DNA of 64,000 bases from Candidatus Poribacteria bacterium (GCA_028821605.1 JAPPFM010000003.1:29388-93387), one strand, 5' to 3'; counted from the first letter of the stretch, positions 1 through 64,000 are shown. Notes: generated by a model not told the origin, from the letters alone. Made by a program: numbers and translations.

Positions 1-212
1 ATACCTTTCAACGCGCGAAGTTCTTTTTAGGTATGGCAATTTTGAACCATGTTGTGAGCGCAGTGGAAGCGAGGATTACAACCAAACGTTTCAACACCCG
101 CGTGCAAAATACGCCCATGCAGACAGGAGTCAACGCTTTTGAAATAGATGTCCAAACTGACATATCGGCAAATGGACTAACAAGTGTGCTTGTGCTACGA
201 AAAAGGTTTTAA
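1..212 (+). CDS. 3' end of an unidentified CDS (partial; start lies left of the window)
   Basis: Frame 3 is open from nt 3 to TAA at 210-212 (..AKFFLGMAILNHVVSAVEARITTKRF..SVLVLRKRF*). It is absent from the ORF track because no in-window start gives >=60 aa. No family recognised. Confidence 0.3.
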   Translation, partial: TFQRAKFFLGMAILNHVVSAVEARITTKRFNTRVQNTPMQTGVNAFEIDVQTDISANGLTSVLVLRKRF

Positions 213-293
213 TTTTACCTTGCGGAGGAACAACGGACGTTTGGACTTTGACGTGCGTTTCTTAAGTCCGTCCTCCACTTCGTTACGGACTAC
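207..293 (-). repeat. Family D intergenic repeat, solo inverted copy
   Basis: The reverse complement reads GTAGTCCGTAACGAAGTGGAGGACGG..CGTCAAAGTCCAA..CCGCAAGGTAAAATTAAAA. This is collinear with the three tandem units at 17936-18245. Confidence 0.7.
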
Positions 294-377
294 AAGCTTT
301 GATGCTATTTTAAGAAGTCAAGGAGGTTAGTCGAAAACCTCTCTTAACTAACTGAAAACTAAATAAGGAGGACTGAT

Positions 378-1316
378 ATGCCATTAGAACTATCAAATCT
401 TTTGGAAGCACTCAATTCGGTTACCGCGATTCCTATTGTGCCTTTTAAAGGGGACAAAATTGATTACACCGGACATGCCAAAAACGTTGACTATTTGATG
501 CGTAATAACTATCTCGACGAAGGGCGACAACGGGTCATTGCTATTGCGGGGACGAGTTTGATTCATCACATCAGTGAAACAGAGCAGCTTCGTCTCATTG
601 ACAAAACTGGACAACAGATTGGAGACGACGGCATCCTCATGTCTGGTATTGTTCCCAATCCGATTCGTCAAGCCGGACAACTTATTGAGGCACAGGCGGA
701 ACTCCGTAGACCCCCAGATGTGTACTTACTTATGCCTCTGACCGGTGTCTCCAGTCCAGAAGGTATTTATCAAGAGTATATGAAATTCGGAGAAGATTAT
801 GGTACTGCTTGTGGTGCGCGGTTTCTCTACTATTTCCGTCAGAAACGCGACATGGCAGCGGTCATTCGGCTCCTCAACGATTCGCCGCATTTCGTTGGTG
901 TGAAAATAGGAACGGGTGAAGAAGATGTTACACCACTCGTTGAAGGTGTAGGTGATAGTGGGATTGTGATGTGGGGTATCGGTGATAGGTGTACGCGCCC
1001 TGCTGAGTTAGGAACGAAGGGGCATACCTCTGGTATTGCTGTTGCTTTTGCGCGCGCCTCTGACGAAATTAACAATGCGCAACGCCGAGGCGATTATGAG
1101 ACCTCAGCACGCATTGAAGCCGACATCGCACCCCTTGAGGATATCCGTTTCATGAATGAGCGGGTTTATAACTATTCCGCTGTTATTGAGGCGATGATCT
1201 TAAGCGGTTTTGACGACATCGCCGCTGGAACTGGTGGTCCGTTTAACCCGCGTGTCCCATCCGAAATTCAGGAGCAGCTTCGTGGGATAGCGCAAAACTT
1301 GAAACGGTATCATTAG
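378..1316 (+). CDS. Dihydrodipicolinate synthase/N-acetylneuraminate lyase family (class I aldolase), divergent
   Basis: 312-aa ORF with AAGGAGG 6 nt upstream of the ATG. DapA-family layout with a candidate Schiff-base lysine in HFVGVKIGTG. It lacks the canonical GTTGE motif, so the substrate is unknown. Confidence 0.6.
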   Translation: MPLELSNLLEALNSVTAIPIVPFKGDKIDYTGHAKNVDYLMRNNYLDEGRQRVIAIAGTSLIHHISETEQLRLIDKTGQQIGDDGILMSGIVPNPIRQAGQLIEAQAELRRPPDVYLLMPLTGVSSPEGIYQEYMKFGEDYGTACGARFLYYFRQKRDMAAVIRLLNDSPHFVGVKIGTGEEDVTPLVEGVGDSGIVMWGIGDRCTRPAELGTKGHTSGIAVAFARASDEINNAQRRGDYETSARIEADIAPLEDIRFMNERVYNYSAVIEAMILSGFDDIAAGTGGPFNPRVPSEIQEQLRGIAQNLKRYH

Positions 1317-1320
1317 TGAA

Positions 1321-1422
1321 TTTACGGGCACCCACAAGGGATGCCCCTACAAGAGGTCTACATCTCCGTAGTTTACGGGCACCCACAAGGGATGCCCCTA
1401 CAGGAGGTCTACATCTCCGTAG
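1321..1422 (+). repeat. Tandem 2 x 51-bp REP-like unit (hairpin GGGCACCC-ACAA-GGGATGCCC followed by CTACA)
   Basis: Units 1321-1371 and 1372-1422 are identical at 50/51 positions. The same hairpin recurs at 6272, 26713 and 35405. Confidence 0.9.
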
Positions 1423-1486
1423 ATTTCCTTTTTTATCCGTTTTATGCTGAGTATCGCGCTTGAAAAATCCTTGCTATAGAACAGAA

Positions 1487-1513
1487 GTCGGGAATCGGAG
1501 TTCCCTCCTACAG
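1487..1513 (+). repeat. REP-like hairpin, family R2 (GTCGGGAATCGGAGTTCCCTCCTACAG)
   Basis: Near-identical copies at 6307, 6368, 9573 and 9621. Confidence 0.85.
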
Positions 1514-1533
1514 ACTGACTGCTTCTGGCTGAT

Positions 1534-1562
1534 TTGACAATGGCGTTTCTTCATGATACAAT
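1534..1562 (+). promoter_or_regulatory. Sigma70-type promoter (TTGACA-17-TACAAT) upstream of rqcH
   Basis: TTGACA at 1534-1539, a 17-nt spacer, TACAAT at 1557-1562. Confidence 0.6.
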
Positions 1563-1607
1563 AATACTACTAATAATGTATTTTTGTTTATTGAAGAGAT
1601 CTCCACG

Positions 1608-3317
1608 ATGTCGTACGATAGTTTAGCACTTCGTCTGGTTGTTGAAGAGTTGCGTGAAGCCCTTTTAGACGGGACGATTCGACATATTGAACAGGCGAAC
1701 CCTCACACTTTTTCGTTTAAGGTAGGTCATGCTGCCCAAACGCAGTGGCTTACTTTATCTGCACATTCGTTGCATGCCCGTGCCCATCTCATCGAAAAAC
1801 CGCCATCTGGACAAAAACAATCCTATCTCGCGGATTTCCTCGCAACGCACCTCAGACGTGGCACGATTACTGCAATCGAGCAGCTCGGTTGGGATCGGAT
1901 ACTTAAGATCACCGTTCAACCCACATCTGATGATCCGATACAGCCATCCCCCAAAGCGATTGTCGCTGAATTTATGGGGAAGCATAGCAACATTATCCTG
2001 ATTGATGCGAGCGATGACAGAATCTTGGAGAGCCTCAAGCGTATTGATGAAACAATGAGCCGACATCGAGAGATTTTGCCCGGCGAAACCTACATTTTAC
2101 CGCCACAACAGGATAAATTGGATCCTTTAAGCTTGGACGAGTCAACGTTTATTCAACTGTTTAGTGAGCCAGAAGAGGTGAGTTGGCGGCAGCTTTTTAA
2201 TAAGATTGACGGTCTCAGTCCGACCTTGGCGAAGGAAATTATCGCGCGGACAACTCAAACAGATCTCTGGAGTGCCTATCAGCAGGTAATTGCCTATTTC
2301 AATCCAGAGAGCGCTTCACCGCAGCTGCTCATGGATGAAGATGAACCTCTTGCAGCATCACCCCTACCGTTGCATCAATTTCCGAACGCATCCGCTCAGG
2401 CTTTTGACACGATGAGCGATGCACTCGCTGCTTATTACGATGCGATCACTCTGAAAGAAAACATTGCTTCAGAACGTCGCGCTCTCAAGCAGGCATTGAC
2501 GAAACAAGAGAATCTGGTCCAGCGGAAGGCAGCAGGGCTACACAAAGATTTGGAACGGGCAGAAAAGGCGGAGGATTACCGCATTCAGGGTGAATTGATT
2601 CTCGCTAATTTACATACTATCCGTCGAGGACAGAAACAGGTTGCGCTGCAGAACTACTACAGTTCTGAGCTTGAGATGTTGACCATCCCGCTCAATCCTG
2701 AACAGGGTCCCTCTGAAAATGCACAGACCTATTTCAAGAAATATACGAAAGCGAAACGGGGGCATTCACGCATTCAACAGTTGATTTCCGATATAGAGGC
2801 GGATCAGGAAACATTGCAACTCTATGCATCCAAATTAGAAGCGGCTGACACGTTAGCGTCTCTGCAGCGTCTACGGGCAGAGTTTGTCGCGAACGGTTAT
2901 CTTAAAGTTACACAACGCGGTAAACAGAAGCAGGAAGTCAGCGACGGTCCTTTCCGAAGGTATACCTCTACCAACGGTTTCCAGATATATGTTGGACGGA
3001 ACAGCCAATCTAATGACCTACTTTTGCGTCAGATTGCTAAGCCGCGCGATATGTGGCTTCACGCGAAGCAGATTCACGGTTCGCATGTTATCATCCGAAA
3101 CCCGGAGAACCGTCAGGACATCCCGATGCCGACGTTATTACAAGCTGCGCAACTTGCTGCCTATTACAGCAAAGCACATCATGCCAGTAATGTGCCTGTT
3201 GACTATACGTGGGCGCGGTATGTCGTGAAGCGGAAGGGCAATGTTGCTGGTTATGTGCATTATACGCGTGAGAAGACGCTGTATGTTGAACCTGCTGTGC
3301 CGTCTCGAAAAGAATAA
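1608..3317 (+). CDS. rqcH: RqcH / NFACT-family ribosome quality control protein (FbpA-like)
   Basis: NFACT-N-like N-terminus, long coiled-coil middle, and a C-terminal NFACT-R/DUF814 motif (DMWLHAKQIHGSHVIIRN). ATG at 1608 is preferred over the TTG at 1584 used by the ORF track. Confidence 0.85.
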   Translation: MSYDSLALRLVVEELREALLDGTIRHIEQANPHTFSFKVGHAAQTQWLTLSAHSLHARAHLIEKPPSGQKQSYLADFLATHLRRGTITAIEQLGWDRILKITVQPTSDDPIQPSPKAIVAEFMGKHSNIILIDASDDRILESLKRIDETMSRHREILPGETYILPPQQDKLDPLSLDESTFIQLFSEPEEVSWRQLFNKIDGLSPTLAKEIIARTTQTDLWSAYQQVIAYFNPESASPQLLMDEDEPLAASPLPLHQFPNASAQAFDTMSDALAAYYDAITLKENIASERRALKQALTKQENLVQRKAAGLHKDLERAEKAEDYRIQGELILANLHTIRRGQKQVALQNYYSSELEMLTIPLNPEQGPSENAQTYFKKYTKAKRGHSRIQQLISDIEADQETLQLYASKLEAADTLASLQRLRAEFVANGYLKVTQRGKQKQEVSDGPFRRYTSTNGFQIYVGRNSQSNDLLLRQIAKPRDMWLHAKQIHGSHVIIRNPENRQDIPMPTLLQAAQLAAYYSKAHHASNVPVDYTWARYVVKRKGNVAGYVHYTREKTLYVEPAVPSRKE

Positions 3318-3344
3318 AAGGTTGCTTTCTGTTGGAGTTATGTT

Positions 3345-3578
3345 ATGATTGCGTATAAAGACTATATTGGTGCTGTTGATTTTGATCCAGAAATTGATCT
3401 TTTCCATGGAACGGTGGTTAACACCAATGATGTGATCACGTTCTATGGTGCATCTGTCGCTGAACTCCGCGAAGAGATGCAGAAATCAGTTGAAGGTTAC
3501 CTTGAATTCCATAGGGAGCAGGGGAAAATACCGGAAAAGCCTTTCTCAGGTGAGTTCAACATAACAGTTATTTCATAG
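3345..3578 (+). CDS. hicB: HicB-family antitoxin, N-terminal domain only (truncated; no RHH DNA-binding tail, no hicA partner)
   Basis: YKDYIGAVDFDPEIDLFHGTVVNTNDVITFYGASVAELREEMQKSVEGYLEF..GKIPEKPFSGEFN matches the HicB N-domain pattern. The ORF stops where the ribbon-helix-helix normally begins. Confidence 0.6.
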   Translation: MIAYKDYIGAVDFDPEIDLFHGTVVNTNDVITFYGASVAELREEMQKSVEGYLEFHREQGKIPEKPFSGEFNITVIS

Positions 3579-3608
3579 ACGTTAGTTTGATAAAAGAGAC
3601 GAATTCTT

Positions 3609-3841
3609 GTAGGTTGGGTTGAACGAGAACGTACTAAAAACGACACGAAGCAGAGGACGGACAACCAACAGATAGAAACCTGAAATTACTAAACCCTGAG
3701 TGAAACCCAACGCATTCTTGCTCCGGGAGCGTTTGGCGTGTTGGGTTTCGCTATACGTATCTTCAAGAACGGGTGATTGAAAATCAGCATTCTCGGTATA
3801 AACTATAGGACTTTTGGTCTTTACCGCTCAACCCAACCTAC
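3609..3841 (-). repeat. ~233-bp MITE-like structured element, copy A (inverted relative to copies B and C)
   Basis: Begins GTAGGTTGGGTTGAACG and ends CGCTCAACCCAACCTAC. Has an inner arm pair GTGAAACCCAACGC / GTGTTGGGTTTCGC. Homologous copies at 29764-29994 and 39894-40127. Confidence 0.85.
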
Positions 3842-3900
3842 GTCTATACGGGAATTTTTATTTTCAAACTCACGTTTCATACGGAATAGAGAAATTTTAC

Positions 3901-4959
3901 ATGAATGATTTGAGAAACACTATTGCACACATTCTTGAACACAAACTACACTTAACAGAAGCCAATGAAGCGGCTACCCAACAATATGTCGTTTTACCAA
4001 TACTACGGGCTTTGGGATGGGATGATGCCAATTTAGTGTCTATGGAAGTTCTGCCAGAATATGCGGTTGAGAATGGGAACGTTGACTACGCACTGAAAGT
4101 AGGTCAAGAGCCTAAATTATTTATTGAGTGTAAGAAGTGGGGCGAATTGCTTGAACGACACGAAGACCAAATTGTCAACTATGCTTTTAAGGCAGGGGCA
4201 CCTATTGCGGTACTTACTAATGGTAAAATCTGGCATTTCTATTTCTCATGGGTGGAGGGTACCTCTGTAAGCGAAAGAATTTTCTGCGAGATTGATATTG
4301 CAAATTTAGAAAGGGCGGTGCCCTCTTTAGAAAAATATCTCCTGAAATCCAATGTTGCATCAAGAAAAGCGGAACGCAACGCCCGGGTAGTATTGGAAGA
4401 AAGGAAAAAAGCAGATAAGCCCAAACCGAGTCCCATACCAAAACAGACTGTTGCTCCTTCCGAATTTAGTGGCGAATGGACGGTAGAGCGAATTAGAAAT
4501 TTAGTATCTGAGGAAATTAGAGATTATCACGAAGTAAATTTCTCTGAAGAAAGATGCAAGGTATTTTACAAAAGGGTTGCAGAGATACAGAATTTGATTG
4601 AAGCAGAAGGATGGAGGTTAAATCCGCCGAAACTCAATAAGGAGAGTTGCAGTTTTTTCTTACTGGATAAAGGGGTTACAAGGGTTAGAAGGGTATTTGG
4701 GATCCTTCTTCACACTCACCTCCCTCACGGGGCACCGCAGGATCGAAACGGTGAGAAAATTCCAAATCTTTCTATAAAGTCCAACCCGCCAAGGATTTTT
4801 GTACCAATAACGGAAGAAGGAGCGAGGCAATTGGAGCGTCAGCATGGATGTGAATTTTGGGGTATTGACGGACATCTCGTATTTTACGATATCCCTGAAA
4901 ACATATCAGAACTTCTTCCAGTGCTTGAGTTTGCCTATAACAAGCATCTCGGAAATTGA
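3901..4959 (+). CDS. PD-(D/E)XK nuclease-fold protein (type I restriction HsdR N-terminal-like domain) with unknown C-terminal half
   Basis: LPILRALGW..NVDYALK..LFIECKKW..QIVNYA..VLTNGKIWHFYF is the HSDR_N-like pattern, with D...ExK catalytic residues. ATG at 3901 is preferred because the track start at 3814 lies inside repeat copy A. Confidence 0.7.
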   Translation: MNDLRNTIAHILEHKLHLTEANEAATQQYVVLPILRALGWDDANLVSMEVLPEYAVENGNVDYALKVGQEPKLFIECKKWGELLERHEDQIVNYAFKAGAPIAVLTNGKIWHFYFSWVEGTSVSERIFCEIDIANLERAVPSLEKYLLKSNVASRKAERNARVVLEERKKADKPKPSPIPKQTVAPSEFSGEWTVERIRNLVSEEIRDYHEVNFSEERCKVFYKRVAEIQNLIEAEGWRLNPPKLNKESCSFFLLDKGVTRVRRVFGILLHTHLPHGAPQDRNGEKIPNLSIKSNPPRIFVPITEEGARQLERQHGCEFWGIDGHLVFYDIPENISELLPVLEFAYNKHLGN

Positions 4960-5213
4960 TGCTAATTGGAACGTACCACATATACTTTCTATGCCAACCC
5001 GCTGAAATTTGTAGACACTATTTTCAATTGTGTTATATTAACGTGAGTTTCCTTAAGACATTCTATTTGAGTAAGATCCCTCTATATTTCGGTGAAACTG
5101 AACGGTCATGCGATACAGATGTCGCCCCTACGGGGCTTGGGAGGCTGGGTTAACCGGTTCTATACAGATACCGCCCCTATGGGGCTGCGGCTCTTGGAAA
5201 TCAATGAGATGTG

Positions 5214-5252
5214 TTTTTTACGAGTTACGCTCGCGTAGAAACTCGTAAAAAA
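5214..5252. terminator. Symmetric hairpin with A/T-run flanks (TTTTTTACGAGTT-N13-AACTCGTAAAAAA)
   Basis: 12-bp perfect stem flanked by T and A runs. Lies between the 4959 stop and the 5450 start. Confidence 0.4.
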
Positions 5253-5449
5253 TATCAAAAGGTTTGAACATTGCGCGTCAAACAAATTTATGGTAAAGTT
5301 CACACTTATTTGGCGATTACGGCAAGGTGAGGATACAATCCTCGCCAGCGGTGGTGAGGGTTGTCTTTCCTGAAAACCTGTCTACATGTTTCAATCTTTA
5401 CTATAAATTGCCTAAACTTTAGTATAGATTAGTATAGGAGGAACCCGTT

Positions 5450-6178
5450 ATGAAACTGGTTAAGGTGTTCGTACTGATTGCTCTGTTTTGTAGCATCAGT
5501 CTTTTTTCAGCAGGAATTGCTACGGCGTTAGACGAATGGGTACATATCGATTTGGAAGATGTTGTCAACACAAAATTGGTTGACCACCAATGGTGGACGC
5601 TGAACCCTGGTGATAGTACGCTCTCACGTTTACCGATTGATGAGGTTGGAGAGTTTGAGGGGCCGGACGGAAAGGTAGAGTTTCAAATTATAGACGGTGC
5701 CATCGTCCTCTTCGGGACCAATGCCGCGAAATGGCCCAAGGCAGTCAACGATATCGTCATTGGTGGTAAGGCAAAATTCGTCTATTTTTTCCATGCGACT
5801 GGGTGGGAACAGAATGGCGTTCCAAGCTACAAGTTTGTAATGCACTATCGGAGTGGCAAGGAGGAAGAACTTGAGATGATTTCGGGTTTTAACTCGGATG
5901 ATTGGTGCCACGATGATGCTGCACTCGAAGACGATAATTCTGTCTGGGGATGGGTTAAGAAGGAAGGCGGTCCCTGTGGACACGCTGGGTTAATTACGAC
6001 AAAGTGGGAAAACCCGCGCCCCGATGATTGGATTGAAACGATAGATGCCGTCTCTTTGGAATTAGGTTCGGTTCCCGTCATTCCGGCGATTACTTTAGGC
6101 GAAGCAACGCTTGCAGTTGACCCAGCAGAGAAATTGGCTGTTACGTGGGGAAGCCTGAAAAGTCCACGTGGATTCTAA
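5450..6178 (+). CDS. Secreted protein of unknown function with a conserved C-terminal tail
   Basis: GGAGG SD. Signal peptide MKLVKVFVLIALFCSISLFSAGIATA. The last 21 aa, AVDPAEKLAVTWGSLKSPRGF, match the tail of the ORF at 46872-47666. Confidence 0.8.
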   Translation: MKLVKVFVLIALFCSISLFSAGIATALDEWVHIDLEDVVNTKLVDHQWWTLNPGDSTLSRLPIDEVGEFEGPDGKVEFQIIDGAIVLFGTNAAKWPKAVNDIVIGGKAKFVYFFHATGWEQNGVPSYKFVMHYRSGKEEELEMISGFNSDDWCHDDAALEDDNSVWGWVKKEGGPCGHAGLITTKWENPRPDDWIETIDAVSLELGSVPVIPAITLGEATLAVDPAEKLAVTWGSLKSPRGF

Positions 6179-6194
6179 GAATCGCTTTACTCGC

Positions 6195-6246
6195 AGGCGA
6201 GGTTTTTTGCGGAAATATCCAAGCAAAAATACCTCGCCTATTTTTA
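6195..6246 (+). terminator. Long hairpin plus T-run after the 5450-6178 ORF
   Basis: AGGCGAGGT at 6195-6203 pairs with ACCTCGCCT at 6231-6239 and is followed by ATTTTTA. Confidence 0.5.
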
Positions 6247-6267
6247 TCTTTTCGCGTTCCAATAGGT

Positions 6268-6398
6268 GAGCGGGCACCCACAAGGGGTGCCCCTACAAGT
6301 GATATGTCGGGAATCGGAGTTCCTTCCTACGAAGAGCACCCACAAGGGACGCTCCTACAAGTGATATGTCGGGAATCGGAGTTCCCTCCTACGAAGAG
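6268..6398 (+). repeat. Composite REP cluster (BIME-like): 2 x [R1 hairpin + TGATAT + R2 hairpin]
   Basis: GGGCACCCACAAGGGGTGCCCCTACAAGTGATATGTCGGGAATCGGAGTTCCTTCCTACGAAGAGC is followed by a degenerate second copy. Confidence 0.85.
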
Positions 6399-6430
6399 CT
6401 GCATGCCTCTGCGCGTTCTCGTATAAAAAA

Positions 6431-6459
6431 TTGACTTTGCGGATCGTCTATGCTATAAT
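6431..6459 (+). promoter_or_regulatory. Consensus sigma70 promoter (TTGACT-17-TATAAT) upstream of groEL
   Basis: TTGACT at 6431-6436, a 17-nt spacer, TATAAT at 6454-6459. Implies a ~190-nt leader. Confidence 0.65.
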
Positions 6460-6615
6460 TATATCAGCGATCTATGATCGCAAACCTTTTATATTGATAG
6501 TAAAGCCCGTAATTATTTATACACCAACACAAGGGCGAGGATACAATCCTCGCCAGCGGCGGTGGAGGGTTTGTTTCCAGATAAACTGTAAACATATTTT
6601 CGGATTCTACTATAA

Positions 6616-8289
<1,674 letters not shown>

Positions 8290-8302
8290 GTTCATTTATG
8301 AG

Positions 8303-8327
8303 TAGGCGCGCTGCCAAAGCGCGCCTA
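8303..8327 (+). terminator. Hairpin after groEL (TAGGCGCGC-TGCCAAA-GCGCGCCTA)
   Basis: 9-bp GC-rich stem 14 nt after the stop codon, followed by a T-rich stretch. Confidence 0.6.
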
Positions 8328-8436
8328 TCTACTTATTATTCTAATCTAAGTATAAGGTAGGCACAAGACCTACCCCTACAGAAGGTAGGCACAAGACCTA
8401 CCCCTACAGACCGGTTGATTTCTACTTATTATTCTA
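8328..8436 (+). repeat. REP doublet (2 x GGTAGGCACAAGACCTACCCCTACAGA) bracketed by a 16-bp direct repeat
   Basis: TCTACTTATTATTCTA occurs at 8328-8343 and again at 8421-8436 (16/16). The two R3 hairpins lie between them. Confidence 0.85.
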
Positions 8437-8965
8437 TATCTCTCTGTATCTGATACCGTGCTTCCATCCCGCTATCCCAATCACAATCAAGACAGAACAT
8501 CACCTTGGGTCCCAAATACTGGATGTTTTTGCTGCTGCACTCGGGGCATATTTTTATCGACTTTTCTATTTCGTCCTCCGCGTCGTGTTGGAAAATATTC
8601 AGGTAGTATATCTTTAACTCACCCGGGTAACGATGTCCCATCGGACAACGAATCAGGTTAGAGCTATTGTCGGTAAAACGTTCCATTGTTTCCCGAAGAA
8701 ACGTTAAACGGTGCTGACAGACGGGACAGGGGTTAGGGGTCAATTCTTTTACGATGACGAGGTCCGTATCTTCTGCTTGGATAGAGACTGTCAAGGCGAG
8801 GTGATGTGCGAGTTGCAAATGTGATACGCCTTGGGCTCCAAGTTTTTCAGCGAGTTCGGAGACAATTTTCGCGTAACTTTGTGGACTTAGGACCAATTCC
8901 GTTGGAATCATCGTTCCGCCCTTTAAGCTGGAGAGAAGCCGATAGATGCGTTCTAAAATGGGCAC
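8429..8965 (-). CDS. Hypothetical protein with two zinc-ribbon-like Cys pairs
   Basis: CPVCQH..(24 aa)..CPMGH and CPECSS..(15 aa)..CLDCDW. The start is ambiguous (GTG 8965 or ATG 8911). No family recognised. Confidence 0.6.
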   Translation of the reverse strand: MPILERIYRLLSSLKGGTMIPTELVLSPQSYAKIVSELAEKLGAQGVSHLQLAHHLALTVSIQAEDTDLVIVKELTPNPCPVCQHRLTFLRETMERFTDNSSNLIRCPMGHRYPGELKIYYLNIFQHDAEDEIEKSIKICPECSSKNIQYLGPKVMFCLDCDWDSGMEARYQIQRDIE

Positions 8966-8997
8966 CCACCCCCTATAATTTCATGGTGGAAAGAGAA

Positions 8998-9378
8998 TTA
9001 GACTGTTCTGCCCTCAGTCGGTTCAGAAGCCAAGGGTGTTTCGTTACTCCGCGCGAGGGGTGATGATGATACACCTCTCTGGGAACGGTAAGCGTCAGCA
9101 GGTTGATTTCGGATTAAAATCAGGTCTTCTCCATCACGTTCAATGATGTCATTTTGCATTAACGTGATTTCAAATTTTCGCATACTGGTCATAAAGTTGA
9201 TGGTGACGCGTGCCGCTGCTTCCAACTTAATTCGCCAACCGGTTTCGGTTTTCGTTCGAGTGAACCGATCGCCAATATCAAGCGACTGCATTTGCACAGC
9301 GTTAATAATGATGCCGCTTTGTGCTTGCGTCTGATTTTGGGTTTCGGTTGCATTCTCGTTGTTATTTTGTTCCGCCAT
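8998..9378 (-). CDS. Hypothetical protein (N/Q/T-rich N-terminus), upstream partner of the 8429-8965 ORF
   Basis: 126-aa ORF with GGAGTAG/GGAG-like SD (gaggtggagtagcacATG). Only a 32-nt gap to the next ORF on the same strand. Confidence 0.55.
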   Translation of the reverse strand: MAEQNNNENATETQNQTQAQSGIIINAVQMQSLDIGDRFTRTKTETGWRIKLEAAARVTINFMTSMRKFEITLMQNDIIERDGEDLILIRNQPADAYRSQRGVSSSPLARSNETPLASEPTEGRTV

Positions 9379-9572
9379 GTGCTACTCCACCTCTATAAGA
9401 TATGAATTGCGCATATTTTAGCATAGACGGTTGTCTATTGTCAAAATTATTTTTTCCCAAGAAAAAGGCGGTTAGGAAACCTCGCCAGCGGCGGGTGAGA
9501 TGGTTTAAAGATGGGACGCTTATATGGCAGTCAACAAGAGGAGCGATCGAGGTATCGTTTCTACAGAAGAAA

Positions 9573-9668
9573 GTCGGGAATCGGAGTTCCCTCTTACAGG
9601 AGACAAAAAACAGATTGACAGTCGGGAATCGGAGTTCCCTCCTACAGGAAAGAAAAAGCAGGTTGACA
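9573..9668 (+). repeat. Tandem 2 x 48-bp unit (R2 hairpin + A-rich spacer + TTGACA)
   Basis: Units 9573-9620 and 9621-9668 match at 43/48 positions. Confidence 0.9.
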
Positions 9669-9692
9669 GATGCCTCTGAATTAGACTATAAT
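9663..9692 (+). promoter_or_regulatory. Sigma70-type promoter (TTGACA-18-TATAAT); the -35 box is contributed by the second repeat unit
   Basis: TTGACA at 9663-9668, TATAAT at 9687-9692. Confidence 0.6.
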
Positions 9693-9718
9693 ATCTGGTG
9701 AAAGGACTAACATCAGAT

Positions 9719-12094
9719 ATGCGATTCACCTATTTTTGGCCCGGGTGGGCAGTTACGCTTGGCATTGGCATCGTCATCGGTATAACCGTACTTTTTTATT
9801 TCCGGGTCGCGCGTCCCATAGATCCAAGGTATAGATTTTTACTCATTGCGCTACGGATTGTTGCAGCGTCAATCCTGCTTGGGTGTCTTTTAGCCCCTGT
9901 TGTCATTGAAAAGAGAGATGTCACGCCGTCAACACATCTCTCCATTTTAGTGGACACCTCTCAAAGTATGCAACTCGTCGATCCACATATCGGTGAGATA
10001 TCCGAATCGAGGCTCAGTCAGGTGAATCAACTTCTGTTCAAGGTACCACGACCATTCCTGCAAGCCTTACAGGACAGGTTTGAGGTCCATCTCTACCCTT
10101 TCGATACGGAACTGCATCAAAGCATTCTATTGTTACAAGATGGCGATTCCCGCATGCCAGCGTTTGAACCGGAAGGTGCGCTCACTGATATTGGAACCGC
10201 TATCCGAGAGGCGGCAGCAGCATGGAAAGGACAACAAACTGCTGGTATTGTCCTTATTACAGATGGCGCGCACAATTCCGGACAATTTCCTCTGGAAAGG
10301 ATTACTGCATTGGAGGTGCCGATCTATCCAATAGGTGTCGGTTCTGTGGATCCACCAAAAGATATTCAGATTCAGCGTGTTGACTACACACCGATTGCTT
10401 ACACAAACCATGAGAGTGTCATCCGTGTGAGCGTTATGCAAACGGGCTACACTGGCAAAACGACACGACTGTCGTTGCGAGAAGCGAATAGCAAGCGTTT
10501 TATAGATGACGCGACGTTGACGTTTGAACCACATGAGGACACGGATTCCGCAAGGGACAGTACAAAACAGGTTGTTGAATTGAAGTTGACACCGCAGACA
10601 GAGGGGAACTTCCAATATACTGTCGTGCTTCCGACACTCGACGGTGAACTTACGGAGGCAAACAATCAAAAGACTTTTTCGGTGAAGGTTGTAAAAGCAA
10701 AACTCAACGTTTTTTATCTTGAAGGCAAACCGAGATGGGACTACACGTTTTTAAAACGAGCATTGGAGCGGGACCCGGATATTGAGGCGACTTGTGCGAT
10801 TTTATCGTCCAATAGATTAAATGCGCGACTTACTGGGACTGTACTCAACCGCTTAGATGGGTATTATCCACAAGCAACACCGGTATCGGACACGCCACGA
10901 TTCCCCGAAACGCCCGCTGAGTTTTCCAAGTATGATGTGTTGATTTTAGGTGATTTGGAGGGTGAGCAGCTTACCGGTACACAACAACGTGGGATTGTTG
11001 ACTTCGTTGAAATGCAGGGGAAACCGATTATTTTTCTGCCCTCTCGGCGTATGCTCGGTGTCAATGGACTTGGAAACACAGAATTGGCTCAACTTTTACC
11101 AATTGAGATTCCGCGAAACGGGTGTCGTGTAGAAGACACGGAATTCACTGTGCAGCCGACACCATCGGGAGCATTCCACCCAATGTTGCAGCTGAGTGAT
11201 ACACAAACGGACCGAACCGCAATGTTAGGGGAAAACAGTGGAACCTTATGGCGAAACATGCCGGCGTTGTCGAGATCCTTCAGTGGATTTCGTCTCAGAG
11301 GTGGCGCAACGGCTCTGATGGAGAACGGAAGAGGCACCCCGATTCTGATCCTTCAGAGAGCGGGATTGGGCAAAAGTCTGCTCATCGCGGCAGAGGGTCT
11401 CTGGAACTGGGACTTTGGTGTTAAAACTTTCAAAGACATTCGCTATCACACGATCTATCCACGCTTTTGGGCACAGGTGTTGCGATGGATGGCAACGGAC
11501 ACCGATGACAAAAACATATACCTTACGACTGATGCCTCCGCTTATGCAATAGGGGATACAGCGAAGGTTACAGCATATTTGTACTCTGAAACGTATCAAC
11601 CGCAAGCGGGAGCGACGGTCCAAATTGAAGTGGTGCCTCCCGATGGAGCAGCTTTCCAACTCCAGATACGCGCAGCGACTGAAGACACAAGTGAAGGACG
11701 TTCGCAACAGAACACAATCGCCAACATGGGGAATCTCTATGCTGCTCAATTCGCACTCTTACAGAAGGGGAACTACCGCATTCGTGCAACAGGTAGAAGT
11801 GGCAATTTAAATTTGGGCGAGGATCGGCTCGATATTTTCGTCCATCCACAGCTGGCGGAATTAGAGGCACCACAACTCAATGAAAACTTGTTGAAACAAC
11901 TCGCAGCACAAACCGGTGGTGCCTATTCTAACATAGCCGACGCGGAATCAATGCTTGAAAATATTGCCGACGTTCAACACTCTATATTTGTCGATGCAGA
12001 ACGTGAACTCTGGGCACATCCCTTGGTTCTTCTTACGGTTGTCGGATTGTTGGGGACTGAATGGTTTTTGCGTAAGCGTATTGGAATGACTTGA
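9719..12094 (+). CDS. Membrane-anchored VWA-domain protein (BatA-N-like double-TM N-terminus)
   Basis: Two N-terminal TM helices. MIDAS motif DxSxS in ILVDTSQSMQ. Large C-terminal region and a terminal TM. ATG at 9719 is preferred because GTG at 9698 lies only 6 nt after the -10 box. Confidence 0.75.
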   Translation: MRFTYFWPGWAVTLGIGIVIGITVLFYFRVARPIDPRYRFLLIALRIVAASILLGCLLAPVVIEKRDVTPSTHLSILVDTSQSMQLVDPHIGEISESRLSQVNQLLFKVPRPFLQALQDRFEVHLYPFDTELHQSILLLQDGDSRMPAFEPEGALTDIGTAIREAAAAWKGQQTAGIVLITDGAHNSGQFPLERITALEVPIYPIGVGSVDPPKDIQIQRVDYTPIAYTNHESVIRVSVMQTGYTGKTTRLSLREANSKRFIDDATLTFEPHEDTDSARDSTKQVVELKLTPQTEGNFQYTVVLPTLDGELTEANNQKTFSVKVVKAKLNVFYLEGKPRWDYTFLKRALERDPDIEATCAILSSNRLNARLTGTVLNRLDGYYPQATPVSDTPRFPETPAEFSKYDVLILGDLEGEQLTGTQQRGIVDFVEMQGKPIIFLPSRRMLGVNGLGNTELAQLLPIEIPRNGCRVEDTEFTVQPTPSGAFHPMLQLSDTQTDRTAMLGENSGTLWRNMPALSRSFSGFRLRGGATALMENGRGTPILILQRAGLGKSLLIAAEGLWNWDFGVKTFKDIRYHTIYPRFWAQVLRWMATDTDDKNIYLTTDASAYAIGDTAKVTAYLYSETYQPQAGATVQIEVVPPDGAAFQLQIRAATEDTSEGRSQQNTIANMGNLYAAQFALLQKGNYRIRATGRSGNLNLGEDRLDIFVHPQLAELEAPQLNENLLKQLAAQTGGAYSNIADAESMLENIADVQHSIFVDAERELWAHPLVLLTVVGLLGTEWFLRKRIGMT

Positions 12095-12100
12095 GGAATA

Positions 12101-12236
12101 GTTATTGGTTATCAGTTAAAGAGCGATTTGTGGAATTGACGCGACGCTCAACCGCCACAAGACCCCTCTTAAGTGAAGACTGACGACTGATAACTATCTC
12201 AACTGAAAGCCTGCGTAGCAGGCAAACCGATAACGG
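12101..12236 (+). repeat. Family H heptamer-arm inverted-repeat element in a 5' UTR
   Basis: Left arm GTTATTGGTTATCAGTT, centre ..GCCACAAGACCCCTCTTAAG.., right arm GACTGACGACTGATAACTATC. Ends 7 nt before the ATG at 12243. Confidence 0.7.
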
Positions 12237-12242
12237 CAAAAT

Positions 12243-12935
12243 ATGATACTATCAATTAAATGGAAACTACTTTTGGTCGGTTGCCTCCTACTTTGTGCGA
12301 TGATTGGAACACAGGGATGGCAAGGTTTGCAGGCTTCCAATGTCCCGCTAACGATCGCCCAAGTTCATTATGGAGGTGGTGGCGATTGGTACGGCGACGC
12401 GACGACCATTAAAAATTGGCTCCAACTTCTCCGAACCCGAATGGGTATTGAGACTACCAAGGACAGAGTAATTCTTAAGTTGACAGATCACACGCTTTAT
12501 CAATACCCGATGCTCTACTTGGTAGGACACGGGAATATTCGGTTGACTGAGAGTGAAGTTGAGGCATTGCGGGACTATCTTACGCTTGGCGGTTTCCTGT
12601 TCGCCAATGACGATTACGGACTTGATGAGAGTTTTCGCCGTGAAATGCGTCGGGTCTTTCCAGAACAGGAGCTGCAACCGATACCGAACACACATCTAAT
12701 TTATCGCTGCTTCTATGAACTGAAAGGCTTGCCGAAAATCCATGTACATGACGCTGAGCCTGCCCAAGGATTTGGACTCTTTCACGACGGACGCATGGCT
12801 GTTTATTACGCTTACAGTGCTGACATCGGTGATGGGCTTGAAGATGCTGACGTACATCCTGATGATACCCCACAAGTACGCGAACTTGCAGCAAAGATGG
12901 CAGTAAATATCGCTGTATACGCACTAACGCACTAA
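12243..12935 (+). CDS. DUF4159-like protein (Bat-cluster associated)
   Basis: Signal/TM N-terminus. HYGGGGDWYGD..LYLVGHG..GGFLFANDDYG pattern as I recall it for DUF4159. Confidence 0.7.
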   Translation: MILSIKWKLLLVGCLLLCAMIGTQGWQGLQASNVPLTIAQVHYGGGGDWYGDATTIKNWLQLLRTRMGIETTKDRVILKLTDHTLYQYPMLYLVGHGNIRLTESEVEALRDYLTLGGFLFANDDYGLDESFRREMRRVFPEQELQPIPNTHLIYRCFYELKGLPKIHVHDAEPAQGFGLFHDGRMAVYYAYSADIGDGLEDADVHPDDTPQVRELAAKMAVNIAVYALTH

Positions 12936-12940
12936 AGGAG

Positions 12941-13096
12941 GTTTTCAGTTTTCAGTTTTCAGAGGATCAGTTTTCGGTTTTCAGTTATCAGTGATAAGAG
13001 GTACTGTGGCTGCCACAAGAACCCTTTTAACTCTCACTGCAAGGAAAACCAACTGACAACTGATGACCCCTCCTCTGACAACTAATAACTGACAAC
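12941..13096 (+). repeat. Family H heptamer-arm inverted-repeat element in a 5' UTR (largest copy)
   Basis: The left arm is built from GTTTTCA/GTTATCA heptamers and the right arm from their complements (ACTGACAAC, ACTGATGAC). The centre contains GCCACAAGAACCCTTTTAA. Ends 9 nt before the ATG at 13106. Confidence 0.8.
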
Positions 13097-13105
13097 TATT
13101 ATACG

Positions 13106-16100
13106 ATGGAAACACAAGATGTAAACCGCGCTTACGAAAATATTATAAGTCGCTTGCATGCCGTTCGGAGACAGTGGCGATGGCTTATTTTCTCCGAAAG
13201 CGTGCTAAAGTGCTTTGCGATTCTTGCGCTGCTGATGACAAGCACCCTTATCATTTTAACGGTTAGTTTTCAAGCATGGCAGTTTCCTTTCTCGCGTTGG
13301 ATACGTATCGCGATCCTTTTAGTGGCAATAGGTGGTGCTATCTATGCGGTCATCCGAACACTTATTCTACCTCTCTGCGGTAAATTCACGGATACTGCAG
13401 TCGCAATGCGCCTTGAATCGACACAGACAGAAACGGAATTCGCCTCTGAAAATCGAATTCTCAGTGCTATCCAACTTCGGAAAAACTTAACGGATAATCC
13501 GCTCGGATATGCCCGTGAATTTATCGAACATCTTATCGTTCAAGCCGGTCAAGATGTAGAACACGTTCAACCGAAGCAGATATTCCAGAGCGAGTTTCAG
13601 AAGATTAAACGAAATGCTGGCATTGCTATTGCAGGTGCGGGACTCCTTTTGGTTACACATCTTCTCCTACCTACCGCTTTTACAGGCTTTGCCCTGGCAT
13701 TTCAGACCTTACCGAAAGCACTGCAGGAAGATGCCGCGTATCTGAAAGACACCATTCAAATTACAGAAATTCAACCGGGTAGTATTCAGATTGAACGAGG
13801 GAGTGATGTTAAGGTGACTACCAAAGTAGATGGACATTTCGATGCGCCTGTTTCTCTCTACTATCGCGTTGGAAGTGGTGATGCCGTTACACCAACTGCT
13901 GAATGGCAACCGCTACCGATGCACCGTAACCCTATTGACCCTGGGCACATCTCACAAACTTCCGATACGCTATTTCCATACAGCGCGACGCTTGAAAATG
14001 TGACGCGTCCACTTCAATACTATATTTCTGTCAGCGAAGTGGTATCGGCGCAATATCAAGTGACAATCAGCAATGAACCAATTGTCACGCAGTTCCAGTA
14101 TCGACTTAATTATCCTGCCTACACGCGGCTACAGCCCCAGACGCTTCCTGTGGACATCGGAGACATTCAAGTGCTTTTTGGAACGGAAATTGTGTTCACC
14201 GGAAAGAGCAACAAACCGCTTCAGAAGGCATCCCTCGTCTTTGAAGCGTCAGGTGATGTTCCATTGGAAATTAGGGAGAAACATTTACAAGAGACTACTA
14301 CACAAGATGGAAGGATGGAAGGATGGAAGGATGAAGAGGTGGGCACCCACGCTTCCACCGTTCCCTCTTCCATTCAAGGATCTTTTATTGCCCAACAGAG
14401 TGGGAACTATCATATCCAAATTACAGACATTGAGGGTTTCACAAATCGGGACCCGGTGAAGTATATGCTCACTGTTCTGGAGGATGCTACCCCTGATGTT
14501 GCTATCGTCGAACCTGCACGGGATACCGTCTTGGATGATGCGATGCTGGTGGAACTGAAGGTTGAAGCCACAGATGATTATGGCATACAGGAACTCCAAT
14601 TGGTATATCGCGTTGAGAGTGAAGGTGCCGAAGAGGTGAATGTCCCGTTGAAGCGTTGGGATTCAGCGGGTACCGCCGTGCGCAGATCGGTTTCTGTGAC
14701 ATACGCATGGAACGTGGATCGGATTGGCATTTTTCCGGGTGAAGTGCTTGCTTATTACGTCCAAGCGTTGGATATCGACAACGTCTCAGGACCGAATATC
14801 GGGAAATCTCATACTTATACGCTCCGTTTCCCGTCCCTCTCCGAATTATATGACGCGATTGCTTCCGAACAAGAGGTTGAACAACGAGGACTTGAAGAGC
14901 TTGTCGATGAACAGGCGGACGCTACCGGTTTGGTTGACACGCTCCTTGATAAGATCAGGAAGAGCCAAGAGCTTACCCTCAACGATGAAAATCTGATGCA
15001 ACAGGTGCTTGAAAATCAGAAACAGATTGAGGAAACAGCCAAGCAGTTAATCGAAGATATGAAGCAGACGGCAAAGGAGATGGAGCAGGATCAACTCTTT
15101 GATACTGAAACTATTGAGAAATATCAGGAACTGCAAAACCTGATGGAGAAGGCACTTTCTGAAGAGCATAAAGAACTTTTGCGGAAGCTTTCAGAAGCCC
15201 TGGCGAAACAGCAGATGAGTGAACAAGAGCAGTCAATGACGGAAGCGAATCTCAGTCAAGAACAGTTTTTACAACAATTGGAACGTGCCAAATCGCTTTA
15301 TGAACAGATTCTCCTTCAGCAAAGACTTGAGGCTGCCGCCAAACAAGCAGAGGCTCTCGCTGAACAACAGAAGCAGCTGATGGATACGCTGGAATCGGAA
15401 GCACAATCCGCGCCTATAAATGACCTTGCAGAAAAAGAGGATAGAGTCGCAAGCGAGTTTGAACATCTCAGCGAGGAGTTAGATGAACTCGGCACCGAGA
15501 TGAAGGATATGGCTCAAAACAGTGACAATGCTCCACCGCAAATAGAGCGACTTGCGGACGAGATCAAACGGCTCAATCAGTTTGCACGCGATCAGAATTT
15601 GTCGGAAATGCTTGAGGCGACCAGTGAAAGTCTCCGAAGTGGACAGAACAGTGAGGCACTCGAATCGGGGCGGGAAGCAGAACAGACACTCACAGAGGTC
15701 GCGCAAGGCTTGGATAACGCGCTTGCATTCATGGAAGGTGCGAATGCGAACGAAACGCTGACCGCAATGCAGGAAGCCGTTCAAAGTGGGCTTCATCTCT
15801 CACATCTCCATGAAAAGGTGCTCACCCAAACCAATGACATTCTCATCGCTGGGCAAACTGATGCCTATATTCCGAATGAGATTGTGCGCTTGCAGCAACT
15901 CGCCGCTGATGAACTCGGTGCGGCGGAGAGTATTACTCAACTCTCCAGTAAGCTTTGGGAGTTAGGGAGCCGACAGATGGAAGTGCCGCCCGAAGTTATA
16001 TGGCATCTTAACGCCTCAAACGATGCACTCTCGCGTGCCGCACGTGCCTTGGAGGATAGACAACCGAGCCTCGCACTGCCGATCCAAAAGGCTGCGCTTG

Positions 16101-16729
16101 CCGATCTCAATCAGGCAATCTTTGAACTGCTTGACGCGATGGCACAGATGAACCAGCAGATGGGTGCCAGCGGGTTTGAGAACATGATGGAACAGTTACA
16201 ACAACTTGCCGAGAGTCAGGAGCAGCTGAATGAGATGGCGCAGAACCTGAACCAGCAGCTGCGAGAACAAGGACGAACTCCGGGACTTGAACAGATGATG
16301 CAGCAACTCGCCGACCAACAGCAGCTTATTCGAGAGGCAGCCGAACGACTCGCTGAACGGGCAGAGCAGATGGCACAGATGCTCGGGAGTCTTGAAGATG
16401 TCGCTGAGGAGATGACCGAAGTTGAAAAATCACTTCGTCAAGGTGAACTTGACGAGCAGGTGCTTGATCGACAGGCACAGATTTTGACGCGGATGCTCGA
16501 CAGTCTGAAATCGCTGCAGAAACGGGATGTCGGTAAACAGCGCAAGGCGAAAGTCGCAGAAAATTCCGAGGCACCGGCACAGGAAATCCCACCTTTACAT
16601 CCTGAATTGCTCGAAATCGTTCGGAAGTTAGAAACGACACCTCACGCGAAAGAGTTTGAGGACATTCCGTTCCAATACCGGGAGCAGCTACGAAAGTATT
16701 TTAAAGCACTTTCGCAAAAGACGCAGTAA
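13106..16729 (+). CDS. Large membrane-anchored coiled-coil protein (DUF4175-like; Bat-cluster associated)
   Basis: 1207 aa. N-terminal TM helices and a very long Q/E/L-rich coiled-coil C-terminal half. The family name is from memory and from its position after DUF4159. Confidence 0.6.
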   Translation: METQDVNRAYENIISRLHAVRRQWRWLIFSESVLKCFAILALLMTSTLIILTVSFQAWQFPFSRWIRIAILLVAIGGAIYAVIRTLILPLCGKFTDTAVAMRLESTQTETEFASENRILSAIQLRKNLTDNPLGYAREFIEHLIVQAGQDVEHVQPKQIFQSEFQKIKRNAGIAIAGAGLLLVTHLLLPTAFTGFALAFQTLPKALQEDAAYLKDTIQITEIQPGSIQIERGSDVKVTTKVDGHFDAPVSLYYRVGSGDAVTPTAEWQPLPMHRNPIDPGHISQTSDTLFPYSATLENVTRPLQYYISVSEVVSAQYQVTISNEPIVTQFQYRLNYPAYTRLQPQTLPVDIGDIQVLFGTEIVFTGKSNKPLQKASLVFEASGDVPLEIREKHLQETTTQDGRMEGWKDEEVGTHASTVPSSIQGSFIAQQSGNYHIQITDIEGFTNRDPVKYMLTVLEDATPDVAIVEPARDTVLDDAMLVELKVEATDDYGIQELQLVYRVESEGAEEVNVPLKRWDSAGTAVRRSVSVTYAWNVDRIGIFPGEVLAYYVQALDIDNVSGPNIGKSHTYTLRFPSLSELYDAIASEQEVEQRGLEELVDEQADATGLVDTLLDKIRKSQELTLNDENLMQQVLENQKQIEETAKQLIEDMKQTAKEMEQDQLFDTETIEKYQELQNLMEKALSEEHKELLRKLSEALAKQQMSEQEQSMTEANLSQEQFLQQLERAKSLYEQILLQQRLEAAAKQAEALAEQQKQLMDTLESEAQSAPINDLAEKEDRVASEFEHLSEELDELGTEMKDMAQNSDNAPPQIERLADEIKRLNQFARDQNLSEMLEATSESLRSGQNSEALESGREAEQTLTEVAQGLDNALAFMEGANANETLTAMQEAVQSGLHLSHLHEKVLTQTNDILIAGQTDAYIPNEIVRLQQLAADELGAAESITQLSSKLWELGSRQMEVPPEVIWHLNASNDALSRAARALEDRQPSLALPIQKAALADLNQAIFELLDAMAQMNQQMGASGFENMMEQLQQLAESQEQLNEMAQNLNQQLREQGRTPGLEQMMQQLADQQQLIREAAERLAERAEQMAQMLGSLEDVAEEMTEVEKSLRQGELDEQVLDRQAQILTRMLDSLKSLQKRDVGKQRKAKVAENSEAPAQEIPPLHPELLEIVRKLETTPHAKEFEDIPFQYREQLRKYFKALSQKTQ

Positions 16730-16780
16730 GCGAGTTTATACAAGATTGAGTCCTATTAAAACAACGTGGTGGAAGAATTC

Positions 16781-17935
16781 ATGAACCGTAGAAATTTTTT
16801 GATTAACGGAGGCACCGCATTGGGAGGACTATTTCTCGCGAATGGTACCTCACGATTGGACGCGGACAGTCATGAAATTCATATTGAGGAATATATAAAC
16901 GAAAGGGAAAAAGCAATGAAGACAGCGGTTAGTATTGTTGACGATGCGTTTTATATCAACGGAGAAATCACCTATCCAGGACGTTTCTACCAAGACCATA
17001 AAATAGAGGGATTGCTTATCAACACACGCATGGTGCAAGGTGTCTTTGATGATCGGAATTCGGAAACCGTTCATCTGTGGGAATATCCAGATACAGGCGA
17101 ATGGGACGCTGAGCGCAATACTCGTGAATTTTTAGCGGCAATGCCGACGTGGCGTGCACACGGTGTGTTGGCGTTTACCATCAATCTCCAAGGTGGTAGT
17201 CCGGAAGGTTACTCTAAAGCGCAACCGTGGCATAACTCCGGTATAGAAGCCGACGGCAGTCTCAATTCCGATTATCTCTCGCGGCTTGAGCGCATCATTG
17301 ACTTTGCTGATACACTGGGTATGGTTGTCATTCTCGGTTACTTCTACTTTGGGCAGGACCATCGACTGGCGGATGAAGACGCTGTCAAACGTGCCGTGGA
17401 CAATGCAACCGGTTGGCTCTTTGATAAGGGATACACCAACGTTATCGTTGAGGTAAACAATGAGTGCAACGTGAGATACTCGCATGAAATTCTACAGCCG
17501 CATCGGGTACACGAATTGATAGAACGTGTAAAAGAGAGGACACGTTATGGGAATAGATTTCTCGTCGGGACGAGTTACGGTGGTGGCAGAGTGCCACTTG
17601 AAAACGTCGTCCGCTCCTCTGATTTTCTGCTTGTTCACGGAAATGGCGTGAGCGATCCGAACCGCATCATTGAGATGGTCCAACAGACGCGCGAGGTGCT
17701 GGGTTACCGTCCGATGCCGATTCTTTTTAATGAAGACGACCATTTCGATTTTGATAAACCACTAAATAACTTCGTTGCTGCTGTGAGCCAATACGCCTCA
17801 TGGGGCTACTTTGACCCCGGTGAAAACGACTATTGTAACGGTTACCAATCTGTGCCGGTGCAATGGCAAATCAACACACCGCGCAAACGCGCCTTTTTTG
17901 AGAAGGCTCGCGACATCACTGGCTTCAACTCTTGA
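16781..17935 (+). CDS. Tat-exported TIM-barrel glycoside-hydrolase-like protein
   Basis: MNRRNFLINGGTALGG twin-arginine signal. VIVEVNNECN resembles the GH5-type Asn-Glu acid/base motif. ATG at 16781 is preferred over GTG at 16766. Confidence 0.6.
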   Translation: MNRRNFLINGGTALGGLFLANGTSRLDADSHEIHIEEYINEREKAMKTAVSIVDDAFYINGEITYPGRFYQDHKIEGLLINTRMVQGVFDDRNSETVHLWEYPDTGEWDAERNTREFLAAMPTWRAHGVLAFTINLQGGSPEGYSKAQPWHNSGIEADGSLNSDYLSRLERIIDFADTLGMVVILGYFYFGQDHRLADEDAVKRAVDNATGWLFDKGYTNVIVEVNNECNVRYSHEILQPHRVHELIERVKERTRYGNRFLVGTSYGGGRVPLENVVRSSDFLLVHGNGVSDPNRIIEMVQQTREVLGYRPMPILFNEDDHFDFDKPLNNFVAAVSQYASWGYFDPGENDYCNGYQSVPVQWQINTPRKRAFFEKARDITGFNS

Positions 17936-18245
17936 TAGCATCAGGAACCGAGCCTAAAACGAAGTGGGAGGAATTCTACGTAAAAGATCGTCAATATTCA
18001 AAACCACTTGAACGAACCGCAAGGAAAATTAAAAAGGTGTTTATCTTCATAGCATCAGGAAAGTAGCCTGTAATGTAATGGAAGGCGGATTTACGCACAG
18101 AAGCGTCAAAGTCCCAAAACCACCTGAACGAACCGCAAGGAAAATTTAAAAAAAACGTAGTCCGTAATGAAATGGAGGACGGCTATACGGACAGGAACGT
18201 CAAAATCCAATCCATCCTCAACGAACCGCAAGGAAAATTAAAAAT
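17936..18245 (+). repeat. Three tandem copies of the family D ~90-bp unit (period about 94-114 bp)
   Basis: Each unit ends ..(T/C)(T/C)(G/C)AACGAACCGCAAGGAAAATT(A/T)AAAA, and the last unit runs directly into the ATG at 18246. GTAG-headed hairpins (GTAGTCCGTAA..TACGGAC) sit at the unit starts. Confidence 0.9.
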
Positions 18246-19013
18246 ATGCCACAAATTGATCCAATTTATTTTGCTATTGTTGTTGCTGTTGTTATTATGC
18301 TTGGAACGAGCATCCGGATTCTTAAAGAATATGAGCGTGCTGTTATCTTTCGTCTCGGACGATTAACGGGCACCCGCGGTCCCGGACTTGTGTTTATGAT
18401 ACCGTTCTGGATTGAACGGATGCAACGCGTCAGCCTTCGGGTTGTCGTCAACGATGTTACGCCTCAAGATGTGATTACAAAGGACAACGTCTCCGTGAGC
18501 GTCAACGCAGTGTTGACCTTCAGAGTGATCGAAGCCGATAGGGCAGTAATTGAGGTTGAAGACTTCGGTTTTGCAATTTCCCAAGTCGCTCAGACAACGC
18601 TCCGTAGTGTCCTCGGACGTGCTGAACTGGATGATCTGCTCTCGGAACGTGAAAAGTTGAATCAGGACTTAGAAGAGATTATCAAGAAACATTGTGAACC
18701 GTGGGGGGTCGAAGTGCTTGCGATGGAGATCAAGCATGTGGATCTGCCTGTTGAAATGCAACGCGCGATGGCGAAACAGGCGGAGGCGGAACGGGAACGG
18801 CGTGCCAAAGTTACGCACGCTGAAGGTGAATTTGAGTCTGCCGAGGTTTTAACCAATGCCGCGGAAATTCTCAGTAGGATCCCAACTGCTGTCCAACTCC
18901 GTTTCCTTCAAGCGTTGGTAGAAGTCAGCGCGGAGAAGAACTCGACTATGGTTTTCCCAATTCCGATAGATCTGCTCAGTCCATTTCTTGAGAAGATAAA
19001 GACGGAAGAGTAG
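18246..19013 (+). CDS. SPFH/band 7 (stomatin-like) membrane protein
   Basis: N-terminal TM, then [34 protein letters not shown].., and a C-terminal coiled coil rich in AEAERE. Confidence 0.9.
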
Positions 19014-19050
19014 CAGCGATTTCCAATTGTTGATTTTCTATAACGCGAAC

Positions 19051-19083
19051 AAAAAAGGCGGCGATGTGCCGCCTTTTTTTGTT
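19051..19083. terminator. Bidirectional rho-independent terminator
   Basis: AAAAAA-GGCGGC-GATGT-GCCGCC-TTTTTTT between convergent genes (19013 stop on +, 19204 stop on -). Confidence 0.85.
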
Positions 19084-19203
19084 TTCATTTTTGGATAATG
19101 AACCATCTTTAATGGAAAACGGTGTTTGCGTGCTAAAATCTTTTAAGTTGAATCTCTTGGGATAAAAAACGAGCCACAAGTAGTTCCACTGACGGTAAAA
19201 TCC

Positions 19204-20232
19204 TTATTTCGCTTTAATCTCCTCCCATGCGCGGTTATAGTGTCTCGTGAAGTCTCCTGCATCTTTCAGCCATTCAAGAGATTCCAAGACCTCTTGAGGT
19301 GGATAGATAAATTTGTGTTCCCGTAGGTGTTCCGGTAAATATTCTTTCGCTGTGGGGACACATGTCCCGTATTTCGTAAAAGCGGTGATCTTGGCGTTAA
19401 TTTCGGGGCGAAGGAGATAGTTAATGAACTGCTCAGCGAGGGACTTATGTGGTGCGGATTTCGGAATGCAGACTGCATCAATAAACTGGCTTGAGCCTTC
19501 TTTCGGAATGACGTATCGTATCGTGGGTCGGGTTTCGGTTGCTCGGAACGCATCGCCACTCCAGCAGTGTGCCATAACAACATCACCAGCGATGAGGAGT
19601 TCTTCCGCCTCACTCTTATACTGTTTGACGAGCGGTTTCTGGACAATGAGTTTCTCTTTCGCCGCTTTAATCTCTTCAGGATCGGTTGTGTTGAGGCTGT
19701 ATCCGAGCAGTTTAAGCGCGGCACCGATTGTCTCGCGTTGGTCGTCCAACATGCTGAATTGATTCTTATATTGCGCGTCCCAAAGTACTGTCCAACTATC
19801 GGGTGCTGGTGAAACAACAGCCGAATCGTAGGCGATGCCTGCGGTGCCGAATGTATAGGGGATAGAATATCGGTTTTCGCGGTCGAAGTATTTACCGAGG
19901 AATAGCGGGCTGATGTTTTGGAAGTTAGGGATGTTTTCACGGTTCAATTCAACTAAAAGGTTTTGCTTGATTAGGATTGATACCATGTAGTCAGACGGCA
20001 TGATGATGTCGTATCCTGTCGCACCCGCTAACAACTTCGCAAGGAGGTCTTCGTTACTGGCATAGGTATCGATGAGGACACTCGCCCCGAATTCCTTTTC
20101 AAATCCCTCACGGATGTCGTCACTGACGTAACCAGCCCACGTGAAGACGTTGAGTTGTTTCTTTTGGCTGTGGCTATTGCCGATAAAGAGTGCGAGAAGT
20201 ATGAGGACTAAAAGGATGTATCTGTTTCGCAT
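19204..20232 (-). CDS. Periplasmic polyamine (spermidine/putrescine) ABC substrate-binding protein, PotD/PotF-like, orphan
   Basis: Signal peptide. LNVFTWAGYVSDD..YDIIMPSDYMV.. pattern. No potABC genes adjacent. Confidence 0.8.
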   Translation of the reverse strand: MRNRYILLVLILLALFIGNSHSQKKQLNVFTWAGYVSDDIREGFEKEFGASVLIDTYASNEDLLAKLLAGATGYDIIMPSDYMVSILIKQNLLVELNRENIPNFQNISPLFLGKYFDRENRYSIPYTFGTAGIAYDSAVVSPAPDSWTVLWDAQYKNQFSMLDDQRETIGAALKLLGYSLNTTDPEEIKAAKEKLIVQKPLVKQYKSEAEELLIAGDVVMAHCWSGDAFRATETRPTIRYVIPKEGSSQFIDAVCIPKSAPHKSLAEQFINYLLRPEINAKITAFTKYGTCVPTAKEYLPEHLREHKFIYPPQEVLESLEWLKDAGDFTRHYNRAWEEIKAK

Positions 20233-20498
20233 TTTTTCTCCGTGTGGTGTTGGTTTTGTCGCTGTATTCGCGCGATATTGTTTGGCTTAACAGGGAATCA
20301 ATAGTTTTCCTAATAAGAGTGAATATGTTTGTAGTCGTGCGATTCATCGCACGTTCTAAAGGTGTGTATAACGGACAATAAATGGTTTCCCTACTACAAA
20401 CTAATGGACTTACATGCACGGAAAACGGAATTGTCTTGCTCAATATCGAGATTTGACAAGGTTTGTTATCTATGCTAATCTACGTACATTAGATGTGC

Positions 20499-20864
20499 TT
20501 ATTCATCAGATTCTTGGGTTGGTAATCCTTCGGCTTTCCAACCGCGGAAACCACCCGTCAGCACTGATACATTTTCATAGCCCATGTTTTTTAAGGTGTG
20601 TGCGGAGAGTGTCGCACGGGTGCCGCCACCGCAATATGTAACGATGTGTGTGTCTGCGTCAGGGGCGACCTCATCAATATCGAGTTCGAGATAACCGCGT
20701 GGGAGTGAAACCGCATTCGGCAAATGTTCTTCGTCGTAGTCGGGTTCATCGCGGACATCTAAAAGGATGATTGACTCTGTAGCTTCTGTGAGTTCGTCTG
20801 GCGATATGTGTCCAACATTCGCTTTCGCTTCGGCGACGAGTTGTTCAAGGGTTTTCAGTGGCAT
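20499..20864 (-). CDS. Single-domain rhodanese (sulfurtransferase)
   Basis: ILLDVRDEPDY..HLPNAVSLP..IVTYCGGGTRA (active-site Cys loop). ATG at 20864 with GGAGGA SD. The track's longer N-terminus is translated repeat H sequence. Confidence 0.85.
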   Translation of the reverse strand: MPLKTLEQLVAEAKANVGHISPDELTEATESIILLDVRDEPDYDEEHLPNAVSLPRGYLELDIDEVAPDADTHIVTYCGGGTRATLSAHTLKNMGYENVSVLTGGFRGWKAEGLPTQESDE

Positions 20865-20880
20865 TGTTTTCCTCCATTTA

Positions 20881-20990
20881 TAGTTGTCAGTTGTCGGTTC
20901 GGGTTTTCTATGAAAACCCTTTCGGTGGTCGGTTAAGAGGTTTTCGTCTAACAGAACCGTCTTGTAACTGATAACTGAAAACCGATAACC
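20881..20990 (-). repeat. Family H heptamer-arm element, minus-strand copy in the rhodanese 5' UTR
   Basis: The reverse complement reads GGTTATCGGTTTTCAGTTATCAGTT..ACAAGACGG..CCTCTTAACC..GAACCGACAACTGACAACTA, collinear with 12941-13096. Confidence 0.75.
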
Positions 20991-21100
20991 ATACACACTA
21001 TAGCATAATATAATTGGATTCGTCAATATTTTTTCGCGTGTTTTGTGGGTCGGAGTGTCGCAGTTAGAGGATTGCTCTTACAGTAAAGATAGGAGAAAAA

Positions 21101-21544
21101 ATGGAATTGCTTAAAAAATCTGTTCAGTCTGTGATTGAGAAGGATCGGATTGGGAGTCCAGTGTTTCTGCGGTGTGTTCTACATGTAGCAAGTGACACAG
21201 CGAATCTGCTACCATCATTGGGAGAGGCGGCTGCGCTCGCGAATGGATGGATGCCTTCAGCACCTGTGCGCGTCTATGCACAAGGGGGCGCAGAAGCAAC
21301 ACAGATAACAGTCATGGTTCACTATGTTGGAGGACAGATGGCACTGGTGAGTGTCAATCGGGTTGATGTTGAGACGGCAATCGACATCATGTTGGTTGGT
21401 AATAAAGGCGTTATCTACCACGAAACACCGGTAGGTAGGCACTACCTGAATGCAGCCCCACCGGAACTCGGCGGCACGGGTGAACTCACAGAGGCTATTG
21501 TACAGTCCCTTGAAAGCGGACAGCCTATAACATTGGAGGGTTAA
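21101..21544 (+). CDS. Hypothetical protein, translationally linked to the following oxidoreductase
   Basis: 147 aa with GGAG SD. Its stop is 2 nt before the ATG at 21547. Only a weak resemblance to the C-terminal domain of Gfo/Idh/MocA proteins. Confidence 0.6.
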   Translation: MELLKKSVQSVIEKDRIGSPVFLRCVLHVASDTANLLPSLGEAAALANGWMPSAPVRVYAQGGAEATQITVMVHYVGGQMALVSVNRVDVETAIDIMLVGNKGVIYHETPVGRHYLNAAPPELGGTGELTEAIVQSLESGQPITLEG

Positions 21545-21546
21545 AC

Positions 21547-22689
21547 ATGCAGCAGAACGGAAAATATGGGGTTCTTTTGCTCGGTGGGAATCGGACGCAT
21601 CAAGAGAATTACGCCTTGAGTTTTGCGCAGGATGCACGGTGTCGGTTGGTGGCGTTCGCTGATGAACCGGACGCACCCCCAGAACGTATTACGTTGGCAC
21701 GTTCGCTGGCTGAATCAATGGATTTGCCGTTCATAGACCTCGACGCAGCATTGGCACGCGAGGATGTGCATATCGTGAGTCTCTGTACAGATGTGGAACG
21801 TCGCGGACGTATAGGGGCGAAATGTGCAGAAGCGGGAAAGCACGTCTATCTCGATAAACCGATGGCACTCAACGCGGAAGATGCGAGCCGAATCGTTGAT
21901 GCGGTTGCGAAAAATGGCGTGCGGAGCCAGATGTTTAGCAACATCCACAGTGGTTGGGCGCGAACCGTCCAGAGGGCGTTAACGAGTGGACGTATCGGCG
22001 AACTTCAGGCGATTCATTGTGATGTCTTGTTTTCCAAGGGGCATCCGGGTACCGCACCCGTCGGAGAAAAAAGAATCCAAGAACCTACTCTGGAACGCTA
22101 CAGTTTCGTTGAAGCAAAACCAGAGATGTTTGATGTGGGTGTCTACGCGGTGTCTATGGTGAATTGGTTGACACAGAAGCGAGTGCAACGTGTTTTCGGT
22201 GGAACGGCGAACTATTTCTTTAAGGAGCATCGCGACTGTGGTCTTGAGGACTTTGGTACTTTAGTTCTGACCTTAGAAGATGGAATTACAGCAACGATTG
22301 TGGGTGGACGCTACGGATGGCAGAGTCACGCACAGGGCGGCGTTCGGAAGGTGCATCTCATCGGCACCGAAGGTACTTTGACGTTTGATGCTTCAGCGAA
22401 CCGCTTAGAGGTTTTCGCTGCTGAACCGGCATTTGAACCGCCGACACCGCACCCGCTTGATCCGATGGGGATGTGGAGTAGCACACAAGCAGAAATTGGA
22501 ATGCGTCCGAAGCAACAATGGATAGAGGTCGGCAATGATGACGATGGATCGCGGGAATTCAGCGCATTTGTAGATTGTGTTGAGAACGGTGTAGAGAGTG
22601 AGATGAACGCCGAATTTGCGGCGCATTCCGTGGAAATTATCTGTGCGGGGTATCGTTCAGCGGCAACTGGAGAGGTTATCGTTCTGTAA
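21547..22689 (+). CDS. Gfo/Idh/MocA-family oxidoreductase
   Basis: N-terminal Rossmann segment (YGVLLLGGNRTH..) and YLDKPMA (EKP-like motif). Confidence 0.75.
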   Translation: MQQNGKYGVLLLGGNRTHQENYALSFAQDARCRLVAFADEPDAPPERITLARSLAESMDLPFIDLDAALAREDVHIVSLCTDVERRGRIGAKCAEAGKHVYLDKPMALNAEDASRIVDAVAKNGVRSQMFSNIHSGWARTVQRALTSGRIGELQAIHCDVLFSKGHPGTAPVGEKRIQEPTLERYSFVEAKPEMFDVGVYAVSMVNWLTQKRVQRVFGGTANYFFKEHRDCGLEDFGTLVLTLEDGITATIVGGRYGWQSHAQGGVRKVHLIGTEGTLTFDASANRLEVFAAEPAFEPPTPHPLDPMGMWSSTQAEIGMRPKQQWIEVGNDDDGSREFSAFVDCVENGVESEMNAEFAAHSVEIICAGYRSAATGEVIVL

Positions 22690-22777
22690 GCATAGTGTTC
22701 TGTTTTTCGCCTGCAAGGTTTCATGAAGATTAAGAATTTAATTGGGTAATTGCGGGCAGTTACAAGACCTATTATTC

Positions 22778-22846
22778 CATCAAGATTGAGACGGATGACG
22801 CACGCATCAAACTAAAAAGACTATACCCTAAAAATCAATCTTGATG
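22778..22846. repeat. 12-bp perfect inverted repeat (CATCAAGATTGA ... TCAATCTTGATG) with a 45-nt loop
   Basis: Arms at 22778-22789 and 22835-22846. Confidence 0.6.
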
Positions 22847-22940
22847 CAATAATAGTTATTCAGCTGACCCCATTGGTGAGGGGAGTGGCGATGGTTTGAG
22901 TGGTTTCGGCTTCCCGAGTTTTAGTGGAGGTGCGGGAATA

Positions 22941-23165
22941 ATGCTGGGGATATGTATTGGGTTAACAGCCGGTGTCGCACTTCCATTTATTATATCTGCT
23001 AATCAGCCTCCTATAGTACCCGCTGAAATGTTACTTGGGAAATCACCTGAATATGTTAAATCCTACAGCGATGCCTATAAGGCAAAAATTCAATCACTTC
23101 GCGTAAAATGGATAGCAGCGGGGACTGCCACCGGATTCGGGTTATCGGCAATTGATGCCGCATAA
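22941..23165 (+). CDS. Possible small membrane protein
   Basis: ATG at 22941 with GGAGG about 12 nt upstream. Hydrophobic N-terminal (MLGICIGLTAGVALPFII) and C-terminal segments. No homolog recognised. Confidence 0.35.
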   Translation: MLGICIGLTAGVALPFIISANQPPIVPAEMLLGKSPEYVKSYSDAYKAKIQSLRVKWIAAGTATGFGLSAIDAA

Positions 23166-23227
23166 ACAGGATTTTGGATTTGTTGTGTGGAATCTGCAGT
23201 ATTTGTTTTCCGTTAGACTACCAAGTT

Positions 23228-23267
23228 AAAAAGGAAGAAAAAAGGAGTGGGCATAGGGACCCACTCC
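23228..23267 (-). terminator. Rho-independent terminator of the aminomutase gene
   Basis: On the minus strand: GGAGTGGG-TCCCTATG-CCCACTCC followed by TTTTTTCTTCCTTTTT. Confidence 0.8.
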
Positions 23268-23293
23268 AATAACGAACATAGATTTTCCTGGAC

Positions 23294-24349
23294 TTACCAA
23301 TCTTCGTCGTAGAAGGGTGTACTGGGGTAGCTATAGACGTTGCCTTCGTAGTTGCGGAGTTGAATTTCCTCGTCATCGAAGGCGACGATTGGGTCGGGGA
23401 TTAGCGCGATTTTTCCACCGCCACCAGGGGCATCAACGACATAATGCGGCACGCCGAGCCCAGATATGTGACCACGCAACGCAGCGACAATGTCTAAACC
23501 TGTCTGGACGGCTGTCCGGAAATGGTCGGTGCCGACAATGAGATCGGCTTGATAGATATAGTAAGGCTTAACCCGAATCCGCAACAGTCCTTTCATGAGT
23601 TCGACCATCACATCGGGATCATCGTTCACACCTTTCAGGAGGACTGTCTGATTACCGAGGGGGATACCTGCATCGGCTAACATACCGCATGCCTTTTCTG
23701 TTTCGGGTGTGATTTCGCGTGGATGGTTGAAATGGGTGTTGATATAGAAAGGGTGGTGCCGTTTCAAAATCGCACACAACTCTGGTGTAATGCGTTGGGG
23801 CAACGTTACTGGCACGCGCGAACCGATCCGAATGATTTCTAAGTGTTCAATTGCGCGTAAGCCACCGACAATCGTCTCGATTTTTTTATCGGTCAGCATG
23901 AGTGGATCGCCCCCGGAAATGATGACATCGCGAATCTCTGGGTGTGCCTGAATGTATGCAAGCCCCGTTTCAATGTTGTTATCGGAGATTGAGTGCGGGT
24001 CGCCGACTTTCCGCTTACGGGTGCAGAAACGGCAGTAGATTGGGCACATATAGTTGACATAAAAGAGTGCCCGGTCGGGATATCGGTGTGTGACGTTCGG
24101 TACTTCGCTATCGTCTTCTTCGTGGAGTGGGTCCTCTACACCGGTACTTATCAGTTCCTTGGGGTCCGGGACGACCTGTTTCCAAATTGGGTCGCCGGGT
24201 TTTTCTATGAGGCTGAGATAATACGGATTAATACGAATCGGAAACTCTTCGTGAATGCGCCGCATCTCATCCACATCAACATCGAATACGGCGGCGAGTT
24301 TTTCTGGTGTGTTGACAGTATCTCTAACAAGTTGTTTCCATTCTTCCAT
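23294..24349 (-). CDS. KamA-family radical SAM enzyme (lysine 2,3-aminomutase-like)
   Basis: CPIYCRFCTRK radical-SAM cluster with KamA/EpmB-type flanking sequence. 351 aa. Confidence 0.85.
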   Translation of the reverse strand: MEEWKQLVRDTVNTPEKLAAVFDVDVDEMRRIHEEFPIRINPYYLSLIEKPGDPIWKQVVPDPKELISTGVEDPLHEEDDSEVPNVTHRYPDRALFYVNYMCPIYCRFCTRKRKVGDPHSISDNNIETGLAYIQAHPEIRDVIISGGDPLMLTDKKIETIVGGLRAIEHLEIIRIGSRVPVTLPQRITPELCAILKRHHPFYINTHFNHPREITPETEKACGMLADAGIPLGNQTVLLKGVNDDPDVMVELMKGLLRIRVKPYYIYQADLIVGTDHFRTAVQTGLDIVAALRGHISGLGVPHYVVDAPGGGGKIALIPDPIVAFDDEEIQLRNYEGNVYSYPSTPFYDEDW

Positions 24350-24475
24350 TGATTATGTCCATCCTTTCCAAATTTCCGCTGTTATGCGTGTTGCTCCGTA
24401 GGCGCGGTGCAGCATAAGAAGTTCGCGAGCACCGCTTTGTGTTAAGACTGTAGTATGCCGAATTGATGAAATGTG

Positions 24476-25009
24476 CTACGGTGCTGGCGTATAGTTTTCA
24501 ATTGTTACCTTGTTCATGACATCGCGTTCGCGGAGTGCGTCTACTACATCCATCCCTTCGATAACCTTTCCGAATGTGGTGTAGTTGCCGTTTAGATGTG
24601 CATAAGGTGTGGTATCTGAACTGATACAGATATAGAATTGACTTCCGGCGGAGTCAGGGTTCTGTGTCCGTGCCATGGCGACGACCCCTTTTTCATGTTT
24701 CGGCATCTTTTCGAGGAGGTCTGGGTCTTGGAATTCACCAGGAATTGTCCATCCGGGTCCACCTCTACCTGTTCCCTGTGGGTCGCCCCCTTGAATAACA
24801 AAACCGGGGACATACCGATGAAAAATTACACCATCGTAGTACCCGGCTTCGATCAACCGAGCGAAGTTTGCAACTGTTGCTGGAGCAGCTTCGGGATAAA
24901 GTTGAATAATAATGTTTCCTTTTTCTGTTTCAATCGTTACATAAGGTAATTGATCCGTATTGCATGAGACGAGCGCTGCGAAAAACGCGCCTAATAAACT
25001 AAATCGCAT
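24476..25009 (-). CDS. Cyclophilin-type peptidyl-prolyl isomerase, lipoprotein
   Basis: Lipobox LVSC. FHRYVPGFVIQGGDP..GGPGW..SQFYI.. cyclophilin pattern. Confidence 0.9.
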   Translation of the reverse strand: MRFSLLGAFFAALVSCNTDQLPYVTIETEKGNIIIQLYPEAAPATVANFARLIEAGYYDGVIFHRYVPGFVIQGGDPQGTGRGGPGWTIPGEFQDPDLLEKMPKHEKGVVAMARTQNPDSAGSQFYICISSDTTPYAHLNGNYTTFGKVIEGMDVVDALRERDVMNKVTIENYTPAP

Positions 25010-25067
25010 AGTTTTTGGTGTGAAAATTTGGGAGTCTTCACGAATTCCTTTTTCGTTTATTTTAATC

Positions 25068-25196
25068 AGGACTTACGCAAAATCAGAGAATTAGGTCTAT
25101 TACGACGTAATCGGTGCGGTTAGGGGATTTAGTCTGGGAATAGACTAAATCCATTCTTTGTATTACATTCCGCACCTACCAGGGGGCGTAAGTTCT
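25068..25196 (+). repeat. ACTTACGC-stem nested-hairpin element, copy 1
   Basis: Outer stem AGGACTTACGC/GCGTAAGTTCT, middle stem GGTGCGG/CCGCACC, inner stem ATTTAGTCT/AGACTAAAT. Confidence 0.75.
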
Positions 25197-25525
25197 ATTA
25201 CTGTCGCAAGGTTTACGCGACATTTATTCTGTTCAGGCATTCTGTTCAGAAAATTACCGACGTAAGCCTTATCTGGATTGTATCAGAAGTCCCCGACGAG
25301 CATATAAATACATCAACGATGCTCTCGGTGAAAGCAAAAGTTGGTATACATTATACACTTATTTGTGCGTGAAGTCAAGCAAAATTTTGAAGGTATCTGC
25401 TTCGGTTCTCTGTAAACCCCGCGTTTTTTGAAGAAGAATAACACGATATGCTTCTGATAGCAGGTCGATTCGTCTTGACGCTGCAAAGTTGGACATGGTA
25501 CCCTATTAATTAGGAGGTGGTTGCA

Positions 25526-26668
25526 GTGCAAAACATCTCGACAGAAAATCAGAAGACGCGCGAACTGTTTGCGACGCTGAAGCTGCTGTCGCCCGGGACC
25601 TATCTGCGGGAAGGTATTGACTATATCATCCAAGCCAAAACTGGTGGACTCATCGTCATTGGTGATGCACCAGAGATTCTGGACTTGACAGAAGGTGGCT
25701 TCCGGATTAACTGCCCATATACGCCGACACGCTTATATGAGTTGTCAAAAATGGATGGAGCGATTATCCTTTCTGAAGATATAAAATGCATCGTGCGTGC
25801 CAATGTGACGCTGAGGATAAGTCCGTCTATCCCTTCAAGTGAAACTGGGCTTCGCCACCGCTCGGCGGATAAATTTGCGAGAGAGACTGAGCATATCGTG
25901 CTCGCTGTGTCGCAGAGTCGGAATACCCTCACCTTGTATCTCAAAAATCAGCACTATATGTTCCGAGAACGTACCACATTGCTTTCCGGAGCGAACCAAA
26001 CGATGCTTGCGCTTACGCAGCACCTCAGAGCACTGCAAAACGCTCTCACGATTCTCAATTGGGCAGAATTAAATGGAAATGTCTCCTTGGTGGATGTCGT
26101 CACTGCTATCCAGTTGTGTGAACGGGTGCGTCGCGCGGAACAGGAATTGCACCGATACAGAATCGAATTGGGAACGCAGGCGCAATCGCTACAACATATT
26201 CCCGAACTCACAACTGAGATTGAGAGCGGTTTTCTGATTACGAAAGATTACTTTCATGAAAGTTTACACGACAAATCTGAAGTGTTTGAAAAAATTCTGG
26301 AACTTGATGCGGACAGTCTCGCGAGCCAGAGCAATATTAGTGAGACTTTAGGATATCCGAGTGATATTGGGGACACTTTTGATAATCTCAAACCGCGCGG
26401 CTACCGGATACTGAGTCAGGTGCCTTGTATGCCGTTCGATACTATTGAAAACATCGTTCACAGGTTCAAAACGTTGGATGGCATCTACACAGCTGCTGTT
26501 GGTGAACTCCAAGCAGTTGATGGAGTGGGGAAGGCGAAAGCATCGACTATCAAGGACACCCTCGCGCAAATGAAAACAATGACTACCCAACCTCACGTTC
26601 TTGATTTGTCAGTATTGAATACCGAAAAGAGAAATTTACCCGTAGAAGATTGTGTTTTTGGTGACTAA
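25526..26668 (+). CDS. disA: DNA integrity scanning protein DisA (diadenylate cyclase)
   Basis: DAC domain motifs (GGLIVIGD, DGAIILSED, RHRSA), a helical linker and a C-terminal HhH (AVDGVGKAKAS). GTG at 25526, 8 nt after AGGAGG, is preferred. The track start at 25517 overlaps the SD. Confidence 0.9.
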   Translation: MQNISTENQKTRELFATLKLLSPGTYLREGIDYIIQAKTGGLIVIGDAPEILDLTEGGFRINCPYTPTRLYELSKMDGAIILSEDIKCIVRANVTLRISPSIPSSETGLRHRSADKFARETEHIVLAVSQSRNTLTLYLKNQHYMFRERTTLLSGANQTMLALTQHLRALQNALTILNWAELNGNVSLVDVVTAIQLCERVRRAEQELHRYRIELGTQAQSLQHIPELTTEIESGFLITKDYFHESLHDKSEVFEKILELDADSLASQSNISETLGYPSDIGDTFDNLKPRGYRILSQVPCMPFDTIENIVHRFKTLDGIYTAAVGELQAVDGVGKAKASTIKDTLAQMKTMTTQPHVLDLSVLNTEKRNLPVEDCVFGD

Positions 26669-26712
26669 GGTAAATTTTAGAATTGCTTGAACATTATGAT
26701 GGGTGAGTTTGT

Positions 26713-26783
26713 GGGCATCCACAAGGGGTGCCCCTACAAGAGAAAGGTGTGGGGAAGGAAAACCCAAGACCTATCCCTACAAG
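26713..26783 (+). repeat. REP-like hairpins (an R1 copy plus an R3-like copy)
   Basis: GGGCATCCACAAGGGGTGCCCCTACAAG and ..AACCCAAGACCTATCCCTACAAG. Confidence 0.8.
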
Positions 26784-26843
26784 CTGAGTGACCTATATAG
26801 ATATAGAGAAAAAATAAAAATTGAACGAGAACCCTATACACAT

Positions 26844-26935
26844 AGGACTTACGCAATTTGCTGATGAATACCTATGGCACGCACGCCGCTGGCGAGGTTT
26901 AAAACCTCGCCATCAAAGGTCGCTGTGTAAGTCCT
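26844..26935 (+). repeat. ACTTACGC-stem element, copy 2 (inner hairpin GGCGAGG-TTTAAAA-CCTCGCC)
   Basis: Outer arms AGGACTTACGCAA / GTGTAAGTCCT. Confidence 0.7.
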
Positions 26936-26966
26936 GACACAAAAATATGTAATAAGGAGTCAGAAA

Positions 26967-28286
26967 ATGAAAAGGTTCATCGCTTTACCGCGGAAGAACA
27001 ACATCGCCTTGAGTTTACTCATCGGGTTGATTCTCGCTTCGTTGGGTTTGGCAGGGTGTGGCGGGAAACTTGGAAAGATCGAAACGTCGACAGTTGACGC
27101 GGCAATTGTGAACGCTGAGGCAGCTATTGCAGCGGCACAGGACGCTGATGCTCCGTCGCTTGCGTCTGATCTGTTTGAATCCGCAAAAACCAATCTTGAA
27201 GCTGCAAAAACGGCTCTCACTGAAAAAAGAGGGGACGATGCCCTTCGTCTCGCATATCAAGCAACTGTTGATGCCAGACTTGCACAAATGAATTCCGTCA
27301 ATGTCACAATGAATTCGGAATTGAACGCATCCATACTTCAGAAGGAGGCTGAGGCGAAAGACCTCCGCCATTCGCTCCGTCATAAAGAGACGGAACTCGC
27401 AGGCGTTCAGTCTGAGATTCAGGACATTCAGAAAGAGGAAAAGCAGCTGAAACAAGCGGTTTACGACCTACAGAACGAGAACCGTGAATTGGGCAATACA
27501 CGGGCAGCCTACGGGAAACAAGTGGCGCAGCTCTCTGAAACTTTATCAGAAATTCAGGCACGTGCGCAACGGGCAGAAACTGAGATTCGCAATTACGGTA
27601 GAGAAGTCGCTTCACTCCGTCGAAAACTTGAAGTTGCTGACAGAAGGGTGAAAGAAGAGGGGTATCAGAAACGAGCTGTTGTCGCTGAGATAGATTCTCT
27701 GAGAAGGCAACTCCGCGAACAAGCGCAAATCTATACTGAGAAACTCGCCGAAGCAAGTCAGGTGAGTTCGGATACGGAACATGCGGAATATCTCAAGCAG
27801 AAGGCAGCAGAAGCACGCGCCCACGTTGACAGTCAACCGGCACTTCATCCTACTAAAACAGGACGAACTTCCCTCTCTGAGGCACAGATCGCGACGGGTA
27901 AGACTGCCCTCGGTAATTGGGCACGGGCGTGGCATGCGAAAAACCTCAGTGCCCATCTTGCGTACTATGAACCCAGTCTTATTGCCGATAAAGTTGTGAT
28001 TCGCGAGAGTAAAGAGCAGCGGAGCAAAATCGATTTGCAACAACTGAAATCCGAACTCCACCAAATGAGCACCAGTGCCTGGAGCAAAGCCAAAACGGAC
28101 ACCGAAGTTGAAGGAGAAAACGTCATCGGTATCCACCGACTGACCCAATTGGCTACTCCAGCAGATGAAAACGCTGTGGCACTCTACAACATTTGGATTC
28201 GCGAAGTCTGGATGCATCAAGTTGGTAACGACTGGAGAATTCATCATGAAATCTGGCAAATTTATGAAAACGTGCCGAATTTCTAA
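26967..28286 (+). CDS. Lipoprotein: DUF4398-like N-domain, long coiled coil, C-terminal NTF2/SnoaL-like domain
   Basis: Lipobox LAGC. The A/E-rich helical N-domain is followed by a heptad-rich region. The C-terminus (ALGNWARAWHAKNLSAHLAYYEP ... DWRIHHEIWQIYENVPNF) is paralogous to the next ORF. Confidence 0.75.
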   Translation: MKRFIALPRKNNIALSLLIGLILASLGLAGCGGKLGKIETSTVDAAIVNAEAAIAAAQDADAPSLASDLFESAKTNLEAAKTALTEKRGDDALRLAYQATVDARLAQMNSVNVTMNSELNASILQKEAEAKDLRHSLRHKETELAGVQSEIQDIQKEEKQLKQAVYDLQNENRELGNTRAAYGKQVAQLSETLSEIQARAQRAETEIRNYGREVASLRRKLEVADRRVKEEGYQKRAVVAEIDSLRRQLREQAQIYTEKLAEASQVSSDTEHAEYLKQKAAEARAHVDSQPALHPTKTGRTSLSEAQIATGKTALGNWARAWHAKNLSAHLAYYEPSLIADKVVIRESKEQRSKIDLQQLKSELHQMSTSAWSKAKTDTEVEGENVIGIHRLTQLATPADENAVALYNIWIREVWMHQVGNDWRIHHEIWQIYENVPNF

Positions 28287-28319
28287 ACACCTATCTCAAT
28301 TAAGAACGGAGGTTAAATT

Positions 28320-29726
28320 GTGAACGACGCACAAAATCGGCAAGACAGCCAAAATAAATTCACTATACCCCGGAATCTGATTTGGGGTGGTGCTATTGTA
28401 GCAATTGTCATCGCTTTTGCTTTATTCCTTGTGATCTTTATGAGTTCGAGTGAGACACCTGCCGCCTTTATGGCGAAATGGAAAAGTGCCCTTGAATCCG
28501 GTGATCTTAAGCGGTACGAATCGCTTTGGATAAAAAGTGCGCGGCAGCGTCCCGATTCTGGCTATCAGCAGACAGCGAAACTTCTAATGGATAACGTAAA
28601 CATTGAGGTTAACCTTGGAGGTGCCAGTCAGCCCTATCGAGTCCCCCGTTACGCAAATCGTTTCCGAATCGAGGCCATTCCGCTCAGTGTCACTTATCCT
28701 GGCGAAGTGCAGCAGCAGTTCCGAAATCTCGTCATTGAAAAGAGAGGGCTTATTCAACAGCGATGGAAAATTGTTACGGATGAACCGACTGGTAGTGAGT
28801 TAACTGCTACACTGTCAACGCTTGATTCCACGCAACAGACTGGAACTGTGGAACAACCAAACAGCCCTGTAGCACCTTTGGTCATCGCATGGAAAAACGC
28901 GTTAGAGACCCAAAATGTAAAGACCTATACTGACTTGTGGGATAAATCCTCGCGAAAGCGGCGATCCGCAAGTTTTCGGCGTGCCACGGAAATGATGTCG
29001 CAAACCCATATCATAGATATCACTGGTGCCACCTATACTGCTGTTCCACGGCATAAAAAGCGCCACGTTGTTGATCACATTCACGTAACTTTGCAAAGTG
29101 GCGATGATATTATTGCGACGCATATCCGTACACTTACTATTGAGAAAAAAGGATTTTTCAGACGAAAATGGAAAATCATTAACGATGAAGTCGGTGTGGT
29201 ATCTGATGCTATCGCATACTTGCCAGACGAATCAGGCGCGGACACTGTCTCTGGTGAAGCATCAGGTGGTGCGTTCGATGGGAACGCCCCGCTGGACACG
29301 CAGCTCAAGGTACGACAGGTCTTAGGTAAATGGCAGGTGGCTTGGGAAGAGAAGGACCTGAAAACCTATATGTCCATTTATTCGGAAAGATCCCGAATTA
29401 CCCGTGTCAGCGTGCGTGATGGCAAGGAAACTAAGCGTCATCTCTCGAAAGTGCAGCTTCGCGAACAGATGAAGAAACTGAACAGAATATATGCTGAGAT
29501 TCAGGTGTCTATCTCCAATTTACAGGTTAACGGGGATCGGGCAGTAGCGGATGTCAACTTCTTGCAAAAATTCACCGGCACGCCCGCGAGCGGTAGCCGT
29601 CCTGCCTACTCTGACTATGGTACGAAAAAACTGAATCTCATGGTGGATCCGGCAGATGGACATTGGCGAATTTACTCCGAGACATGGAGTCGCTACGAAG
29701 ATGTCCCGGATTTCCCGAAGATGTAA
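28320..29726 (+). CDS. Membrane-anchored protein with three NTF2/SnoaL-like repeats
   Basis: GTG start with GGAGG SD and an N-terminal TM. Three W(K/Q)xA(L/W)Exx(D/N)(L/V)KxY modules. The tail HWRIYSETWSRYEDVPDFPKM resembles that of the previous ORF. Confidence 0.75.
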   Translation: MNDAQNRQDSQNKFTIPRNLIWGGAIVAIVIAFALFLVIFMSSSETPAAFMAKWKSALESGDLKRYESLWIKSARQRPDSGYQQTAKLLMDNVNIEVNLGGASQPYRVPRYANRFRIEAIPLSVTYPGEVQQQFRNLVIEKRGLIQQRWKIVTDEPTGSELTATLSTLDSTQQTGTVEQPNSPVAPLVIAWKNALETQNVKTYTDLWDKSSRKRRSASFRRATEMMSQTHIIDITGATYTAVPRHKKRHVVDHIHVTLQSGDDIIATHIRTLTIEKKGFFRRKWKIINDEVGVVSDAIAYLPDESGADTVSGEASGGAFDGNAPLDTQLKVRQVLGKWQVAWEEKDLKTYMSIYSERSRITRVSVRDGKETKRHLSKVQLREQMKKLNRIYAEIQVSISNLQVNGDRAVADVNFLQKFTGTPASGSRPAYSDYGTKKLNLMVDPADGHWRIYSETWSRYEDVPDFPKM

Positions 29727-29763
29727 TTGCTGTTGTCGGTTACCGGTCATCGGTTATCAGGAC

Positions 29764-29994
29764 GTAGGTTGGGTTGAGCAGTAAAGCCATAGGCACACTT
29801 TCGCTATACACAGCGTTCCGTTCTTCAATGAACCCTTCGGGTAAATAGGTGTAGCGAAACCCAACATCCCAAACGGTATCGGTATCTAATGCGTTGGGTT
29901 TCACTCGGTTTTTGGTGATTTCAGGTTCTCTGTTCTTCTGAAAACACTGTGCTGTGTGCGATTTTTTAGTAGGTCTTCGTTCAACCCAACCTAC
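29764..29994 (+). repeat. ~233-bp MITE-like structured element, copy B
   Basis: GTAGGTTGGGTTGAGCAGTAAAGCC ... GTAGCGAAACCCAACA ... GCGTTGGGTTTCACTC ... CGTTCAACCCAACCTAC. Confidence 0.85.
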
Positions 29995-30031
29995 AGGACT
30001 CTTTATCTTTAGGTTTCACTATAATAAAAAA

Positions 30032-30448
30032 ATGCACACTGAGTACCGAACCAAACGCAAAATTGAGTTCGCCGATACCGATATGGCGGGCATTGTCCAT
30101 TTTACACGATTTTTTGTATTTATGGAGACTGCGGAGCACGAGTTCCTCCGTAGTTTAGGCACGAGCGTTGCGACTGAATGGAATGGGGATAAAATCGGGT
30201 GGCCCCGGCTCGCTGCTTCTTGTGAATATCTAAGTCCGCTCCGGTTTGAAGATGAGGTGGATATCCATCTTTTAGTATCTAAAAAAGGGACGAAATCGCT
30301 CACCTACCAGTTTCATTTTACACATCAGGGAGAGGACATCGCACGTGGGCAAATCACGACGGTCTGTTGTATAACAAATCCGGGTGAAAAGCTGCGTGCA
30401 ATTCCTATCCCCGATTTCATCGCCAATCAGATACACAATTCATCGTAG
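30032..30448 (+). CDS. Acyl-CoA thioesterase, hotdog fold (YbgC/4HBT family)
   Basis: IEFADTDMAGIVHFTRFF.. pattern. ATG at 30032 is preferred because the track start at 29954 lies inside repeat copy B. Confidence 0.8.
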   Translation: MHTEYRTKRKIEFADTDMAGIVHFTRFFVFMETAEHEFLRSLGTSVATEWNGDKIGWPRLAASCEYLSPLRFEDEVDIHLLVSKKGTKSLTYQFHFTHQGEDIARGQITTVCCITNPGEKLRAIPIPDFIANQIHNSS

Positions 30449-30489
30449 AAGATCTTTCCAATCCCGCCTCACAAAGGATTACGAAAATC

Positions 30490-31179
30490 ATGCATCAACC
30501 CCCCACCAACAGATCTATGCTTCAAGTCTCTAATCTCTCTAAAGACTACGGTTCGGTTGAGGTCTTACGAGATGTTTCATTTAGTTTTACAGATGGTGTG
30601 TCCGTCGCTATCACCGGTCCCTCCGGTTCCGGTAAAAGCACCCTTTTACACATCATCGGCACTTTGGAGAAACCTACTAACGGACAGGTTAGGATTAACA
30701 ACACGGATCCGTTTGCCCTCTCCGAACCTGAATTGGCACGATATCGAAATTCCGTGATCGGATTTGTGTTCCAGGACCATCACCTGCTCCCACAATATTC
30801 TGTGCTTGAGAATGTTCTCGTGCCTACATTTGCCTTTAAACAGCAGCCTGACGCAAACGAACGGGTGCATGAACTCCTAAACCGGGTTGGGCTTACGGAT
30901 CGGATATCGCACCGACCTGGTGAACTTTCAGGTGGTGAGCGACAACGCGTTGCGATCGCACGTGCCCTTATTAACCAACCGAATATTCTCCTCTGCGATG
31001 AGCCGACAGGCAACCTTGATACTACTACGACTGAAACTATCGCCAATCTGCTCTTTGAACTACATCAAGCGGAAAAAAACGTGTTGATTGTCGTCACACA
31101 CAATCTTACATTCGCCTCGCGTTTTCAGCAACACCTCCAACTCGCGGATGGCACTTGCACAGTAGATAGCGATTCATAA
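30490..31179 (+). CDS. ABC transporter ATP-binding protein (MacB/LolD-like)
   Basis: Walker [10 protein letters not shown], signature LSGGERQRV, Walker B ILLCDEPT. Confidence 0.95.
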
Positions 31180-31197
31180 TCTTCTTAAGTATAGACT

Positions 31198-34100
31198 ATG
31201 CGTAGGTTTTTTGGGAGTTCATTCAAATATTTTTGGCAGATACACCTTACCGTTGCACTTTGTACGGCTGTGGCAACAGGTGTACTTGCTGGCGCGTTAA
31301 TTGTTGGGGATTCTGTGCGTGGGAGCCTACGGAGCCTCACAACTGAACGACTCGGCACAATCCAACATGCCCTCCTCGCAGATCACTTTTTTCAACCCAA
31401 CCTATTGGATCAACAGGATAAAGTGCCAGCGGTTTTACTGAATGGAACCATCGTTGCGCCGCAAACGCAGACGCGAGCATCGAAGGTGAATATCCTCGGC
31501 GTAACGGAAAGTTTCTTTACGTTCTGGGATGCAGATACCGCACCAAATCTAAACAAAGCAGCTGGACAACCCTTCAATGCGATCGTCATTAACGAGGCCC
31601 TTCAAAGTGAATTGAACGTCCAAGTCGGTGACACACTGCTGGTGAATATCCCGCAGATAGCTGACATCCATCCAGAATTCATCCTCGGCGAGCGCGATGC
31701 GTCCGAGGCTATCCAAAGCCTTCGTTTGATTGTCAGTGACATCGTTCCTTCCGAAAACGTTGGTAGATTCAGCCTGCGTGCGCATCAAAACCTTCCTCTG
31801 AATGCCTTTATTGCACTTCCGGTTTTACAAAAAGCACTCGGGCAGGAAGATAAAATAAACGCTCTGTTTACAAAAGAGACGACTCCGATTTCACCTGACG
31901 AGTTAGCATTGACGCTTGAAGCACTCGGATTACGTATTCAAGCACATGAAACCCATTTCGATCTCCAAAGTCAAGAGTATCTCCTTAAACCGATCTTTTC
32001 AGAGACTGCGTTGACGGTGGCATTGAGGCACCGCATTCCGACCTTTCCGACGCTCACCTATCTCGCGAATACGATTTCCTCGAATGGCAAAACCGTCCCA
32101 TATTCTACAATTATTGCGCTCCCGACTGATGACGGAACGTTTGCGGAACTCCTTGACCAACATATAACGGAAGCAGATGTCCTCGCGTATGTGGAAGCGT
32201 ATCAGCAAGAAGTCGAGAGACTAAAACCTGAAATCTCTGAAGAATTTAAAAAACTGGACGAAGAGCAGAACAAAATAAGAAAAGAGGTGAACACGTTAGC
32301 AGAAACAGGGTCGAAACTGGGCAAAACAGAATACAAGCAACGACTCAACGAAGCTTCTATTGATTTGGCTGAAATTAAAAGCGCACTTGATGCGTTGTAT
32401 GATCGTAGCGAACTGGGCGAAATCGTTCTAAATGCGTGGACGGCAGCAGACCTTGGGGTGAAAGTCGGAGACGGAATCAATATCACATACTACCGTGTTG
32501 GAGTGGATGAAGAATACACCACAGAGACGGCATCTTTCCTGCTGAAGGGAATCCTGCCAATTGAAGGCATCGCTGCGGATAGAGGGATCATCCCGACCTT
32601 TCCTGGTATCCATGATACTGCCGATATGTCCGAATGGGAATCGCCTTTTCCAATCGATTATGCCATCATTCGCGACAAAGACGAGGCGTATTGGGATGAA
32701 TACGGTGCGACACCGAAAGCGTTTATCTCGCTGGAGACCGGTAAGCGATTGTGGCAGAACCGATTTGGAGACCTCACAAGTATTCGGATGACCACCGCAC
32801 CGGACACAGACATTCATGAGACACGCACCCTTTTTGAAACCGAGTTCCTCAAAGAAATTCAGCCGGAGGCGGTTGGATTTCAATTCTTATCGCTTCAAGC
32901 AGATGGGCTTCAAGCCTCCGCAGGAGCAACAGATTTCGGGATGCTCTTTGGCAGCCTGAGTGCTTTTATCATTATTGCTGTTGCCTTGTTGGTAGGGATG
33001 CTTTTCCGTATCGGTGTAGAGCAGAGATCGCGTGAAATCGGTATCTTACAAGCCATTGGTTACCCGCTTGTCAAGGTCCGCCGCCGTTTTCTTTATGAGG
33101 GAGGCATCATCGCTGGTATCGGTAGTCTGATAGGGTGTCTGCTCGCTGTGGGTTACGCACAACTGATGATATTTGGGCTGCAGACGTGGTGGCTGCCTGC
33201 CATCGGCACGCCATTTATGGAACTTCACGCCAGTCCGTGGAGCCTACTGAGCGGTGTGCTTATCTCGCTGGGTGTTGTGATGATTTCCATCCGACTGACT
33301 GTCCACAAATTAGGGAGAGCATCGGCTGTATCGCTCCTCGCTGGCGGAACCGATTTTGTTGATGCGACAACAGGTAAACCCAAAACTCGGAAAAGGGGAT
33401 ATCTTCCATTCCTGTTCGCTTTGATCGGAATAGGCGTAGGCATACTGGTGGGGCATCCTATCGTTCGTTTACTGGGTGTGGCACTCGTTGTTATTGGTGT
33501 AGGATGGGAGCTATTTGATAGATGGTTAAAATCACAGAATGTGCCTAAACAACTGAGTAGGGTGCGGTTTGCTATCAGAAACACAGCACGGCAGCCCGGG
33601 CGGAGTACAACCTGCGTTACGACAATCAGTATCGCGTGCTGCATCATCGTTGCAGTGGGCGCGAATCGACACGATGCACCGCCAAAAACGGAATACGCCT
33701 TTGTTGCTGAGTCGGCACTTCCATTACACCACAGTCTCAATACACCAGATGGGAGGTTTGAGCTCGGTTTTTCCGAGAGTGCCTCTGAGCTGCTCAGTGC
33801 GTCAGAAATAATTCCGTTTCGCGTGCTGCCGGGTGAAGATGTGAGCTGCCTCAACCTTTATCAGCCTCAGAAACCGCAAATTTTGGGTGCTTCTGACGCT
33901 ATGTTAGACGAATTCCCTTGGCGCAAACTCAAACGAGAGGTTAGTAAAGTCGGTAGAGTCCTTGCTATCGGGGATGAGAAGTCGCTTCGTTGGATTTTAC
34001 ACCATGATCCGGGTGAGGATTTCCTCGTCCAAGATGAGTTTGGACAAGTGCTCCGCCTTGAACTTGAGACGGTTGTAAACAGTCTTTTCCAAAGTCAATT

Positions 34101-34665
34101 GATTATCTCTGAGTCGAATTTCACGAAATACTTTCCGAGCCAAAGCGGGTACCAGTTTTTCCTCATTAAAACACCGCCAACATTGCGGGAGGAAACCGCA
34201 CAGATTTTGGAGAAAACATTGGGTGATTACGGTTTCGACCTTACGTCAGCAGCGGCGCGGTTGGCAAGTTATCGGGCAGTTGAAAATACCTATATCTCCA
34301 CTTTCCAGAGCCTCGGCGGTTTAGGCGTGCTACTCGGTACCTTCGGGTTGGCACTGGTTTTCTTTAGAAATATCATTGAGCGTCGCAGAGAATTGGCGAC
34401 GCTACGCGCCTTCGGTTTCCAACGGCGACTCCTGTCTCGGATGCTCTTTATTGAAAGCTGCTTTCTCCTTGCGATTGGGATGTTCATCGGAATTGTCGCT
34501 GGACTTGCCGCAATTCTCGCTTCACAGGGACATCTCCCTTCCTTTCCGTGGTTTTCCCTTACAATTACTTTGCTTTTTATCTTCGGTTTTGGTATAATTG
34601 CAAATGCAGTTGCCGTTGCCGTGGCACTCCGAAGTCCACTCCTGTCAACGCTTAAATCGGAATAA
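31198..34665 (+). CDS. FtsX-family ABC transporter permease with large extracytoplasmic domains
   Basis: 1155 aa. Hydrophobic helix clusters in the middle and at the C-terminus, typical of duplicated FtsX modules. Immediately follows the ATPase gene. Confidence 0.85.
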   Translation: MRRFFGSSFKYFWQIHLTVALCTAVATGVLAGALIVGDSVRGSLRSLTTERLGTIQHALLADHFFQPNLLDQQDKVPAVLLNGTIVAPQTQTRASKVNILGVTESFFTFWDADTAPNLNKAAGQPFNAIVINEALQSELNVQVGDTLLVNIPQIADIHPEFILGERDASEAIQSLRLIVSDIVPSENVGRFSLRAHQNLPLNAFIALPVLQKALGQEDKINALFTKETTPISPDELALTLEALGLRIQAHETHFDLQSQEYLLKPIFSETALTVALRHRIPTFPTLTYLANTISSNGKTVPYSTIIALPTDDGTFAELLDQHITEADVLAYVEAYQQEVERLKPEISEEFKKLDEEQNKIRKEVNTLAETGSKLGKTEYKQRLNEASIDLAEIKSALDALYDRSELGEIVLNAWTAADLGVKVGDGINITYYRVGVDEEYTTETASFLLKGILPIEGIAADRGIIPTFPGIHDTADMSEWESPFPIDYAIIRDKDEAYWDEYGATPKAFISLETGKRLWQNRFGDLTSIRMTTAPDTDIHETRTLFETEFLKEIQPEAVGFQFLSLQADGLQASAGATDFGMLFGSLSAFIIIAVALLVGMLFRIGVEQRSREIGILQAIGYPLVKVRRRFLYEGGIIAGIGSLIGCLLAVGYAQLMIFGLQTWWLPAIGTPFMELHASPWSLLSGVLISLGVVMISIRLTVHKLGRASAVSLLAGGTDFVDATTGKPKTRKRGYLPFLFALIGIGVGILVGHPIVRLLGVALVVIGVGWELFDRWLKSQNVPKQLSRVRFAIRNTARQPGRSTTCVTTISIACCIIVAVGANRHDAPPKTEYAFVAESALPLHHSLNTPDGRFELGFSESASELLSASEIIPFRVLPGEDVSCLNLYQPQKPQILGASDAMLDEFPWRKLKREVSKVGRVLAIGDEKSLRWILHHDPGEDFLVQDEFGQVLRLELETVVNSLFQSQLIISESNFTKYFPSQSGYQFFLIKTPPTLREETAQILEKTLGDYGFDLTSAAARLASYRAVENTYISTFQSLGGLGVLLGTFGLALVFFRNIIERRRELATLRAFGFQRRLLSRMLFIESCFLLAIGMFIGIVAGLAAILASQGHLPSFPWFSLTITLLFIFGFGIIANAVAVAVALRSPLLSTLKSE

Positions 34666-34768
34666 AGCCTTTGTATACGAGGCTTTTAGCACAGATAACT
34701 CTTCAAGTCCGTTTCTTTAAAGTTTTAGCAGGTGGGTTTCCAATCTGGTCAGTTTTGGGGAACACGCT

Positions 34769-35374
34769 ATGTATCCTGTTACATTCAGAACTACGTCTCG
34801 CATTCTTTGTGCAGCTATACTCCTTTTCTGTTTTCTGATGCAGAGTGGGTGTTCCAGCGATTCCGATCCGAATACGCCAAGCGCGCTGGATCATACGGAA
34901 CGCGGATGGCACTTCTATGAGGCAGGTGACTACCCGCAAGCGTTGCTCAATTTTGAACGGGCAATCAATTTCGATGCGGAACTTGCCGATGCACATAACG
35001 GAGTGGGATGGAGCCATCTCAGCCTATCGCTAAATCCGCCGTTGGCACAGGAAGCGTTCCAAAACGCTGTCCAACTCGACGCGTCAAATGCGGATGCGTG
35101 GGTTGGGCTTGCGAACCTCCTCTACTTACGGAACAAAGACGCTACTGATTTCAGGTCGGCTATCCGAGCAGTTGATAATGCTTTGCAAGGGGACCCACAA
35201 TATCTCTTTCGGCACGACTATTACTCCAATGCTGAACTCTATGCGCTTAAGGCGGCGTGTTACTATTATCTTGGCGAGAATCAATCGGCACAGCAGAAGG
35301 CTAACAAGGCACTCCAAATTGATACGACAAATAGGACTGCTATTGTCCTACAAAACTTGCTGAAAGAGGAATAA
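34769..35374 (+). CDS. TPR-repeat lipoprotein
   Basis: Lipobox-like QSGC. Repeated A..Y..A(L/I)..(D/N)P TPR-type helices. Confidence 0.75.
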   Translation: MYPVTFRTTSRILCAAILLFCFLMQSGCSSDSDPNTPSALDHTERGWHFYEAGDYPQALLNFERAINFDAELADAHNGVGWSHLSLSLNPPLAQEAFQNAVQLDASNADAWVGLANLLYLRNKDATDFRSAIRAVDNALQGDPQYLFRHDYYSNAELYALKAACYYYLGENQSAQQKANKALQIDTTNRTAIVLQNLLKEE

Positions 35375-35404
35375 TATTCAATTTACACATTTGAGCGAAT
35401 TTAT

Positions 35405-35432
35405 GGGCAGCCACAAGGGCTGCCCCTACAAA
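35405..35432 (+). repeat. REP-like hairpin R1 (GGGCAGCC-ACAA-GGGCTGCCCCTACAAAG)
   Basis: Same architecture as the copies at 1326, 6272 and 26713. Confidence 0.8.
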
Positions 35433-35503
35433 GTGTCTACGTATTTTGATAATTCACCATATATCTTCATTTATCCCAAATTTTGAATTTAGGAGAACGA
35501 AAT

Positions 35504-36397
35504 ATGTCTCAAAACGTTATTACATCTACACAGTTAACCAACTTAACTCCTGCCCACAGTGGTAAGGTGCGTGATCTCTACGACCTCGGAGACGAACTCC
35601 TGATTATATCCACGGATCGGATTTCCGCCTTTGATGTTGTTTTACCGAACGGTATACCGGATAAAGGCAGAGTTCTAACCGGTCTGTCCAAATTCTGGTT
35701 CAACTACACGGAATCTGTCTGTAAGAACCACCTCATTGCGACCGATGTTGAAGATTACCCCGATACGTTACACCCTGACGCGGAACTCTTAGAAGGACGC
35801 TCTATGCTCGTCCGTAAAGCGAATCGGGTCGATATTGAATGCGTGGTGCGCGGTTATCTCGCTGGGTCCGGCTGGTCCTCATATCAGAAGACAGGCGAGA
35901 TTTGTGGACAGAAGCTCCCAGATGGACTACAGGAATCTGATCGACTGCCCGAACTCCTATTTACACCGACAACTAAAGCTGAACACGGCGAGCATGACGA
36001 ACCCATCTCTATTGAAGAGATGAAGAACGAAGTCGGTAGCGAACTTACGGATCGCTTGATTGATGCGAGTTTCGCGCTCTTTAGAAGTGCCAGTCAGCAC
36101 GCGGAAAGTACCGGTATTATCCTCTGCGATACTAAGTTTGAGTTCGGGGAGCTCAATGGCGACCTGATTCTCATCGACGAAGTGTTTACGCCCGACTCAT
36201 CCCGCTTCTGGCCCGCAGAGCTTTACGAACCCGGTAAACCGCAGCAGAGTTTCGATAAACAGTTCGTACGGGATTATCTCTCCGAAATCGGTTGGAACAA
36301 AGAACCCCCCGCACCTGAGTTGCCAGAGACGGTCATCTCCAAAACGAGCGAGAAGTATCGCGAGGCGTATCGCCTCATCGTCGGCGAAGAGTTGTAG
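35504..36397 (+). CDS. purC: Phosphoribosylaminoimidazole-succinocarboxamide (SAICAR) synthase
   Basis: GKVRDLY..STDRISAFD..CDTKFEFG.. PurC motifs. ATG at 35504 with AGGAG SD. Confidence 0.95.
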   Translation: MSQNVITSTQLTNLTPAHSGKVRDLYDLGDELLIISTDRISAFDVVLPNGIPDKGRVLTGLSKFWFNYTESVCKNHLIATDVEDYPDTLHPDAELLEGRSMLVRKANRVDIECVVRGYLAGSGWSSYQKTGEICGQKLPDGLQESDRLPELLFTPTTKAEHGEHDEPISIEEMKNEVGSELTDRLIDASFALFRSASQHAESTGIILCDTKFEFGELNGDLILIDEVFTPDSSRFWPAELYEPGKPQQSFDKQFVRDYLSEIGWNKEPPAPELPETVISKTSEKYREAYRLIVGEEL

Positions 36398-36430
36398 CGT
36401 CGGACTTCCGTTGGACAGAGGAGATGAGAG

Positions 36431-37618
36431 ATGGCAAGCCCACTTGACGGTATAAAGGTTTTGGATCTCACGCGGGTCCTCGCGGGTCCGTATGCGACGA
36501 TGCTTCTTGGTGATCTTGGAGCAGAGGTCATCAAGATTGAGCAACCCGGCACAGGGGACGAATCTCGCAATTTTGGTCCCTTTAAAAACGGGTTCAGCCT
36601 CTATTTCATGAGTGTGAATCGCGGAAAACGGAGTGTGACACTCAACCTTAAAACCGATCATGGACAGGCAATCTTCAAGCAGTTGTTGAAACAGACTGAC
36701 ATTCTCGTCGAGAATTTCCGTCCGGGAACAATGAAAAATTTGGGCTTGGATTACGAGACACTGAAAGCCGACCACCCATCGCTCATTTATGCGGCGTGCT
36801 CCGGCTTCGGACAGACCGGTCCGTATGCGCAGCAAGGCGCGTACGATATGATTATCCAAGGCATGGGCGGTATCATCAGCATTACGGGTGAACCGGAGGG
36901 ACCACCGGTGCGTGTCGGTACATCTATCAGTGACATTACCGCTGCCCTTTTCACAACGATCGGTATTCTCTCCGCGCTGCACCATCGCAACCAAACAGGC
37001 AAGGGACAGTTTGTAGATGTCGCGATGTTGGACAGTCTCGTTGCTGTTTTGGAAAACGCTGTTGTCCGCTATTTCGCCACTGGTGAAGCACCCAAACCGC
37101 TCGGTGCCAGACACCCAGCGATTACACCTTTTGAGGCGTTCGCATCTGCAGATGGACACGTCATTATTGCCCTTGGAAACGATGTGCTTTGGGCTAAATT
37201 CTGTGAACATGTTGACCGGAAGGAACTCATCTCAGATGAACGATTTCAAACAAACGCAGACCGAACAGAAAATCATAGCGAATTGTTTCCTATCCTCTCG
37301 GAGATCATGTCTCAGCGGACAACCGATGATTGGATTGACGCACTCGGGCACATCGGTGTGCCGTGTGGTCCCATCAATACAATGGATAAAGTTGTCTCAC
37401 ATCCACAGGTGCAGGCACGTGAGATGATTACACGCGTCGCACACCAGATCACGGGAGAAGTGGAGGTGCCGGGGGTGCCGATTAAACTTTCAGAAACGCC
37501 CGGAAATGTAGACGCACCTGCTCCAAGTCTCGGTGAACATACAACCGAGATTCTAACCGATGTGTTAAAAATGCATCCAAATGAAGTGGAAAAGTTAAGG
37601 CGAGACGGAGTCGTTTAG
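36431..37618 (+). CDS. Family III CoA-transferase (CaiB/BaiF-like)
   Basis: GIKVLDLTRVLAGPYATMLLGDLGAEVIKIE.. N-terminal signature. 395 aa. Confidence 0.9.
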   Translation: MASPLDGIKVLDLTRVLAGPYATMLLGDLGAEVIKIEQPGTGDESRNFGPFKNGFSLYFMSVNRGKRSVTLNLKTDHGQAIFKQLLKQTDILVENFRPGTMKNLGLDYETLKADHPSLIYAACSGFGQTGPYAQQGAYDMIIQGMGGIISITGEPEGPPVRVGTSISDITAALFTTIGILSALHHRNQTGKGQFVDVAMLDSLVAVLENAVVRYFATGEAPKPLGARHPAITPFEAFASADGHVIIALGNDVLWAKFCEHVDRKELISDERFQTNADRTENHSELFPILSEIMSQRTTDDWIDALGHIGVPCGPINTMDKVVSHPQVQAREMITRVAHQITGEVEVPGVPIKLSETPGNVDAPAPSLGEHTTEILTDVLKMHPNEVEKLRRDGVV

Positions 37619-37630
37619 AAAGGAGTTCGC

Positions 37631-39889
37631 ATGTCAAACAAAACCGCAGAAGTGTTACATGGAACAACTGATTTGACATTGGAGGGTGATCTTGCCGCGC
37701 AGATGGTCGAGGTTCTCGACGGTTATGTTACCGACGCGGTGGCGCGTTCCGTTGAAAAACGGGAAACCTTGTGGCATCGCGATTATAGTTCTCATGAGGC
37801 GTATACTGAATCTGTCGAACCGAACCGCGCACGGCTTAGGAAACAGATTGGATGCCTCGATCCGCGTTTGACAATCGAGGACCTCGCTTACGTTGCTACA
37901 ACAACATCCGCCGCGCAGATTACAGAAGATGAAAATTACACCGTCTCTCGCGTGCGTTGGCAGGTTTTCGATGAGGTGGAAGGTGAGGGGCTTTTGTTGG
38001 AACCGATGCACAACGTCCCCATTGTTGCTCAAGTCGTCGCCTTGCCCGATGCTGATTGGACACCGGAGATGATAGCCGGTGTAACGAATGAATTGCCACC
38101 GAGTGCCCAGTTTGCGAGACGTTTGGCAAGAGCGGGATGTCGTGTCGTTGTTCCGCTCCTTATTAACCGCGAGGATAGCTATTCCGGCAACCCAACCATC
38201 AGTAGAATGACGAATCAACCGCATCGTGAATTCATCTACCGGATGGCGTATCAACTTGGAAGACATATCATCGGGTATGAGGTGCAGAAGGTGTTGTCAC
38301 TGGTGGACTGGATGGCTTCTACTGAAGCACCGATAGGTGTTATCGGCTACGGTGAAGGTGGGTTGATTGCACTTCATAGTGCAGCAGTTGATACACGAAT
38401 CCAAGCGGCAGCTGTCAGTGGATATTTCCAATCGCGGCAAGAGGTATGGCGAGAACCGATCTACCGAAACGTTTGGGGACTCCTACACGAGTTTGGCGAT
38501 GCTGAAATTGCAAGTCTCATCGCGCCACGTCCGTTGATTATAGAGGCAAGCATTGGACCTGAAGTTGCCGGTCCGCCACCGGTTGGTAATGGACGCGGCG
38601 GCGCGGCACCCGGGCAACTTGTGTCACCACCTGCGGATTCCGTTGCGTCGGAATTCAGTCGCGCACACGATTTTTATCGTCAGCTCGGCAGTGAGGATGC
38701 CTTGCGCCTCGTTTCTTCTGTAGACGGATCCCCGGGTTCTGAAGAAACCTTAACCGCCTTTCTTACAGGACTCGGTGTTGAGAATGCGAGTATTGACGGC
38801 TACCACCTGCTTTCTGTTCCGAGCGTTGACGATTTTGATTACGAGGCGAGGCAGAAGCGGCAGTTTACACAGTTGGTTAATTTGAGCCAACGTTTCTTGC
38901 GGGAAGCAGCATCGCGGCGGCAACAATTTTTCTGGGAGAAAACCGATACCTCTTCGCTCACAAAGTGGGAGGAGACGTGTACGGATGCTAAAGCCTATTT
39001 CTGGGACGAAGTCATCGGCAGGTGTCCGGCACCCGACGTGCCTGCTAATGCGAGAACGAGGCTCATTTATGACGAACCCCGCTGGAAAGGTTATGAGGTC
39101 GTCCTTGATGTGTGGGACAGTGTTTTCGCCTACGGTATCTTGTTGCTTCCAAACGATCTTCAGCCGGGTGAACAGCGTCCTGTCGTTGTCTGTCAGCACG
39201 GTTTAGAGGGTAGACCACAGGATACGGCGGATCCGAGAATAGAATCGGTTTATTACTCTTACGCTGCAAGTTTAGCGGACAGAGGGTTTATCACCTACGC
39301 ACCGCAGAATCCGTATATTGGTCAAGATGCCTTTCGCGTCATTCAACGCAAAGCGAATCCGATAAAATGGTCGCTCTTTTCGTTGATTATCCGTCAGCAT
39401 GAGCGAACACTTGACTGGCTTGCGGAACTACCTTTCGTTGATGCCGATAGGATTGGCTTTTATGGGTTATCCTACGGTGGTAAGACGGCGATGCGTGTCC
39501 CCGCAGTGCTTGAACGCTATGCTTGTTCCATCTGTTCGGCTGATTTCAACGAGTGGATTGTCAAGAATGCGACGTTTGACTCCGGCTACAGTTATATGTT
39601 TACGGGTGAATACGAGATGCCGGAGTTCGATTTGGGGAACACATTTAACTACGGTGAGATGGCGGGATTGATTGCGCCGCGTCCGTTTATGGTGGAACGC
39701 GGGCATGACGACGGTGTCGCGCCTGATGAATGGGTGGCGCATGAATTCGCTGTCGTCCGGCGGCTTTACGTCCGGTTAGGGATCGCTGATAGAACGGAGA
39801 TTGAATTCTTTGACGGGGGGCACCAGATTAATTCTGATCGGACGTTCCGATTCCTACATCGGCACCTTGATTGGCCCGAACCTCAATAA
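37631..39889 (+). CDS. Two-module alpha/beta-hydrolase-fold protein
   Basis: The C-terminal module has a nucleophile elbow GLSYGG plus downstream HDDG and GGHQ (putative Ser-Asp-His triad). The N-terminal module has GYGEGG at the equivalent position, with no Ser. Confidence 0.7.
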   Translation: MSNKTAEVLHGTTDLTLEGDLAAQMVEVLDGYVTDAVARSVEKRETLWHRDYSSHEAYTESVEPNRARLRKQIGCLDPRLTIEDLAYVATTTSAAQITEDENYTVSRVRWQVFDEVEGEGLLLEPMHNVPIVAQVVALPDADWTPEMIAGVTNELPPSAQFARRLARAGCRVVVPLLINREDSYSGNPTISRMTNQPHREFIYRMAYQLGRHIIGYEVQKVLSLVDWMASTEAPIGVIGYGEGGLIALHSAAVDTRIQAAAVSGYFQSRQEVWREPIYRNVWGLLHEFGDAEIASLIAPRPLIIEASIGPEVAGPPPVGNGRGGAAPGQLVSPPADSVASEFSRAHDFYRQLGSEDALRLVSSVDGSPGSEETLTAFLTGLGVENASIDGYHLLSVPSVDDFDYEARQKRQFTQLVNLSQRFLREAASRRQQFFWEKTDTSSLTKWEETCTDAKAYFWDEVIGRCPAPDVPANARTRLIYDEPRWKGYEVVLDVWDSVFAYGILLLPNDLQPGEQRPVVVCQHGLEGRPQDTADPRIESVYYSYAASLADRGFITYAPQNPYIGQDAFRVIQRKANPIKWSLFSLIIRQHERTLDWLAELPFVDADRIGFYGLSYGGKTAMRVPAVLERYACSICSADFNEWIVKNATFDSGYSYMFTGEYEMPEFDLGNTFNYGEMAGLIAPRPFMVERGHDDGVAPDEWVAHEFAVVRRLYVRLGIADRTEIEFFDGGHQINSDRTFRFLHRHLDWPEPQ

Positions 39890-39893
39890 ATAT

Positions 39894-40127
39894 GTAGGTT
39901 GGGTTGAGCGGTAAAAGACAAAATATCCATTTTATTTATGCGAGGAGTTTTGGTTTCCGATGACCTATCCATATAGATGTATACAGCGAAACCCAACACT
40001 CTAAACGTTATAGGTGCGATAATATGTTGGGTTTCACTCGTCTTTTGCCGATCTTAGGTTTCTCGATGAACCTCGAAAGTCATTTTCTCATGCGATTTCT
40101 CGTGGGTTCCCGTTCAACCCAACCTAC
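39894..40127 (+). repeat. ~233-bp MITE-like structured element, copy C
   Basis: GTAGGTTGGGTTGAGCGGTAAAAG ... ACAGCGAAACCCAACA ... ATGTTGGGTTTCACTC ... CGTTCAACCCAACCTAC. Starts 5 nt after the preceding stop codon. Confidence 0.85.
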
Positions 40128-40171
40128 GCGCTGAAATCAAACCATATTATTTACATCTGGAAAGGAAAGAG

Positions 40172-41218
40172 ATGCTTTATTCCATCATCGTTAGTGCAGG
40201 ATTAGAGAACATCGCACGCGAGGAGTTATCCGCGCGTTTTGAAACCAATCTGAAAATCCTGGAACGTAAACCGCAGCGCATCCTCTTCCAATATGCGGGT
40301 AACCCGCGTGAGCTGCTATCTCTGCGAACAGCCGAACATCTCTTTCTCATTCTAAAGCGGATACCGAAGATGACACGCTCGCGCAATTCGTTGGCAGTGT
40401 TGCGTGGTTCACTGGCGCGCTTAAGTTTCAAGGAGATGTCCGAGTGCTGTCGGCAGGTGGGTATCAATGTGCGGAAACGGATGCCGTTTCGGGTGACGAG
40501 TCGGTTGTCTGGCAAACGCAACTTCCGCCGTCTCGATCTGCAGCGGGTGATTGAACGCGCTTTATCGGAACGAGGATGGTATTTGGCATCAACGAAGGCA
40601 GCACTGGATGTCTGGGCAGAGGTGCATGGAGACGACGGCTATATCAGTATCAAGCTTTCCTCAAACGATATGGCGCAGCGTCCATATAAACAAGCACATA
40701 TCCCCGCGTCCCTCAAACCGACGTTGGCGTATAGCATGGTGCGCCTTTCAAAACCCCACCCGGACGATGTCTTTTTAGACGCTATGTGTGGTGCTGGAAC
40801 GATTCTTTTGGAACGCGCGCTTATGGGTCGCTACCGTTATCTCATCGGTGGTGATGTCTCTACAGAGGCGTTAGATGCTACCGTAACGAATTTCGGTAGG
40901 AAACATCAACCGCGTCAATTCTTCCATTGGGATGCACGCACTTTACCACTACAACCGAACACAGTTGATAAAATCGTCTGTAATCTCCCGTTCGGTGAGA
41001 CTATCGGAAACATTCCTCAGTTGACGAATCTATATCGGCACTGCCTCAAGGAGTCTGCGCGCGTCTTGAAACCGAGGGGGAGGATGGTGCTGCTCACCTC
41101 GCAACGTACACTTCTCAATGACGAACTGGAAAAACTGCGTTTTCTCGGTGTTCAGCAACGGTTGACAGTCGATGTCCGTGGAAAACAAGCATGGATATAT
41201 GTCATCCGTTTTACATAG
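40172..41218 (+). CDS. THUMP-domain class I SAM-dependent RNA methyltransferase (UPF0020/RlmL-like)
   Basis: SAM motif I DAMCGAGTILLE and motif IV CNLPFG after an N-terminal THUMP-like region. Confidence 0.75.
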   Translation: MLYSIIVSAGLENIAREELSARFETNLKILERKPQRILFQYAGNPRELLSLRTAEHLFLILKRIPKMTRSRNSLAVLRGSLARLSFKEMSECCRQVGINVRKRMPFRVTSRLSGKRNFRRLDLQRVIERALSERGWYLASTKAALDVWAEVHGDDGYISIKLSSNDMAQRPYKQAHIPASLKPTLAYSMVRLSKPHPDDVFLDAMCGAGTILLERALMGRYRYLIGGDVSTEALDATVTNFGRKHQPRQFFHWDARTLPLQPNTVDKIVCNLPFGETIGNIPQLTNLYRHCLKESARVLKPRGRMVLLTSQRTLLNDELEKLRFLGVQQRLTVDVRGKQAWIYVIRFT

Positions 41219-41255
41219 CGCGTAGTGAAATCTACAATTACTTTAACATTGCGGA

Positions 41256-41280
41256 TAGGCGGGGTTAGATACCCCGCCTA
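41256..41280. repeat. REP-like hairpin between convergent genes (TAGGCGGGG-TTAGATA-CCCCGCCTA, then CC)
   Basis: 9-bp perfect stem with no T-run. May act as a terminator or stabiliser. Confidence 0.6.
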
Positions 41281-41308
41281 CCGATTGCTGATTGCTGACG
41301 GCTGATGG

Positions 41309-42394
41309 CTAAATCTCCGGCACTCTTACTGCAACCTCTTTACCGGCTGCATGCGAACGGAAAATACCATCCATAATCACGTTTGTGAGGAGTACGCCTT
41401 CCGGTGGTATTGGCGATGGTGCGTCTGCCTTAACTGCCTCACGGAATGCGATCATCTGTGCCGCCCAGTTATCAGACTGCGGGAATCCTGAGAATTGGAT
41501 CGTCGTCATCCCTTCTGGTGGGTTCGGTTCTGCAGTTAATCCTTCTGCTTCGACAAACTTCTTGAGCTCACCATCATACGCATCGGCATAAATAACCGGT
41601 CCACTCAACGCGAAACCCGCTTTCGTCCCGAGATGGAAGTTGCCACCGAGCGAGTCCTGATGCACTGCCCAAGAGATTTTGAACACCATCACACCACCAT
41701 TTTCAAACCGGACCCACGCTGCGCCGAACTCTTCAACATCCATGATGCCCTTAAATCTCGGATCCTGCTGGGAGATGTAATCCTCGGTGATCGCGGAGAC
41801 ACGCACGGGTTTCGGGTACCCCATCGCATACAGCGAAGCGTGCATATTGTAGACCCCGATATCAACGGTTGCCCCGGCACCCGCTGTCTTTTTGTAGATG
41901 AACGTATGCCCTGGATTCCCGCGGCGTCTGCAGCCTGCAGATTCAGAGTAATAAATATCACCGAACAATCCCGCATCGAACGCTTTTCTTATGAATTGGA
42001 TCCTTGGATCAAACGTGGGATTGAGACCGATTTGTAAGATTTTGCCTGATGCCTTCGCTGCCCGCACCATCGCTGTCGCATCTGGGAGTGTCGCTGCCAT
42101 CGGTTTTTCGCAGAGGACGTGTTTACCGGCGTTCAATGCTGCCACTGTCGGTCGCCGATGTCCCTGATTGTAAGTGCAGACACTCACACCATCAAGCTCG
42201 TCCATTTCGAGCATTTTGTTGTAGCTTGAAAAAGCGTTCTTTCTGGGGACACCCCACTCGTCAGCGGCTTGGTTCGCCTTACTTTTGATGATGTCGCAGA
42301 CCGCTACGATTTCAAAACCGCCTACTTTCTCATAGGTGCTTCGGTGTGCTCGTGAAATGCCACCTGTACCAATAATACCAACCTTGACAGTCAT
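41309..42394 (-). CDS. Gfo/Idh/MocA-family oxidoreductase, paralog 1
   Basis: GIIGTGGISRAH Rossmann motif, LCEKPMA. 361 aa. Confidence 0.9.
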   Translation of the reverse strand: MTVKVGIIGTGGISRAHRSTYEKVGGFEIVAVCDIIKSKANQAADEWGVPRKNAFSSYNKMLEMDELDGVSVCTYNQGHRRPTVAALNAGKHVLCEKPMAATLPDATAMVRAAKASGKILQIGLNPTFDPRIQFIRKAFDAGLFGDIYYSESAGCRRRGNPGHTFIYKKTAGAGATVDIGVYNMHASLYAMGYPKPVRVSAITEDYISQQDPRFKGIMDVEEFGAAWVRFENGGVMVFKISWAVHQDSLGGNFHLGTKAGFALSGPVIYADAYDGELKKFVEAEGLTAEPNPPEGMTTIQFSGFPQSDNWAAQMIAFREAVKADAPSPIPPEGVLLTNVIMDGIFRSHAAGKEVAVRVPEI

Positions 42395-42442
42395 AATGTT
42401 CTCTCCTCATAACAAATTCTGTATAGAAATAGACGCGATTTA

Positions 42443-43528
42443 CTAAATTTCCGGTACTCGGACCGCAACCTCTTTCCCTGTTTCGTGTGATCGGAAAATG
42501 CCATCCATAATCACATTTGTGAGCAGTACGCCCTCTGGCGGTATCGGTGATGGTGCGTCTGCCTTAACTGCCTCACGGAATGCCGTCATCTGTGCTTGCC
42601 AGACATTGACCTCTTTAAACCCAGAGAACTGGATCGTTGTCATCCCTTCCGGTGGGTTTGCTTCAGCGGTGAGTCCTTCGGATTTAACTAACTTCTTAAG
42701 ATCATTTGTATATCCATCGGCATAGACAGTTGGTCCACCCAAGGAGATCCCCATTTCCTTACCGAGACAGAAACTGGGACCGAGCGAATCCTGATGAATC
42801 GCCCAAGAGATTTTGAATACCATCACGCCACCATTTTCAAAACGCACCCATGCGACACCAAACTCTTCGACATCCATAATCCCTCGAAATTGGGGATCTT
42901 GCTGTGAGATATAATCCTCGGTAATCGCGGAGACACGCACGGGTTTCGGATATCCCATCGCATACAGTGAATCGTGCATATTGTAGACCCCGATGTCTAC
43001 GATCGCACCGGCACCTGCTGTTTTCTTGTAGATGAACGTGCGCGCTGGATTCCCGCGGCGCCTGCATGCTGCAGATTCAGAATAATAGATGTCACCGAGC
43101 AGTCCTTCATCAATTACTTTCTTAGCGAATTGGAGTCTCGGATTAAACGTGCTGTGGATACCGATCTGCAAGATTTTGCCCGACGCTTTCGCTGCCCGCA
43201 CCATTGCGGTCGCATCTGGAAGTGTCGCCGCCATGGGCTTTTCACAGAAGACGTGTTTGCCAGCGTTTAGTGCAGCAACTGTCGGTCGTCTGTGTCCTTG
43301 GTTGTAGGTGCAAACGCTTACTGTGTCGATTTCGTCCATCTCAAGCATCTTGTTGTAACTTGTGAAGACGTTCTTTCTCGGAACATCCCACTGATCGGCA
43401 GCTTCGTTTGCCTTGCTTTTGATAATGTCGCACACCGCGACGATCTCGAAGCCACCTACTTGTGTGTAAGCCCTCTGATGCGCCCGTGAAATACCACCCG
43501 TACCCACAATACCGACTCGAATCGTCAT
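42443..43528 (-). CDS. Gfo/Idh/MocA-family oxidoreductase, paralog 2 (tandem duplicate)
   Basis: 361 aa and gap-free collinear with paralog 1. By eye, roughly four of five residues are identical. Confidence 0.9.
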   Translation of the reverse strand: MTIRVGIVGTGGISRAHQRAYTQVGGFEIVAVCDIIKSKANEAADQWDVPRKNVFTSYNKMLEMDEIDTVSVCTYNQGHRRPTVAALNAGKHVFCEKPMAATLPDATAMVRAAKASGKILQIGIHSTFNPRLQFAKKVIDEGLLGDIYYSESAACRRRGNPARTFIYKKTAGAGAIVDIGVYNMHDSLYAMGYPKPVRVSAITEDYISQQDPQFRGIMDVEEFGVAWVRFENGGVMVFKISWAIHQDSLGPSFCLGKEMGISLGGPTVYADGYTNDLKKLVKSEGLTAEANPPEGMTTIQFSGFKEVNVWQAQMTAFREAVKADAPSPIPPEGVLLTNVIMDGIFRSHETGKEVAVRVPEI

Positions 43529-43667
43529 ATTGCTATCTCCTCATGCGTAGAATAGAATTGCCAAAAGTTTAGACGAAATCGGTTTGCAATGCAAGGGAAA
43601 AAATTGTGTGCTACTAAGGTGCTTCACAAAGCACCCTTCTCGTTTACCAGCACAGGCTTTTTCTATA

Positions 43668-44621
43668 CTACTGCTTCAATACTTCCTCGCGATGCCACGT
43701 CAAAGCCTCCTGAGCTGGGTAAAGTTCATTATGCTCAGGCAATAGTATTGACTTACCCCGCAAGGTCGTTAGCAACCACTCTGTAGGTCCACGCTCTGAC
43801 ATAAGTTCTGAAACGATCACTTGGTAGGTCTTGCCCAAGGAAATCAAGCCCGCGTCAAAAGCCCAATGATGGAGTTGGCAGAGAGAAATCCCGTTCCGTA
43901 CATCGTTATTTCCTGAAACCTTGAATGGAATGATGTGTGCAGCTTCTGTCACACTTTCTCCATCCATTGTAATAATACGCAATTGGCAAACAGCACAAGT
44001 GTAATCGTATATTCTCATGATTGCTTGACGGAAACCTGCAGTCCGAATTGGATTATCTTCTTCTGTTGGTGTCAACGGTTGTAGAGATGAAAACGTTTGT
44101 TTAACTTGCTGCAGTAGTGCTTGTCTGTACTCACCGATCTGCTGTTCCTCAGTTATAAGACTCTCAATATCTGTTTTGAAATCTGTGAAATAGGTATCTA
44201 TAAGGGTTTGACGGATTACCTCTCGATCATGGTCATTCGTAAGTAAGAAAAAAAATTCATCATCAAAACTTGCAGACGCGATCACCTCACGAATACGAGA
44301 AGATGTTTTAAGTTGAGATGCAACGCTTAATGCTGTTTCATATCCAGGATTTGCGTGGAGGTGCCAGAATCCCTCGCTTTTTAAGTGGAAAAACGGCATA
44401 GCGATGTTAGGTTTCCGATCCGTCACTTTAGTCCAATATTTCAAGAAAGCCTCCGCCAAATCAGGGGAAAGGACGATTCTGTTTTCAAGAATCTGTCCCT
44501 GTTCAATGAGTTCAATAACTGCTAACAACAAAAGGGGTTTATTAGGGGCTGCGCCGCGTGCTTTGTCTATTCGCAACCTTTCCATTTTCTGGATGTATTT
44601 TTGTAGGATATTATTGGGCAT
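43668..44621 (-). CDS. HNH (His-Me finger, HNH_2-like) endonuclease with an unassigned ~200-aa N-terminal reader-like domain
   Basis: C-terminal AAHIIPFKVSGNNDVRNGISLCQLHHWAFDAGLISL. The N-terminus has RGAAPNKPLLLLAVIELIEQG.. and PFFHLKSEGFWHL. Confidence 0.8.
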   Translation of the reverse strand: MPNNILQKYIQKMERLRIDKARGAAPNKPLLLLAVIELIEQGQILENRIVLSPDLAEAFLKYWTKVTDRKPNIAMPFFHLKSEGFWHLHANPGYETALSVASQLKTSSRIREVIASASFDDEFFFLLTNDHDREVIRQTLIDTYFTDFKTDIESLITEEQQIGEYRQALLQQVKQTFSSLQPLTPTEEDNPIRTAGFRQAIMRIYDYTCAVCQLRIITMDGESVTEAAHIIPFKVSGNNDVRNGISLCQLHHWAFDAGLISLGKTYQVIVSELMSERGPTEWLLTTLRGKSILLPEHNELYPAQEALTWHREEVLKQ

Positions 44622-44784
44622 CTTTTTAGTGTTACCTCGGAGAAACGTAGCTGATCCTTTCTACTGTTCCAATGGGAAAGGTGTCTCTACAGGCCTCACA
44701 AGATTTGAAGTCCTTTGGTCACCCAGAATAGTATCTAAATTGGAGACAAGAGCGTTAGGAAAGTTATTACGAATAGAATATAGG

Positions 44785-46053
44785 TTACAGCACTTTTTTA
44801 GGCAATTCAACTTCTTCAATTTCGATGCCTATTGCCTTGGCATAATCGTTGCGCAATTTATCTACATCTCTCGAAAAATGATTTAGCATATAGAGTAGCA
44901 AATTTTTAACGAGCGTTTTACCTTTTATTAACATTTTTTTTTGTGTGGGGTGCCAGATAACCCCATTATAAGGCGTTTGAGTCAGGTCTGTAGGTAACTT
45001 TGAAATCATCTTGAAACACTTGGATAGTGGATATTTCTCAACGAGTTCTGCGATGATTTCTGTTAAGATTTGCAGTCCTATAGGGCGGAAAAGCACACTA
45101 CCTCCCTCTGGATGTCTATATTTCTTGACAACTGTTGAATTATCAGAGGTGTTGACGAATTCCTGCAGTGGTAAAAAACTGTCTGTAAGCCGTTTAAAAT
45201 AATCACAAGCATTGTGGTAATGTTCATCAAGAATGTGATTTGGTTGACGCACTTTTGTAAGTTCATCTTTTCGATTATTGAAAGTCTTCTTCTTTGAGAT
45301 AACGTATATTTTTGTAAATAGTATACTTAGCAAATCGTAAAGATTTCCAATCGTAGTGAGGCAGGTCTGGTTGCTTTTCGGGATATTATCAGTTACGTTG
45401 TTTAAGATTCGATCCTCTACAAACATCGAATTTTCCGTAACCAGCCTCCGGACAGTAATAGCCATTGTATCGTCTTCATCAAGAGCGACCATTTCTCCTT
45501 TTGAAACTCGGACAGTATTTTTGTTCAACGTCGTGAAAAGTCTTCGGGTTCTTTCCATTCCGTTCATATCTGTCCTATGAGCAATAAAGATTATTGACAA
45601 CTCGTCTTCACCCAAGTGAGGAGCCTCTGCCACTGCTTCCTTAATTCCTATGAGTCGGTGTTGCCCATCCAGTGTGAATAATTCTTCTTCGCCGTTCAAG
45701 CTAAGAATTCCGATTCCAGCGACTACATCTTCAGGGATATCCTCAGAGTCGTATTGGCTATTACTCTCAAGATGGGTAATATCATACCAAGTGGGATCGC
45801 CTTCATAGACGGCTACAATCAGCGAATTAAAAAAACGTTGTTCATGTTTAAGGAGGTAATCTTTTATTTCCTTGCCACTTTTTCTTTTTATCTCTTGCTG
45901 TACCATTTCGCTCAAGGTTTTGCTTTGATAAATTTCCTCAGCAATCTTGACCCTTTCGGCAATATCCTTGAGTTTCATAAGTGTCGGGTAATATACCCAA
46001 TCACCTATTATGCCTCTTAGCGAGGGAAGATATAATTTTTTCATAATTTTCAC
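44785..46053 (-). CDS. DGQHR-domain protein (DndB/DpdB-like, ParB/Srx fold)
   Basis: Literal DGQHR motif in EELFTLDGQHRLIGIKEAV, followed by RRLFTTLNKNTVRVSKGEMVALDEDD. The start is GTG at 46053 (overlaps the upstream stop as GTGA) or ATG at 46044. Confidence 0.85.
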   Translation of the reverse strand: MKIMKKLYLPSLRGIIGDWVYYPTLMKLKDIAERVKIAEEIYQSKTLSEMVQQEIKRKSGKEIKDYLLKHEQRFFNSLIVAVYEGDPTWYDITHLESNSQYDSEDIPEDVVAGIGILSLNGEEELFTLDGQHRLIGIKEAVAEAPHLGEDELSIIFIAHRTDMNGMERTRRLFTTLNKNTVRVSKGEMVALDEDDTMAITVRRLVTENSMFVEDRILNNVTDNIPKSNQTCLTTIGNLYDLLSILFTKIYVISKKKTFNNRKDELTKVRQPNHILDEHYHNACDYFKRLTDSFLPLQEFVNTSDNSTVVKKYRHPEGGSVLFRPIGLQILTEIIAELVEKYPLSKCFKMISKLPTDLTQTPYNGVIWHPTQKKMLIKGKTLVKNLLLYMLNHFSRDVDKLRNDYAKAIGIEIEEVELPKKVL

Positions 46054-46553
46054 ACCTTTGATAATTTCACTGCGGCACCTATTTCGGCTGAATATCCTTC
46101 TTGGGAGTAAGGGGGTGTAAAGGTATCCAACAATCTTTGCTCCAGTTGTTTTATATGCAGTTGAGATGGATCAACTTCAACATAGTAAAAATATAGGTAG
46201 TCCTCCCATGTAGTCAACATGGAGTGAATTAGATTTCTTTTTGGCTTCTTTTTGTCATTCAGATAATCTCTAAATCTCTTTCGTAAGTTCCGGTTACTGT
46301 TATGTCCTGTTTCTCCGATGTAGGTCACATAACCGTGTGATGGAAATTGCGGAAGTCTTGGCTCAATGACAAAGGCATAAACCCCCTTTTCTGTCGGAAT
46401 CTGCGCTGCACTATTTTCCTCAAATTTTACACATTTCCAATTTAATGGAATCGGTGGAGCGATGTAAGCATCCCACCGTTCTTTCCAGAGAAGAAAATTT
46501 ACTCTATAGGTTCGTACATCCTTCCTTGGAGGTATCATATCTTGATATACCAT
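46050..46553 (-). CDS. GIY-YIG-like nuclease-fold protein
   Basis: GVYAF..(18 aa)..YIGETG, then LRKRFRDYL, then YYVEV and LEQRLLDTFTPPYS, in the GIY-YIG motif order. GAGGAG SD. Confidence 0.6.
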   Translation of the reverse strand: MVYQDMIPPRKDVRTYRVNFLLWKERWDAYIAPPIPLNWKCVKFEENSAAQIPTEKGVYAFVIEPRLPQFPSHGYVTYIGETGHNSNRNLRKRFRDYLNDKKKPKRNLIHSMLTTWEDYLYFYYVEVDPSQLHIKQLEQRLLDTFTPPYSQEGYSAEIGAAVKLSKV

Positions 46554-46581
46554 AACATCTCCTCACACGGTTTAAAAACCA

Positions 46582-46610
46582 ATTTTAACATATTTTATGA
46601 AAAAAGTCAA
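46582..46610 (-). promoter_or_regulatory. Sigma70-type promoter (TTGACT-17-TAAAAT) for the three-gene cassette
   Basis: On the minus strand: TTGACT at 46610-46605, a 17-nt spacer, TAAAAT at 46587-46582. About 25 nt upstream of the start codon at 46553. Confidence 0.6.
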
Positions 46611-46871
46611 AATTCTCATTTTTCTTATAGTCAGAGACGATAGTGCTTAAAACAAACAATTTTTGCAATAAAGTCAATTTCTTGTAAGGACAATTTTCAT
46701 TCAAAATATTTCTAATCCTGCAAATCCTGATTCTGACGACCGACAACCGAAAACTGAAAACCATTCACATTTCCCTTAACATTTCTCTCAAAATGTGTTA
46801 TCCTAAATTAGACAATGAAGGTTAGATAGCATTAAAACCGATCTGAAATTGCAGACAAGGAGGAATAAAGA

Positions 46872-47666
46872 ATGAAAAGGTTATTCTGTTTCGCCTGTGT
46901 GCTAGTGCTAATTTTCACAGGGCACACATTTGCGCAGGATGTCGCTGTTTTTTATGACGCGGCTGTTGAAAATGGAGGCGGCTTAGCCGTTCCAAACCCG
47001 CTGCAGTTAGCGGAAATGATTGTAGAGGAACTGGAGGCGAAAAAGTTAACTGCCGAAATTGTGGATAGCGACGAGTTAGCTGAGTATATGAAGGCGAATC
47101 CAAAGGGGATCTACATCATCACGCAGGGGAACACTCCTGGCACCATATTTAAGAAGGAAGGCAAGAAAGACCTTGTCTATACATGGCTAAGAGAAGGCGG
47201 GATCGGCGGCTTCATCGGCGATTACGCGTTCTACTATTACTGGGATAAAGGTGCCCGTGTTACCGCTGCCGGTGCCGGACAGCAGAGCGTGTTTGGTGCC
47301 ACAGTCACAAACGGCACAGTTTCGCAAGTTAGCCCGACGGATCTCGGTAAGGAGCTCATTCCTTCTCTCAAGAAGTGGAGTTCCAATCGTGCGTCAGGTC
47401 TCGCTGTTTTGAAAGGGAACGATTTTGAGTATGAAAGTTATGCCGACGACGGTGTAAACGCGGATCCAATCGCTTACCGCACGAAAGATATGGAGGGGTG
47501 GTTTATCAATTTCCATACCTCGTGCTGCGGAACAGCCATACCGCCGAATCCTCAAATCGCTACGGAATACGCAGAACTCATTTCAAACCGTTTTGCGACT
47601 GCAAAAGCCGTAGACCCATCAGGTAAGATCAGTGTTGTGTGGGGTCGGCTAAAATCATTGCGGTAA
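46872..47666 (+). CDS. Secreted protein of unknown function with a conserved C-terminal tail
   Basis: AAGGAGG SD and a signal peptide MKRLFCFACVLVLIFTGHTFA. The tail AVDPSGKISVVWGRLKSLR matches that of the ORF at 5450-6178. Confidence 0.8.
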   Translation: MKRLFCFACVLVLIFTGHTFAQDVAVFYDAAVENGGGLAVPNPLQLAEMIVEELEAKKLTAEIVDSDELAEYMKANPKGIYIITQGNTPGTIFKKEGKKDLVYTWLREGGIGGFIGDYAFYYYWDKGARVTAAGAGQQSVFGATVTNGTVSQVSPTDLGKELIPSLKKWSSNRASGLAVLKGNDFEYESYADDGVNADPIAYRTKDMEGWFINFHTSCCGTAIPPNPQIATEYAELISNRFATAKAVDPSGKISVVWGRLKSLR

Positions 47667-47678
47667 CCCTTCAGTATT

Positions 47679-47761
47679 AGAACTCTCCGTCCAACTCAGC
47701 GTCTCAATCACCGAATTGAGACGCTGAGAAATTAAAAAGGATCGGAGAGTTCTATTTTTTC
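47679..47761 (+). terminator. Compound hairpin terminator
   Basis: The outer stem AGAACTCTCCG/CGGAGAGTTCT encloses a 14-bp perfect inner stem CTCAGCGTCTCAAT/ATTGAGACGCTGAG and is followed by ATTTTTT. Confidence 0.75.
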
Positions 47762-47947
47762 TCACATCTTGCTTATACGAAATAGCACATATATAGACGG
47801 ATCCCATCGTCTGAGTGGTTTCTCTGCTTTTGATGACGGATTGGGGAACCCAACCCCTACGTGGACATAGAACATTGCACAGGAAACCAACAGTCTCCTA
47901 TGCTACAATCGGAAAACTAAATAGCCTGAAATGCTTTTGACTCCTAA

Positions 47948-47977
47948 TTGACAGCACCTATCAAAATGTGCTATAAT
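47948..47977 (+). promoter_or_regulatory. Consensus sigma70 promoter (TTGACA-18-TATAAT) for the TonB-dependent receptor gene
   Basis: TTGACA at 47948-47953, TATAAT at 47972-47977. Confidence 0.65.
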
Positions 47978-48019
47978 TGCCATATAAGAGCGAGTAAACT
48001 TAGAACTCTGGGGTGCAGC

Positions 48020-50050
48020 ATGTTCAGTGCCGATTTTCGGAAGCTAATATACTTGATTCTTTATGCTCTGTTTTTTGGGTTAGTGGGTTTGTTTACTGCC
48101 TTGGCGGAGGAAGAGGACACACCTATACAATTGGAAAAAATTGTCGTGACCCCCGGTCGATTTACGATTTATGACGGCACCTCGGCGAGAATCTCGCTAT
48201 CTAAGGAGGCAATTGAGCGTTTTCCATTAATTGACAATGATGTCATGCGCGCGGGGCATGTTTTTCCCGGAGTGGTTTCGAGCGATTATAGCACGCGGTT
48301 CAGTGTCCGAGGTGGGGAAAAGGACGATATTTCGGTCAGGTTAGACGGGATGGAGCTTTATAATCCCTATCATCTTCAGGACTTTGGTGGTGCTGTCTCG
48401 CTGATAGGTCTGGAACTTGTTCAGAACACTGAATTATTGATAGGTGGATTCCCCGCAAAATATGGAGAGAAGATGTCCGGTGTTTTTGACATCACGACAA
48501 GGACACCAAACACTGAAAAATTCTCTGCGAATTTTGGCGTAGACCTAATCAATGCGACTGCCGCCTTTGAGGGACCTCTCACCCAAAAAGGGAGTTGGCT
48601 CCTGTCCGCTCGCCGTGGGTATATTGACCTGATTCTTATGCTCATGGATATCGACGAAAACTATAAACCGCAATATGCTGATGTCTATAGCAAATTGACG
48701 TATCAGGTGACACCGACAGATACAATTACACTCAATGGATTATACGGTTGGGATAAAAATCGGATTCGTGTGGACGATGTAGACAATAATTTAGATTCCC
48801 AATACGACAATTCGACAGCTTGGGTGAAATGGCGGCGGACGTTTGGTAGTTCATATTGGACAGATCTGTTTGTTTTCACTGGGACCTCCAGCCAGGATAG
48901 AACGACGGGGAAGGCGGATTTTGATAATCGCGATTTCCGATTTTTCGGTACAAAAGCGGAATTTACGGCAAACCTTTTCGACAAACACACCTTTCGTAGC
49001 GGTGTTACATGGCGTTGGTTGACTGCCCAATATCAATACGATGTTCGGGAACGGCAGGCGGGTATAAATGTCTACAAGCCGATTCTTGCCGATATTGATG
49101 GCAGTGGAAGTGAAGTAGATCTGTTTCTACAGGATGAGTGGCAGCTGCATTCCAAACTCGCACTCAATGTTGGTGGACGTTACCACTATCAGGATTATCG
49201 GGAGGAGGGTATCCAGCGTTATGAGGTCGGTCCGCGAGTTATGCTTGCTGTAAAACCGACACAAAGCCTCACCTTAAGAGGAGCTTGGGGGATTTATCAC
49301 CAACCTGTTCATCTGATGGGAGTTCCGGTAGAGGATGGCATTGAAACGGTCGGACGAGCAGAGCGAGCCGTGCATCATATCCTCGGCGTTGAGTATACGC
49401 CTACCAACAATTTCTTGGTGCGCGTTGAAGGATATTACAACACCTTTGATAATCTTGTCGGACGGCTCCGTGAGTTCGGACGACAGAATCAAGTTTTTGA
49501 CTCACCTGAATCTGCGGATGCCAAAGGTATTGATGTCTTCATGACGCATGCGGTTTCAAATCGATTGACGTGGACACTCGGCTATGCGTTCGGTATCGCT
49601 GAAGAGATCGCTAATGGAATCAAACGCTTCCGCCAGTATGATCGGCGGCATTCTTTCGCAGTCAGTAATAGTTATCAGTTTGCACCGACTTGGCACCTCT
49701 ATCTCAGTTGGCGTTTCCATACAGGTGAACCGAGAACGCCATTGATTCATAGGGGAGTCGGGTTACCCAGTGGCGGCATCACTTGTGATCGACAGTTTGG
49801 TGATGTACACTCAGCGCGGATGCCAGCATATCATAGTCTCGATTTTCGTATTACAAAACGGAGTCCCTATCGACGGTGGGAGTTGTCTTGGTACTTCCAG
49901 ATTTTGAACTTGTATAACCATGCGAACCTGGATCAGTATGCCTTTAGTGAAGTCCGCGACGAAGAGACGAATGCTATTATTGAGTGTGCTATTGAGGAAG
50001 AGCCTCTCTTTCCGATTGTTCCCACACTGGGGGTTACGGTAACTTTCTGA
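48020..50050 (+). CDS. TonB-dependent outer-membrane receptor
   Basis: Signal peptide. Plug region (IVVTPGRF..FSVRGG..VRLDGMELYNP). Long beta-barrel ending ..LGVTVTF. ATG at 48020 is preferred because the track start TTG at 47948 is the -35 box. Confidence 0.85.
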   Translation: MFSADFRKLIYLILYALFFGLVGLFTALAEEEDTPIQLEKIVVTPGRFTIYDGTSARISLSKEAIERFPLIDNDVMRAGHVFPGVVSSDYSTRFSVRGGEKDDISVRLDGMELYNPYHLQDFGGAVSLIGLELVQNTELLIGGFPAKYGEKMSGVFDITTRTPNTEKFSANFGVDLINATAAFEGPLTQKGSWLLSARRGYIDLILMLMDIDENYKPQYADVYSKLTYQVTPTDTITLNGLYGWDKNRIRVDDVDNNLDSQYDNSTAWVKWRRTFGSSYWTDLFVFTGTSSQDRTTGKADFDNRDFRFFGTKAEFTANLFDKHTFRSGVTWRWLTAQYQYDVRERQAGINVYKPILADIDGSGSEVDLFLQDEWQLHSKLALNVGGRYHYQDYREEGIQRYEVGPRVMLAVKPTQSLTLRGAWGIYHQPVHLMGVPVEDGIETVGRAERAVHHILGVEYTPTNNFLVRVEGYYNTFDNLVGRLREFGRQNQVFDSPESADAKGIDVFMTHAVSNRLTWTLGYAFGIAEEIANGIKRFRQYDRRHSFAVSNSYQFAPTWHLYLSWRFHTGEPRTPLIHRGVGLPSGGITCDRQFGDVHSARMPAYHSLDFRITKRSPYRRWELSWYFQILNLYNHANLDQYAFSEVRDEETNAIIECAIEEEPLFPIVPTLGVTVTF

Positions 50051-50129
50051 GGGCATAGGACTGTAGCCTTTCTTTGTAGAAATAATCTCCGGATCACGAT
50101 TTTTCCTGAATGACGAGCCTATTTTTCTT

Positions 50130-50258
50130 AGGATTTACGCAAATTAAGCAGAAAAGGGGACGCATTGGAGCAAAATGCCTCACAGTGAGAGTATTTCGTT
50201 GTATTTAACCCCCTAAATCCCCCTTATCAGGGGGACTTTAAGAGGAAATGCGTAAGTC
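50130..50258 (+). repeat. ACTTACGC-stem element, copy 3 (inner hairpin CCCCCTTATCAGGGGG)
   Basis: Outer arms AGGATTTACGCAA / TGCGTAAGTC. Ends 11 nt before the ATG at 50270. Confidence 0.7.
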
Positions 50259-50269
50259 GTGTTTCTTTT

Positions 50270-50743
50270 ATGAATCGCGCTGATCTTCAAAAAACTAAAA
50301 TGTTCAAGCGTATTAAAAAAGCACTCAAGAGAAGCTGGAGACAGTATATTAGAGGTTTTCGGGATCGAAAGCTGCCGAAGGTCGCGCCCAGCGTTGCAGA
50401 AGCAATCCTTCCGTTGGAATCGGATACGTATACGATCGCGCCAGATCAGCTCAAAGACATGATGGACAGAGATGCCCGCTTCGTTTTGTTAGACGTTCGG
50501 GAGGAGTGGGAATATCAAATGGTTCACCTCGACGGTGCTATGTGGATTCCCTTCGGTGAGCTGCCGAGGCGTTGTGGCGAAATTACACCAGGCATTGAGG
50601 TTATCGTTTATTGCCATTGGGGTATGCGGAGCCTTGATGCGGCGTTCCTTTTGCAACAGCTCGGTTTTAAATCGGCAAAGAGTTTAGTCGGTGGTATTGA
50701 TCGGTGGGCGCAGGAAATTGATACGCAGATGCTGCGATATTAA
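50270..50743 (+). CDS. Rhodanese-domain protein with a basic N-terminal extension
   Basis: FVLLDVREEWEY..IVYCHWGMRS (active-site Cys loop)..GGIDRW. Confidence 0.85.
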   Translation: MNRADLQKTKMFKRIKKALKRSWRQYIRGFRDRKLPKVAPSVAEAILPLESDTYTIAPDQLKDMMDRDARFVLLDVREEWEYQMVHLDGAMWIPFGELPRRCGEITPGIEVIVYCHWGMRSLDAAFLLQQLGFKSAKSLVGGIDRWAQEIDTQMLRY

Positions 50744-50781
50744 TCGCGAAGTAAAGTAGGCTTTAGGGAAAAGGACGCTGT

Positions 50782-52173
50782 CTACGATTCTGTTTTGAAA
50801 TCTTGGCTCTGAAGTTCATATTTCTGCATCCGGTGCTGCAGTTTGCGACGCGAAATCCCAAGCAATTTTGCGGCTTGAATTTGATTCCCGTTGCTTTTTG
50901 CTAACGCGCTACACACATATTCCTTGATAATCTCATCAAGGGAAACCCCTTCTTCCGGTATATCGAACTCGACATCAGTTGTAGGGAGCGAAGTGTCTAA
51001 AATTTCTGGCGGCAATTCGTCTTTGTCAATCACCTCATTTTCTGAAAGCACAAATATCCGGCGGAGGTAATTTTCCAATTGTCGGATATTACCGGGCCAC
51101 TGATACCGCCTGAGTGCGGACATCGCTTGCGGTGTGACCTGTTTAGGTTGTGCCTCTGCATATTCGTTGCTGAATTTCTGGATGAGAAAATCTACCAACA
51201 GTGGAATATCTTCTGGATGATCTCGAAGTGGTGGAACGTGGAGCGGGATAACGTTTAGACGAAAATAGAGGTCGTCCCGAAATGAATCGTCTCGCACTGC
51301 TTGAACGAGATTTTTGTTTGTCGCGGCAATCACACAGACATCCACTTTTATGCTTTGAGTTCCACCGATTCGGCGTATCTCACGTTCCTCTAAGACGTGC
51401 AGCAGTTTACTCTGTGTTTGAATCGGAAGGTCACCGATTTCATCAAGGAAAAGTATTCCCTCATTGGCGACCTCAAAAAGTCCCTTTTTCTGTTGTGCAG
51501 CGTCTGTAAATGCTCCCTTTTCGTGTCCAAAGAGTTCACTTTCAATGAGGGTATCTGGAATGGCACCGCAGTTCACGGCGATGAAGGGTTTGTTTTCTCG
51601 CAGCCCGTGTTTATGAAGTGCTCGAGCGATTAAACTTTTTCCAGAACCGGTTTCTCCTGTGATGAGAACTTGTGTGACACCACGGTGCAAAATCCGAGCC
51701 ATATTTTTGAAAAGCTCCTGCATTTTCTCACTTTCACCAACGATTTCATCAATCTGAATTTCTGGTGTTGGGTCATCGCTTTCACCATCGGAACTGCGGA
51801 GCGCACCGCGCGTCTCTAAGGCGTGTTTCACTTCCCGTTTCAGGACTTCAATTTGGATCGGTTTTTCAAGGTAGTAGAACGCGCCTTCGTGTGCGACAAG
51901 ATTAACGGCATCATTCAGCTCCGCATACGCTGTCATGATAAGTACTGGCAGATCTGGATCCGTGCGCTTTATTTCACGAAGCAGGTCTCTGCCCTCAAAC
52001 CGTGAAGACATCCACATGTCGCTGATAACGAGGTCGAACATCTGCTTCTCTAAACTCTCAAGGGCGGCTTTGCTGTCTCCAACGATTTCAACCGTGTACC
52101 CCTCACGTTTCAAAATGCGCTGTAGAATTGTCAGTTGTGCTTGGTCGTCGTCTACAATCAGTATTGATGCCAT
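50782..52173 (-). CDS. Sigma54-dependent response regulator (NtrC family)
   Basis: REC (ILIVDDD), AAA+ (GETGSGKS; ESELFGHEKGAFTDA), C-terminal Fis-type HTH. The start is ATG at 52173, or at 52191 as in the track. Confidence 0.92.
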   Translation of the reverse strand: MASILIVDDDQAQLTILQRILKREGYTVEIVGDSKAALESLEKQMFDLVISDMWMSSRFEGRDLLREIKRTDPDLPVLIMTAYAELNDAVNLVAHEGAFYYLEKPIQIEVLKREVKHALETRGALRSSDGESDDPTPEIQIDEIVGESEKMQELFKNMARILHRGVTQVLITGETGSGKSLIARALHKHGLRENKPFIAVNCGAIPDTLIESELFGHEKGAFTDAAQQKKGLFEVANEGILFLDEIGDLPIQTQSKLLHVLEEREIRRIGGTQSIKVDVCVIAATNKNLVQAVRDDSFRDDLYFRLNVIPLHVPPLRDHPEDIPLLVDFLIQKFSNEYAEAQPKQVTPQAMSALRRYQWPGNIRQLENYLRRIFVLSENEVIDKDELPPEILDTSLPTTDVEFDIPEEGVSLDEIIKEYVCSALAKSNGNQIQAAKLLGISRRKLQHRMQKYELQSQDFKTES

Positions 52174-52205
52174 TGTCTTAATTCCCCTCATTATAAACTG
52201 GAAGT

Positions 52206-53954
52206 TTATGGGAGTTTATTCTCACTCAGTGGGAGACTGATTTTGAAAGCGGTTCCCATTCCCATTTTGCTTCGGACTTCAATTTTGCCTTTATGGGCAG
52301 TGATGATTTGGTGTGAAACGGCAAGTCCCAGTCCTATGCCTCCAGTAGCGTCCTTCGTTGTAAAATATGCATCGTAAATCTGTTCTTGAATTTCTTCTGG
52401 GATACCAATGCCAGTGTCTCGGATTTCGATCACTGCATCTCTGGTGTCTCGCTCTATTTTTTCAGTCAGGGTGGTTATGTAGATGCTACCCCCTTTCGGC
52501 ATCGCTTGGATACTGTTTTGCACAAAGTTAAAGAGCGTCTGCCGCATTAAGGCTTCATCTAATGGGACATTCGGTAGATTTTCATCGTAGTTTCTGATAA
52601 CTTGCACTTTGGCTTCTTCAGCGATGAGTGTGAATTCCGATAAAACTTGTTCTACAAGAGCATTAAGGTTCACCAGTTCTACATTTAATTTTCTCGGTCG
52701 ATTTAAAGTAAGGAATTGCTCTGAAGTCTGCTTCAACTCCGTTATTTTTTGGTCGACGATCTCTAAAAGTTCTTTCGCCTCCTCTATATCGTCTCGGCTC
52801 ACCTTTTGTTGCGAGAAAACAGATTTCAGGTACTGAGCAGTCATCCCGATGGAATTAAGCGGGTTCCGAATTTCGTGTGCCACACCAGCGGCAAATTGCC
52901 CTAAAGCAGCAATCCGTTTTGAATGAGAGTCCCGTAGTTGCCACAGCATCCGGGCAAGATTGTAGGTTGCCTTTCCGATCTCATCTGATGAATAAGCCTC
53001 CTGCGGCGAGAAATCCCCACTTTCTGCGCTCTGAATAATACGAGTCATCCGCTCTAAGGGCTTCATAATTAGGTGATTTGTGGTTAAATCTATCAGAATC
53101 ACGAGCAGTGCCCCAACAATGACGATCAATATTGCGTGCATTAGCAATGAATATCGAATTGACCTGCCGATATAAGGCACATCGAAAAGTACTTGTATGT
53201 AGCCGGTTAATGCTTTTTGAATCCACAAAGTCTCATCTTGTTTCCATAAATTATAAACCTCGCCTTTTGCTTGATCTGTCATTCGCCAGCGTCTACCTTT
53301 CTCCTCGGTTATCACTGGATCTTCTGGCACATAGACCTCTTCACCAAAGGCTCTCACCCAGACCTCATACGGCAGCGTTCCGGCATCGAGTTCACCAAAG
53401 GCTCTCACCCAGACCTCATACGGCAGCGTTCCAGCATCGAGTCTTGGTTCATAAGCGAAATCGATTGGCTTCAACTCAATTGACTTTGGTCCGGTCAAAA
53501 CGGCAATATATTTAATAACAATAGCCGTTGCGTTCTGTCCCTCAACGGCGTATATCGTCGCGCCTTTCGTTTCAATTTGTTCAAAGTCCGCTGAATCAAG
53601 ATTTATATCACCAGTATCTTTACCGGCGAGCAGACTGGAGCGAATACGGGTATCATTTAAAGAGACGTGGATATTCAGCACATTTTGCATATCCGGATGT
53701 TCACGCTTCAGTTTATTCAGCACTTGATCGAGTTGCTGGGCATCAAATACCGTTGCGGCTTCGATTTCCATCTCAACAGCCTCAAGAATCGTGTTTTCAG
53801 CGATTTTTCGCAGTTCAGCACCACGTTCTGCCCCTAAAGCGTGAAGAGCATTCATTTCATTCCGGACCCGGGTGCTATCGAAAAAATAGAACGCTACAAG
53901 GATCGCTATGACAGAAAGGTTGATAACAAGGGAATACTTCCATTGGAGTCGCAT
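52206..53954 (-). CDS. Sensor histidine kinase (TM - sensor domain - TM - HAMP - HisKA - HATPase)
   Basis: H-box AAGVAHEIRNPLN. ATP-lid motifs DTGIGIP and GGIGLGLA. Confidence 0.92.
   Translation of the reverse strand: MRLQWKYSLVINLSVIAILVAFYFFDSTRVRNEMNALHALGAERGAELRKIAENTILEAVEMEIEAATVFDAQQLDQVLNKLKREHPDMQNVLNIHVSLNDTRIRSSLLAGKDTGDINLDSADFEQIETKGATIYAVEGQNATAIVIKYIAVLTGPKSIELKPIDFAYEPRLDAGTLPYEVWVRAFGELDAGTLPYEVWVRAFGEEVYVPEDPVITEEKGRRWRMTDQAKGEVYNLWKQDETLWIQKALTGYIQVLFDVPYIGRSIRYSLLMHAILIVIVGALLVILIDLTTNHLIMKPLERMTRIIQSAESGDFSPQEAYSSDEIGKATYNLARMLWQLRDSHSKRIAALGQFAAGVAHEIRNPLNSIGMTAQYLKSVFSQQKVSRDDIEEAKELLEIVDQKITELKQTSEQFLTLNRPRKLNVELVNLNALVEQVLSEFTLIAEEAKVQVIRNYDENLPNVPLDEALMRQTLFNFVQNSIQAMPKGGSIYITTLTEKIERDTRDAVIEIRDTGIGIPEEIQEQIYDAYFTTKDATGGIGLGLAVSHQIITAHKGKIEVRSKMGMGTAFKISLPLSENKLP
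53340..53441 (-). repeat. In-frame 2 x 51-bp tandem duplication inside the kinase sensor domain
   Basis: Units 53340-53390 and 53391-53441 are identical at 50/51 positions. They encode DAGTLPYEVWVRAFGE(L/E) twice. Confidence 0.95.
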
Positions 53955-53955
53955 T

Positions 53956-55500
53956 TTAACTCATAACCCGTTGGACTGCCTTTTTCCACTGCGCGAGTTT
54001 TTCGTTGCGTTGCTTTGCGTCTATCTGTGGTGAAAATACATGACTTTTAAGAGGGGCACCATCAAGTGTTTCTTGCTTGGATCGGTTGGTTTCTATTTCT
54101 TCAATGTCGTTCCACATGCCAGTTGTAATACCCGCAAGATATGCAGCACCCAGTCCTGTTGATTCTATCTGCGCTGGACGTTCTACATTTATTCCGAGGA
54201 TGTCCGCTTGGAATTGCATAAGGAAGTTGTTCGCAGCTGCCCCACCGTCAACACGTAATCCGTCGAGTGTCATCTCTGCATCGGTTAACATCGCACTGAC
54301 AACATCGGCGGATTGATACGCGATTGACTCTAAAGTGGCGCGGACGATTTGTTCACGGGTGCTTCCTCGCGTTAAACCGAGAATGGCACCGCGCGCCTCA
54401 GCGTCCCAGTGCGGTGCGCCGAGTCCAGTGAAGGCAGGTACAACAAAGACACCACCTGAATCTGGTGTACTGGCGGCAATTTCTTCCGTTTCCCCCGCAG
54501 TATCAATGATTTGGATACCATCTCGGAGCCACTGGACAGCAGCACCGGCAACGAATACACTCCCCTCCAACGCGTAAACAGGATTCTCATCTAAACTACA
54601 GGCAAGCGTTGTCAGTAACCCCGTTTTTGTTGTTACTTTTTCGGCACCTGTGTTTAGCATGAGGAAACATCCTGTGCCATAGGTGTTTTTCGCCATGCCG
54701 GGTTCGGTGCACAATTGACCGAAGAGTGCCGCTTGTTGATCCCCTGCAATGCCAGCGATAGGAATCCCATCTAAAGATATATTTTTACCGAAGGTTTCAA
54801 GCCAAAAGTTGCGATAGAAATTCGCTGTTCCGAAGTTGCTCGCAGAGGGACAAACCTCAGGCAACATAGTTTTTGGAACGTTGAATATTTCCAGAAGGGT
54901 TTCGTCCCATGAAAGCGTATTGATATTAAAGAGCAGCGTACGCGATGCGTTTGTATAATCGGTTTTATGTACTGTGCCATCTGTTAATTTCCAAAGCAGC
55001 CATGTGTCTACGGTACCAAATGCGAGTTCCCCGCGTTCTGCACGTTCCCGAGCACCGCTAACATGATCGAGAATCCACGCGATCTTTGTTCCAGAAAAGT
55101 AGGCATCAATTACGAGCCCTGTTTTCGCTTTTATCTCTTCGGCAGCCCCTTCTTTTTCAAGGAGGGCGCATCTGTCTGCGGTGCGGCGACACTGCCACAC
55201 AATTGCAGGATGGATCGGTTTTCCTGTTTGCCTATCCCAAACAAGGGTGGTCTCGCGTTGATTTGTAATTCCGATGGCAACGATATTCAGTGCGTTTTCT
55301 TCTGCAAAAAGTGCGTCTATTGCTTGTAAGGTGGCGTTCCAGATTTCCTCTGGATCGTGTTCTACCCAACCGGGCTGCGGATAGTATTGGGTGAATTCTT
55401 GGTACCCTTGTGCGATAATGTTGCCTTGTACATCAACGAGGAGGGCAGTAGTTCCTGTTGTGCCCTGATCGATTGAAAGGATACAAGCGGTATTCGACAT
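53956..55500 (-). CDS. glpK: Glycerol kinase
   Basis: ILSIDQGTTGTT.., FGGY-family kinase, collinear with GlpK along its length. ATG at 55500 is preferred. Its stop is 1 nt from the kinase start codon. Confidence 0.93.
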   Translation of the reverse strand: MSNTACILSIDQGTTGTTALLVDVQGNIIAQGYQEFTQYYPQPGWVEHDPEEIWNATLQAIDALFAEENALNIVAIGITNQRETTLVWDRQTGKPIHPAIVWQCRRTADRCALLEKEGAAEEIKAKTGLVIDAYFSGTKIAWILDHVSGARERAERGELAFGTVDTWLLWKLTDGTVHKTDYTNASRTLLFNINTLSWDETLLEIFNVPKTMLPEVCPSASNFGTANFYRNFWLETFGKNISLDGIPIAGIAGDQQAALFGQLCTEPGMAKNTYGTGCFLMLNTGAEKVTTKTGLLTTLACSLDENPVYALEGSVFVAGAAVQWLRDGIQIIDTAGETEEIAASTPDSGGVFVVPAFTGLGAPHWDAEARGAILGLTRGSTREQIVRATLESIAYQSADVVSAMLTDAEMTLDGLRVDGGAAANNFLMQFQADILGINVERPAQIESTGLGAAYLAGITTGMWNDIEEIETNRSKQETLDGAPLKSHVFSPQIDAKQRNEKLAQWKKAVQRVMS

Positions 55501-55614
55501 GCTATAGGTGCTGCTCCTAAAGTGTTTTCTTAAGAATAACACCAATTGGGAAAAAAATCAAGTGGAAACCGATGTTCGCTCGACTTCAGATTTCAAAGTT
55601 TTTCTCGATTCAGG

Positions 55615-55644
55615 TTGACATCAAATCTGTTGTTCTGCTATAAT
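55615..55644 (+). promoter_or_regulatory. Consensus sigma70 promoter (TTGACA-18-TATAAT), rightward
   Basis: TTGACA at 55615-55620, TATAAT at 55639-55644. The next + strand start codon is about 350-390 nt downstream. Confidence 0.6.
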
Positions 55645-56035
55645 GTATTATCATATCTTGAATGTATTATGGAACTATACATTACACGGAGCCACTTTCG
55701 TTTTCTCGGTAGGTATCATAAGAAGTTTAGTTAATCACTTCTATCAGACGAAAACTTGAATTTCCAAAACAGAGTTACGCAGAGATGAACGAGACGGTTC
55801 TACGCTTTAAAAAATTAGTGATTGAGTGAGATTAACCTAAGTTGCCATCTTATGTTTGTTAAATAAACTGGTTTGTGGGCAGGACCCCATAGAACACCAG
55901 AATTAGTGGAAATTCTTTGTATTTTCAATCAAAAACAGTAGATGTCTGTCTAAAATCTTGTAAGTAGCAACTTGGGTTAAGATTATTGTTATGAATGTAA
56001 ATAGATTTTCAATAGTTCAGAGAGGAGTAAGCGTT

Positions 56036-57913
56036 GTGAAAAAGGCTTTGCTTTGTGCACTTGTTGTGTTCTGCTTTGCTGTGTATCATAGTGATGCGCA
56101 GATTCAGTGGGATGCTGCAAAGTTTATGCCGTTGTCCGAGGTGGAACCGGGGATGAAAGGGAAAGGCTACACGGTATTTTCCGGAACGACGGTGGAAGAA
56201 TTTGATTTTGAAGTTGTAAGTATTGAACACAACTATTTCCCGGATTGGCACGTGATATGGTGTAAAGGTCTCAGCGACAACTTTAAACGCACCGGTGTCG
56301 CAGGTGGCATGAGCGGTAGCCCGATGTATCTGAATGGGCGACTTATAGGTGCCCTCTCACTCGGGCATTTCAATCAGCGGGAGCATGCCAATCTTTTTGG
56401 TGTCACACCGATTGAATTGATGGTTAATGTAGCAAAGTGGGGTATGGAACCCAATCTCACCTATGAAGGCTCGCAACTCTTTAATCTCGATTCTGCTGCG
56501 ATACAAGGATATGGATTGGATATGGGACCTTCTCTGCTTCGCGACGGTAAAATTGCGCAGACCCCTCGCAGTTTTGATGAAGCACAGTTTGAAGGCGTTT
56601 CCAGCCCCCATGCTCGAACACGACCTGCGGAGTTGTTAAAGCCTCTTGCACTTCCACCACTAAACCCAGAACTCATGCGGTTTGTCAAACCAATTTTTGA
56701 CAAATTCAATTATACCCCTGTTCAAGCTGCAGGCGGCGGAGGGCGTGTTAAGGAGTCACCGGTTGAGGAAGGACAAATAATCGGATCGGAGTTAATTCGG
56801 GGCGACGTTTCCTTCTTTGGCTACGGCACTATCACCCATGTGGATGGCAGTGAGCTGCTCGCTTATGGGCATGGCGATGGGCAAGAAGGTAATGTCAACC
56901 TCCCTCTTTCTGGAGGTTATGTCCATTTTATTATGCCGAGCCGTTCCCGTTCGTTCAAATACGCAGCACCGACGCAGCCTATCGGGACCTTAGTGCAAGA
57001 CAGGGAGACTTCAATCGCTGGGATTATTGGGAAGCACCCCAGTTATATTCCTGTCAATGTTAATCTCCAAACCAGCGATGGAAAACAACATAAAAAGTTC
57101 TATGAAGTGATGCGCCACAAAGGGCTGGCACCGTCTGGTGTTGGTATAGGGGTATGGTTCCTTTTGGATTCACTTGAATTCTATTTCGGGGACTATACAA
57201 TGAACGTGGAAGCAACCATCACCTTGAAGGAGCACCCCGACCTCAAAACTCGTGAGTTAGTTTACAAGAATATCTATTCTTCCAGTTTTTCACCGGGGCT
57301 TGCTGTCAGACAGACAGTCGTGACACCAGTGGGACAGTTACTCAATAACCCCTACACAAAGGTTCAGGTCGAGGATGTCTCCTTTGATGTGAAAATAGAG
57401 GATAAGCGGCGGACGGCGAGAGTCCAGAGCCTTCAAGTGGATAAACTCCGCTATCGTCCTGGGGATACTGTTGAGGTCGAAATAACGCTGCAGCCCTACC
57501 TTGAGGCACCTATCGTGCAAACAGCAACGATTACGATACCTAAAGATGTTCCAGATGGGCTTGTCACGCTCTTAGCTACGAATGCAAGTTTTCACGAAAT
57601 TTGGCAGCGCAACAGGGCACCTCTGAGTTTTCGCCATAGAAACATCAACCAATTAGTTGAATTGTTGCAACGCGGCGAAAACAACACGAATATTATGATG
57701 GAACTCTTTGTGCCTGAACCGGGACTCACCGTTCAAGGTAAAGAATTCGCGCATCTGCCACCTTCAGTCATGTCTGTTATGAATACTGCGAAGCAGATCG
57801 GCAATAGTGGCTATACGACAGGTACAACCTTACACGTTGACAAGACACCGACAGACTATGTTATTTCTGGAAGTGGTATCATTCGGTTCGTCGTGGATAG
57901 GAACGCAGAGTAA
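56036..57913 (+). CDS. Secreted protein with a serine-peptidase-like GMSGSP motif (S55/SpoIVB-like?)
   Basis: GTG at 56036, 8 nt after AGAGGAG, gives the signal peptide VKKALLCALVVFCFAVYHSDA (the alternative is ATG at 55991). GVAGGMSGSPMYLNGRLIGA resembles a chymotrypsin-fold/S55 nucleophile motif. The family is uncertain. Confidence 0.55.
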   Translation: MKKALLCALVVFCFAVYHSDAQIQWDAAKFMPLSEVEPGMKGKGYTVFSGTTVEEFDFEVVSIEHNYFPDWHVIWCKGLSDNFKRTGVAGGMSGSPMYLNGRLIGALSLGHFNQREHANLFGVTPIELMVNVAKWGMEPNLTYEGSQLFNLDSAAIQGYGLDMGPSLLRDGKIAQTPRSFDEAQFEGVSSPHARTRPAELLKPLALPPLNPELMRFVKPIFDKFNYTPVQAAGGGGRVKESPVEEGQIIGSELIRGDVSFFGYGTITHVDGSELLAYGHGDGQEGNVNLPLSGGYVHFIMPSRSRSFKYAAPTQPIGTLVQDRETSIAGIIGKHPSYIPVNVNLQTSDGKQHKKFYEVMRHKGLAPSGVGIGVWFLLDSLEFYFGDYTMNVEATITLKEHPDLKTRELVYKNIYSSSFSPGLAVRQTVVTPVGQLLNNPYTKVQVEDVSFDVKIEDKRRTARVQSLQVDKLRYRPGDTVEVEITLQPYLEAPIVQTATITIPKDVPDGLVTLLATNASFHEIWQRNRAPLSFRHRNINQLVELLQRGENNTNIMMELFVPEPGLTVQGKEFAHLPPSVMSVMNTAKQIGNSGYTTGTTLHVDKTPTDYVISGSGIIRFVVDRNAE

Positions 57914-58095
57914 TACCGAAAAGCCGAGTAGAGAAATCTCGCGCGATAGCACCCGATAACAAACAGGATAGAGGCTCGAAAATTTCGTTCGACAATGCGG
58001 GTGCATGCTTAATCCTACTATAAAAACCTAAATTTGGTGGCTTGCAAATGTTGACTTCAAGCCTTGCCCAATAACCCTACAGGAGGGTATTTTCA

Positions 58096-60237
58096 ATGCG
58101 CCGTGTCATCTCCTTTTGGAGTCTTATTTTAATCGTTTTTATTTTCGCAAATGTTGCATCCGCAGTCAAAACATCTTTATGGGAACAACAAAACCATGCG
58201 GATTTTGAGGCTGGCAAGCCCAAAGGCCTGTCATTTACGAGTACCGGAGATGTTATGTTGTCTCCGAAAATTGATGCTTTCACCAAACTCAAGGAGACTC
58301 AGGTCTGGGCACTCGTTGAAGATTCAGCAGGAAATCTCTATGCTGGCACTGGGAATGAAGGGAAAATCTATAAAATTGCTGCTGATGGTGACGATGCCGA
58401 GCTTTATTATAACTCGCCCGAAGTTACTATTTACAGTCTTGCCGTTGGATCCGACGGTGCACTCTACGCTGGTACCGGACCCGACGGGTTAATTTACAAA
58501 ATCACTGACGCTACAACACCGCCGACAACACTTCTGAATGAGGGTGACAAATATGTATGGGCGTTGCGGTTTGATGATGCCGGCAATCTCTACGCCGCGA
58601 CCGGCACCGATGGCAAGATTTACAAAATTACACCGGATGGTGAGTCGAGTGTTCTATTTGATGCCGAAGAAAAGAATATAATGACCCTCCTCCTACACGA
58701 AAACGGTTTCTATGCCGGTAGTAGCGACAACGGTATTATCTACCATATTATGGACGATGGTACCGCAAAGGTCATCTATCAAGCCAAAGAGAAAGAAGTT
58801 CGCGCCCTTGAAATGGATACTCAAGGTAACCTCTACGCGGCAGTCGTTACATCTCAACCTGCTGAACCCTCAAGGGGACGCCGTGATTCAAGCGGCCCCC
58901 CGACACCCAGTGGCCCGCCACCACCGGGGGGAAGGGCACCCCAGGAAAACAAATCTAACATCTACAAAATTCGTCCGGATGGAACTGCCGTTTCAGTTTG
59001 GAATTCGCCGGAGCCGCTTATCTTGGCTATTGTCCTTGAAAGTGACTCGCAAATCTTGGTGGGCACCGGAGATGAAGGGAAACTTTATCGCGTCAACCCG
59101 ATGAGTGGAGACTCTGTTGAAGTTGGTAAGTGCTCAGCGAATCAGGTTGTGGCGATACACCAGAAAGAGGTAGATGGGAACACCCGGACGCTCCTCGCGA
59201 CTGGTAACCCTGGTAAACTTTTTAACCTCACAGCCACTTACGTTGAAGAGGGCACCCTTGAGTCAACGGTTCACGATGCCAAGAGCCTATCTCGCTGGGG
59301 GAAACTCTCTTGGGAAGGTGAGATGGCAGAAGGGACCGCAGTTGCCTTTTCGACCCGCACCGGTAACACCAAGAAACCGGATGATACATGGAACGACTGG
59401 TCTGATGAACTCACGACAGCAGAAGGTTCTCAGATTCCAAACGCTGATGCACAGTACATCCAATGGCGTGCTAAATTCACTACGAGCGACACTGCACAAA
59501 CACCCGTATTGAAGAAGGTCACCCTTGCCTCTGCACAGGCAAATATTGAGCCACGATTTACCAGTATTGAAGTAGATGATGGCACTGGCAGTGGCAATCA
59601 GGAAACAGGGCGTCGCGCTTCCGGTGGTAACTTACCACCTCCAAGCAGACGTAGTGGAGATAGTGGTGGATCGAGCAGTGGAGCTGCTGCGCCTTCTAAA
59701 AAGTGGAAAGTGAGTTGGAAGGTTGAGGATCCAAATGCCGATACGCTCCAGTATACGCTCTACTACAAGGCTGTTGATGAAGACAACTGGCGGCTGCTGA
59801 AAAAGGAATTGTCCAGCGCAAATTATGAATGGGATATCACCACTGTCCCAGATGGACGATACACCTTAAAAGTCGTGGCAACAGATAAACTTAGCAATCC
59901 AGTCGGATGGGCGAAATCGACTGAGAAGATAAGTAAATCCCTTAGGGTGGACAACACACAACCTTCTATCGGGGAAATCCAAGTCACTGCGAACGGCGAT
60001 GGTACATATAAGATTGCCTGTGATGTCACGGATATGACGACACCGATCCAGAAAGCCGTCTATAAGATTGACAGTGATGAGCACTGGAAGGCGATTTTCC
60101 CTGACGATGGTATCTTTGATTCCAAGCAGGAGCAACTCCTATTGGAAACCGGTGAACTCCCTGAAGGTGCGCACACGATTACCATTCAGGTAACGGATAG
60201 AGCGCAGAATATGGCAGTGAGTCGTGGAAGTTTCTAA
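58096..60237 (+). CDS. Secreted beta-propeller-like repeat protein with a Pro/Gly linker and Ig/FN3-like C-terminal region
   Basis: GGAGGG SD and a signal peptide. Recurrent G(N/A)LYA(G/A)TG.(D/E)G.IYKI blades. PPTPSGPPPPGG linker. Confidence 0.75.
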   Translation: MRRVISFWSLILIVFIFANVASAVKTSLWEQQNHADFEAGKPKGLSFTSTGDVMLSPKIDAFTKLKETQVWALVEDSAGNLYAGTGNEGKIYKIAADGDDAELYYNSPEVTIYSLAVGSDGALYAGTGPDGLIYKITDATTPPTTLLNEGDKYVWALRFDDAGNLYAATGTDGKIYKITPDGESSVLFDAEEKNIMTLLLHENGFYAGSSDNGIIYHIMDDGTAKVIYQAKEKEVRALEMDTQGNLYAAVVTSQPAEPSRGRRDSSGPPTPSGPPPPGGRAPQENKSNIYKIRPDGTAVSVWNSPEPLILAIVLESDSQILVGTGDEGKLYRVNPMSGDSVEVGKCSANQVVAIHQKEVDGNTRTLLATGNPGKLFNLTATYVEEGTLESTVHDAKSLSRWGKLSWEGEMAEGTAVAFSTRTGNTKKPDDTWNDWSDELTTAEGSQIPNADAQYIQWRAKFTTSDTAQTPVLKKVTLASAQANIEPRFTSIEVDDGTGSGNQETGRRASGGNLPPPSRRSGDSGGSSSGAAAPSKKWKVSWKVEDPNADTLQYTLYYKAVDEDNWRLLKKELSSANYEWDITTVPDGRYTLKVVATDKLSNPVGWAKSTEKISKSLRVDNTQPSIGEIQVTANGDGTYKIACDVTDMTTPIQKAVYKIDSDEHWKAIFPDDGIFDSKQEQLLLETGELPEGAHTITIQVTDRAQNMAVSRGSF

Positions 60238-60253
60238 TAGGTTTTAGCGAATC

Positions 60254-60287
60254 GTAGGGCGGGTTTCAAACCCGTCCTATTTTTTTG
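60254..60287 (+). terminator. GTAG-headed hairpin plus T-run after the 58096-60237 ORF
   Basis: GTAGGGCGGGTTTCAAACCCGTCCTATTTTTTT. The T-run overlaps the last codons of convergent bioA. Confidence 0.7.
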
Positions 60288-61641
60288 TGCCTGTCTCAAT
60301 TGAGGTATAAAGGATGTCCAATAGAGCATCTAATTCTGAAATCGAAATTTGCAACGATGGCATTAGGACAATGGTATTGACAAGCGGTCTGAGTATCGCT
60401 CCGCGGGTGAGTGCCTCTTTACAAACCCGAATACCCATCTTCTCTTCAAAGGGGTAAGGTGTACCGGTATCTGGATCTTCCATTAATTCCACGCCAGCAG
60501 CAAGTCCACACACGCGCACATCACCGACGTATGGGAGTTCATGGAATGCTTGGAGTCTGTTTCTGAAATGTTCAATCGTAGGTTGGAGTCTGGAAAGGAG
60601 ATTCTCACGCTCGAAAATAGAGATATTTTCCAGTGCGACAGCACACGCTAATGGGTTTCCGGTGAACGTGTGACCGTGGAAAAAAGTCTTGAGGTCTCTA
60701 TATTCACCGAGGAAAGCGTTATAGATGTCATCCGTCGTTAACGTCGCTGCGAGGGGAAGGTAGCCCGCGGCGAGCCCCTTTGCGGTGCATAAGAGATCGG
60801 GCGTAACGTTCTCATGTTCGCATGCCCACATTTTACCCGTACGACCAAACCCCGTCATCACTTCATCGACGATGAGAAGTGTTTCCCACTGTTTTGCCAA
60901 TGCAGCGAGTTCCTTTAAAAACCCTTTTGGCGAAATGAGCATACCGCCTGCCCCCCGAATAAGCGGCTCCAAAATAATACCCGCGATCTGTCCTGCATGC
61001 TCAGAAAGCGCACGTTCGACAGCATCCAACCAATGGGTTTTAACTTTGGAATCGTTACTGGATACGTTTGCAATATGAGAAGAACGGTAGGCTTCGGGAG
61101 CGGATACACGAATACCTTTGAAAAGGAGGGAATCAAAGGTATTGTGGAAACTGTCGATGCCGCCTACACTCATCGCACCTATCGTGTCCCCGTGGTACGC
61201 GTTATCAAAATGGATAAATAGTTTGCGTTGTGACTCGCCCTTATGTTGCCAGTACTGATACGCTATCTTCAAAGCGACTTCAACAGCGGTTGAACCGTTA
61301 TCGGAGTAAAATACCTTATTCAGTCCAGTTGGCGTGATTTCCACCAGTTTTTGTGCGAGTTGAATCGCGGGGATGTTGCTATATCCAAGCAGTGTGGTGT
61401 GTGCGATTTTATCCAGCTGCGTCTTGAGCGCGGTGTTCAATTCGGGATGGTTATGTCCGTGAATGTTTGTCCACATGGAAGCGATGCCATCAATATATCG
61501 GTTTCCATCAATATCGATGAGATAACACCCCTCGCCACGTTCAATGATGACTGGATCCTGCGTCAGCCAATCTTGCATCTGTGTGAACGGATGCCAGAGG
61601 TAACGCTTATCCCAAGCGACAAGCGTTTCTTTATCAACCAT
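60277..61641 (-). CDS. bioA: Adenosylmethionine-8-amino-7-oxononanoate aminotransferase
   Basis: Class III aminotransferase with a BioA-type N-terminus (DKRYLWHPFTQM..IIERGEGCYLIDIDGNRYIDG..). Confidence 0.9.
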   Translation of the reverse strand: MVDKETLVAWDKRYLWHPFTQMQDWLTQDPVIIERGEGCYLIDIDGNRYIDGIASMWTNIHGHNHPELNTALKTQLDKIAHTTLLGYSNIPAIQLAQKLVEITPTGLNKVFYSDNGSTAVEVALKIAYQYWQHKGESQRKLFIHFDNAYHGDTIGAMSVGGIDSFHNTFDSLLFKGIRVSAPEAYRSSHIANVSSNDSKVKTHWLDAVERALSEHAGQIAGIILEPLIRGAGGMLISPKGFLKELAALAKQWETLLIVDEVMTGFGRTGKMWACEHENVTPDLLCTAKGLAAGYLPLAATLTTDDIYNAFLGEYRDLKTFFHGHTFTGNPLACAVALENISIFERENLLSRLQPTIEHFRNRLQAFHELPYVGDVRVCGLAAGVELMEDPDTGTPYPFEEKMGIRVCKEALTRGAILRPLVNTIVLMPSLQISISELDALLDILYTSIETGTKK

Positions 61642-61662
61642 GGCTTATAATTATAAGTCTCA

Positions 61663-62955
61663 CTATCCCTTCAATTTCGCGTAGTGGACAAGCGGTTCCA
61701 AGCCGAGTTCATTGTAAGTGCCCGTTTTCGGAACGATAATTTCAAGCACCCTATTCCGATAGTGTGTATAGAAATCCACCGGTTGTGCCTGAATAGGAAA
61801 GATATTTGTGAAACCGTTAGGGAAGGAACTCGCACGTCCGACAACGTTTTCAAACCGCGGATCCTCCATTTCACCTGTTTCAGCATTCACGGGGAGTTGG
61901 GTCTGAACCGTCACAGTGGTTTCAGGTGTCGGTGTAGTGTCTACGGCAGAGTAGGCGGAACTTAAACTAACTTCGTAGTCGTAGTGAGGCATTCTATCGG
62001 GCAGATTGAAAGTTTCCTTCATTGAAGAATTGGGTACCCATCGTGGGAACTCAATTTCGATTCGATAGTAGTCCGCCATTTCTGAGACCTGATTAATCAT
62101 TCCGTAGCGTCGGTATCGTTCCTTTATATCATCGGCGTAAATTGCGCCATCTACATCTACTGCCCCGGGAACCGTTGTCCGTTGTGCTGAGGGATCCGTA
62201 ACCAGAGCAGAACGCGCGCCGATCAACAGCGGTGTCGCAACGAGTGATAAAAACCAACCGTAGAATGCTGCACCGTAACGTGGCTGTTCTTCCGTTGATC
62301 TGAACTCGTCTTTAAACCGGTAAATACCCTCGGTGACTGCGATGACGACTCCGAGGAAAATCATCAAGTTGCCTCTGCTTGAGAAAAGGTCAGGAGTTTG
62401 TCCTTGGAACCCAACAAAGAAAAGGATAAGCGGATAGAGTATCAGGTTAAGTAGGCTATTAATACCTGTGGATACAGCGGCACTAAAAATACGCGTGTTT
62501 CCTGCCATCTCCTCAAGCCGCGCTTTGAATTTCGCCGAGAAGGCACCAAGAATAGGCTGTCCAAGTAATGCTAACAGATTGAATGGGGTACGGAGTCGTG
62601 AATCTGGCTGTTCTGGTATTTGTACAAATTCTTCTGGAATACCTTGTTGCTTTCCCTGTTTGGTTTTTCCCGCCTCTTCGGCTCCGCCATCCGCGGCTTC
62701 TGGTTTAACGAAGGTCTCAAAAAATTTACGGTTTATCTCAATATACGATTCCCATTCGGCTGGGACATCGCTCTGCATGGCGATCGCGTCAACAGGACAC
62801 GCAGGTTCGCACGCAGCGCAGTCGATACACACATCTGGGTCGATGTAAAGCTGCTTTTCACCTTCGCTGGTATGTATACAGTCTACAGGACAGACATCGA
62901 CGCATGCGGTGTCCATTACGTCAACACACGGTTCACAGATTATGTAAGCCATCAT
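61663..62955 (-). CDS. 7Fe-type (FdxA-like) ferredoxin domain fused to a ~350-aa membrane-spanning extension
   Basis: N-terminal AYIICEPCVDVMDTACVDVCPVDCIH..YIDPDVCIDCAACEPACPVDAI..EWESYIEINRKFF. This is followed by three or more hydrophobic helices and a C-terminal soluble domain ending RVLEIIVPK. Confidence 0.8.
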   Translation of the reverse strand: MMAYIICEPCVDVMDTACVDVCPVDCIHTSEGEKQLYIDPDVCIDCAACEPACPVDAIAMQSDVPAEWESYIEINRKFFETFVKPEAADGGAEEAGKTKQGKQQGIPEEFVQIPEQPDSRLRTPFNLLALLGQPILGAFSAKFKARLEEMAGNTRIFSAAVSTGINSLLNLILYPLILFFVGFQGQTPDLFSSRGNLMIFLGVVIAVTEGIYRFKDEFRSTEEQPRYGAAFYGWFLSLVATPLLIGARSALVTDPSAQRTTVPGAVDVDGAIYADDIKERYRRYGMINQVSEMADYYRIEIEFPRWVPNSSMKETFNLPDRMPHYDYEVSLSSAYSAVDTTPTPETTVTVQTQLPVNAETGEMEDPRFENVVGRASSFPNGFTNIFPIQAQPVDFYTHYRNRVLEIIVPKTGTYNELGLEPLVHYAKLKG

Positions 62956-63037
62956 TCCCTCCTTTTTGTTGATGCTTCCGTATTAAGTATACCACAATTA
63001 ATTGTCGATAGCAAGGAATATTTCTGTTTTTCGCGGT

Positions 63038-63066
63038 TTGACAAATAGCGTAATAGTCGCTATAAT
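63038..63066 (+). promoter_or_regulatory. Consensus sigma70 promoter (TTGACA-17-TATAAT) upstream of truD
   Basis: TTGACA at 63038-63043, TATAAT at 63061-63066. Confidence 0.65.
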
Positions 63067-63098
63067 GGTGTAGAAACTAACATTCACAAGGCAGATCG

Positions 63099-64000
63099 AT
63101 GTTCAAAGAACCCGAAGATTTTATTGTTGAAGAATTGCCACTTTATGAACCCTCTCAGGTAGGAACACATACGTTTTTTGCGGTTCGGAAACGCAATTTG
63201 ACGACGCTGGAAGCGATTAACAGAATCGCACGGGACTTACAGGCACAGAGTCGGCAGTTCGGTTATGCGGGGTTGAAAGATAAAAATGCGGTCACAACAC
63301 AGATATTGTCTGTTGAAGGCGTAGCACCGGAACGGGTTCTGAAGGTTCAACAACCGGATATTGAGGTCCTATGGGCGGAACGACACACGCATAAATTGCG
63401 AGTGGGACACCTCCGCGGCAATCGGTTTGAGATAACCCTCCGTGATATTCCGCACGATGCCTTGTCCTTTGTCGAAAGGGTAATGACACGGTTGGCGACT
63501 GCAGGTGTGCCGAATCGCTTCGGCGCGCAACGGTTTGGGAATAAAAACGATTCACATCTGATCGGGAAGGCGTTGGTGAAGGCGGAGTGGGAGACAGTTG
63601 TACGTTATATGATCACAGATGAAACGTTAGAGATTGATGATATGGCACGACGCATGCAACGGGAACTGGCACGGAAACCCGTCGAAAGAGTAGTGTTCTC
63701 TATTCCACATCGACTTCGGAAATTGTTTTTGTCGGCGTATCAGGCGTATTTCTTTAACCGCGTCTTGGAGCGGCGGGCATCCGGTTTAGGCAAACTCCTT
63801 GAGGGGGACATTGCCGTGAAGCATGATAACGGTGCTCCCTTTCTCGTTGCGGATGTTGCCGTTGAGCAACCGCGGGCGGATGCCTTTGAAATTAGTCCTT
63901 CGGGTCCGATTTTCGGATATAAGATGCGCCTGCCGACTGGCGATGTGCTCACCTTGGAGACATCGCTCCTGGCAGATGAAGGGGTTCACCTTAAAGACTT
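63099..64000 (+). CDS. truD: tRNA pseudouridine synthase D (5' part; runs off the window end)
   Basis: My own translation from ATG 63099 is open to nt 64000: MFKEPEDFIVEELPLYEP..FGYAGLKDKNAVTTQ..NRFGAQRFG.. (TruD signatures). It is missing from the ORF track because there is no stop in the window. Confidence 0.85.
   Translation, partial: MFKEPEDFIVEELPLYEPSQVGTHTFFAVRKRNLTTLEAINRIARDLQAQSRQFGYAGLKDKNAVTTQILSVEGVAPERVLKVQQPDIEVLWAERHTHKLRVGHLRGNRFEITLRDIPHDALSFVERVMTRLATAGVPNRFGAQRFGNKNDSHLIGKALVKAEWETVVRYMITDETLEIDDMARRMQRELARKPVERVVFSIPHRLRKLFLSAYQAYFFNRVLERRASGLGKLLEGDIAVKHDNGAPFLVADVAVEQPRADAFEISPSGPIFGYKMRLPTGDVLTLETSLLADEGVHLKD

Follow-up and report, generated by a model that had tools for sequence, protein, structure and literature searches.

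The three-gene cassette that we analysed in the window (the whole 64,000-nucleotide stretch of Poribacteria DNA) is, on balance, probably a composite in which two defence modules, both related to phosphorothioate (PT), are combined at a Poribacteria hotspot where a PT-writer state and a PT-reader state alternate. ORFs a and b make up one module and ORF c the other, and together they constitute no categorically new triad. The features of the locus are as follows.

46553-46050, minus strand: ORF a, 167 aa, divergent GIY-YIG (URI) nuclease
46053-44785, minus strand: ORF b, 422 aa, DGQHR/DndB-like ParB-fold protein
44621-43668, minus strand: ORF c, 317 aa, SBD-HNH protein, predicted PT-dependent type IV restriction endonuclease
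46610-46582, minus strand: promoter of ORF a, TTGACT-17-TAAAAT, sigma-70-like, with TG before the -10 element
46564-46559, minus strand: Shine-Dalgarno sequence GAGGAG, 5 nt before the ATG of ORF a
44777-44805, minus strand: weak promoter-like site TTGCCT-17-TATATT, at the 3' end of ORF b
43529-43667, no strand: 139-bp junction between ORF c and a Gfo/Idh/MocA gene, used for comparison with sister genomes

The three co-oriented minus-strand ORFs and the motifs reported in the earlier note are real at these coordinates, and the ORF a promoter, its Shine-Dalgarno sequence and the a/b junction can all be read from the sequence as it had described them. Between 43400 and 46950 no sequence comes closer to the sigma-70 consensus than this promoter (10 of 12 positions), and the junction is a GTGA overlap that combines the stop of ORF a with a GTG start for ORF b, for which there is an alternative ATG at 46044. 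The TTGCCT-17-TATATT site, which with 9 of 12 matches is a consensus match only, precedes the 163-nt spacer between ORFs b and c and could be a separate promoter for ORF c. Over the cassette the G+C content drops to 0.375–0.397 (three 1-kb bins, 44–47 kb), while the window elsewhere is mostly at 0.44–0.52. All three ORFs are under purifying selection in the window lineage, the dN/dS values in writer-less Poribacteria loci being 0.14 for ORF a, 0.16 for ORF b and 0.145 for ORF c (21–45 pairwise comparisons, dS 0.6–1.3).

HMMs that we built for DndA/C/D/E, SspB/C/D and PbeA/C/D gave no further match in the 64 kb, nothing PT-related came up when the ten largest remaining ORFs of the window were scanned against Pfam, and no dpdA/tgt-like or dpdC gene was found in the window or among the recurrent neighbour clusters. 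The claim that the 64 kb holds no modification genes stands, although a methyltransferase gene (UPF0020/RMKL-like) does lie at 40172-41218 on the plus strand; this gene is of the RNA type, a housekeeping gene in conserved synteny, and is no partner for DNA modification. The earlier suspicion that no named system would fit was borne out by PADLOC v2.0.0, in which no system was matched by all components of the cassette: ORF a matched no model, ORF b matched DndB only, and ORF c matched generic HNH and REase models only. Profile searches also upheld the three domain calls, with scores above threshold for GIY-YIG (PF01541), DGQHR/DndB (PF14072 and TIGR03187) and HNH_2 (PF13391).

The GIY-YIG assignment of ORF a lies only just above threshold (26 bits against a gathering score of 22.6 for PF01541). 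Among 59 cross-phylum homologues (25–39% identity), PF01541 is matched by 10 and GIY_YIG_2 by 4; the best PDB profile match of ORF a, to the UvrC GIY-YIG domain 1yd6, is weak (E = 0.035), its AF2 model is mediocre (pLDDT 67.8), and a fold search with that model gave no match. Residues G57, Y59, Y78, R93, Y97, R106 and E138 are invariant in the same 59 homologues, and the catalytic constellation by which the superfamily is recognised (GIY...YIG...Arg...Glu) is present. The catalytic core spans roughly aa 55–147 (nt 46113-46391) behind a conserved N-terminal extension of ~55 aa, and the order of its predicted secondary structure elements (beta-beta-alpha-alpha-beta-alpha) fits a GIY-YIG core.

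ORF b matches PF14072 DndB (E = 1.6e-30) and TIGR03187 DGQHR (96.5 bits, cut-off 58.85), and its N-terminal ParB-like domain has the elements seen in DndB and DpdB, namely a QR pair (Q52/R53), the DGQHR motif (aa 129–133, nt 45655-45669) and FxxxN (173–177). In the family alignment Q52, D129, Q131, H132, R133, F173 and N177 never vary and R53 and G130 hardly do, and DGQHR is the form of the DGQxR motif in 89 of the 91 counted. The AF2 model has a pLDDT of 91.9 and its sole fold match is ParB-N 5k5d (probability 0.99); the C-terminal domain, which is helical and carries a conserved R313...GG[H/S/N]xLFRPxG motif, had no solved relative in the fold search. ORF b has no DUF262 Pfam match and no PDB sequence match to SspE or DndI. 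Characterised DndB is a transcriptional regulator and not an effector. RefSeq labels some ORF b homologues 'DndB'. We rejected ORF b as a DndB equivalog, the TIGR03233 score being 61.3 bits against a cut-off of 328 with only the N-terminal 190 of 355 profile positions matched, and also as a DndB by gene position, as it is never the first gene of a dndBCDE operon and always follows a GIY-YIG gene. It is unlike DndB, too, in being ~60 aa longer, in the coupling to that preceding gene, in lying at the 3' end of writer operons or alone, and in coexisting with a canonical DndB (L020, L048, L050, L057, L089); it is unlike DpdB in having no dpdA/tgt gene nearby.

Of 90 loci, 81, drawn from more than ten phyla, have the gene for ORF a immediately upstream of that for ORF b; in 73 of 80 loci the two reading frames overlap, usually by 4 or 1 nt, and the two proteins co-diverge (mirror-tree r = 0.89, Mantel p = 0.001). 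ORFs a and b are a translationally coupled, co-inherited pair; no genuine fusion was found among family members. The pair is unnamed and absent from PADLOC, and numbers 344 clusters at 50% identity (E ≤ 1e-30) in many phyla, with cultured carriers that include Roseobacter litoralis pROLI83, Devosia marina, Erwinia persicina NBRC 102418 and Rhizobium Ti plasmids. In a Rhizobium Ti-plasmid defence island, a solitary a+b pair is accompanied by SIR2, PIN and FtsK genes. Some sister loci of the window show decay: ORF a is missing in L006 and L014, L013 has an in-frame a-b deletion, L015 has truncations, and L014 has DGQDR.

We counted genes within 8 kb of a+b in 71 loci away from the window's Poribacteria site. 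SspB/C/D was present in 28 of these, DndC/E in 14 and PbeA in 16; a PT writer was present in 42 in all, and no recognised PT gene in 24. By comparison, PMC11185695 puts any dnd/ssp gene in ~6% of gut genomes. The typical order is sspBCD-a-b, in the slot usually held by SspE, or dndCD(E)-a-b. In 14 loci SspD is followed by ORF a on the same strand at a spacing of -47 to +100 nt, in 5 loci a DndE-HerA fusion is followed by ORF a at 15–40 nt, and in 25 of the 28 Ssp loci with a+b, SspE-like DGQQR proteins are absent. The pair is therefore strongly tied to Ssp/Dnd PT writers and to Pbe modules, and the cassette does not stand apart from named systems as had been proposed. PbeABCD (HKD-SF2 helicase, CxC ABC ATPase and small proteins) is also found at the Poribacteria site of the window and is a frequent neighbour of a+b (in L001, in L017 and in many Ssp loci); it shares no component with ORFs a, b and c, and no Pbe gene is present in the window.

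The closest parallels to the pair are SspE (of SspABCD-SspE) and DndI (of IscS-DndBCDE-DndI), both fusions of a DUF262 ParB-like NTPase with a DUF1524 HNH nickase, and described in PMC11662687 and PMC9646914 as ParB-like NTPase plus nuclease PT sensors attached to Ssp/Dnd writers. Like them, a+b combines a ParB-superfamily NTPase-type sensor with a nuclease, has a DGQ(H/Q)R motif in the equivalent place and is, at the family level, encoded beside Ssp/Dnd writers, and like SspE it takes the slot behind sspBCD. Unlike them, it consists of two polypeptides, has a GIY-YIG nuclease instead of a fused C-terminal DUF1524/HNH domain and a DndB-family sensor (DGQHR, PF14072) instead of DUF262 (DGQQR), and persists without a cis writer: adjacency to a writer holds at the family level (the 42 of 71 loci) and not in the window. 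GmrSD and BrxU (DUF262 plus His-Me nuclease) resemble the predicted general logic of a+b, an NTP-dependent ParB-fold sensor coupled to a nuclease, but they are fused, belong to other domain families, act on modified cytosines and are not linked to PT writers.

ORF c consists of a sulfur-binding domain (SBD; aa 7–155, nt 44157-44603) and an HNH_2 domain (aa 209–262, nt 43836-43997; PF13391, E = 1.4e-12; motif AAHIIPF...NGISLC...HHWAFD). By phmmer, residues 7–155 match PDB 8h0l (SBDHga1) with E = 1.2e-18, and the sulfur pocket N27, K28, M75, P76 and H79 corresponds to H25, K26, L75, P76 and H79 of SBDHga, which is three identical residues, one conservative and one changed (H25 to N27); the backbone contacts K70, N72 and S82 are kept. 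The score against NF045808 is 145.6 bits, below the cut-off of 180, although positions 5–284 of 284 are covered. Judged by its sequence, ORF c belongs to the characterised SBD-HNH family of PT-dependent type IV restriction enzymes, and the earlier suggestion that the cassette might sense modification is upheld, ORF c being specifically a predicted PT reader-nuclease. The N-terminal SBD with its central Pro/His/Lys pocket is shared with ScoMcrA, SprMcrA and EcoWI (SBD-HNH) and with Hga (SBD-PD-(D/E)XK), and the C-terminal HNH and the incompatibility with a Dnd writer are shared with SBD-HNH enzymes. ORF c differs from ScoMcrA in having no SRA domain, and from known SBD-HNH enzymes in its score below the NF045808 cut-off, in the H25 to N27 change and in its place beside a+b in a former dnd locus.

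Sister genomes carry dndCDE and PbeACD at the chromosomal site of the window, and because of this we regard the window as a writer-less variant of a PT defence island. At the spot of the 139-bp junction they have dndC-dndD-dndE, with or without a pair made up of a PIN gene and a 600-aa gene (loci compared: L006, L008, L097 [dndC only], L095, L096, L102 [dndCD] and L091-L128 [dndCDE]), so the junction marks the deletion of a PT writer; tblastn found no dndE remnant in the window. Across loci at this site c and an intact dndCDE writer exclude each other: intact dndE without c was found in 23, loss of dndE with c in 14, both in 1 and neither in 0 (Fisher p = 1.6e-9), and the c of the single locus with both is a fragment. 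On the DndC tree, loci in the c state are scattered, the dndE stubs left behind are of 73, 47, 36–37 and 33 codons, and several c-bearing loci keep dndC and dndD as intact ORFs. The switch from writer to c has occurred repeatedly and with different dndE breakpoints, and in Gallionella (L077) the pattern is repeated in another phylum, a c homologue replacing DndD residues 1–328. The window is an end state, in which the writer has been deleted, a+b and c have been kept, and c has replaced the modification genes.

On the composite reading that we prefer, ORF b (ParB fold, DndB-like) is predicted to bind DNA and NTP and would sense the PT status of the DNA, while ORF a would be a nicking or cutting effector under its control. 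The pair would then correspond to SspE and DndI, the fused ParB-HNH PT sensors, but split in two and armed with GIY-YIG, which fits its location directly behind sspBCD or dndCD(E) in many phyla. ORF c would bind the sulfur of PT-DNA and then cut that DNA; its incompatibility with a resident Dnd writer would account for its being at the site only where dndE has been destroyed, and with dndCDE gone and a+b and c left, the cell would attack PT-marked invaders, e.g., phage grown on PT-writing neighbours. A strict likeness to SspE and DndI is countered by the membership of ORF b in the DndB family (DGQHR) and not DUF262 (DGQQR). In addition, a pair of that kind should decay or be counter-selected after loss of the writer, because SspE activity requires host PT and DndI is toxic without it, yet a+b stay under purifying selection beside c; a second writer elsewhere in the genome, or a different logic, could explain this persistence. 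In a bolder version, to which we give a limited though not negligible probability, a+b would be an unrecognised class of PT-sensing effector that can act with either polarity: with a writer (Ssp or Dnd) present, PT-marked self would be spared and unmarked invaders attacked, and with the writer lost the pair would cooperate with, or act in parallel to, the SBD-HNH enzyme against PT-marked invaders. The locus would then be a natural writer/reader switch, and frequency-dependent selection would maintain it in sponge symbionts that live together and have phages in common.

The association with writers might instead mean that a+b belong to the modification machinery, ORF b regulating or limiting PT writing in the NTP-dependent manner of DndB and filling the DndB role missing from Ssp operons, ORF a supplying or processing nicks for sulfur insertion, and the window pair being what was left when the writer was deleted. 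The Pfam DndB match and partial TIGR03233 match of ORF b, the operon-like place of the pair behind sspBCD or dndCD(E), several DndC-DndD-(DndE fusion)-a-b loci in which no other DndB is present, and the documented role of DndB as an ATP-modulated repressor (PMC10853773) agree with this. We consider it unlikely, however, as at least 10 Poribacteria loci without a writer keep a+b intact and under purifying selection, and as the pair is solitary in 24 of 71 loci (that of the Ti-plasmid island included), occurs alongside canonical DndB in the five loci given above, and is carried by four viral contigs of IMG/VR, of which two have no PT-gene match nearby. Solitary loci, persistence without a writer and variable other neighbours (GHKL ATPases, FtsK-like translocases, an SNF2 plus ParB module) would suit a PT-independent, stand-alone defence or abortive-infection module that merely shares islands with PT systems and in which, as in GmrSD or BrxU, a ParB-like NTPase sensor would keep a nuclease toxin in check. 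This too seems improbable: the association is specific to writer genes, with fixed order, same strand and operon spacing, its frequency is far above the genome-level base rate, and a generic island effect would not repeatedly place a+b straight behind sspD.

The co-orientation of a, b and c, their synteny in ~10 Poribacteria genomes and the similar purifying selection on them could be taken to indicate one obligate system of three components, with c as the reader of the modification, b as the transducer and a as the executor. We judge this quite unlikely, and the earlier idea of a conserved self-contained triad falls with it, as only 3 of the 71 loci outside the Poribacteria site have c beside a+b (against the 81 of 90 in which a and b are together), the same site has a+b with PbeACD/dndCDE and without c (L001, L011, L017), and c is found without a+b in L158. 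Moreover, c is often tandemly duplicated, the b-c spacer varies from 16 to 163 nt across loci and has its own promoter-like site, and SBD-HNH enzymes act alone (PMC10602919). The decay seen in sister loci, finally, could suggest a non-functional, decaying remnant of a Dnd/Pbe island, but with ORFs a, b and c of the window full length, their catalytic residues intact, the low dN/dS values given above and the ORF a promoter and Shine-Dalgarno sequence preserved, this is very improbable.

To our knowledge, the effector partners of PT immunity have so far been of four kinds: DndFGH/SspFGH, PbeABCD, SspE and DndI. The a+b pair would be a fifth, with another nuclease fold and the same ParB-type sensing logic, and since it is present in cultured hosts it lends itself to experiments. 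By replacing dndE again and again at one chromosomal site, SBD-HNH genes provide direct genomic evidence of mutual exclusion between PT writers and PT-dependent restriction enzymes, and SBD-HNH genes found inside dnd loci should not be assumed to be partners of an active writer. The host genome of the window is that of a Poribacteria sponge symbiont. Our results suggest that closely related symbionts within the same sponge could come to differ in immunity by switching between the marking of DNA and attack on the mark.

The three co-oriented minus-strand ORFs of the cassette lay where the earlier note had placed them, and database models agreed with its domain call for each. These ORFs and the neighboring genes are:

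46553-46050, minus strand: ORF a, 167 aa, GIY-YIG nuclease-like (Pfam, 26 bits vs. a gathering score of 22.6)
46053-44785, minus strand: ORF b, 422 aa, DGQHR protein (Pfam DndB, E = 1.6e-30; NCBIfam DGQHR domain model, 96.5 bits vs. 58.85)
44621-43668, minus strand: ORF c, 317 aa, HNH protein (HNH_2, E = 1.4e-12)
40172-41218, plus strand: UPF0020/RMKL-like (THUMP-type) methyltransferase gene (Pfam scan), 2.4 kb from the cassette
41309-42394 and 42443-43528, minus strand: tandem Gfo/Idh/MocA oxidoreductase paralogues, one border of the Poribacteria phosphorothioate (PT) hotspot
46872-47666: member of a 264-290-aa secreted-protein family, the other border of the hotspot (several copies in sister loci)

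The proposed TTGACT-17-TAAAAT promoter was found, with an extended -10, as were the GAGGAG Shine-Dalgarno sequence, 5 nt ahead of the ATG, and the GTGA in which the stop of a overlaps the start of b. G+C content formed a trough over the cassette (0.375-0.397 in three 1-kb bins, 44-47 kb) vs. mostly 0.44-0.52 in the rest of the window. PADLOC returned no system-level match (a was unmatched, b matched DndB only, and c matched generic HNH models only), and no system-level match for the cassette was found in PHROGs. The largest other ORFs of the window had housekeeping functions in Pfam scans, and our own HMMs for Dnd, Ssp, and Pbe proteins had no further match in the 64 kb, in keeping with the claim that modification genes are absent. 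That claim had extended to methyltransferases, overlooking the gene at 40172-41218; this gene is syntenic among Poribacteria loci, at 78-85% identity, and so probably encodes a housekeeping RNA methyltransferase.

While the domain calls and the lack of a named system in PADLOC stood, the view of a, b, and c as a conserved triad did not. Iterative HMM searches of all ORFs placed an a homologue directly ahead of b at 81 of 90 loci, whereas c was present in only 19, nearly all of them in Poribacteria; the triad represents a Dnd/Pbe island in a writer-less state that is specific to the lineage. The nearest relatives of b (≥73% identity) were all from Candidatus Poribacteria, where the locus has a fixed position, with the secreted-protein gene on one side and the two Gfo/Idh/MocA genes on the other. 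An exhaustive search gave a b family of 344 clusters at 50% identity (E ≤ 1e-30); family members number ~1,400 in all. An alignment of diverse b members (A1) found 71 loci beyond the first scan, mostly outside Poribacteria (Dehalococcoidia, Alpha-, Beta-, and Gammaproteobacteria, Latescibacterota, Acidobacteriota, Cyanobacteria, Planctomycetota, and others). The a/b junction was overlapping in 73 of 80 loci, and the two proteins have diverged together (mirror-tree r = 0.89, Mantel p = 0.001). Natural a-b fusions were sought, the sole double matches being 102-223-aa deletion products of decayed loci. RefSeq entries for b homologues carry the name "DndB" or "DGQHR domain-containing protein", and those for a homologues "hypothetical protein". 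Database clusters matching a numbered just 74, and none of them has a functional name. No description of the pair emerged from literature searches on DGQHR with GIY-YIG, DndB-like with HNH, SspABCD with GIY-YIG, and Poribacteria with phosphorothioate. The nearest earlier statement is a generic one, in the Aravind-lab reappraisal (PMC10853773), that URI nucleases occur "at the boundaries" of Dnd loci, where they were guessed to be suicide effectors; the coupled a+b pair is not described there.

Homologues of a at 25-39% identity share invariant W39, G57, Y59, Y78, R93, Y97, R106, and E138, and in b the A1 alignment has invariant Q52, D129, Q131, H132, R133, F173, N177, and R323, while R53, G130, and R313 are almost invariant. 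W39 belongs to the conserved N-terminal extension of a, and R313, F322, R323, P324, and G326 to the C-terminal domain of b. For a, AF2 gave a mediocre model (pLDDT 67.8), which returned only noise in Foldseek; a shallow profile of a (A2) had no relevant PDB match, and a cross-phylum profile (A4) was the sole one to reach UvrC in the PDB, weakly. The b model was confident (pLDDT 91.9), and a fold search matched its ParB N-domain alone, with no match for the C-terminal half. Against the DndB equivalog model b scored 61, far under the cut-off of 328, and b profile searches of PDB sequences did not find SspE or DndI. A HEPN domain has been suggested for DndB (PMC3632139); we do not claim one in the C-terminus of b because the H319 position of R313-x5-H319 is His in just 27 of 54 sequences and Ser in the window. 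Poribacteria have two allelic classes of a, ~90% and ~63% identical to that of the window (compared loci L001-L016), while b is 85-92% identical throughout and the mirror-tree r falls to 0.43 inside the clade, which suggests that the nuclease gene has been swapped by recombination. One Poribacteria b orthologue (L014, 8007-9251) has DGQDR instead of DGQHR and has lost its upstream a; this copy may have been inactivated or repurposed.

When neighboring ORFs were clustered without prior assumptions and representatives then annotated, the recurrent partners of a+b were:

DndA/SspA desulfurase, 24 loci
278-aa PAPS-reductase protein, SspD-like, 28 loci
~1100-aa P-loop protein, SspC-like, 25 loci
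DUF4007 protein, SspB, 12 loci
DndC, 16 loci, with DndE likewise recurrent
DndE-HerA fusion
DndD/CxC ABC ATPases, 29 loci
HKD-helicase PbeA (TIGR04095), 18 loci

The top gene order was SspA< SspB> SspC> SspD> a> b>, followed by DndC> DndD> (DndE fusion)> a> b>, and the writer-to-a+b spacing was operon-like. Roseobacter litoralis pROLI83 carries sspABCD with a+b, and dndCD(E) with a+b occurs in Gallionella- or Sulfurirhabdus-type loci. Away from the window's Poribacteria site, a PT writer lay within 8 kb of a+b in 42 of 71 loci, and SspE-type DGQQR proteins were missing from 25 of 28 Ssp loci. One Poribacteria genome (OZ244821.1) carries two a+b pairs, ~38% identical, one with PbeACD/dndCDE and the other with sspCD. 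Overlapping a+b genes were also seen on four contigs classed as viral (IMG/VR, L184-L187), two of which also have an SspD-like gene close by; mobile elements or proviruses therefore carry the module. Other gene sets adjoin or lie near a+b:

L011 9370-13357, L040 9633-13853, L044 9641-13610 (three unrelated genomes): four-gene cluster of SNF2 helicase, ParB_N, HTH_ParB, and a 343-aa unknown, which looks like an undescribed module
L029, L034, L045, L052, L070, L072, L085, L090 (no recognizable Ssp/Dnd): 949-aa, DUF6339, 286-328-aa, and ~470-aa proteins, often with a cysteine desulfurase, which may be an uncharacterized sulfur-dependent modification system
L063, L065, L066, L074, L075, L083 (Poribacteria, second locus) and L026, L028, L031, L054: GHKL/MORC-like HATPase_c_3 proteins of 818 or 634 aa, the 818-aa type ending 21-25 nt upstream of a
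L023, L033, L059, L088, and L183 (Rhizobium pTiK1_93), lacking a PT writer: ~1800-aa FtsK/SpoIIIE-like proteins with two upstream unknown genes

ORF c aligned over its entire length with NCBIfam NF045808 ("phosphorothioated DNA-binding restriction endonuclease"; 145.6 bits, below the cut-off of 180), and its residues 7-155 matched the crystallized sulfur-binding domain (SBD) SBDHga1 (PDB 8h0l, E = 1.2e-18). When the published sulfur pocket H25/K26/L75/P76/H79 (PMC10602919) was mapped through the 8h0l alignment, the equivalents in c were N27/K28/M75/P76/H79, with backbone contacts K70, N72, and S82 retained. Together these matches identify c, from its sequence, as an SBD-HNH enzyme and a new member of the known type IV family, of the same kind as ScoMcrA, SprMcrA, and EcoWI but without an SRA domain, and we infer that it cleaves PT-DNA. 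The SBD-HNH gene often occurs as two tandem, diverged copies (L002, L005, L013, L016, L095, L102, L123, L158), one possibility being that they differ in PT-sequence specificity.

A non-exhaustive scan with Poribacteria DndC gave ~40 Poribacteria loci, most sharing the window's Gfo/Idh/MocA flanks, and the full site reads GFO< GFO< [600-aa protein> PIN>] dndC> dndD> dndE> ... b< a< and/or PbeD< PbeC< PbeA< ... secreted-protein gene. Intact dndE without c was found at 23 loci, c with dndE missing or truncated at 14, both at one (where c is a 184-aa fragment), and neither at none (Fisher p = 1.6e-9 for exclusivity). The c state is dispersed over at least 8 places in the DndC tree, and the dndE stubs after dndD differ in length (73, 47, 36-37, and 33 codons), indicating independent breakpoints. 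The loci form a decay series from dndCD with c, through dndC with c (L006, L008, L094, L097, L109), to c without dnd genes (the window, L005, L007, L009, L012); in a Gallionella MAG (L077), DndD residues 1-328 are replaced by a full-length c homologue. Such a pattern would be expected if a PT writer is functionally incompatible with a PT-dependent nuclease. The same scan gave no match on the a+b+c contigs OZ251998.1, OX639973.1, OZ242354.1, and OZ240244.1, complete genomes in which dndC was absent from the stretch fetched around a+b+c, weakly suggesting that they lack DndC. Several loci (L005 11320-13538; also L007, L015, L091, L096, L102, L110, L112; not the window) have a recurrent gene pair lying between their PT and Gfo/Idh/MocA genes, one gene encoding a PIN-domain protein and the other a 600-aa protein without a family match; the two may be another defense or toxin-antitoxin module.

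SspE and DndI are described as fused, PT-sensing ParB-like NTPase and HNH nickases that partner Ssp/Dnd writers (PMC11662687; PMC9646914), and the most economical reading by analogy is that a+b would be their split counterpart, with a GIY-YIG nuclease instead of HNH and a DndB-type sensor instead of DUF262. The b protein would bind DNA and NTP, read PT status, and control nuclease a. Since SspE depends on PT in the host, and DndI becomes toxic when host PT is missing, the retention of a+b after writer loss needs explaining: either the genome would have to carry a second writer at another locus, or the pair would have to work by a logic that is effective against PT-marked invaders as well. Decay of the whole cassette into pseudogenes is contradicted by the selection data, as dN/dS in writer-less loci (a 0.14, b 0.16, c 0.145; flanking housekeeping genes 0.05-0.07) shows a, b, and c to be under purifying selection. 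We give lower weight to a+b being a regulator within the PT machinery, to its being a PT-independent module, and to a+b+c forming an obligate triad. We place a+b in the "ParB-like sensor + nuclease" kind, as a widespread, unnamed variant that is linked to PT and amenable to testing in cultured hosts, and regard the repeated writer-to-reader replacement in Poribacteria as a clean natural experiment.
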